Shown: piece by piece, positions 1 through 64,000 of the stretch | Position numbering within the stretch: position 1 is the first letter of the stretch | Layout: every line of letters starts with the position of its first letter | Origin: the human T2T-CHM13v2.0 reference genome, Homo sapiens | Direction: 5' to 3' (one strand) | NCBI RefSeq assembly: GCF_009914755.1 | Contig: NC_060941.1 | Length of the DNA: 64,000 nt | Notes under the pieces: generated by a model | The model's input: only the letters and a program-made list of their open reading frames with translations | What the model was told of the DNA's origin: nothing | The model's database searches: none | Position numbers and translations under genes: made by a program

Positions 1-69
1 GAGTAATATTCATTTCAGTAAGGCTGTCGTTTCAGGCGAATGGAGAATATTATTTATTGTAGGCATTAA

Positions 70-390
<321 letters not shown>

Positions 391-1032
391 TAATATAGTT
401 TAAACATTCAACCTCTTTAAGAGCTTCCCCTCTCCTAGGGATGTGTAGGTATGAGATGGGGAGTGGGGAATCACAACGTTTTGGGTTTTTAAAAATGTGA
501 AAGTGTATGCACAAAGGCAGTAAATGTGTTTTTCAGAAGCAGTAATTACTGGAAAAGTACATCTAGGTTCATTGCTTTAGCGGCCTGAGTGAGATCGCAG
601 CACCCTGGCTGGCTTGTGTGGGCTTTGGCCTGTTTTCTGTTGCCTGGAGGTCTGTAGTGTTAGGCAAGTCTGAAAACTAGGTAACACTTTTGCCCTGTAT
701 CAGAGAAACAGACTGAGTTCTAGAAATCAGCTAACTTGTACTGAGAAGGTTTTATGTATCTTTAACAAATTCAGCCCACCGGGAGAGGAAAAGGAGAATT
801 TCAGACTAGAAATCAGGAATTTTGTATATTCCCAAGTGAAGATTTTTCTTGTAGGTTACAAGGAGGATGAGGCGCAAATATATTACAAATATTAAAACGG
901 ACAAACCAATCGTATCTGGAAAATGTAGAGTTGTCTGGAAAAATAATCTTGGAAACTTTACTTTTTGTACTATGCAACCTCTAATTTACAAATAACATCC
1001 AAATCATTCAAACGAACAGCGTCGCAGGGCTG

Positions 1033-1052
1033 CACACCGCCAGGGGGCGCCA
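1033..1052 (+). promoter_or_regulatory. CTCF motif
   Basis: caccgccagggggcgcca matches the CTCF core consensus CC(A/G)(C/G)(C/T)AG(G/A)(G/T)GGC(G/A)C, with CpGs retained in an otherwise CpG-poor region. Confidence 0.65.
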
Positions 1053-1264
1053 TTTACATGGGACCCAGTGGGAGTAGAGCAGTGTGATGGCCTGCAACTG
1101 ACCAACCTGCCTTTTACTGCCCTTTCATGCTCCCAGCCCCTGCTGCTCTCCTGGGTTAGAAATTGAAAGTTTATACCAAACTCATGGGTTTACAAGTGGA
1201 AACATCACACCCTTAGCATCGTCTTTCCTGAACACTCCATCTACAATAGCTTTTTCCTCATCTA

Positions 1265-1583
<319 letters not shown>

Positions 1584-1699
1584 TTAATATTCTCGCTATT
1601 TATATCCTCTATTATCTGCCTCTCCACGCCTGTTTATTCCTTCAGAGCATTTATCGCAATTTGTACTTATTTTGTTTAATTGTTTGTTGTCTATCGCCA

Positions 1700-1890
1700 T
1701 CATTATCTTTTCAACATGTAATCCACATGAGAAAATACTGATACAATCTTTTCACTTATTTTTTTCACACTAAGTCTTTGAAATCAGGTGTGTATTTTCC
1801 GTGGACACGCATCTCAGTTTCACTGGCCGCTCTGCAGTGCTCAAGGACCATGTGTGGCTTGTGGCTGCCATACTGGACAGTGCAGGTCTG
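1700..1890. mobile_element. hAT-Charlie DNA transposon fragment (MER33/MER3-like) within L2-like sequence
   Basis: atgtgtggcttgtggctgccatactggacagtgcag terminus and gaaatcaggtgtgtatttt resemble recalled MER33/MER3 consensus. Confidence 0.6.
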
Positions 1891-2204
1891 GTGCTTAAAC
1901 TTAGGGTCCACACATAGTAAATACTTGCTGAATGAATGGATAGGAAGAAGCTGAGGAAAACAGGAACTTTTTAAGGAACCCTGATCCTCTATGTCCTCCT
2001 GTAAAAGGTTTAAAATTTTTTCACTTGTATACTGCCTGAAATTTTACCAATTAGAGATTCTTTTGTATTTAATACATCCTCATTAAAAAATTTCTTAGTG
2101 ATACCCCTGAGAAGTTTGAAATCAGTCACATATATTTAGGAGTTATTGCCGTCAGACTGCTTTCCTCCCAATTCCCGGAGGAGTATGTATATTAGTTTTC
2201 GTTT

Positions 2205-2790
2205 CTTTTTTTCGTGTTTTTTTTTTTTTTTCCCTTGGAGTCTTGCTCTTGTTGCCCAGGCTGGAGTGCAGTTCTTTCAGCTCACTGCAACCTCTGCCTC
2301 CTGGTTTCAAGTGATTCTCCTGCCTCAGCCTCCCGAGTAGCTGGGATTACAGGTGCCCACCACCACGCCCGGCTAATTTTTGTATTTTTAGTAGAGACGA
2401 GGTTTCTCCATGTTGGCCAGGCTGGCCTTGAACTCCTGACCTAGTGATCCACCTGTCTTGGCCTCTCAAAGTGTTGGGATTACAGGCATGAGCCACTGCA
2501 CCCGGCCTCTTTTGTTTTTTACTCTGAGACATAGTCTTGCTCTGTCACCCAGGCTGGAGTGCAGTGTGCATGATCTCGACTCACTGCAACCTCCACCTCT
2601 CGGGTTCAAGCAATCCTCCCGCCTCAGCTTTCTTAGTAGCTGAGACTACAGACTAGCACCACCACACCTGGCTGGTCTTGTATTTTTAGTAGAGACAGGG
2701 TTTCACCATGTAGGCCAGGCTGGTCTCGAACTCCTGACCTCCGGTGATCCACCCGCCTCGGCCTCCCAAAGTGAGCCACCGCGCCTGGCA
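2205..2790 (-). mobile_element. Two tandem antisense AluS elements inserted in the end of an MLT1 LTR
   Basis: Two Alu bodies (about 2205-2507 and 2510-2790); gtatattagttttc is repeated on both sides as a TSD. Confidence 0.9.
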
Positions 2791-3200
2791 GTATATTAGT
2801 TTTCTATTGCTGTGTTACAAATGATCACAAACTCAGTGGCTTACAATAACACCCATTTATTAGCACACAAATTCTGTGGGTCAGAAGTCTAGGTGCAGCA
2901 TGGCTGGATTCTCTGCTCAGGGTCTCATAAAGCTGACATCAAGGCGTCAGTCAGGCTGCCTTTCTTTCTGGAGCTTGGAGTTGTCTTCAGGGTTCACATG
3001 GTTGTTGGCAGAATGCAGTTCCTTACTGCATCCATCAGTTAGAGGCTCGATCCCAGAGGCCACCTGCCGTGTCCTGCCATGTGGCCCTCTCCACAACATG
3101 GCAGTTTGCTCTTGCAAGGCTAGCAGGAGCTTCTACTGCAACTTCAGATCTCTCCGACTTGCTGTCTCTGACTTCTTGATTCTTTTCCAAAAGGGCTCAC
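2791..3200 (-). mobile_element. MaLR LTR (MLT1 family)
   Basis: tattagttttctattgctgtgttacaaatgatcacaaactcagtggcttacaataacacccatttatt... is the typical antisense MLT1 end; ORF 2876-3253 lies inside it. Confidence 0.8.
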
Positions 3201-3505
3201 CAATCAGTGGGAATCTTGGGGGCCATTCTGCCTCTCCTAGGGAGATTAGCTGAATTAGAGAAGTAGTTATTTCTTGAATCTGGAAAACAGGGCTATGGAA
3301 GTTCCAGGCTGGCATCATGAAAACATCCATTCACAGATACTTTATTGAACTCCTGCTCTGTGCCGGGTGCTAGGCCTGCAGCGGCTGACAGGGCAGGTAG
3401 ATCCCTGCCCTCCTGAAGCTCCTAGGCCAGAGGACACTGGAGAGGTTTTATTGCCATTTAAAAATAGATGATGGCCATAGTTGCACAAGTCTGTAAGTGT
3501 ATTAA

Positions 3506-3866
<361 letters not shown>

Positions 3867-4948
3867 AAAGCTGTTTTTTTAGAAATAGAAGTGCTTACAG
3901 ATTTGTTTGAGCAGAATAGATACCCATGTTCAGAGAGAGAGAGAGAGAGCCATTGAGAGGCAGAGAGTGCCGAATGTGAATTCTGTGTAAATTGAAAAGT
4001 TACGGTCCCCGTCCATAAGGAGATGGCTCTGGTTGTCTTGAATTTAGACAGCTTTCCAGAGGAGGAGGTTCTCTCCTGCAGCAGTGTGGGAAAAAAATCT
4101 ACCAGATTTGGACCAGAATGACTGCAATTTAGGTCAGAACATGATACTTAGAGGGAAAAAAGTAATCATGGCTTGAATAGCTGCCCTAAGGCCAGCTACA
4201 GGGCTGCAGGGGTCTGTGGAACCTTTCTTGTCAGAACTCAGGATCCTTAGGAGTCCCCACAAGGGCATGGAGGCTGTGGCCATCATGAGTGGAAGAACCA
4301 GCTTCCAAAGGAACCTAGGATTGTTCTGGCCCTGGCTCCAGGTGCATATCTCTGCTTTCCGTGAGCATTGAATGGGAAATCACGTGTTAGCAGAATAAAT
4401 CCCAGAATACACATTCAGGAGGAGATGGTTCCACATGGCACGTAAGTCCTTTGCCTTATTGATGTTTGTCTGGCAGATGTCCTTAAGCCTTCCCATCAAG
4501 GGCTTTATTCTAAGGGTGGCTAACTGGCTATTTAAACCTCATCTCAATAGTGTCTGTCTAGGATGGCAAAATCACACCAGGTTCTGCTGGGCAAATCTCC
4601 CAGGTGGCGTATTGCTAGAGGAGAGCGCCACTGCAGAGGACACACTGTCTTGGCCACTGGCTTTGCAAACCATAGTGGAGGAGGGAGTCTGGGGTCACCA
4701 ACCACTTCCTGGCTGACTGCCTGAGCCACATTATACAAGACTGTTTGTTGACTTAGTAATACTGAAGCCAGAGCTCACCAAGATTCTGACATCAAGCATG
4801 AAAGTGACTAATTCTTTCATTTCCCAGCACTTTGACAAAGGGGACTCTCTTAAAACTCCTCATCGGACGTTAGTGGAAGTCGACTCATGTATCTAAACAT
4901 GTAGCCAGCGTAAGTTCTTGGTCAGATTGATCTAATGACTTTTTTAGC

Positions 4949-4974
4949 GTGTGTGTGTGTGTGTGTGTGTGTGT
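4949..4974. repeat. (GT)n microsatellite
   Basis: Perfect run of about 13 GT units. Confidence 0.95.
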
Positions 4975-5357
4975 TTAATCTTTTTAAGTTTGGGTGAAGT
5001 TTGACCTTCTAGAATTCCTGTTTATTCCTGAGCAAAGAAAAAAAAATCAACCCTTTTTAATTCCTTTAGCATCATATCTGACCATCTTTAGGGTGTTGTT
5101 TCTTTCCTAGACTGAATCACTCAGAGAAATAAGATTGGCCAACAAATGTAATTTGATGATACCCTATAATAATGTTGTTTAAGTACCTAATCTAAGCCGC
5201 TAATCTCCAAAGACTGTTCCCCCGCCCCATGTCATCTTACACACACACACAGGCACAAAAACACACACATTCTGTTCTGATTATATTTGCTGTATTAAGG
5301 CCAAATCCAGGTGTTTCTGAGCACTAGTTTGTGTGTTTTTATGTTGAAAATAACTAG

Positions 5358-5684
<327 letters not shown>

Positions 5685-6302
5685 TAGAGATTAAATAACC
5701 CTTCAGGATTATCAAAGGAAATAATTAGGGAAAGGTAGATGTTCTGTCCCAGTAAGAGAAGAAAGTGGTCCAGAAATTTTATCTCCCATCAAATGATCCA
5801 TTTTACTTAAGTATTAAACCAAGTGACATTCTTCAGTTTAACTCTGATAAATGAATCATATTCCTCTTCGAAAATAACTTTTGTATTTCGTGCTCTAAAA
5901 AGAGAACCACCCCTACACTCTTGGAAATTATTCCTTTTAATGGCAGTAAAAACCTTTGGCTTTCATAGGCATCATCAGCAGAGATGTTAGTTCATGAGCA
6001 CCTGTGAGTTTCTCAAAATTAGTATCTGAAAATGATGGGAACACACAAGCGATACCATCATGTCTTTGGCACATTTAGTTGAAAACTTAAAATTCTTCCG
6101 GTGGAGGTAAGCAAATTGGAAGGTATTAAAAATGATCAGAGTGTACTATTCAGAGTTATAGATTTACCCTTCCATCCAAGATGGCTGCGCCTTGGAAACC
6201 CCCAGCTCACTTTTACTAGCAGTGCCTCCAGATCCAGTTTCTAAATCACACAGGGAGATTAACATTATTCTTTTATAGTCACACTGCATGTGGACTAAAA
6301 TA

Positions 6303-6435
<133 letters not shown>

Positions 6436-6725
6436 TAAATATTTTAAAATTTAACACGATTATTATTTTGAAATTGGAACTCTAAAAGACTTTTCAAAAT
6501 TCAAAATGATCAGGAATGTTAAAAACAATGAAAAAAAGCACCCCTAAACCTGCCCTAGATTCCCCAGGGGAGAGTCAAAGATGTTTTGCTTTGTATCAGC
6601 ACTATTGAAATAAACATATTGTCACCTAAAAGGAACTATTTGAAGAGGACTGCACTTCACTGGATGTGTATATCCTGGTGAGTTTTTTATTAATGTTTAT
6701 TGTTTTTTAAAAAATGTGTTAAAAT

Positions 6726-7032
6726 GGCTGGGTGCAGTGGCTTACACCTGTAATCCTAGCACTTCGGGAGGCCAAGGCAGGCGGATTACTTGAGGTCAGG
6801 AGTTGGAAACCATGGTCAGGAGTTGGCCAACATGGTGAAACCCCATCTCTACTAAAAATACAGAAAAGTTAGCCGGGCATGGTGGTGCACGCCTGTGACC
6901 CCAGCTACTCAGGAGGCTGAGGCAGGAGAATCGCTTGAACCTGGGAGGCAGAGGTTGTGGTGAGTCAAGATCGCACCACTGCACTCCAGCCTGGGCTACA
7001 GAGCAAGACTCCACCTCAAAAAAAAAAAAAAA
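6726..7032 (+). mobile_element. AluS with small internal duplication, inserted in an antisense L1M 3' fragment (to ~7290)
   Basis: TSD aaaaatgtgttaaaa; ggtcaggagttgg appears twice; downstream ccaccatcctactttctgtctctgtgaatttgactactctagg is an L1M 3' UTR signature. Confidence 0.9.
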
Positions 7033-7826
7033 GCAGAAAAATGTGTTAAAAATATACACATAACATTTGCCATCTTAAAACTTTTCGAGTGTACAGTTTC
7101 AGTAGAATTGGGTACACTTACATTGTTGTCCAGCCATCACCACCGCCCATCTTCAGAACAGTTTTCATCTTGCAGAATTGAAACTCTGTATCCATTTAAC
7201 CCTAAATCCCTATTTCTCCCTACCCCAAAGCCCCTGGCAACCACCATCCTACTTTCTGTCTCTGTGAATTTGACTACTCTAGGTATCTGATCAGGTTTTT
7301 TTTTTTAATTGGTTATTACTTATCATTAAACTCATTCATCGTTTCTTGAAATAAACCCAATAAACTTTAATGGAAGCTCATAAGAATTTTTTTCTGAATT
7401 CTGCCCTCTGTCAAAGGAAGAAAATGACAACATGGACGCATATCTGTATTTGGGTGGCATTAATGACTCAGTGACCTTCACTTTTGCAGCCAGCGAAATA
7501 CTTGGCAATTTTAATTTAGAAATATTACTGTATCATCATTTAACAGAAATACTTACTAAAGCAGAAATATACTGACTTTAGAAGCATTTCAAAGAAGCAG
7601 GGTTGGCACTGACCAGTGTTCTCTTAAGGTAGAAGACAGAATATTTGACTAAAGACAGTGCTGTAGCAGGTAGAAATAGACATTATTTAGACCCCTTTTC
7701 TGAGTAAGGAAGACCAGTTAAAATGTTAGCTTATTTTTTGGGATTTTAGAAATGTTTAACTCAAGAGAAAAATATAACTTAAGTCAGTGTAATGGCGTAT
7801 GAATAAGTTAACCGTGTAACATTTTC

Positions 7827-8918
7827 TTTTTTCTTCTGCCTCAGCCTCGCGAGTAGCTGAAACTGAACAGGCACCCGCCACCACACCCGCCTAATTTTTG
7901 TATTTTTCACAGAGATGGGGCCTCACCACATTGACCAGGCTGTTCTCAAACTCCTGACCTCATGATCCACCCATCTCAGCTTCCCAAAGTGCTGAGATTA
8001 CAAGCGTGAGCCACCATGCCCGACCCATCTTATTTTTTAAAGAGGGAGTTTAGTACTGATTCTTAGATCAAAAGCAGCCAAATCCCCAGTATCACAGAAG
8101 AGATGAGGGTCTGGTTATGTGGCCCAGGCTGGTCTCAAACTCCTAGGCTCAAGTGATCCTCCCGCCTTAACCTCCTAAAGTGCTGGGATTACAGGCATGA
8201 GCCACCAAGCCTGGCCTTCTTTAACCTTTGTGTTGTAAATGTGTAATGTTTTGGTAACAGTAAGGGTTAAATAAACACCTTTTCTCCCTAGTAGGAAAAT
8301 GCTTCTCAGATTGGATTGAAACTCTGAAGACCAACATTTTTCTAGATACTTTCTTGGATAGTGTTCATGACAAACTGCTACTTGAAAGTGGCAGGACCAT
8401 TGTACTATAAAATCTAGTAAAGCCCAGGTCATTGGCTATAGGGAGTTGAAAGCTCTATTTGTAGACATCACTAGGAGAACTGACAAGAATGAAAATGTTA
8501 CACAGTTAAGGCCGGGCACGGTGGCTCACGCCTGTAATCCCAGCACTTTGGGAGGCCGAGGCGGGTGGATCATGAGGTCAGGAGATCGAGACCATCCTGG
8601 CTAAACCCCGTCTCGACTAAAAATACAAAATATTAGCCAGGCGTGGTGGCGGGCGCCTGTAGTCCCAGCTACTTGGGGAGGCTGAGATAGAAGAATGGTG
8701 TGAACCCGGGAGGCGGAGCTTGCAGTGAGCCGAGATTGTGCCACTGCACTCTAGCCTGGGCAACAGAGTGAGACCCCGTCTCGAGGAAAAAAAAAAAAGG
8801 TTGCCAGGAGCAGTGGCTCATACCTATAATCTCAACACTTTGGGAGGATGAGGTAGGAGGATCACTGAGCCTAGAAGTTCAAGAACAGCCTGGCCAACAT
8901 AGTGAGACCCCATATCTA
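7827..8918. mobile_element. Rearranged Alu cluster: partial Alu (-, 7833-8024), FLAM (-, 8101-8216), AluY-like (+, 8510-8782), FLAM (+, 8803-8918)
   Basis: Alu bodies read directly; their TSDs are displaced and inverted (see findings). Confidence 0.9.
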
Positions 8919-9051
8919 TTTATGTATATATTTTAAAAGTTATAGAAAACAACGCTCTTATTAAACTGGTAATTAGCAACTAAAGTAGAAAAACATCACT
9001 GGATAGATGGCTGAGAAAAGGGATCTGTAATCACCTGCTTATCTGGACAGG

Positions 9052-9385
<334 letters not shown>

Positions 9386-10239
9386 TGAGCTGAGGAGCAT
9401 GTCTTCTGAAATGTGTAAATTTCCTATAGTTAGTTCCCTGGTGGCGTGGCCCTCCATCAAGAACATTTTGCTGAGTTTTCCCTGACTTAAAATAATAACA
9501 GTGATGCTGGTGCTGATGAAAAGACTGATGTGGCCCTTACATCCCACATGAATCATCATTCGGGATTATTGTAGCCTCCATAAAAGTGACGCAGTGGATG
9601 AAAGTGGTTTTTCTCAATACTTAAAAACACTGTGAAAATGAGATAGGTTTAAAGATATAAATGTGATTTTTTAAATCCTGCCCCCCCACCCAAGTGCCAG
9701 GAGTTTGGTAACTAGAATTGCATTTAGTCATCGGGGTACAGATTGTACTGTGCGGGCTGGAGACTCAAACCCTGGGCTATTGAAGGCCATGACAAATGCT
9801 CATTTTTTAATATTATGTTTTTGCTGCTCATGAAGAAGCATCATGTTCAAAATGAAAAATCTTTAGATTCAGGACTTAATAGTTCACCTCTTTTGGATTG
9901 CGTTTGACGGAAACTTGGACACAGCTGAGTGTAATTATGCTTTTCAGCAGCATGACTTATAGTACTGCAGATATGGGCATACTTTGAGATTTTTCTTTTT
10001 GCCAAAATTTGTCTGAAAAGGAGCTTGGTGGTGGTTGTGTGTGCTTGTGTGTTTTTAAGGTAATTAGGCTATTAGAGGTCCAAATGGAATAATCCCCTTA
10101 AGCCTTTTCAGGAAAAACACTTTGGAAAGGTTAAGTAAATTTAAAATTAGCCATTATTTACGTAGGTGCTCAGCCTTTTGACCATGTTCTCTAGGAGTTG
10201 TTTCTTTTACATTTAGGTTATGTTTGTCAGAAACCATCT

Positions 10240-11168
<929 letters not shown>

Positions 11169-11699
11169 GTGACCATCTTATTTTTTTAAAGAGAGAGTTC
11201 AGTACTGGTTCTGAGATCAAAAGCAGCCAGATCCCTGGTATCACAGAAGCTTCATCACGGATTCATCTATTTTTCATCTCCAGAATGGCCACCTCAGTGC
11301 TGTCCTGGCCAAAAATCTGTTCTCTAGACCTGGAGAAGGAACTGCCCTGAGGGTCTTCCACACCTCTCTTTTTGAGAAAAGTTAAGAACAAAGTAAAAAG
11401 ATGCAGTGGAGAAATGACGTCGGGGGTTAATGGATTGGGATTTTAGGGCTGGAGTCCAGGCTTATGTTGCTCTCTGCTGAGCTCAGGATCTGCACTGAAC
11501 ATCTCTCTAAATCATGGGCTGGGGTAAAACCTGCTTACACTGGCTCAGACCGGAGGACTTTGCAGCCACCTCAAGACACACGTTTGGGTGTGTCCCATCT
11601 CCAATCAGGATGTTCAACTTGCTTTCTTGGATCTTTTTGAATTGCGAATTTGGCCATAGCTGACCACTTGTTTTTGCATCAATACTTCAAAGGGTTCAA

Positions 11700-12003
<304 letters not shown>

Positions 12004-12119
12004 TCAAATTTTAAGTCCTGGTAATTTATCCCCTCCCATAGCAAGTATTGGCGCAAAAGTAATTGTGGTTTCAGACCATGAATTTTAAATCATTGTAACT
12101 AGGCCCAAATACATCTTTA

Positions 12120-13451
<1,332 letters not shown>

Positions 13452-14799
13452 AGTCTAAAATAAAATAAACAGCAAGTAATAAGTCATTAGCAAAAAAAGT
13501 GAAAGAATGTGCATTAAAATGATGTATAACATAACCACATTTATTTAAGAATGTATTCCAATATCAAATGGCAAATTCCAACAGTGCAAAAACTTACCCC
13601 TGAAAACAGGCATAGTCACTTTCAAACTTGATTTTTCTTTCATTTTACTCTACCTTTTCATTTGATGAAACACCTTTGCATTTTATCTCCCTGAGCCAAA
13701 GTACCTGTAAGTTGCCCGGAGTTGGGGTTGGTGCAATACTGTGGAAGAGTGTGGACACGGAAGACCTAGTCAGTCCTTGCTGTGTGATATCAATGATTTG
13801 ATTGAGAAAGACTCATTTTCCTGGGCCTCACCTGTCAATTTTCTCAACTGTCAAATGCCCTCTTTTGGCCTGTATTAGGGGCTGATCTCATGCAATACGG
13901 AGCCTACTCTGCAAATACAAGGGGTCATGGTCATTGTCCATTTGTGGGGAGTGTGAAAACACCTGGTGATCATGATGGGCTAGGTACTGTTTCACACTTT
14001 AAAATGCCTTTATTTTAGGGGGACCCTCTAGTGCCATAGGTATTTTGGAGTCTCTGCTTTCCAAATGGCCTATGGGAAATCCTGAGATGTCCGTGGGATC
14101 TAACTTTGCCCAGTGGGAATGTTGTGTCATAATCATAAAGGCTTAAGGATTAGTTTATTTCCAGCCCTGCAGGGGCTATAAATTGCTACTTTAAATTTCA
14201 TTCCAGCACCCTGATGTTTATGTTGCTATGGTGGTGTGTCTCTTGCTCGGGTGACAAGATTGCCATTGGAAATAGGCCAAAATAACAGCCTAACAGGTGG
14301 CTGTGCTTTGGGAAGTCATTTGCAAAACTATTTTGCGAAGAAGTCTGGTGCAAATAAGTCACATGACTGTGCCCTTAACTGTAGTTTATAGTTTAGCATT
14401 TTTTTAAAACGCATTCCTCCCCCTTTCCGTTTTATATATAGACTTTTTTCCTCTTTCAAGTAGTGCCGTGCTGATTTCCTGTAGTAACACAAGGAAAGAT
14501 TTCAGCTCATTTTATTTAGCAGTGGATGTCCTTTCCTTATTTTTTGTAACCAGAGCCCTCTTTCTAAAAATAACCCTTCTTTTCCTAATGTGATTCTTCT
14601 TATAGCTGATGTACTCTATTTAAATGAAAGGCCTCTTTTTAACATGCCCATTTTAATCGATATATATTTATTACATATAACTATATATAATAAAATACAT
14701 ATATAAATATATAATAAAAGTAGATTTCCCTGTAGGGTCTAATCCTTCGTGAATGTGGTAGCAGAAATTGTTCGTTACGCTTTCACCTGCCAATTATGA

Positions 14800-15760
<961 letters not shown>

Positions 15761-15912
15761 TCTAGATTGTTCTCCTTTGATCTTCTCTTCCACTGGCTTG
15801 CTACTCTCAATTCCTTCAGATTGAATTTATGAAATGCTTTTGTCTCCCTCACCATTCCTGTGGTTCCTCTTTCTTATTGCCCTTTAGAAAATATTGAACG
15901 CAATGCGTTACA

Positions 15913-16255
15913 GCAGAGGTCAACTAACTTTTTCTGCAAACCGCCAGATAGCAATATTTTAGACTTGCAAGCCGTAAGGTCTCTGTTGCAACTACTCAAC
16001 TCTGACCTCGTAACATGAAAGCAGGCATAGGGCAACATGTAAATGAATAGGCGTGGCTGTGTTCCAGTAACATTTTATTTGTGGACACTGAAATTTGAAT
16101 TTCATAAAATTTTCACATGCCACGAAATATTATGTGCCTTTTGCTTTTTCTTTTCCAACCATTTAAAAATGCAAAACCCATTTGTAGTTGGAGAGGCGTA
16201 CAAAAACAGGCTATGGGCTGCATTTGGCCCATGGGCCGTTATTTACTGATCTTAG
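15913..16255. mobile_element. MER58B-like hAT DNA transposon
   Basis: ggtctctgttgcaactactcaactctg and ggcgtggctgtgttccagtaacattttattt...tttggcccatgggccgt resemble MER58 consensus. Confidence 0.8.
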
Positions 16256-16498
16256 ATATTGGAGGACCAGTGCTGAAACCACTGGAACTTCAGCTTTAAC
16301 ACTAGCACTGTCATTTTCAGAAGCCGCATCAAACTGCTGGCTGCTTCTGACAAGGTGGTCAGTTACACTTGGTCTTCTCCACCCCCCATCCCCCGCCCCT
16401 CCGCCATTTCCTGACAAAGCTGTCTCTCTAACCTGTGGGTATGTGTTCTGCCGAAAACAAGCAGCCATACCACAGCAGCCGTAACCATAGGACTTTGA

Positions 16499-17998
<1,500 letters not shown>

Positions 17999-18852
17999 TT
18001 AATTCATTGTCAAGTTATTTGTACCTATATACTAAATATCCTAAAATGGGGATATGTTCCTCAATTATTTACTGGAATGGTAACATTTCTGGAGCATATA
18101 TCTTCAAAACTGTAATGTAAATTAAGAATATGAACATTCTCAGTGGAAAATGACTGTTCAAGTTAACATTATTTGCATTTGCCATTCTTTTGTAAAGCCA
18201 GAAACGTAGATACAATTTTAGATTACCTTCAAGCTATTATAAATCTTGAGGGAAACCTTGATTGTTTTTTAGAAAAATATGTCTATCTAGACTGTGTCTT
18301 GCAAACAGGCACTTTAAGATGTCATTATATGAATATTCAGAAACTCAGATGTAATAGAACCTAGATGAGAATGTGTGATAATCTAAAGATATCATTTAAG
18401 TCAGGGCTTTAAAAATACATGACTTCAAGTGAAAAACTGAGCCTTGTAAAGAAGTTCTTTACAATTCACCAAGCATGCTCTAAACCTGCATCCATCCTGA
18501 GTTCTTTAAAAGCAGACTTATAAAAGGGAGATGAAAGATATTTTCAAAATATATTTTTGAAGCACAAAGTAAAACATATTTAATATTTTAATTGTTTGAA
18601 ATGAGTTGCTTAAACTAGTAGCTGCTGCTGGGAATGACAAAAGCTTGGCTAAGATTATTCTATGGGGAAGCTGGTTTATGGCTTTCTGGAGCTGGTGGCC
18701 AGGCATGGTGTAGATTATGGGTTGCTTGTAGGATTATGTTTGTTATTGCCTCTTTTTTTAACTCCCTATAGGAGCTTTTATAGTGCTTTGCACATGGTGG
18801 TTGCTTCGTTGAGGATGACTACCAGTTTATGGTCATTTAAATTCAGATTTAG

Positions 18853-19855
<1,003 letters not shown>

Positions 19856-20501
19856 TAGATGATTTAGTCTTCAATAACTTGCTATTTTTTCCTAGTAACT
19901 TTTCAAAGAGATATCATTCACATGCCACAAAATTCATTCTTTTAAACAAATGTACAGATCCCTAGTTTTTAGTATATTCTTAAGGTTATGCACCCATCAC
20001 CACTATTCAATTCTAGAATATTTTCTTTTCCCTTTTTGGAGAATGGGTCTTGCTATGTTGCCGGGCTGGAGTACAGTGGCTTTTCACAGGCGCGATCATC
20101 ACGCACTACAGCCTTGAACTCCTGGGCTCAAACATTTCTCCTGCCTCAGCCTCCTGAGTAGCTGGATTTCAGGTGTGTGTCACCTTGCTTGGCCAATTCT
20201 AGAATATTTTCACTACTCCCAAAAGAAACCTCATATCCATTGGCGGTCACTCCCCATTTCCCTGTTTCCCCAACCACTGGCAGCTACTAATCTATACTTT
20301 CTGTCCTTATGGATTTGCCTATTCTGGACATTTCATGTAAATGGAATCACACAATGTATGGCCTTCATGTTTGGCTTCTTTTGCTTAGCATAATGTTTAA
20401 TGAAAGGTGTGTGTTGCAGCATGAAGCAGTAAGTACTTCATTCCTTTTCATGGCTTAATTATGTATATATTATATATAGTTTTTTTTTTTTTTTGAGATA
20501 A

Positions 20502-20735
<234 letters not shown>

Positions 20736-21589
20736 TAAAGTGCTGGGATTACAGGTGTGAGCCACCATGCCTGGCCTCATGGCTTAATAATATTTGATTG
20801 TATGGATATACATATATATTTCGGACATTTGGGTTGTTTCCAGTTTTTGGCTATTATGAACATTCACATACAAGCTTTTATTTAACCACTTGCTTTCAGT
20901 TCTTTGGGATATATACCTAGGGGTGGGATTGCTGGGTCATGTGTAATTTTATGTTTAGGTTTTTGAGGAGCTGCCAAACTGGTTTCCACAGTGCCTGCAC
21001 CGTTTTACATTCCCACCTACAGTGTACGATGGTTCCAATTTCTCTACATCCTGGCCAGCACTGTACTTTCTGTCTTTTTGGTCCTAGCCATTCTAGTAGG
21101 TGTGAAGTGGTATCTCATTGTGATTTTGATTTGCATTTCCCTAATGACTAATCATGTTGGAAATCTTTTCATCTACTGGCAATTTGTATATCTTCTTTGA
21201 ATAAATTTCTGTTCAAATCCTTTGTCTAGTTTTCAGTTGGGTTACATGTCTTCTTTTGTTGAGTTGTAAAACTTCCTTATATGTTCTCGATGCTAGACCC
21301 TCATCAAATATTTGATTTGCAAATATTTTCTTCCATTCTGTGGTTTGTCTTTTCACTTTTTCATAGTGACCTTTAAAACACAAAAGTTTTAAATTTAAAA
21401 ATCTAAAATAAGGCCGACGTGGTGGCTCACGCCTGTAATCCCAGCACTTTGGGGGGCTGAGGTGGGCAGATCACCTGAGGTCAGGAGTTTGAGACCAGCC
21501 TGACCAACATGGAGAAACCCCGTCTCTACTAAAAATACAAGATTAGCTGGGTGCGTGTAATCCCAGCTACTTGGGAGGCTGAGGCATCA

Positions 21590-21721
<132 letters not shown>

Positions 21722-21732
21722 TTATTTTTTTA

Positions 21733-21836
21733 CATCAGATAGGCAATGTGCTGATGTCATAGTAAGGTTTGAGAGCGGCACATCTCAGACATGAGTGTGA
21801 AAACCCAATCGCTGTGCTTGTGAACCACAAAAGGAT
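21733..21836 (-). pseudogene. U13 snoRNA (SNORD13) retropseudogene
   Basis: Reverse complement atccttttgtggttcacaagcacagcgattgggttttcacactcatgtctgagatgtgcc...cacattgcctatctga aligns end to end with recalled U13 (ATCCTTTTGTAGTTCATGAGCGTGATGATTGGG...CTGA); short A tail; box C degraded. Confidence 0.9.
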
Positions 21837-22196
21837 CATAAGTTTTATTTTATTTTATTTTTTGAGACAGAGTCTTGCTCTGTTGCCCAGGCTGGAGTGC
21901 AGTGGGGCAATCTCGATTGAACGCAACCTCCGCCTCCCCAGTTCAAGCTATTCTCCTGCCTCAGCCTCCCAGCAGCTGGGATTACAGGCATGCACCGCCA
22001 CGCCCAGCTAATTTTTTGTATTTTTAGTAGACACAGTTTTACCATGTTGCCCAGGCTGGCCTGGAACTCCTGAGCTCAGGCAGTCCACCCACCTCAGCCT
22101 CCCAAAGTACTAGGATTACAAGTGTGAGCCACTGTGCCTGGCCTAGGATCAACATTTTTAAATTTTGATAAAGTTCAGGCCAGGCATGGTGACTCA

Positions 22197-22655
<459 letters not shown>

Positions 22656-22757
22656 CTAGTCAAATGCAGTAGTAAGAAGGGGAAAGAATAGAACAAGTTC
22701 AATCTGTAACTCAATGTGAACAATCAATTGAGATAACTCACTACGTTTGGACCAGCC
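22656..22757 (-). pseudogene. Y1 RNA (RNY1) retropseudogene
   Basis: Reverse complement ggctggtccaaacgtagtgagttatctcaattgattgttcacattgagttacagattgaacttgttct...ctactgcatttgactag matches recalled hY1. Confidence 0.93.
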
Positions 22758-22949
22758 TTCTTTTTTTCTTTTAGTTCCTTGTGCCTTGGTTTAACATCTA
22801 AGAAAACATTCCTGAATGCAAGGTCACAAAGATTTATGCCTATGTTTTCTTCTAAGAGTTTTATAGTTTCAGCTCTTACATTTAGGTCTTTGGTCCATTT
22901 GGAGTTAATTTTTGCATATGGTGTGGGGTAGGGGTCCAAATTCATTCTT

Positions 22950-23262
<313 letters not shown>

Positions 23263-23346
23263 CCAAATTCATTCTTATTCATATGGATATCCATTTGTCC
23301 CAGCACCATTTGTTGAAAATACATTTTTCCCCATTGTATTGTCTGA

Positions 23347-24976
<1,630 letters not shown>

Positions 24977-25639
24977 TAGAGCAGTTTACAGAATTGGGTA
25001 TGAATGGGAGGTGGGAGTGCTTCCTTTTCTTGGTACCCACCTATTAGCATACAGTGGTTATGCTAAGACAGAATCCTGCCCATAATGATGAGACACCTGC
25101 CCTATTTCATGATCTCATTCAATAGTATCATGTGAAAGGGTTGAAGGATGCAGAATTGGGCCAGTAGTGCTCAGAACCTTGAAAGAGTTGGAAATTCTCT
25201 CTGGAGTGGGGCAAATCTACAGCTTATAAAGAAAGCGAGTTGTCCTGGAAAGCGCAGCACATAGGTCACCAGGGATGGCCAGCAGGAGGTAAAGAAAGTC
25301 TCCTAGAAGGTGGTTGGGCCGGGGAGGTGAGCAGCCTGCCTGGTAGAGAAGCATGTTGGAAAGTGCTCCACCTGGGAGCTGGGGCCCAGGGACAGAATGC
25401 CACTTATGAGGCATGAGTGAGGGCAGGAGAAAGGAGGAAGTGACAAGATGCCCCAGGCCTAGGGGAACCTGTGTCCTAGTAGGTCACCAGGCCCTATGTT
25501 AAAGAAACGGGAACCTGAAGACCAGAAGGCAACTTGGTGTCAGGAACAAGGTAACGTTATGATTGGTTATCATAACTGGGGCACGAGATCAGAGCTAGAT
25601 GGACTTGCTCCTTATTCCTCTTACAGAGAGTAATAATGA

Positions 25640-26060
25640 TTTTCATCCTGGGGGTACTTAATAAGGGCTAAGCACTTATGTATATTAATTTGTTTAATCT
25701 ACACAACAATCCTGGGAAATAGATTCTGTTACTGTTCCTGTGTTACAGGAACTGGGAAACTGAGGCACAGAGAGGGGAGTGGCAGAGCCAGGATTTGAAC
25801 CCAGATACTCTGGCTCCAGAGTGCAAGCTCCCTTCCCATGGTACTGCACTTCTTCTGGAAAAAGCATGGTTTAGGGAGTCAAACAGGCTTGGTTTCTAAT
25901 CTTCATTTCAACCTCTTACTATCTTTCTTTTATGACCTTAGGCAAGTCAACGAAATTTTCTGTGACCCACAGTTTCCTTATTTATAAAATAAGAAGCATG
26001 AGATTCAGATCACACATGGAAGTGCCTCACCCCTTGCCTGGCCCTCGGTAGGGACTTAGT
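25640..26060. mobile_element. MIR fragments
   Basis: gggaaactgaggcacagagagg...ggatttgaacccag and tgaccttaggcaagtc...cagtttccttatttataaaat core motifs. Confidence 0.75.
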
Positions 26061-26442
26061 AAATAGCCATTAATACTACTCCTACAAATAAACCTTTCCA
26101 AACTGAGCACAGGACTTGGCCTGGAGCCCGGGGCAGGGTTTAATGTGTGCTGAGGATGGGGTAATTTATCTAGGAGGGATGAGAAACATGGGGGTCAAAA
26201 TTCCAAGTAGATACTGACAAAACTAGGTGCTGATGGCACAAGCTCCAGGAGCCTTGGAATTAGCCAAGTTCTCCAACTCGACTGGAGACTAGGTTAAAAT
26301 CTCAAAGACCTCATCCCTCATCCCTGTAATTAGCCTCTTGATTGCCTGTGACCTTACCTTAAATAAGCCCTGATTTAACCTAAAAGAGAAGAAATCAGAA
26401 CATGACAAGATCTGCTGTTTCATCTTCTTACATATTTCTCTT

Positions 26443-26744
<302 letters not shown>

Positions 26745-27278
26745 TCATATTTCTCTTTATACTTAACTTCCTTTTTCCTTATCTTTCCCATTTGCAAGTT
26801 ACTTTCTAGTTCTTATCGATCATTTCCTTATTACTGTTTTTTCCTCCTTAATGAGTTGGTTGCTAGATAATACCTTCGGTGTTTTTGAGAATCTGAGAAT
26901 GATGGAGGAGAAATGGAAAGATAGGAATAGAAAGAGATTACATTAGGAATTAAATTTCTTGTTCCTCTTTTTCTGATATGAAACCAAATTGGAGGTTAGA
27001 TCATCCAGAAAGAGAATTCAGTGTTTTCCAGTTTTCCAACCTGCTTGCTCATAAGAATGACTTGGAGTGGTAGATCTTGATTCAGTCGTTCTGAGGATAG
27101 CACAAAGAATTTGTATTTTTAGCAAACACTCTCCATGATTATAGTATTATATGGGAATTAAACTTAAACCTTCTTTAAATAAAGCCCCCAAGTTTGACCC
27201 ATTAGCTCAGCTATAGAATTACTGAATATTTTTAGTATGGCAATACTGTCAAGAAAAAGCACTTTATAATGTGCTTAA

Positions 27279-27281
27279 TTT

Positions 27282-27341
<60 letters not shown>

Positions 27342-27343
27342 TT
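27279..27343. repeat. (TTTC)n tetranucleotide STR
   Basis: About 15 perfect units; likely the decayed tail of the antisense L1M fragment that hosts the COX5A copy. Confidence 0.95.
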
Positions 27344-27382
27344 TGGAAAAGTTTAAGGCTATATAAAAAATAGAGAGAATGG

Positions 27383-28016
27383 GGCTTCTCGCTATGCTCA
27401 GCCTGTGTGTCATCATTACTGTCATGCTGGCCATTGTTCTCTGCTGCTGTGCCCGGGCCCTGAGGCCTCCTTCACCTCTATCCCCACCACCACTATCCAG
27501 TCAGTTTGCTGCTGCTTCCGTGGTTCACATGAGGCAGATGAGGAGTTTGATGCATGCTGGGTGACATGCTTCAACAAGCCAGAGATAGATGCCTGGGAAT
27601 TGCATAAAGAATTGAACACACTTGCTGGCTATGACCTGGTTCCAGAACCCCAAATCATTGATGTTGCTTCGCAGGCATGCAGACAGTTCGATGCTTTTCC
27701 TAGGGCAGTTTGCATCCTAGAGGTTGTTAAGGACAAGGCAGGACCTCATAAGAAAATGTCATCCAAGAACTCAGACCAACTTTAAATGAATTGGGAATCC
27801 CCACTCCAGAGGACCTAGGCTTAGACAAAGTGTGAACCCCAGGGACAAGCGTTCCAGGGATTTATTGGTATTGCTACTTGATTGTAAACACTCCCCTGGA
27901 AATGCTGATGATAACATGTTACCTTATTTGAACACCTTTTTCTTTATTGAATACCAAACCATGTTATGGTAACTTGGACTTTAATAAAAGGGAAATGAGT
28001 TTGAACTGAAAAAAAA
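27383..28016 (+). pseudogene. COX5A (cytochrome c oxidase subunit 5A) processed pseudogene
   Basis: Translation [56 protein letters not shown]...[13 protein letters not shown] matches COX5A. ATG 27424, stop TGA 27833-27835 after GLDKV, frameshifts, no introns, AATAAA 27983, poly-A, and 18-bp TSD aaaaaatagagagaatgg (27365-27382, 28017-28034). Confidence 0.96.
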
Positions 28017-28149
28017 AAAAAATAGAGAGAATGGTGTGTTGGACTCCCATGTACCCTCAACCCAGCCTTATCAGTTTTCAAACCATGGCCAAGTAAGAGG
28101 CACTTTTGAAAGAGAACATAGGAGGAGTTACCAAACAGTAAAGGCAGAA

Positions 28150-28600
28150 ATTAAAAGCAACTGTGCCTGCTTTGTTTAGAATACCCAAAACCTGGAAACA
28201 ATCCAGATGCCCACCAATAGGTGAATGCATCAACCAATTGTGGTATATCTTTTCACTGGAATACTATTCAGCAGTGAAAAGGAAATGAACTATTTATACA
28301 TACAACATGCAAGAAGTTAAAAATAATTATGCCGAATGAAAAAAGCCCCACCCCCCCATATATACTGTATGCATCTATGTATATAAAATTCTGGAAAACT
28401 ATACATATGTAAAATTCTAAAGGTCTGCAACCTGCATTCCAAGGGCCAATTCCAGCCCATCACCTCTTCTTGTAAATAAGGTTTTATTGGAACACGGGCA
28501 CACTCAAGGTATTGCCTATGGATGCTTTTGTGTTACAATGGCAGAGTTGAGTAGTGGCCATATGGTGTGCAAAGCCAAAAATATTTGTCAACCCGCAGGG
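28150..28600. mobile_element. L1M fragment (+) followed by MER58A-like element
   Basis: ctggaaacaatccagatgcccacc...ggaatactattcagcag (L1); ttttattggaacac...acaatggcagagttgagtagt (MER58). Confidence 0.75.
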
Positions 28601-28787
28601 GTTGAAACAGACAGTAAACAACACAAAATAAATACAAACAGATAGGAATAATGACAAATCACAGTCAATGCCATGTCAATAGAGAATATCTGGGGCAAAG
28701 GGGAAGGTCCAGTTGAATTGAAATACTCGTCAGTTTCTGAGTGTGTTCTATAGAGTTTTTCTGTCTCTGTGTCTTTGCACATTCTCT

Positions 28788-29090
28788 CTTTTTTATTTTT
28801 ATTTTTTGAGACAGGGTCTTGCTCTGTCACCCAGGCTATATAGTGCAGTGGTATGATCTTGGCTCACTGCAACCTCTGCCTCCTGGGTTCAAGCGATTCT
28901 CCATCTCAGCCTCCTGAGTAGCTGGAACTACAGGTGTGTGCCACAAGGCCTGGCTAATTTTTGTATTTTTTGTGGAGACAGGGTTTCATCATGTTCACCA
29001 GGCTGGTCTCGAACTCCTGAACTCAAGCCATCCACCCTCCTCAGCTTCTCAAAGTGCTGGGATTACAGGCATGAGCTATCATGCCTGACC
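28788..29090 (-). mobile_element. Alu element
   Basis: TSD tctttgcacattctct. Confidence 0.95.
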
Positions 29091-29905
29091 TCTTTGCACA
29101 TTCTCTTGATCTGTTATGCTGTTTGTTGCCATCTACTGTTGTCAAATTCTACCTACCCTTCAGGGTCCAACTGAAATGCCACATTACCAGGAAAGGTTTT
29201 TCTCATTGTCCCTGCCATACTTCATTTCTCTTCTGCCCTTCTGTAGCTCAGGACCCTCTTTAGGTGTCACTCCCATTAGATTGTAAGTTTCCTAACAAGA
29301 CGCACGTCATCGTCTCCAAATCCTTTGGGTCAGCACAGCCTCTTTTATATTACCAGTCTAAGCCCCTTTGTGTGACATTTAAAGTCCGCCTGGACTGACT
29401 GTTCAGCCTCATCCTCTGCCCTTCCCTTGTGTCCTGGGCTCTGGCCAAATCAAACCACCGTTCCCCAAATGTACTATGTAGTTAACTTTTAATATTGCTT
29501 CTTTTTATTGCCTTGGTTCTCTCAAAAATCAGAATTAATGGAATGTTGGCTATTACAATTACGTGGACATGGTTATATAATGGCCTTGGCGATGCCCTTA
29601 ATAAATGAAATCTAAAATGTTACATTTTTTTTGGAACCCAGAAACTCATTCTAATTTTATTCTGCCTGAGGCTTTATAGCATTTTCTGAAGATCATGTTG
29701 TACTCTTCTTTCGTCTAGATGATTTGGTCAACAGTGATAAAGTTCCAACTTAGACTTGATAAATATGCAAGAGTCATGAAATATGAATGAAAACAGTGAC
29801 TTTTGAAAATCACGCTTACCTAAAAAAAAAAAATCCTGAGTATGGTTTATATTTACTATGTGTGTAAAAATGTACTGCCATTCTTCATTCTTCTTTGTTC
29901 GTTAG

Positions 29906-30017
29906 GTTGAAGAACAATTGTAAAAATTGAAGGCATGGCACTACCGCCGTTATGTATAGATTAATGTGGAAAATAGCACGTGGCGGGTGGCTAATGACTG
30001 GAGTCTTACGGACCCAG
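29906..30017 (+). other. Candidate 112-nt internal non-coding / 5'UTR exon
   Basis: Acceptor ttcttcattcttctttgttcgttag| and donor CAG|gtactt in unique sequence; several CpGs retained; short ORF MALPPLCID* in strong Kozak context (ggcATGg). Confidence 0.45.
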
Positions 30018-30112
30018 GTACTTACTGAAAAATTCACTTAATTTTGGACATAAGACTTGGTCCTTTTTTTGTACATAAATTTAAATCTCCCTTTCCTTGT
30101 TTACATGTATTG

Positions 30113-31964
<1,852 letters not shown>

Positions 31965-32471
31965 GTCAATGGAACAAGGCAGCGTATTGAAATATTCTTT
32001 CCTTGGGAAATGTATGTCATAAATCCTTTTACCAACAGATGATTTGGATCTTTAAGGCTCCCAGGCACATGACTTTATTCTCAGGAGATGGTTAGGCAGT
32101 AGATTAAGATCTGCTTATTGCCTTGAGACTATATAAAGCTCCCAATACCTATTTTTATTGGAGACCAAATTTCTAACTTGTTCAATTGGTCTGCTTATGG
32201 CAGTGCTGCTCTCCCAGTCATGGGAGAAGACAGTTTTACATTTAAATGGAATATTCTAACTTTGCTTAGTAAGTAAATACTGACCCAAAGATAAACAATG
32301 GGAGAAAATGGAATTTCAGTGTTTCATGCAAAAAGTTCCTATCACAAGGGAATCGCAGTTTTCATTCTTTGGGTAGGTAGGTAGATTTCTCCATGTTCTG
32401 TGAAACTGTGTTGTTGCGGGGAAGGAAGCAAAAGAACAAATCAATAGCTGAGGATGGGGGCATATTAGGAA

Positions 32472-36806
<4,335 letters not shown>

Positions 36807-37032
36807 TGATATACACTTAGTAAATGTTAGTTCAGCTCTAACAGACTCATCTGAGATTTTGATTCTGTAACTCCCAAGAGTTCAGTATGCTAGCATTTTT
36901 TTTTTTTTAACATGAGGAAGAGTTGGGTAAGGAAGAGCTGTGTTTTAATTGCATTACGGCTCAACTGCTAACTGTTTTGATATGTTGAACAAAGTCCATT
37001 GATTCTTCATGGAGGAGTGCTTGCTGGGGAGT

Positions 37033-37042
37033 GTGAGTCAGC
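37033..37042. promoter_or_regulatory. NF-E2/NRF2-sMAF antioxidant response element motif
   Basis: (g)tgagtcagca, reverse complement TGCTGACTCA, in unique sequence; HNF4-like caaagtcca about 40 bp upstream. Confidence 0.4.
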
Positions 37043-38280
37043 ACGTCTGCGTTATTAACTTGTTCGGAAGCTTTTTGTGGCAGATTGATTTTAAAAGCCC
37101 CCAAGGAAACAGAGGATTTTATTTAATAGAAATATTGTCAGAATGACATTGAGATTTGGGTTTAGCTTTCAAATCACTGGATACAAGTTGAATCAGGTCT
37201 TTTCTCTGACAGATATTGGAAACATGGTGTGTTGGAGAAATACTCTCCATTGCCTGGCAGGGCCCTTACCTTGGGAGAGGGGGATGATATTTGCCTGGAG
37301 CACCCCGGTGACCCCACCTAGCAGGCCTGACTTTCTAAAGGCAAGGATGTGGGCTTGGTACAGAGAGGTGGCGAAACCTGAATATTAGTATTTTCAAATC
37401 TGATTACTAGTATTTTCAACCGACCTGACTAGGCGCAAATCCATGCTCATTTAAATGAAAGTCTACCTGAAATCATGCCTCACTGCAACCATGCACTTCT
37501 GGGCTTAAGCGATCCTCCTGCCTCAGCCTCCCTGAAGGTCCACCTGCATTTGAATAAGGATGGATGTGCGCCCAGGTATGTCTTTGTGGGTTTCCATCCT
37601 ATAGTTCTGGAGCAAAGGACAAATGGAAGAAAGTTGCTAAAGAAAAGAAGAGCGTTTCTGTGGCTCCTTCAAGAGCAGTTACAGATTTCTGTCCTGAAGC
37701 CAGGAGGGAATATGTGGCCCAGGTCCCACAGTGGAGAGTTGCAATGCTCCCTCTTGGGCATCTCTGTCCTCATTTGGATTCAGGGCTGAAACTTCGGGAT
37801 CAGTTTCACAGAAGAGGTTTCAAGTAGATTTCTTGCAGTCCTGAAAGTCACACTTCTCTGAAATTGGTTTAACACCAATCCAAAACCTATTGGTGTTCCT
37901 GTTACATTTTACAACTCTTCATATGCCACTTAAGAAATGACCTCTCTAGAATTGTGACTCCAGCCTAGGCAACAGTGGGAGACTGTCTCAAAAAAAAAAA
38001 AAAAAAAAAAAAATAGAGTTGAGGATGAGGAGCTCAAGAATAAAAGTGAGATGGGATGGACAGAGAAAAAGCAGGAAAACTAGCGAATGGTATGGTAGAA
38101 GCCAATAGAGAAAGGACTTTCAAGGTGGAGGGAGAGAATTTAAGAGTTGGGACTTCTCTTCCAGCAAGAAGAGGAAGAATGGCATAAGAGGGACTGTGAT
38201 GTAGGCACTATGTCACCATCGTATTTAATCCAAACTATAACTATGCAAGATTACCACTTGACCTTCAAGAAAACTGGGCT

Positions 38281-38590
38281 GGCTGGGCGCAGTGGCTCAC
38301 TCCTGTAATCCCAGCACTTTGGGATGCCGAGGCAGGAAGATAACCTGAGGCCAGGAGTTCGAGACCAGCCTGGCCAACATGGTGAAACCTTGTCTCTTCT
38401 AAAAATTCAAGAATTAGCTGGGCGTGGTGGTGGGCGCCTGTAATCCCAGCTACTCAGGAGGCTGAGGCAGAGGAATCGCCTGAACCTGGGAGGCGAAGGT
38501 TGCAGTGATCCGGGATCGCACTACTGTGCTCCTGCTTGGGCGACAGAGGAAGACTCCGTCTCACAAAAACAAACAAACAAGCAAATATAC
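38281..38590 (+). mobile_element. AluS inside the retrocopy, splitting a MIR-like segment
   Basis: TSD aaaactgggct / aaaactgagct. Confidence 0.92.
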
Positions 38591-38720
38591 AAAACTGAGC
38601 TGAGGAGACAATTCGACAATTCATGCAGTCAATAAGTAGGTTGCAGAGGTTGGAGTACAGTGGCGTGATCGGCTCGCTGCAACCTCCGCCTCCTAGGTTC
38701 AGGCGATTCTCCTGCCTCAG

Positions 38721-39090
38721 TGTCAGGCCTCTCAGCCCAAGCTAAGCATGTGACCTTCGTGTATACATCCAGATGGCCTGAAGCAACTGAAGATCCACAA
38801 AAGAAGTGAAAATAGCCTTAACTGATGACATTCCATCATTGTGATTTGTTTCTGCCCCACCCTAACTGATCAATGTACTTTGTAATCTTCCCCACCCTTA
38901 AGAAGTTTCTTTATAATTCTCCCCACCCTTAAGAATGTACTTTGTGAGATCCACCCCCTGCCTGCAAAACATTCCTCCAAATTCCACCGCCTATCCCAAA
39001 ACCTGTAAGAACTAATGATAATCCACCACACTTCGCTGACTCTTTTCGGACTCAGCCCGCCTGCACCCAGGTGAAATAAACAGCCATGTT

Positions 39091-39091
<1 letters not shown>
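38721..39091 (+). mobile_element. HERV-H LTR7 (U3-R only, U5 absent)
   Basis: Starts tgtcaggcctctcagcccaagctaagc; contains atccagatggcctgaag, duplicated ccccacccttaagaa, and ggactcagcccgcctgcacccaggtgaaataaacagcc. Confidence 0.93.
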
Positions 39092-39166
<75 letters not shown>

Positions 39167-39180
39167 GGAGAGAGAGAGAG
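39092..39180. repeat. (GC)n(CA)n(GA)n compound microsatellite
   Basis: About 30 CA units; occupies the position expected for the retrocopy poly(A) tail. Confidence 0.95.
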
Positions 39181-39279
39181 AAATGACCTCTCTAGAGAAA
39201 GAAGAATCACCATGGTATGGGAGAATGAACCCCTCAGAAATGGTCACAGCTTATTCAAGTCCTAAACCCTTGCTATGGG

Positions 39280-39895
<616 letters not shown>

Positions 39896-40022
39896 AGGCC
39901 TCCCTCCTGCAATCCCTTTTGCTGATCGCTTCATAGACCATCATACACTTCCTGTGCTCTTTGGAGCTTGAAAATCATACTTTGGAGTAAGAAATTCTTT
40001 TGAATATAAATTACATATGTTT

Positions 40023-40637
40023 GGCTGTGGAGAAATAGGAATGCTTTTACACTGTTGGTGGGAAGGTAAATTCGTTCCACCATTGTGGAAGACAGTATGG
40101 GGATTCCTCAAGACTCTAGAACCAGAAATACCATTTGACCCAGCAATCCCATTACTGGGTATATACCCTAAGAAATATAAATCATTCTACTATAAAGACA
40201 CATGCACATGTATGTTTATTGTGGCACGATTTACAAGAGCAAACACATGGAATCAACCCAAATGCCCATCAACGATAGACTGGATAAAGAAAATGTGGTA
40301 CATATACACCATGGAATACTATACAGCCATAAAAAGGAATGAGATCATGTCCTTTGCAGGGACATGGATGAAGCTGGAAGCCATCATCCTCAACAAACTA
40401 ACAGAGGAACAGAAAACCAAACACCACGTGTTCTCACTCATAAGTGGGAGTTGAACAATGAGAACACATGGACACAGGGAGGGGAACAACACACACCGGG
40501 GCCTGTTGGAGGGTGGGGGGCGAGGGGAGGGATTTAGAGGATGGATCAATAGGTGCAGCAAACCACCATGGCACACATATACCTATGTAACAAAACTGCT
40601 CATTCTGCACATGTATCCCAGAACTTAAAAATAAAAA
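40023..40637 (+). mobile_element. 5'-truncated primate L1 (L1PA-type): ORF2 C-terminus and 3'UTR
   Basis: ORF 40017-40454 is L1 ORF2p C-terminus (HCWW...FDPAIPLLGIYP...WIKKMWYIYTMEYY); perfect 17-bp TSD ataaattacatatgttt (40006-40022, 40638-40654). Confidence 0.96.
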
Positions 40638-41023
40638 ATAAATTACATATGTTTAGAGAAAGGAAGCTTCCATATTTATGTATCATCATGATTTTTTTAA
40701 AAACTTATTTAATTTGCATACAAATTTGTTCCACATTTGTTTCCTGTAAAATGGATTCCTCATAAATGCTTGGTAAGAGTATCCATGTTTGATGTGAAAC
40801 AAACTGATGATGCTTGAATTCCTGTTTACTCTGAAGTTCTTTTCACATGCTGGTGAGTTCTGAGCACCATGCTTACATGCACCTCTCCTTTGCAGCAAAC
40901 ATAAGTTTTGAGGTCCCTGTGAGTCCTAATGGCACCGAGGTGCTGTCTCAGGTGACCTTCTCCTAATCCTGAAAAAGTCTCCATGATTGGCCCTGGAGGA
41001 GTTCTCCTGGTTGTCTGGAATGA

Positions 41024-43621
<2,598 letters not shown>

Positions 43622-44082
43622 TTATTTCTACCACCATTATTCTTTTATTCATTTGTCATTTAAAATCTTGTTTTTATGAATTTTATGATTTGAGAGAATT
43701 TTCATGTCAAAATATCCTTTCTTTTCTGAAAGAATATTTTAGCATTAAATATTAGAAGGAATACAATTTCAGTAGTTATGTGATGAATAAATTTAGCTTT
43801 CTGAAAACAGACCGCACTTGCTTTGTTTTTTCCATTTGGCAATGAACCTGTGCACTAGCATTTAGGAATCATTTAGGAATTATCAGTGTAGTGGAAACAG
43901 CCTTGCTTTGAAACAACACAATTTTACTTCCAGTTCTGAATCATTTAATTTTTCTGAACTTCTTTTTACCCATCTGCAAAAGAGGAATCTCAGAGGTATA
44001 GCAATAAGGTTTATAAAGGGTTTAAGACAGTTCTGAATGCGCAGGAGTTTATAGATGGTAACGTCTTTTCTCTGGATCATTA

Positions 44083-45260
<1,178 letters not shown>

Positions 45261-46029
45261 TCATGTCTTGTCTTACCTACGGCTTTCCCCCTCTTTCTGC
45301 GTTTTCTCCACCCTTTACCGCTGAGTCAGCCTCTGTATACCATTATTCATGATGGGAACTCAGCTTGTCTGACAGTTGGTTTTAAGGCACAATTAGAAAA
45401 TATTCCTTGATAGTACAATGAGTTTGCAGTTTTTAAGTTGTGGTTTTGGCCAGAGATATTAATAAGGGTTTGGACGTTGAGTGGAATACTAAGAATAAGA
45501 AAGGGGATGTGCTTAAAATACATCTCATGTGCCTTCTGTTTAATTACACGGTAATTTGTAAAAGAGACTGGTTTCTGTGGCCTTGAATACTAATATAGAC
45601 TTTCCCTCACCACAGCTTATCTTCGAGTCATAAACACAGAGGCATGCATAGTTCACACATCTCCATGTATTTTCTGTTTCCAAGGAAGATATGATCACTC
45701 TGAAGAACCAAAAGATGAGTCACTCTGAAAACTTTTCTTCCTTTGTCTTAATGTCATGACTGTCTTAACAATTGACTGTGTTTATTTCAGCAACATTTAT
45801 CTTTAGTCTCTTCTCTTTGGCTCAGTCAGATGTTTTCAGTTTCACCCAGCACGGACCACAGCCATATTACCTCCTATATCCCAGTGGATAACTTCTGCAG
45901 GAAAACTTCAGCTACTTGACACTCTTGGGAAACGAGCTGGGTGTTCCTGATAAGAAAGGTTTACCAGAATCTTGTAAAGATGGTTTCTCTAATAATAGCT
46001 AACATATTTATAAGCGTGCTATGTTTTAG

Positions 46030-46565
46030 AACATGGGTGTCCAAACTTTTGGCTTCCTTGGGCCACATTGGAAGAATTGTCTTGGACCACATATAAAATA
46101 CACTAACACTGGCCGGGTGCGGTGGCTCACGCCTGTAATCCCAGCACTTTGGGAGGCCAAGGCAGGTGGATCACGAGGTCAGGAGATGGAGACCATCCTG
46201 GCTAACACGGTGAAACCCCGTCTCTACTAAAAATACAAAAATTAGCCGGGCGTGGTGGTGGGCACCTGTAGTCCCAGCTACTCGGGAGGCTGAGGCAGGA
46301 GAATGGCGTGAACCTGGGAGGTGGAGCTTGCAGTGAGCCGAGCTTGCAGTGAGCCGAGATCGCACCACTGCACTCCAGCATGAGCGAGAGAGTGAGACTC
46401 CGTCTCAAAATAAATAAATACATAAATAAATAATAAAATAAAATAAAACTAATGATAACTGATGAGCTAAAATAAATAAATAAAGGTCCGTGTATAATTT
46501 TTGTGATATCTGCCACCACAGATAAGCCAAAAAGTCCTCTTATTCAAAGGGTTGGACATGGCTGT
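46030..46565. mobile_element. MER30-like DNA transposon split by AluY (46112-46447)
   Basis: gggtgtccaaacttttggcttccttgggccacattggaagaattgtcttgg...gggttggaca; the AluY carries a tandem duplication of gagcttgcagtgagcc. Confidence 0.8.
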
Positions 46566-47365
46566 TTCAGTAACTTCATTACAGGCTTTGTGAACATTAT
46601 CTCATGTAATCCTAAAACAAAACAAAACAGAACAAAATGACTTTCCCTGTCTCGATTTCCTGAGTGATCTTTGTAAACATCAGCTATTACAGTGTGCTCT
46701 TTTGTGTAGATTTCAGGTGTATGTGACTCTTGTAAGCATTCAGCTTACCACTGTTTATTGAGTGATTATTATGTGCCAGATACAGCTCTGGACACAGGTG
46801 TGACTAAAACAAACTCCCTGCCCTCAAGGTGCTTATATTCTGGAGGTGGGAGGAGGACCCTGACAACAGCATGGAAATATACAAATATAATATAATGTCA
46901 GGTAGCCACAAATATAGCAGGATATAGGGACAGCGAGTGGGGGTGGGGAGAGTGGTGGCGGAAGACCCTTGAGGAGGCGACAGTTGAGCAGAGACCTGGA
47001 TGAATCGTGGGAGCAAGGCTTGTAGATATTTGGCAAAAGAGCCATTTGATTGTGACTTACGTGGTTCTCCCTCTTCTGCTTTCTATAGTTTTCCTGTCTC
47101 CTGGCAGTCAGTGCCAGGAAAGAATTTAGTTGGGCCAGACCAAGGGAAGCCAGACCTAGAAAGGAGGCAAAGCTACAGGTGCAGAGCAGAGATTGCTAAG
47201 GTCTTAGCCGCGGGCTGCGGGAGCGAGCCTGGGCGGGCGGGTAAGGCTGTGGAACCGGAGTCTGGAGAGTCTGCTGGCTGCGCACAAACACGGCTGTGCT
47301 TCTGGGCAGATGAATGGAGGGCAAGCCAGCCCCGGGCAGAAGATAGAACAGAGAGGAAGCTGGGG

Positions 47366-50222
<2,857 letters not shown>

Positions 50223-50733
50223 TAAAAAGAATGGACAGAAAATTTCTGCGAGGATTTGACGTTTGAACAATGGTCTTATCTAAGCGACAATCTGAGAGAC
50301 AGCTGTCCAGACACAGGGAGCAGCAAGTACTAGCATGGCCTCTTTGTGTTTGAGCCAGGAGAGGAATAAAGGTGAGGGTGAGGGAGGCAGGAGGTAAGCA
50401 GAAGGTAGGGAGGCCAGGGAGGGGAAGGAGGGTGATGGAACGAACGTACCGGACAGGGCGTGGAAAGCGTTCGGGGCCTGGCTGGGAGTTTGGGATATGT
50501 CCTTTTTGCAATGGGAGCCACTGAGAGTTCTAAAACCAGAAGTGACATAATCTGATTCATGTTTCTTGGCTGTGTGCAGAGCTTTGCAAGAATGGCAACA
50601 GGGATAAAAGTCCTGAGACCAGGGAAAACCCAAGGGTCTTGGATTTGTGTGGATGGCTGAGGTAAAGGAGACTCATTCCATGGCCTTTTCTGGAAAGCTG
50701 GGTCATCTGTTACCAGTTTTATTGATTGTCTTC

Positions 50734-51476
<743 letters not shown>

Positions 51477-51680
51477 CCTCCTAAGCATCACTGGTTTCTT
51501 AGGAATATTTGCATTGGGGTGCAGGCATGAGAGAGGCCTCATCAGGAAGACTGGCCATTCTATAGACCTTCCTTAAGCCCTGGAGAGGTGGGTGGTCTTA
51601 CCAGGAACTCAAAGGAGCTCTAAGATCCCAGAGGAGGTCCCTGAGAACGAATGAACAAATGAATGAATGAAAGGGCCCAA

Positions 51681-51963
51681 GGCCGAGTGCGGAGGCTCGG
51701 GCCTGTAATCCCAGCACTTTGGGAGGCCGAGGCGGGCGGATCACTTGAGGTCAGGAGTTGGAGACCAGCCTGGCTAGCATGGCGAAACCCCATCTCTACT
51801 AAAAATTACAAAATTTAGCTGGGCGTGGTGGCACACATCTGTAATCCCAGCTGCTGGGGAGGCCAAGGCAGAGAATTGCCTGAACCTGGGAGGCGGAGGT
51901 TGCAGTGAGCGGAGATCTCGACACTGCACTCCATCCTGGGCGGCAGAGCGAGACTCTGTCTCA

Positions 51964-51997
<34 letters not shown>

Positions 51998-52510
51998 GAA
52001 AAAAGAAAAACAAAGATCCTAAGACAGGGCTGTGTCTGACCTTCAGGTCACTCAATAGCCCTAGCCATGAACGTTGTAATTGACCCTCTGCAGCACATAG
52101 ACCTCTAGTCAGTGCAGCCACCATCATTCCGCTGTGTGCCTTCTAAGCTGTTCTGGGTTGTAAGATCTTTGTTAGAATTTGGATAAAGAGGACAGAGTTC
52201 TAAGTGACTTTTTTTTTTTTTTTTTTTCTGAGACAGAGTCTCGCTCTATCGCCCAGGCTGGAGTGCAGTGGTGTGATCTCCGCTACTGCAACCTCTGCCT
52301 CCTGGGTTCAAGAGATTCTCCTGCCTCAGCCTCCCCAGTAGCTGGGATTACAGGCACCTGTCACCATGCCTGGCTAATTTTTGTATTTTTAGTACAGACA
52401 GGGTTTCACCATGTTGGCCAAGCTGGTCTTGAACTCCTGGCCTCAAGTAATCTGCCTGCCTCGGCCTCCTAAAGTGTTGGGATTACAGGCGTGAGCCACC
52501 GTGCCCAGCT
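51681..52510. mobile_element. AluS (+, 51681-52010) and AluS (-, 52209-52510), tail to tail
   Basis: Alu bodies; TSD ctaagtgacttt around the second. Confidence 0.93.
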
Positions 52511-53984
52511 GGGCCTAAGTGACTTTCTAATGCACAGAATGTGTGAATTTTAGAATATGATCTTTTACCATCCAGTTTTCTGGACTCAGAAGTAACTTTT
52601 CCTTCCTCTCTTTTAAATGTTCATTAGGTCAAATTAGAACTGAAGAAGCAACCCTGAGGTATAATACTCTGCCCCAGCAACAAAAAGCAGTACTGCTGCT
52701 GACTTACGGCTACTATTCTGAGTTGAAAGTGCTGAAAAGAAAACTCCAGGCCATGCGCATTTAATTTGATTGTAATCCTGCCAGAGATCCACCTGCTTTG
52801 CTCCCATCCGTTTCCCTTGGCCTGTCCTGTAGAAAGGGACTGCAATTGAGCACTTTTTTAAATTAAAAAAATGACCTGCACTCTCCACAAAATACAGGTC
52901 CAAATGGCAGTAGCTTATTGGTCATCAGTTTCTCCTAGGAAACCTGGGCCACAAGTTTCTGGTTGGTTTCGGACACACAGTAGGTGCTGAATTAATTAAA
53001 GGTGTTTCTTTAATTCAGCCCAGAAGCATCTGATTTGCTTAGGAAATTGATTAGGCATATATTACCTGGATGATGTCAATTTCTATGTAACCATTTCTCT
53101 CCTGTGTAATTGATGAGCCTCCTAATGTTGATTTTATTTTATTTTACCAAGCACTGTATTTAGTTAATAAAAAATACAGAATAGGATTCAAAACAGCTGT
53201 GTTTGCTATTGGCATGGCCGTCACCCTCCTAATACCTGTGCATGTCATAATAGACTACATTTGCAGAAACAAAAGGTTAGGAATAAAAAGATGACTTTTG
53301 TCCCTCCAGCTGCCAGTGACAACCCACAGCCTCAGCTTATGGTATTTATTTAATCTTGTATCTGTGATAGGGCTCTGAGACACTTCTGTGAAGCAGATGT
53401 TTGAAGATCTGACAATTATGGAAGAAAATTTCTCATAGAAAAAGATATGTTCTCCAGCCTTGGGCGGGGGCCTGACATTACTCTTCCACATTTCACTCAT
53501 TCATTTATTGAAAAATGAAAAATTATATATATTTATAATATACCAGGTGATATTTTGATATGTGAATACATTGTTGAATTATTATGTTAAGCTAATTAAC
53601 ATATCTCTCACCTTACATACTTATTTTTTGTTGATGAGATGGACATTTCTTTTTTAAGTATGCTTAAATGTGTTCACGGATTGTGTGAAATTTTTGGCAT
53701 CCCGTTTCTTGATATACCACCTTTTGCCACATTTCTTGTTTATATAGTATGTATCTCAGCCGGTGATGAATCAAGGAAAAAGATAAAGAAAAACAAACAA
53801 ACAAACAAAAAAGCAAACAAACAAGTTAAAACAAACCCAAAACCTTCTTTCCCAGTAGGCAGTAATTTGGGATGTAAAATGTATGAGGTAGGCAGGAGGA
53901 AGATGAAAAGTCTGTCTGAAATGAGAACTGTCTGTTGGCTTAATTCAGGTGATCACAGATTGTCTGTAGCCTTGAGCAAAGCCT

Positions 53985-54210
53985 AGAGAATAGTGAGGCT
54001 AGTAAAACACTAGCCCTTGGGCTCAAAATTTAAGATGGCACCAAAAAACTAAAAATCAGGGTAAATAATATTTTGATGCAATATTTTTAAAAAATAAAAA
54101 TTAATGCACAATACTCTACAATGAACAAAATATCAAAATGCTAAAGACAGGCTCTAACCCCGCACTGGCAAACGCAACCTCACTTGTCTCCTTCTAATCC
54201 TGGCCTTGAC
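53985..54210. mobile_element. hAT-Tip100 DNA transposon (MER96B-like)
   Basis: caaaatttaagatggcacc...aataatattttgatgcaatatttt...cctcacttgtctccttctaatcctggcc. Confidence 0.6.
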
Positions 54211-54391
54211 CCCTAATAACAAAAAGTAAGATCATCTAGACCTCAAAAGGAAAAGTTGCTAGTCCCTCTAAGCCTTCGTTTGCTCTGGGTTTGAATCCAA
54301 ACTCTGTTATGACCAACTTAGTGAAATCAGGCAAATTACTCAACCTCTGTAACTTCCTTTTGAAAAATGGAGATGTTTTCTCTTGCAAGAC

Positions 54392-54394
54392 TTT

Positions 54395-54429
<35 letters not shown>

Positions 54430-54730
54430 TTTGAGACAGGGTCTCACTCCATTGCCCAGGCTGGAGTGCAGTGGTGCCATCATGGCTCACTGCAGTCTCT
54501 ACCTCTCCAAGCTTGGGTAATCCTCCCACCTTAGTCTCCCAAGTAGCTGGGACTACAGGCATGCACCGTCATGCCTGGCTGATTTTTTTTTTGAAAAAAA
54601 ATTTTTTTTATAGGGATAGGGGTCTTGCCATGTTACCCAGGCTGGTCTCTTAACTCCTGGGCTCAAGAAATCTGCCCACCTCAGCCTCCCAAAGTGCTAG
54701 GATTACAGACGTGAGCCATCACGCCTAACC
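54392..54730 (-). mobile_element. AluJ with (TTTA)n tail in a MIR fragment
   Basis: TSD tctcttgca(a/g)gactttt. Confidence 0.9.
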
Positions 54731-56269
54731 TCTTGCAGGACTTTTGGGGTGGTTTAAAAATTACGCCTGTGTAGCACTGGGAACATTATGACACCCAATA
54801 AATACCAAATAAACAACAGCTTTAAATATTATAATTCATAATGATTCACAGAGTATTAAGATCCCCAGGCGATGCAACCAGGTAGTACCTAAGTGTATCA
54901 GTCTTGGGTGCATCTGTCAGGGTTAACCTGGCTTTGTTTTTAACTTTACAGGACATATCAGAGTATAGCTATTGTGCCTGTGCTTTGAACACTCAAACAT
55001 CCGCTCAACTGCTAAGTAACTGATTTCCTGTTTAGTCACAGCTCCTTGTCTGGGACCAGCCACTGGCAGCAAATTGTCATCTTCTGTATCTCCCTCTCAA
55101 AGCAACTCAGCCTTCTGAAGACGTGTAGAAGTTAGGTCTCGCAGGCTTGTATTTATTAAGCCCCCCCCCGCCACCCATCAGTCCCCAGTTATTTTGAGTG
55201 TCTCAAACGCATTTCCCACACCTGATGATTCATCTGAGGACGACTCACCCTTGTTGTCACTGACACTGTCCACAGCCCAGAGCTCAGCCTCTGATTTGCT
55301 CGGCAGAGATGGGGCTATGTACATATCGTGTGAGACGGAAGCTAACATAAGCAGAGGAGAAATCACGGAAGCAAAGTGAAGTGGGAATCCAGTTAATACT
55401 TGGAACAGAAAACTGGAAAGCAGCTCATTCATTCTCTCCGATTGTAAAAGGCGGATGGAAACAACACTTTTGTCAGCCTTTCTTCTAATCCGATCACAGC
55501 TGTAAAGACCATAAAGCCAAGCCCCGACGTCAATTATTCTTCTCCCTGTTCCTAAGAATGTGAAATTAGATGGGGAAAAGTGACAGAAGAGTGTCACTAA
55601 AATAACTTATTACACTTTGAGGGTCTTAGTCGTCATTAATAGTTGTTACTTTTTGAATATTCATCAGTGCGCCCTGCTGTTCGGCAAGAGAGGCTGTATG
55701 AAGTAGGAACTGCACACGCCTGGCTTCAGTCATGTATGCCTTGGATTTAAGCTCTTCTTTTCCACTTAATTAGTTAACAGGAACTTACTGAGCTGGGTGC
55801 AAAATGATACAGAAGAATAGGAGAATGGGATTGTAACCCCTGAAGCGTTTGTGATTTAGTTGAGTAGAATAAACTCTGCTGAGCCCAAGCTGAGCCTCAG
55901 CCTCATGCACCTGCTGTATTTCCACATTCTTTCATTTCTGCCCTAGAAATGTTGCTTGAATCTGGTTTCTCCTCTTTAACCATCTAAACTTTTACTATTG
56001 CTTTAGGACTGCCTCTCCTCATTTATTGCTATGTTGATTGCACTGCCCTGCCAAACCATATTGGAGCTGGATCAGGGGAAAATAAGCATATATATATATA
56101 TATATATATGCATGAAAATATCCTCCCATATTGTGGACCAAGTGGAAAAGTTAATGAAGCTCTACAATGAAAAAAAAAGTTGACTATGAGTAAAGTCTCA
56201 TGTTGTCCAATCTGTAATCCTATTATTGTCAACCCTCGTAAGCCCGCCCAGTGGATGAGGTGGTGGGAG

Positions 56270-56835
<566 letters not shown>

Positions 56836-57451
56836 CTATTACAAAAGTCCCCGCGGGCTCTGACCTACACAGCTGCCAGTTACCTTCCTAACAGACGACC
56901 AGTGATCATGTCACTTTCTTGTTAATCCAGACTGCTGGGAGCGAAAATTCAGCCCCCTCGGTTTGGCGTTGAAGCCCCTTTACAATCTGGCCCCCACCTA
57001 ACCCACCAGGGCGCCTGCCCTGTCTGGCCCTGTTCCCACCTCTCTTGCCTCATCAAACTTCTGCCAGACTGCACCTTTGTCCATGCTCTGCTGTCTGCCT
57101 GAATTGTGCCCCTGTCTCCTGAATTGTGTCTCCAAGCCCCTTCACCTAAAATATTCCTGTTAGCTCTCAAGTTTCACCTCAGATATCCCTGACTGGCTGG
57201 GCAGACTTCTTAGACTCTCGCAAGCAGGCTTCTTTGTTCTGTTTTCCCATAGGAAATTGTTCGTTTCCACTCAATTCATATCTTGGTGGTTGCATTCATT
57301 TTTCGACTGTGATTTATCTGTTTACCGGTGTCCCTAGTTCCACTGCCAGCTCCTTGAGGCGAGCAACCGGGGCTTTTCATGTCTAATGAATAAATGAATA
57401 CAATTTGACACAGTGAAAAAGGCAGGAACAGCAACCATAAAAAATCCATGA

Positions 57452-57796
<345 letters not shown>

Positions 57797-58385
57797 GACA
57801 CTGGTCTTAAAATCAGGAGAACCTGGATTTGGCTTTTGGTCTTGTCATTAGCCAGCTTTACAACTCTGTCATTATTTTCAGATTTTTTACTATGGAAACT
57901 TTAAAATTGTAGCAAAAATAGAACAGCCTGATGAACCCACATGTACCCATCATCCAACTAGAACAATGTGGGTTCATCAGGTTTCTTGTCATACTGCCCC
58001 GCTCTGCTACCCCCATCCCTGGATTGTTTGGAAGCAAATCCTAGACCTTACTGTCACTTCACATATAATTATTAAAGGAAGAACATGAACATTGTAATTG
58101 ATTGCAAACTCACCATGAACCTGGTGGAAAGAAGAGATCACAATAGGCCGAGATCACGGGGAAGCTCTTGGAAGCAAGTTATGAATGAGGAATACGGATT
58201 TTGGCAGAGAAAGTCTGTAAGTAGGAAGCTGTAAATCATGTGTCCAACATGTGGTGAGCAGATTGTTTTATCTGGAGTGGGGACTGGGTGGCGGAGGGGG
58301 GTGAGCAGAGGAAAATCTAGGCCTGGGACAGAGAGGCAGCCTTTGGGCAATGGGACAGACTGGAGACTCTTTTAGTTTTATGTAA

Positions 58386-59295
<910 letters not shown>

Positions 59296-59594
59296 GTAAC
59301 TAGGTATTATTTTGAAGGGTTGCATTCACACTTGTGACATGGAGTAAAGGCCAGTGGTAATATTTCTGTAGAGCGCTTTAGTTCTGTCTCTCAATGTACT
59401 TTCCTTGTTAACTAATTTCTTTAGTAGCAAAAGGAATTGTGACAGGTGCATTTAAAGAAACTGTTACCTGCACCAACTACCAGGCATTCGTTAGTTGGGG
59501 AGAAATGAGAACTCATGTTTTCCATACTCAGCCCTACCCCAAGATGACCTGGCAACTGTACATTTTATCCCACTGGGTTTAATCCTTATTATGA

Positions 59595-60104
<510 letters not shown>

Positions 60105-60429
60105 TTCTTTGACTGATTCTTCTCTGTGTGCGCATGTCCTGAGGTCACAAGTGGTAGTGTGCTCCGTATTGGTTTCTTGACCTGCCTCTTCAGGACTTTC
60201 TAAAATTAAGGTACAACCGATTCTTTTGCTGCAGTCCTTTCTGCCTAAAGAAGGAAGAAATTCTTCTGTTTTCAGAAAAAAAAAAAGGAAAATAAAAGAA
60301 TATGCCAGCTTCACCAGGATAACCCACAGACATTGAGCATTAGGAGTATGGTACAAAAATAATTTCTTTCCTCATTAAGGTTTTTTTTTTTTTAATTTAT
60401 GCTACGAGAAATAGAACAGAGTGAGCCTA

Positions 60430-61600
<1,171 letters not shown>

Positions 61601-61667
61601 GTCCTTGGAATGGTGGAAGCCTGTTTTGTTGTCTTTGATACTATGAAGGGACAAACCCCTGCTTTGA

Positions 61668-63890
<2,223 letters not shown>

Positions 63891-64000
63891 AGCCAGATTT
63901 TGAATATTTTAATTACTTAACTGCTTGTCTGTCTGGCAATGAGATAAGCGCAGTAGCCAGTGATTACCAACAGTTAAACAGAAGAACAAGTCACATAAAC

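What the first reader, a model, noticed from the sequence alone, without database searches (positions are those of the whole stretch)
37933..39196. TSD-flanked retrocopy of an apparently spliced chimeric RNA ending at a HERV-H LTR7 poly(A) site
Seen: a perfect 18-bp direct repeat (agaaatgacctctctaga, 37933-37950 and 39179-39196) brackets 1.23 kb, and the left site reads ctt/aaga like an L1 endonuclease target. The insert is: the last ~35 nt of an Alu plus its A run, L2/MIR-like sequence, an intact AluS, 72 nt of an antisense Alu, then LTR7 from its TG start to about 11 nt past AATAAA (39075), then a (CA)n/(GA)n tract. LTR7 U5 and the rest of the Alu it interrupted are missing. Established: HERV-H LTRs donate poly(A) sites to host transcripts (e.g. 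HHLA2, HHLA3), and L1 retroposes any poly(A) RNA with 5' truncation and TSDs. Inference: this is one 5'-truncated processed copy of the 3' end of a lncRNA or UTR from another locus, not several independent repeats. It would be a fossil of a germline or early-embryo LTR7-terminated transcript, and a route for spreading LTR7 U3 regulatory sequence without retroviral integration.
Basis: partly seen in the sequence, partly recalled or inferred. Interest (0 to 1): 0.85.

Follow-up and report, generated by a model that had tools for sequence, protein, structure and literature searches.

The report
Retrocopy of RNA ending in HERV-H LTR
This 1.2-kb insert in an intron of PITPNC1 is an old L1-made DNA copy of a spliced, unannotated chromosome 1 RNA that ended at the poly(A) site of a HERV-H retroviral LTR, so it is a tidy example of a known process and not a new one.

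Summary
A perfect 18-bp direct repeat (37933-37950, 39179-39196) brackets 1,228 bp. The insert matches one other human locus, chr1:64,996,335-65,015,619, between JAK1 and AK4, with no RefSeq gene there. It matches as four colinear blocks. The three chr1 stretches missing from the insert (761, 79 and 17,292 nt) each start with GT and end with AG, so they are introns. The last block starts at an acceptor inside an antisense Alu and runs into a HERV-H LTR. On chr1 that LTR is a complete 420-bp solo LTR with 5-bp duplications. The chr17 copy stops about 18 nt after AATAAA, at the LTR position where RefSeq ends HHLA2. There is no U5 and no A-tail; a (CA)31/(GA)n tract sits in the tail's place. The target reads TT/AAGA. 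Copy and parent differ at 54 of 1,135 sites (4.8%; non-CpG 3.3%), evenly across blocks. That suggests roughly 15-23 Myr, from recalled rates and with no outgroup test. The LTR is the HHLA2 type, not the ESRG/LINC-ROR or UCA1 type, so it is probably LTR7B. This is a new member of a known kind and of modest interest.

The parts
37930..37932 (+). Target-site bases just left of the duplication. With the first bases of the repeat the site reads TT|AAGAAA, an L1 endonuclease-like site.
   Evidence: sequence. The TT/AAAA motif is as quoted for L1-made HERV-W pseudogenes in PMC5537654 (passages).
37933..37950 (+). Left copy of the 18-bp target-site duplication. Its last 2 nt (GA) are also the 2 nt that precede the copied stretch on chr1, so there is microhomology at the 5' junction.
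37951..38149 (+). Block 1, the 5'-truncated copy of parent exon 1 (chr1:64996335-64996538). 37951-38013 is the end of a sense Alu fragment plus A24; the rest is unique sequence.
   Evidence: 10 of 199 aligned sites differ. On chr1 the block is followed by G|GTAAGT.
38150..38204 (+). Block 2, a copy of parent exon 2 (chr1:64997300-64997354, 55 nt).
   Evidence: 2 of 55 sites differ. On chr1 it is flanked by ..CAG| and |GTAAGT.
38205..38648 (+). Block 3, a copy of parent exon 3 (chr1:64997434-64997873). It includes a full sense Alu (about 38280-38594) that is part of the exon on chr1 too.
   Evidence: 22 of 440 sites differ. On chr1 it is flanked by ..CAG| and |GTGAGG.
38649..38720 (+). Start of block 4: 72 nt of an antisense Alu, beginning exactly at a ..CCAG| acceptor inside that Alu on chr1 (chr1:65015166-65015239).
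   Evidence: 7 of 72 sites differ, the most divergent block.
38721..39091 (+). HERV-H LTR, U3 and R only, copied from the chr1 solo LTR (chr1:65015240 onward). It has three 31-bp U3 repeats at 38872-38958. The U3/R border is near 39035, placed by the RefSeq ESRG 5' end. U5 is absent.
   Evidence: 13 of 369 sites differ from the chr1 LTR. The two share a gap of about 11 nt that 4 of 4 other aligned copies lack.
39075..39080 (+). AATAAA poly(A) signal of the LTR R region.
   Evidence: The RefSeq HHLA2 3' end maps 20 nt after the same hexamer in the homologous LTR, at parent LTR position 382.
39092..39178 (+). Tract where the tail should be: a short GC-dinucleotide run, (CA)31, then (GA)n. There is no pure A run. 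It is probably the LTR's own short CA run plus the former poly(A) tail, turned into a microsatellite.
   Evidence: The chr1 parent has only a short CA run at this point.
39179..39196 (+). Right copy of the 18-bp target-site duplication.

Best explanation
The insert 37951-39178 is a single L1-mediated, 5'-truncated retrocopy of a spliced polyadenylated RNA. That RNA was transcribed from the + strand of chr1:64,996,335 (or further upstream) to about 65,015,619, between JAK1 and AK4.

SHOWN:
- The RNA had at least four exons.
- Its last exon began at an acceptor inside an antisense Alu and read into a HERV-H LTR that had integrated in that Alu.
- Homology to the parent ends at about the LTR position where RefSeq ends HHLA2, roughly 18 nt after AATAAA, so U5 is absent.

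INFERRED:
- The RNA was cleaved and polyadenylated at the LTR's R-region site.
- L1 endonuclease nicked PITPNC1 intron 1 at TT|AAGA.
- The RNA tail primed reverse transcription.
- Copying stopped inside exon 1.
- The 5' end was joined with 2 nt of microhomology, leaving an 18-bp duplication.
- The A-tail, next to the LTR's own short CA run, later turned into the (CA)31/(GA)n tract.

The retroviral piece on chr17 is therefore real HERV-H LTR sequence. It never integrated there as a virus; it arrived as a passenger in a host RNA.

Age: about 15-23 Myr on slow hominoid rates, or about 8-11 Myr on the faster rate often used for LTRs. It is close in age to the integration of a chr15 provirus with the same LTR type.

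It sits in sense orientation in a 154-kb intron. No function is annotated, and it is most likely inert.
For: 1. One parent locus. A whole-genome search with the unique part (271 nt) gives only the window itself and chr1, as three colinear pieces of 94-98% identity. blastn on 60 kb of chr1 places all four blocks on the + strand in order.
2. Splicing. The three chr1 gaps are 761, 79 and 17,292 nt. They read tcg|GTAAGT..CCAG|, tag|GTAAGT..CCAG| and gag|GTGAGG..CCAG|.
3. The parent LTR is a complete 420-bp solo LTR flanked by CTCAG on both sides inside an antisense Alu that continues beyond it.
4. Parent-copy link. The chr1 LTR is the best genomic match to the chr17 LTR at 96%. The next is 92% and the rest of the 40 scored copies are about 90%. 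The two share a gap of about 11 nt absent from 4 of 4 other copies.
5. The 3' end is a used poly(A) site. The last ~420 nt of RefSeq HHLA2 is the same LTR type in sense orientation (90-92% identity). The HHLA2 RefSeq end maps to parent LTR position 382 = chr1:65015621, within about 2-3 nt of where the copy's homology gives out.
6. L1 marks. There is an 18-bp perfect duplication and a TT|AAGA target.
7. One event. Divergence is even across five blocks: 10/199, 2/55, 22/440, 7/72 and 13/369, chi-square p = 0.25.
8. Relative date. The LTR part differs at 13 of 369 sites between parent and copy. The 5' and 3' LTRs of a chr15 provirus of the same type differ at 13 of 382.
Against: - No poly(A) tail is present. 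The tail position holds an 87-nt GC/CA/GA microsatellite, so priming on an A-tail is inferred.
- The antisense-Alu block is more divergent than the rest: 7 of 72 against 47 of 1,063, Fisher p = 0.076.
- RefSeq annotates no gene at the parent locus. The only CpG-island-like stretch in the 60 kb examined is the AK4 promoter, so the parent's promoter and present-day expression are unknown.
- No outgroup genome was available, so the age rests on recalled substitution rates. The 95% interval of the divergence is wide: 3.6-6.2% for all sites and 2.3-4.5% for non-CpG sites.
Confidence: 0.93

Rival explanations
1. The insert is a mosaic of repeats that arrived one by one: an Alu fragment, a full Alu, an antisense Alu hit by a HERV-H integration, then a deletion of U5.
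For: Every piece except 38014-38275 and 38595-38648 is repeat-derived. Such mosaics are common in introns.
Against: The same pieces, including the unique stretches and the exact Alu/LTR junction, lie in the same order on chr1 at 95% identity. One 18-bp duplication brackets the whole. The LTR has no duplication of its own on chr17.
Confidence: 0.01
2. A DNA-level duplication of the chr1 region landed on chr17, followed by three deletions.
For: Identity of about 95% to chr1 is also what an old segmental duplication would show.
Against: The three missing stretches start at GT and end at AG to the base. The copy ends at a poly(A) site. The flanks show an 18-bp duplication and a TT|AAGA site. Nothing of the 19 kb of intron sequence remains.
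Confidence: 0.02
3. Reverse-transcriptase template switching joined several separate RNAs (an L1 chimera), without splicing.
For: L1-made chimeric retrocopies exist (recalled; no paper seen).
Against: All blocks come from one locus, same strand, genomic order, and all three joins fall on GT..AG borders.
Confidence: 0.02
4. The RNA was copied and inserted by a retroviral or LTR-element machinery and not by L1.
For: LTR-mediated retroposition is described in other animals (PMC5131818, abstract in the search listing only). Related HERV-H elements were probably still active at about that time (PMC8912925, section 6).
Against: The duplication is 18 bp, not the 4-6 bp of proviruses (PMC11359688, figure legend). 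There are no LTR ends at the insert borders. The target is TT|AAGA, and the 5' end is truncated with microhomology.
Confidence: 0.02

Closest known systems
Ordinary L1-made processed pseudogenes / retrocopies of Pol II transcripts
   Same: Intron loss at exact splice borders, 5' truncation, an end at a poly(A) site, a target-site duplication and a TT/AAAA-like target.
   Different: The parent is an unannotated non-coding transcript made mostly of exonised repeats. Its terminal exon and poly(A) signal are retroviral. The A-tail has been replaced by a CA/GA microsatellite.
HERV-W processed pseudogenes (L1-mobilised proviral RNAs; PMC5537654, passages)
   Same: The LTR copy has the U3-R form instead of U3-R-U5, sits at the 3' end of the insert, and shows a TT/AAAA-type site and a long duplication. 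The LTR sequence was moved by L1, not by integrase.
   Different: There the whole RNA is proviral (R-U5 ... U3-R). Here the sequence upstream of the LTR is host exons and the LTR is only a passenger. The family is HERV-H, not W. That review calls W the sole HERV group specifically mobilised by L1, and this case does not contradict it because no HERV-H genomic RNA was copied.
HHLA2 (and, by title only, HHLA3): host genes polyadenylated in a HERV-H LTR (Mager et al. 1999, seen only as a reference entry in PMC10046157)
   Same: Same LTR type in sense orientation, and the same poly(A) site to within about 2-3 nt.
   Different: HHLA2 is a living protein-coding gene. Here the LTR-terminated transcript is known only from its retrocopy and from intact splice and poly(A) signals at the parent locus.
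Alu exonisation through an acceptor in an antisense Alu (recalled; no paper seen)
   Same: The last exon of the parent begins at ..CCAG| inside an antisense Alu, just after its T-rich stretch.
   Different: The exonised Alu is cut short by the LTR, which supplies the end of the exon.

Membership tests
L1-mediated processed retrocopy | Colinear with one parent locus but lacking its introns, with joins exactly at GT..AG borders | tested here: met
   three introns of 761, 79 and 17,292 nt, all GT..AG.
L1-mediated processed retrocopy | Flanking target-site duplication of roughly 5-20 bp | tested here: met
   18-bp perfect repeat; 2 matches in the window; 0 of 100 shuffles reach 2.
L1-mediated processed retrocopy | TT/AAAA-like endonuclease site at the target | tested here: met
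   TT|AAGA at 37930-37935, one mismatch to the motif quoted in PMC5537654.
L1-mediated processed retrocopy | 3' end at a poly(A) site shortly after AATAAA | tested here: met
   Homology ends 9-18 nt after the hexamer. The RefSeq HHLA2 end maps to the same LTR position.
L1-mediated processed retrocopy | Poly(A) tail between the copied RNA and the right duplication | tested here: inconclusive
   No A-run. An 87-nt GC/CA/GA microsatellite fills the place. Decay of an A-tail into such a tract is plausible (recalled) but not shown.
HERV-H LTR (LTR7 group) | Full-length similarity to an LTR publicly tied to HERV-H | tested here: met
   90-92% identity over the whole LTR to the 3' end of HHLA2. Both LTR ends also match the ESRG and LINC-ROR 5' LTRs: positions 1-118 at about 80% and 311-408 at 92%. 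HHLA1 3' end: no match.
HERV-H LTR (LTR7 group) | TG..CA ends and a short duplication at a true integration site | tested here: met
   The parent LTR on chr1 starts TG, ends CA and is flanked by CTCAG on both sides. This is not met on chr17, as expected for a retrocopy.
HERV-H LTR (LTR7 group) | Proviral relatives carry a primer-binding site for tRNA-His (PMC6590502, passage) | tested here: inconclusive
   10 of 37 close LTR copies are followed 2 nt later by a primer-binding site. 8 are nearer tRNA-Phe (edit distance 2-4 against 4-7 for His), 1 is tied and 1 is nearer tRNA-His (3 against 7). His or Phe is best in all 10. The other 27 copies have a minimum distance of 6 to any of 21 tRNAs.
LTR7 sensu stricto (ESRG / LINC-ROR type) | Same central U3 | tested here: not met
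   Positions 119-310 give no blastn match to the ESRG or LINC-ROR LTRs, and the MAFFT alignment shows unlike sequence there.
LTR7C (UCA1 type; PMC10962953, passages) | Same central U3 | tested here: not met
   Only positions 1-28, 107-154 (79%) and 311-398 match the UCA1 LTR. One locus stands for a heterogeneous subfamily.
LTR7B (Type II) | Match to the Dfam/Repbase LTR7B model | not testable with these tools
   No repeat library is on hand, and the remasked tables of PMC8912925 are supplements, which are closed. Indirect support: 835 first-look candidates for our central U3 against 2,035 for the ESRG type. This compares with about 750 7b and about 2,200 LTR7 LTR copies computed from the counts in PMC8912925. 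Nearest copies are 93-95% identical, too old for 7y.
HERV-W-type processed pseudogene | Proviral RNA copied whole: R-U5 at the 5' end and internal viral sequence | tested here: not met
   Everything upstream of 38721 is host exons from chr1.

The most novel reading that the evidence does not exclude
The copy may be more than a fossil. Passenger transport in host RNAs could be a recurrent, overlooked way in which HERV-H U3-R promoter/enhancer modules were seeded without integration. Alternatively, this particular U3-R module, which lost its U5 downstream element and so probably most of its terminator strength, may have been kept in PITPNC1 intron 1 as a regulatory element. A related reading is that the chr1 parent is a still-active, unannotated germline or early-embryo lncRNA upstream of AK4.
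Probability: 0.07. Interest if true: 0.55.

Novelty: new member of a known kind. Interest (0 to 1): 0.3.

Why it matters
- It is a clean, fully resolved example in which one insert records several things about an RNA that existed in the ape germline some 15-23 Myr ago: its splice pattern, an Alu-borne acceptor, and its use of a HERV-H LTR as terminator.
- It points to an unannotated multi-exon transcript upstream of AK4. Its splice sites and poly(A) signal are still intact today.
- It shows that what a repeat annotation would list as a truncated HERV-H LTR can be an L1 product and not a retroviral integration. That matters when LTR copies are counted or dated as integrations.
- It gives a dated case of a CA/GA microsatellite arising at a retrocopy tail.
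- None of this changes current understanding of L1, HERV-H or PITPNC1.

Tried and rejected
- Rfam scan of 37500-39700: no family at gathering score.
- HHLA1 3' end as a second named comparator: no match to the LTR. HHLA3 is not in the gene table under that name.
- Search for a promoter of the parent: the only CpG-island-like windows in chr1:64972001-65032000 are at AK4. The parent's start stays unknown.
- Naming the family by primer-binding site was ambiguous: 8 Phe-like, 1 tie, 1 His-like of 10. I recall that His/Phe variation among HERV-H-like elements has been reported (Jern and colleagues), but I saw no such paper. One search returned only the general statement in PMC6590502.
- Subfamily naming from literature: PMC8912925 gives counts, ages and block descriptions but no sequences in the text. 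Its supplementary files 2, 5 and 6 would name both LTR copies directly. Supplements are closed and I did not ask for them.
- Prior description of this retrocopy or of L1-borne HERV-H LTR copies: searches showed none in the 35 rows listed in all (15, 8 and 12; some papers recur), out of 36, 14 and 146 papers that met the terms. Of these I opened only PMC10046157, PMC12228294 and PMC11359688, by passages. The preprint 10.64898/2026.08.31.748411 mentions neither AK4 nor PITPNC1. This is not proof that it is unpublished.
- My own errors, corrected: the first divergence run had two block borders off by one base, and one search replaces it. The scoring used wrongly set end-gap penalties and its 'PBS-like' flag caught nothing, and one search replaces it. 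An earlier count said '9 Phe-like, 1 His-like', and entry 3 and this report give the corrected 8/1/1.
- Not done: a genome-wide count of U3-R-only HERV-H LTRs. The operators allow copies to be fetched only for dating or naming.
Full report
**What is in the window.** The 18-mer AGAAATGACCTCTCTAGA occurs at 37933-37950 and 39179-39196 and nowhere else in the 64-kb window, even with two mismatches allowed. None of 100 dinucleotide-preserving shuffles gave two matches. The two copies bracket 1,228 bp. Reading left to right:
- the last bases of a sense Alu with an A24 run (37951-38013);
- about 260 bp that does not appear among the masked repeats of 100 bases or more in the assembly's mask;
- a full sense Alu (about 38280-38594) and about 55 bp of further unique sequence;
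- 72 nt of an antisense Alu (38649-38720);
- an LTR that starts with TG at 38721 and carries AATAAA at 39075-39080;
- from about 39092, a short GC-dinucleotide run, (CA)31 and (GA)n up to the right repeat.

The pre-insertion site reads ..CTT|AAGAAATG... Rfam finds nothing here. The site lies in the 154-kb first intron of PITPNC1, on the gene's strand, and RefSeq lists no functional element on it.

**The source locus.** A whole-genome search with the unique 271 nt (38014-38284) returned the window itself and one other place. That place is chr1:64,996,403-64,997,512 on the + strand, matched as three separate colinear pieces of 94-98% identity. I fetched 60 kb around it and ran blastn locally. 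The entire insert maps there as four colinear + strand blocks. With borders refined from the sequence:

| Window | chr1 |
|---|---|
| 37951-38149 | 64996335-64996538 |
| 38150-38204 | 64997300-64997354 |
| 38205-38648 | 64997434-64997873 |
| 38649 to about 39098 | 65015166 to about 65015619 |

The three chr1 stretches absent from the insert are 761, 79 and 17,292 nt long. They read tcg|GTAAGT...CCAG|, tag|GTAAGT...CCAG| and gag|GTGAGG...CCAG|. Three out of three joins falling on canonical intron borders is the signature of a spliced RNA. RefSeq has no gene at this chr1 locus; it lies between JAK1 and AK4, and AK4 starts about 10 kb further on.

**The last exon and the virus remnant.** On chr1 the fourth block starts at an acceptor inside an antisense Alu, just after its T-rich stretch. 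After 74 nt of Alu it enters an LTR. That LTR is complete: 420 bp, TG...CA, flanked on both sides by CTCAG, and the interrupted Alu resumes after it. The chr17 copy follows it from the first base to 9-11 nt past AATAAA. Then the microsatellite begins. The chr1 LTR goes on through a short CA run and about 40 nt of U5.

As a named comparator I used HHLA2. Its last ~420 nt in RefSeq are the same LTR type in sense orientation, at 90-92% identity. In an alignment, the RefSeq 3' end of HHLA2 falls on parent LTR position 382 (chr1:65015621). That is within 2-3 nt of the point where the retrocopy's homology is lost. PMC10046157 (passages) states that HHLA1 and HHLA2 take their polyadenylation signal from HERV-H LTRs and lists Mager et al. 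1999 in its references. I did not see that paper. The HHLA1 3' end gave no match.

**Parent and copy.**
- Of 40 LTR copies scored from 2,694 first-look candidates, the chr1 LTR is the closest to the chr17 one at 96%. The next is 92% and the rest are about 90%.
- The pair share a gap of about 11 nt near the LTR start that four of four other aligned copies lack.
- Block by block the two loci differ at 10/199, 2/55, 22/440, 7/72 and 13/369 aligned sites. In all that is 54/1,135 = 4.76% (95% interval 3.6-6.2%; K2P 4.95%). Outside CpG context it is 35/1,065 = 3.29% (2.3-4.5%).
- The blocks are statistically homogeneous (chi-square p = 0.25). The short Alu block is the highest: 7/72 against 47/1,063 elsewhere, Fisher p = 0.076.
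- This fits one event that copied all blocks at once.

**Mechanism.** The long duplication, the TT|AAGA target, the end at a poly(A) site and a 5' end that falls inside an exon, with 2 nt (GA) shared between target and RNA, are the marks of L1 target-primed reverse transcription with 5' truncation. PMC5537654 (passages) lists the same marks for HERV-W processed pseudogenes: U3-R instead of U3-R-U5, a poly(A) tail, a TT/AAAA motif and a 5-15 nt duplication.

The one mark missing here is the A-tail. I infer that the tail, abutting the LTR's own short CA run, evolved into the CA/GA tract. That poly(A) tails seed microsatellites is recalled knowledge, not checked here. In the 37 other LTR copies examined, U5-like sequence follows the site in 36 and proviral leader-like sequence in the one that lacks most of U5. 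This fits the tract having arisen only where the CA run met a tail.

The rivals fail as follows:
- Independent repeat insertions fail on the colinearity.
- DNA duplication followed by three deletions fails on the exact GT..AG joins.
- Template-switch chimeras fail on the single locus and the splice borders.
- Retroviral-type retroposition fails on the 18-bp duplication, against the 4-6 bp of proviruses (PMC11359688, figure legend).

**Family.** The LTR belongs to the HERV-H LTR group. It is colinear over its full length with the HHLA2 LTR. Both of its ends match the 5' LTRs at the RefSeq starts of ESRG and LINC-ROR (positions 1-118 at about 80%, 311-408 at 92%). Those two loci are called HERVH-derived in PMC8912925 (passages). 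Its central U3 (positions 119-310, holding three 31-bp repeats; HHLA2 has four) is unlike that of ESRG and LINC-ROR. It is also unlike the UCA1 LTR, which PMC10962953 (passages) calls LTR7C.

A genome search with our central U3 gave 835 first-look candidates, with nearest copies 93-95% identical. The ESRG-type central U3 gave 2,035, with nearest copies 97-99%. PMC8912925 (passages) counts 748 proviral + 711 solo LTR7, 113 + 524 LTR7b, 24 + 223 LTR7c and 77 + 77 LTR7y. That is about 2,200, 750, 270 and 230 LTR copies. By elimination, copy number and age, LTR7B (the old 'Type II') is the likeliest label. This is an inference, at perhaps two chances in three. A repeat library or that paper's closed supplements would settle it.

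**The tRNA test.** The classical definition of HERV-H is a tRNA-His primer-binding site (PMC6590502, passage). I tested it on relatives, since an LTR has no such site. I fetched the 3' 171 nt of 37 of the 38 other scored copies and one gene for each of 21 tRNA types. Ten of the 37 are followed, 2 nt after the LTR end, by a recognisable primer-binding site. Eight are nearer tRNA-Phe (edit distance 2-4, against 4-7 for His), one is tied and one is nearer tRNA-His (3 against 7). The other 27 have a minimum distance of 6 to any tRNA. So this criterion is inconclusive for the closest relatives, and I note it as an oddity.

As a by-product: 34 of the 37 align to at least 43 of the 49 U5 positions, 2 align to 37, and 1 aligns to 11 while continuing into proviral leader-like sequence. 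None stops at the poly(A) site. The chr17 form is therefore unusual among its close kin.

**Age.**
- With per-lineage rates of 0.9-1.3 x 10^-9 per site per year, the all-site distance gives 19-27 Myr and the non-CpG distance 13-19 Myr. With 2.2 x 10^-9 they give 11 and 8 Myr. The rates are recalled.
- The insert is Alu-rich and 19 of the 54 differences are in CpG context. I therefore lean on the non-CpG figure and on recalled species divergences, and put the event at roughly 15-23 Myr. That is after the split from Old World monkeys and around the gibbon to orangutan splits.
- Independently of any rate, the LTR part differs between parent and copy (13/369) as much as the two LTRs of a chr15 provirus of the same type differ from each other (13/382). 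The retrocopy was therefore made at about the time that provirus integrated.
- PMC8912925 (section 6, read whole) dates most LTR7b insertions to 10-20 Myr, with 22% shared with macaque, and dates the oldest subfamilies to 25-40 Myr.
- The chr1 integration must predate the retrocopy and postdate its host Alu.
- Whether the chr1 element was already a solo LTR or still a provirus when the RNA was made cannot be told from the copy.

**Function.** Nothing points to one. The copy keeps U3, R and the AATAAA, in the same orientation as PITPNC1, but it lost the T/G-rich U5 stretch that follows the cleavage site in the parent. I infer that this weakens it as a terminator and may explain why a sense-oriented LTR is tolerated in an intron. 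A bias against sense LTRs in introns is stated in the abstract of PMC1794541, which I saw only in the search listing. The RefSeq 5' ends of ESRG and LINC-ROR map to LTR positions 315 and 352 (window 39035 and 39070), which places the U3/R border. Whether this LTR type fires from there in any tissue was not tested.

**Verdict.** The case is a well-documented new member of a known kind: an L1-made retrocopy of a non-coding, repeat-built, LTR-terminated transcript. Three literature searches showed no description of this locus or of HERV-H LTRs moved as passengers, which does not prove there is none. No primate outgroups, no repeat library and no expression data were available. Those are the open points.

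Noticed in passing
L040, L042, L044, L049, L052, L053, L055, L056, L059, L070 (3' ends of HERV-H LTR copies elsewhere in the genome): Among the proviral relatives closest to this LTR, the primer-binding site is nearer tRNA-Phe than tRNA-His in 8 of 10, with 1 tie and 1 His-like. The family is named for tRNA-His.
   Followed up: partly
L008, chr1:65023456-65023761 (+): A second, shorter HERV-H LTR-like stretch (88-92% identity to the window's LTR) lies about 1.8 kb upstream of the RefSeq start of AK4 and 8 kb downstream of the parent solo LTR.
   Followed up: no
window 39284-39440: A long polypyrimidine tract of TTTC, CT and CCCT repeats sits about 100 nt right of the insert and runs into an antisense Alu starting near 39440.
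   Followed up: no
window 35318-36517: RefSeq lists a 'P300/CBP strongly-dependent group 1 enhancer' about 1.4 kb left of the insertion site.
   Followed up: no
L073, chr3:111097653-111098097 (HHLA2 3' end): The HHLA2 terminal LTR has four copies of the 31-bp U3 repeat. The window's LTR and its chr1 parent have three.
   Followed up: no
chr3:131579280-131586745 (-), seen: Three LTR copies of this type lie within 7.5 kb on one strand. The lowest one is followed by a His-like primer-binding site, so two elements appear to sit in tandem and share an LTR arrangement.
   Followed up: no
L005, chr1:64996270-64996400: The Alu piece at the start of the parent's first known exon is itself only about the last 105 nt of an Alu plus its A-run. 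The exon's true start lies in non-Alu sequence further upstream or within this fragment.
   Followed up: partly
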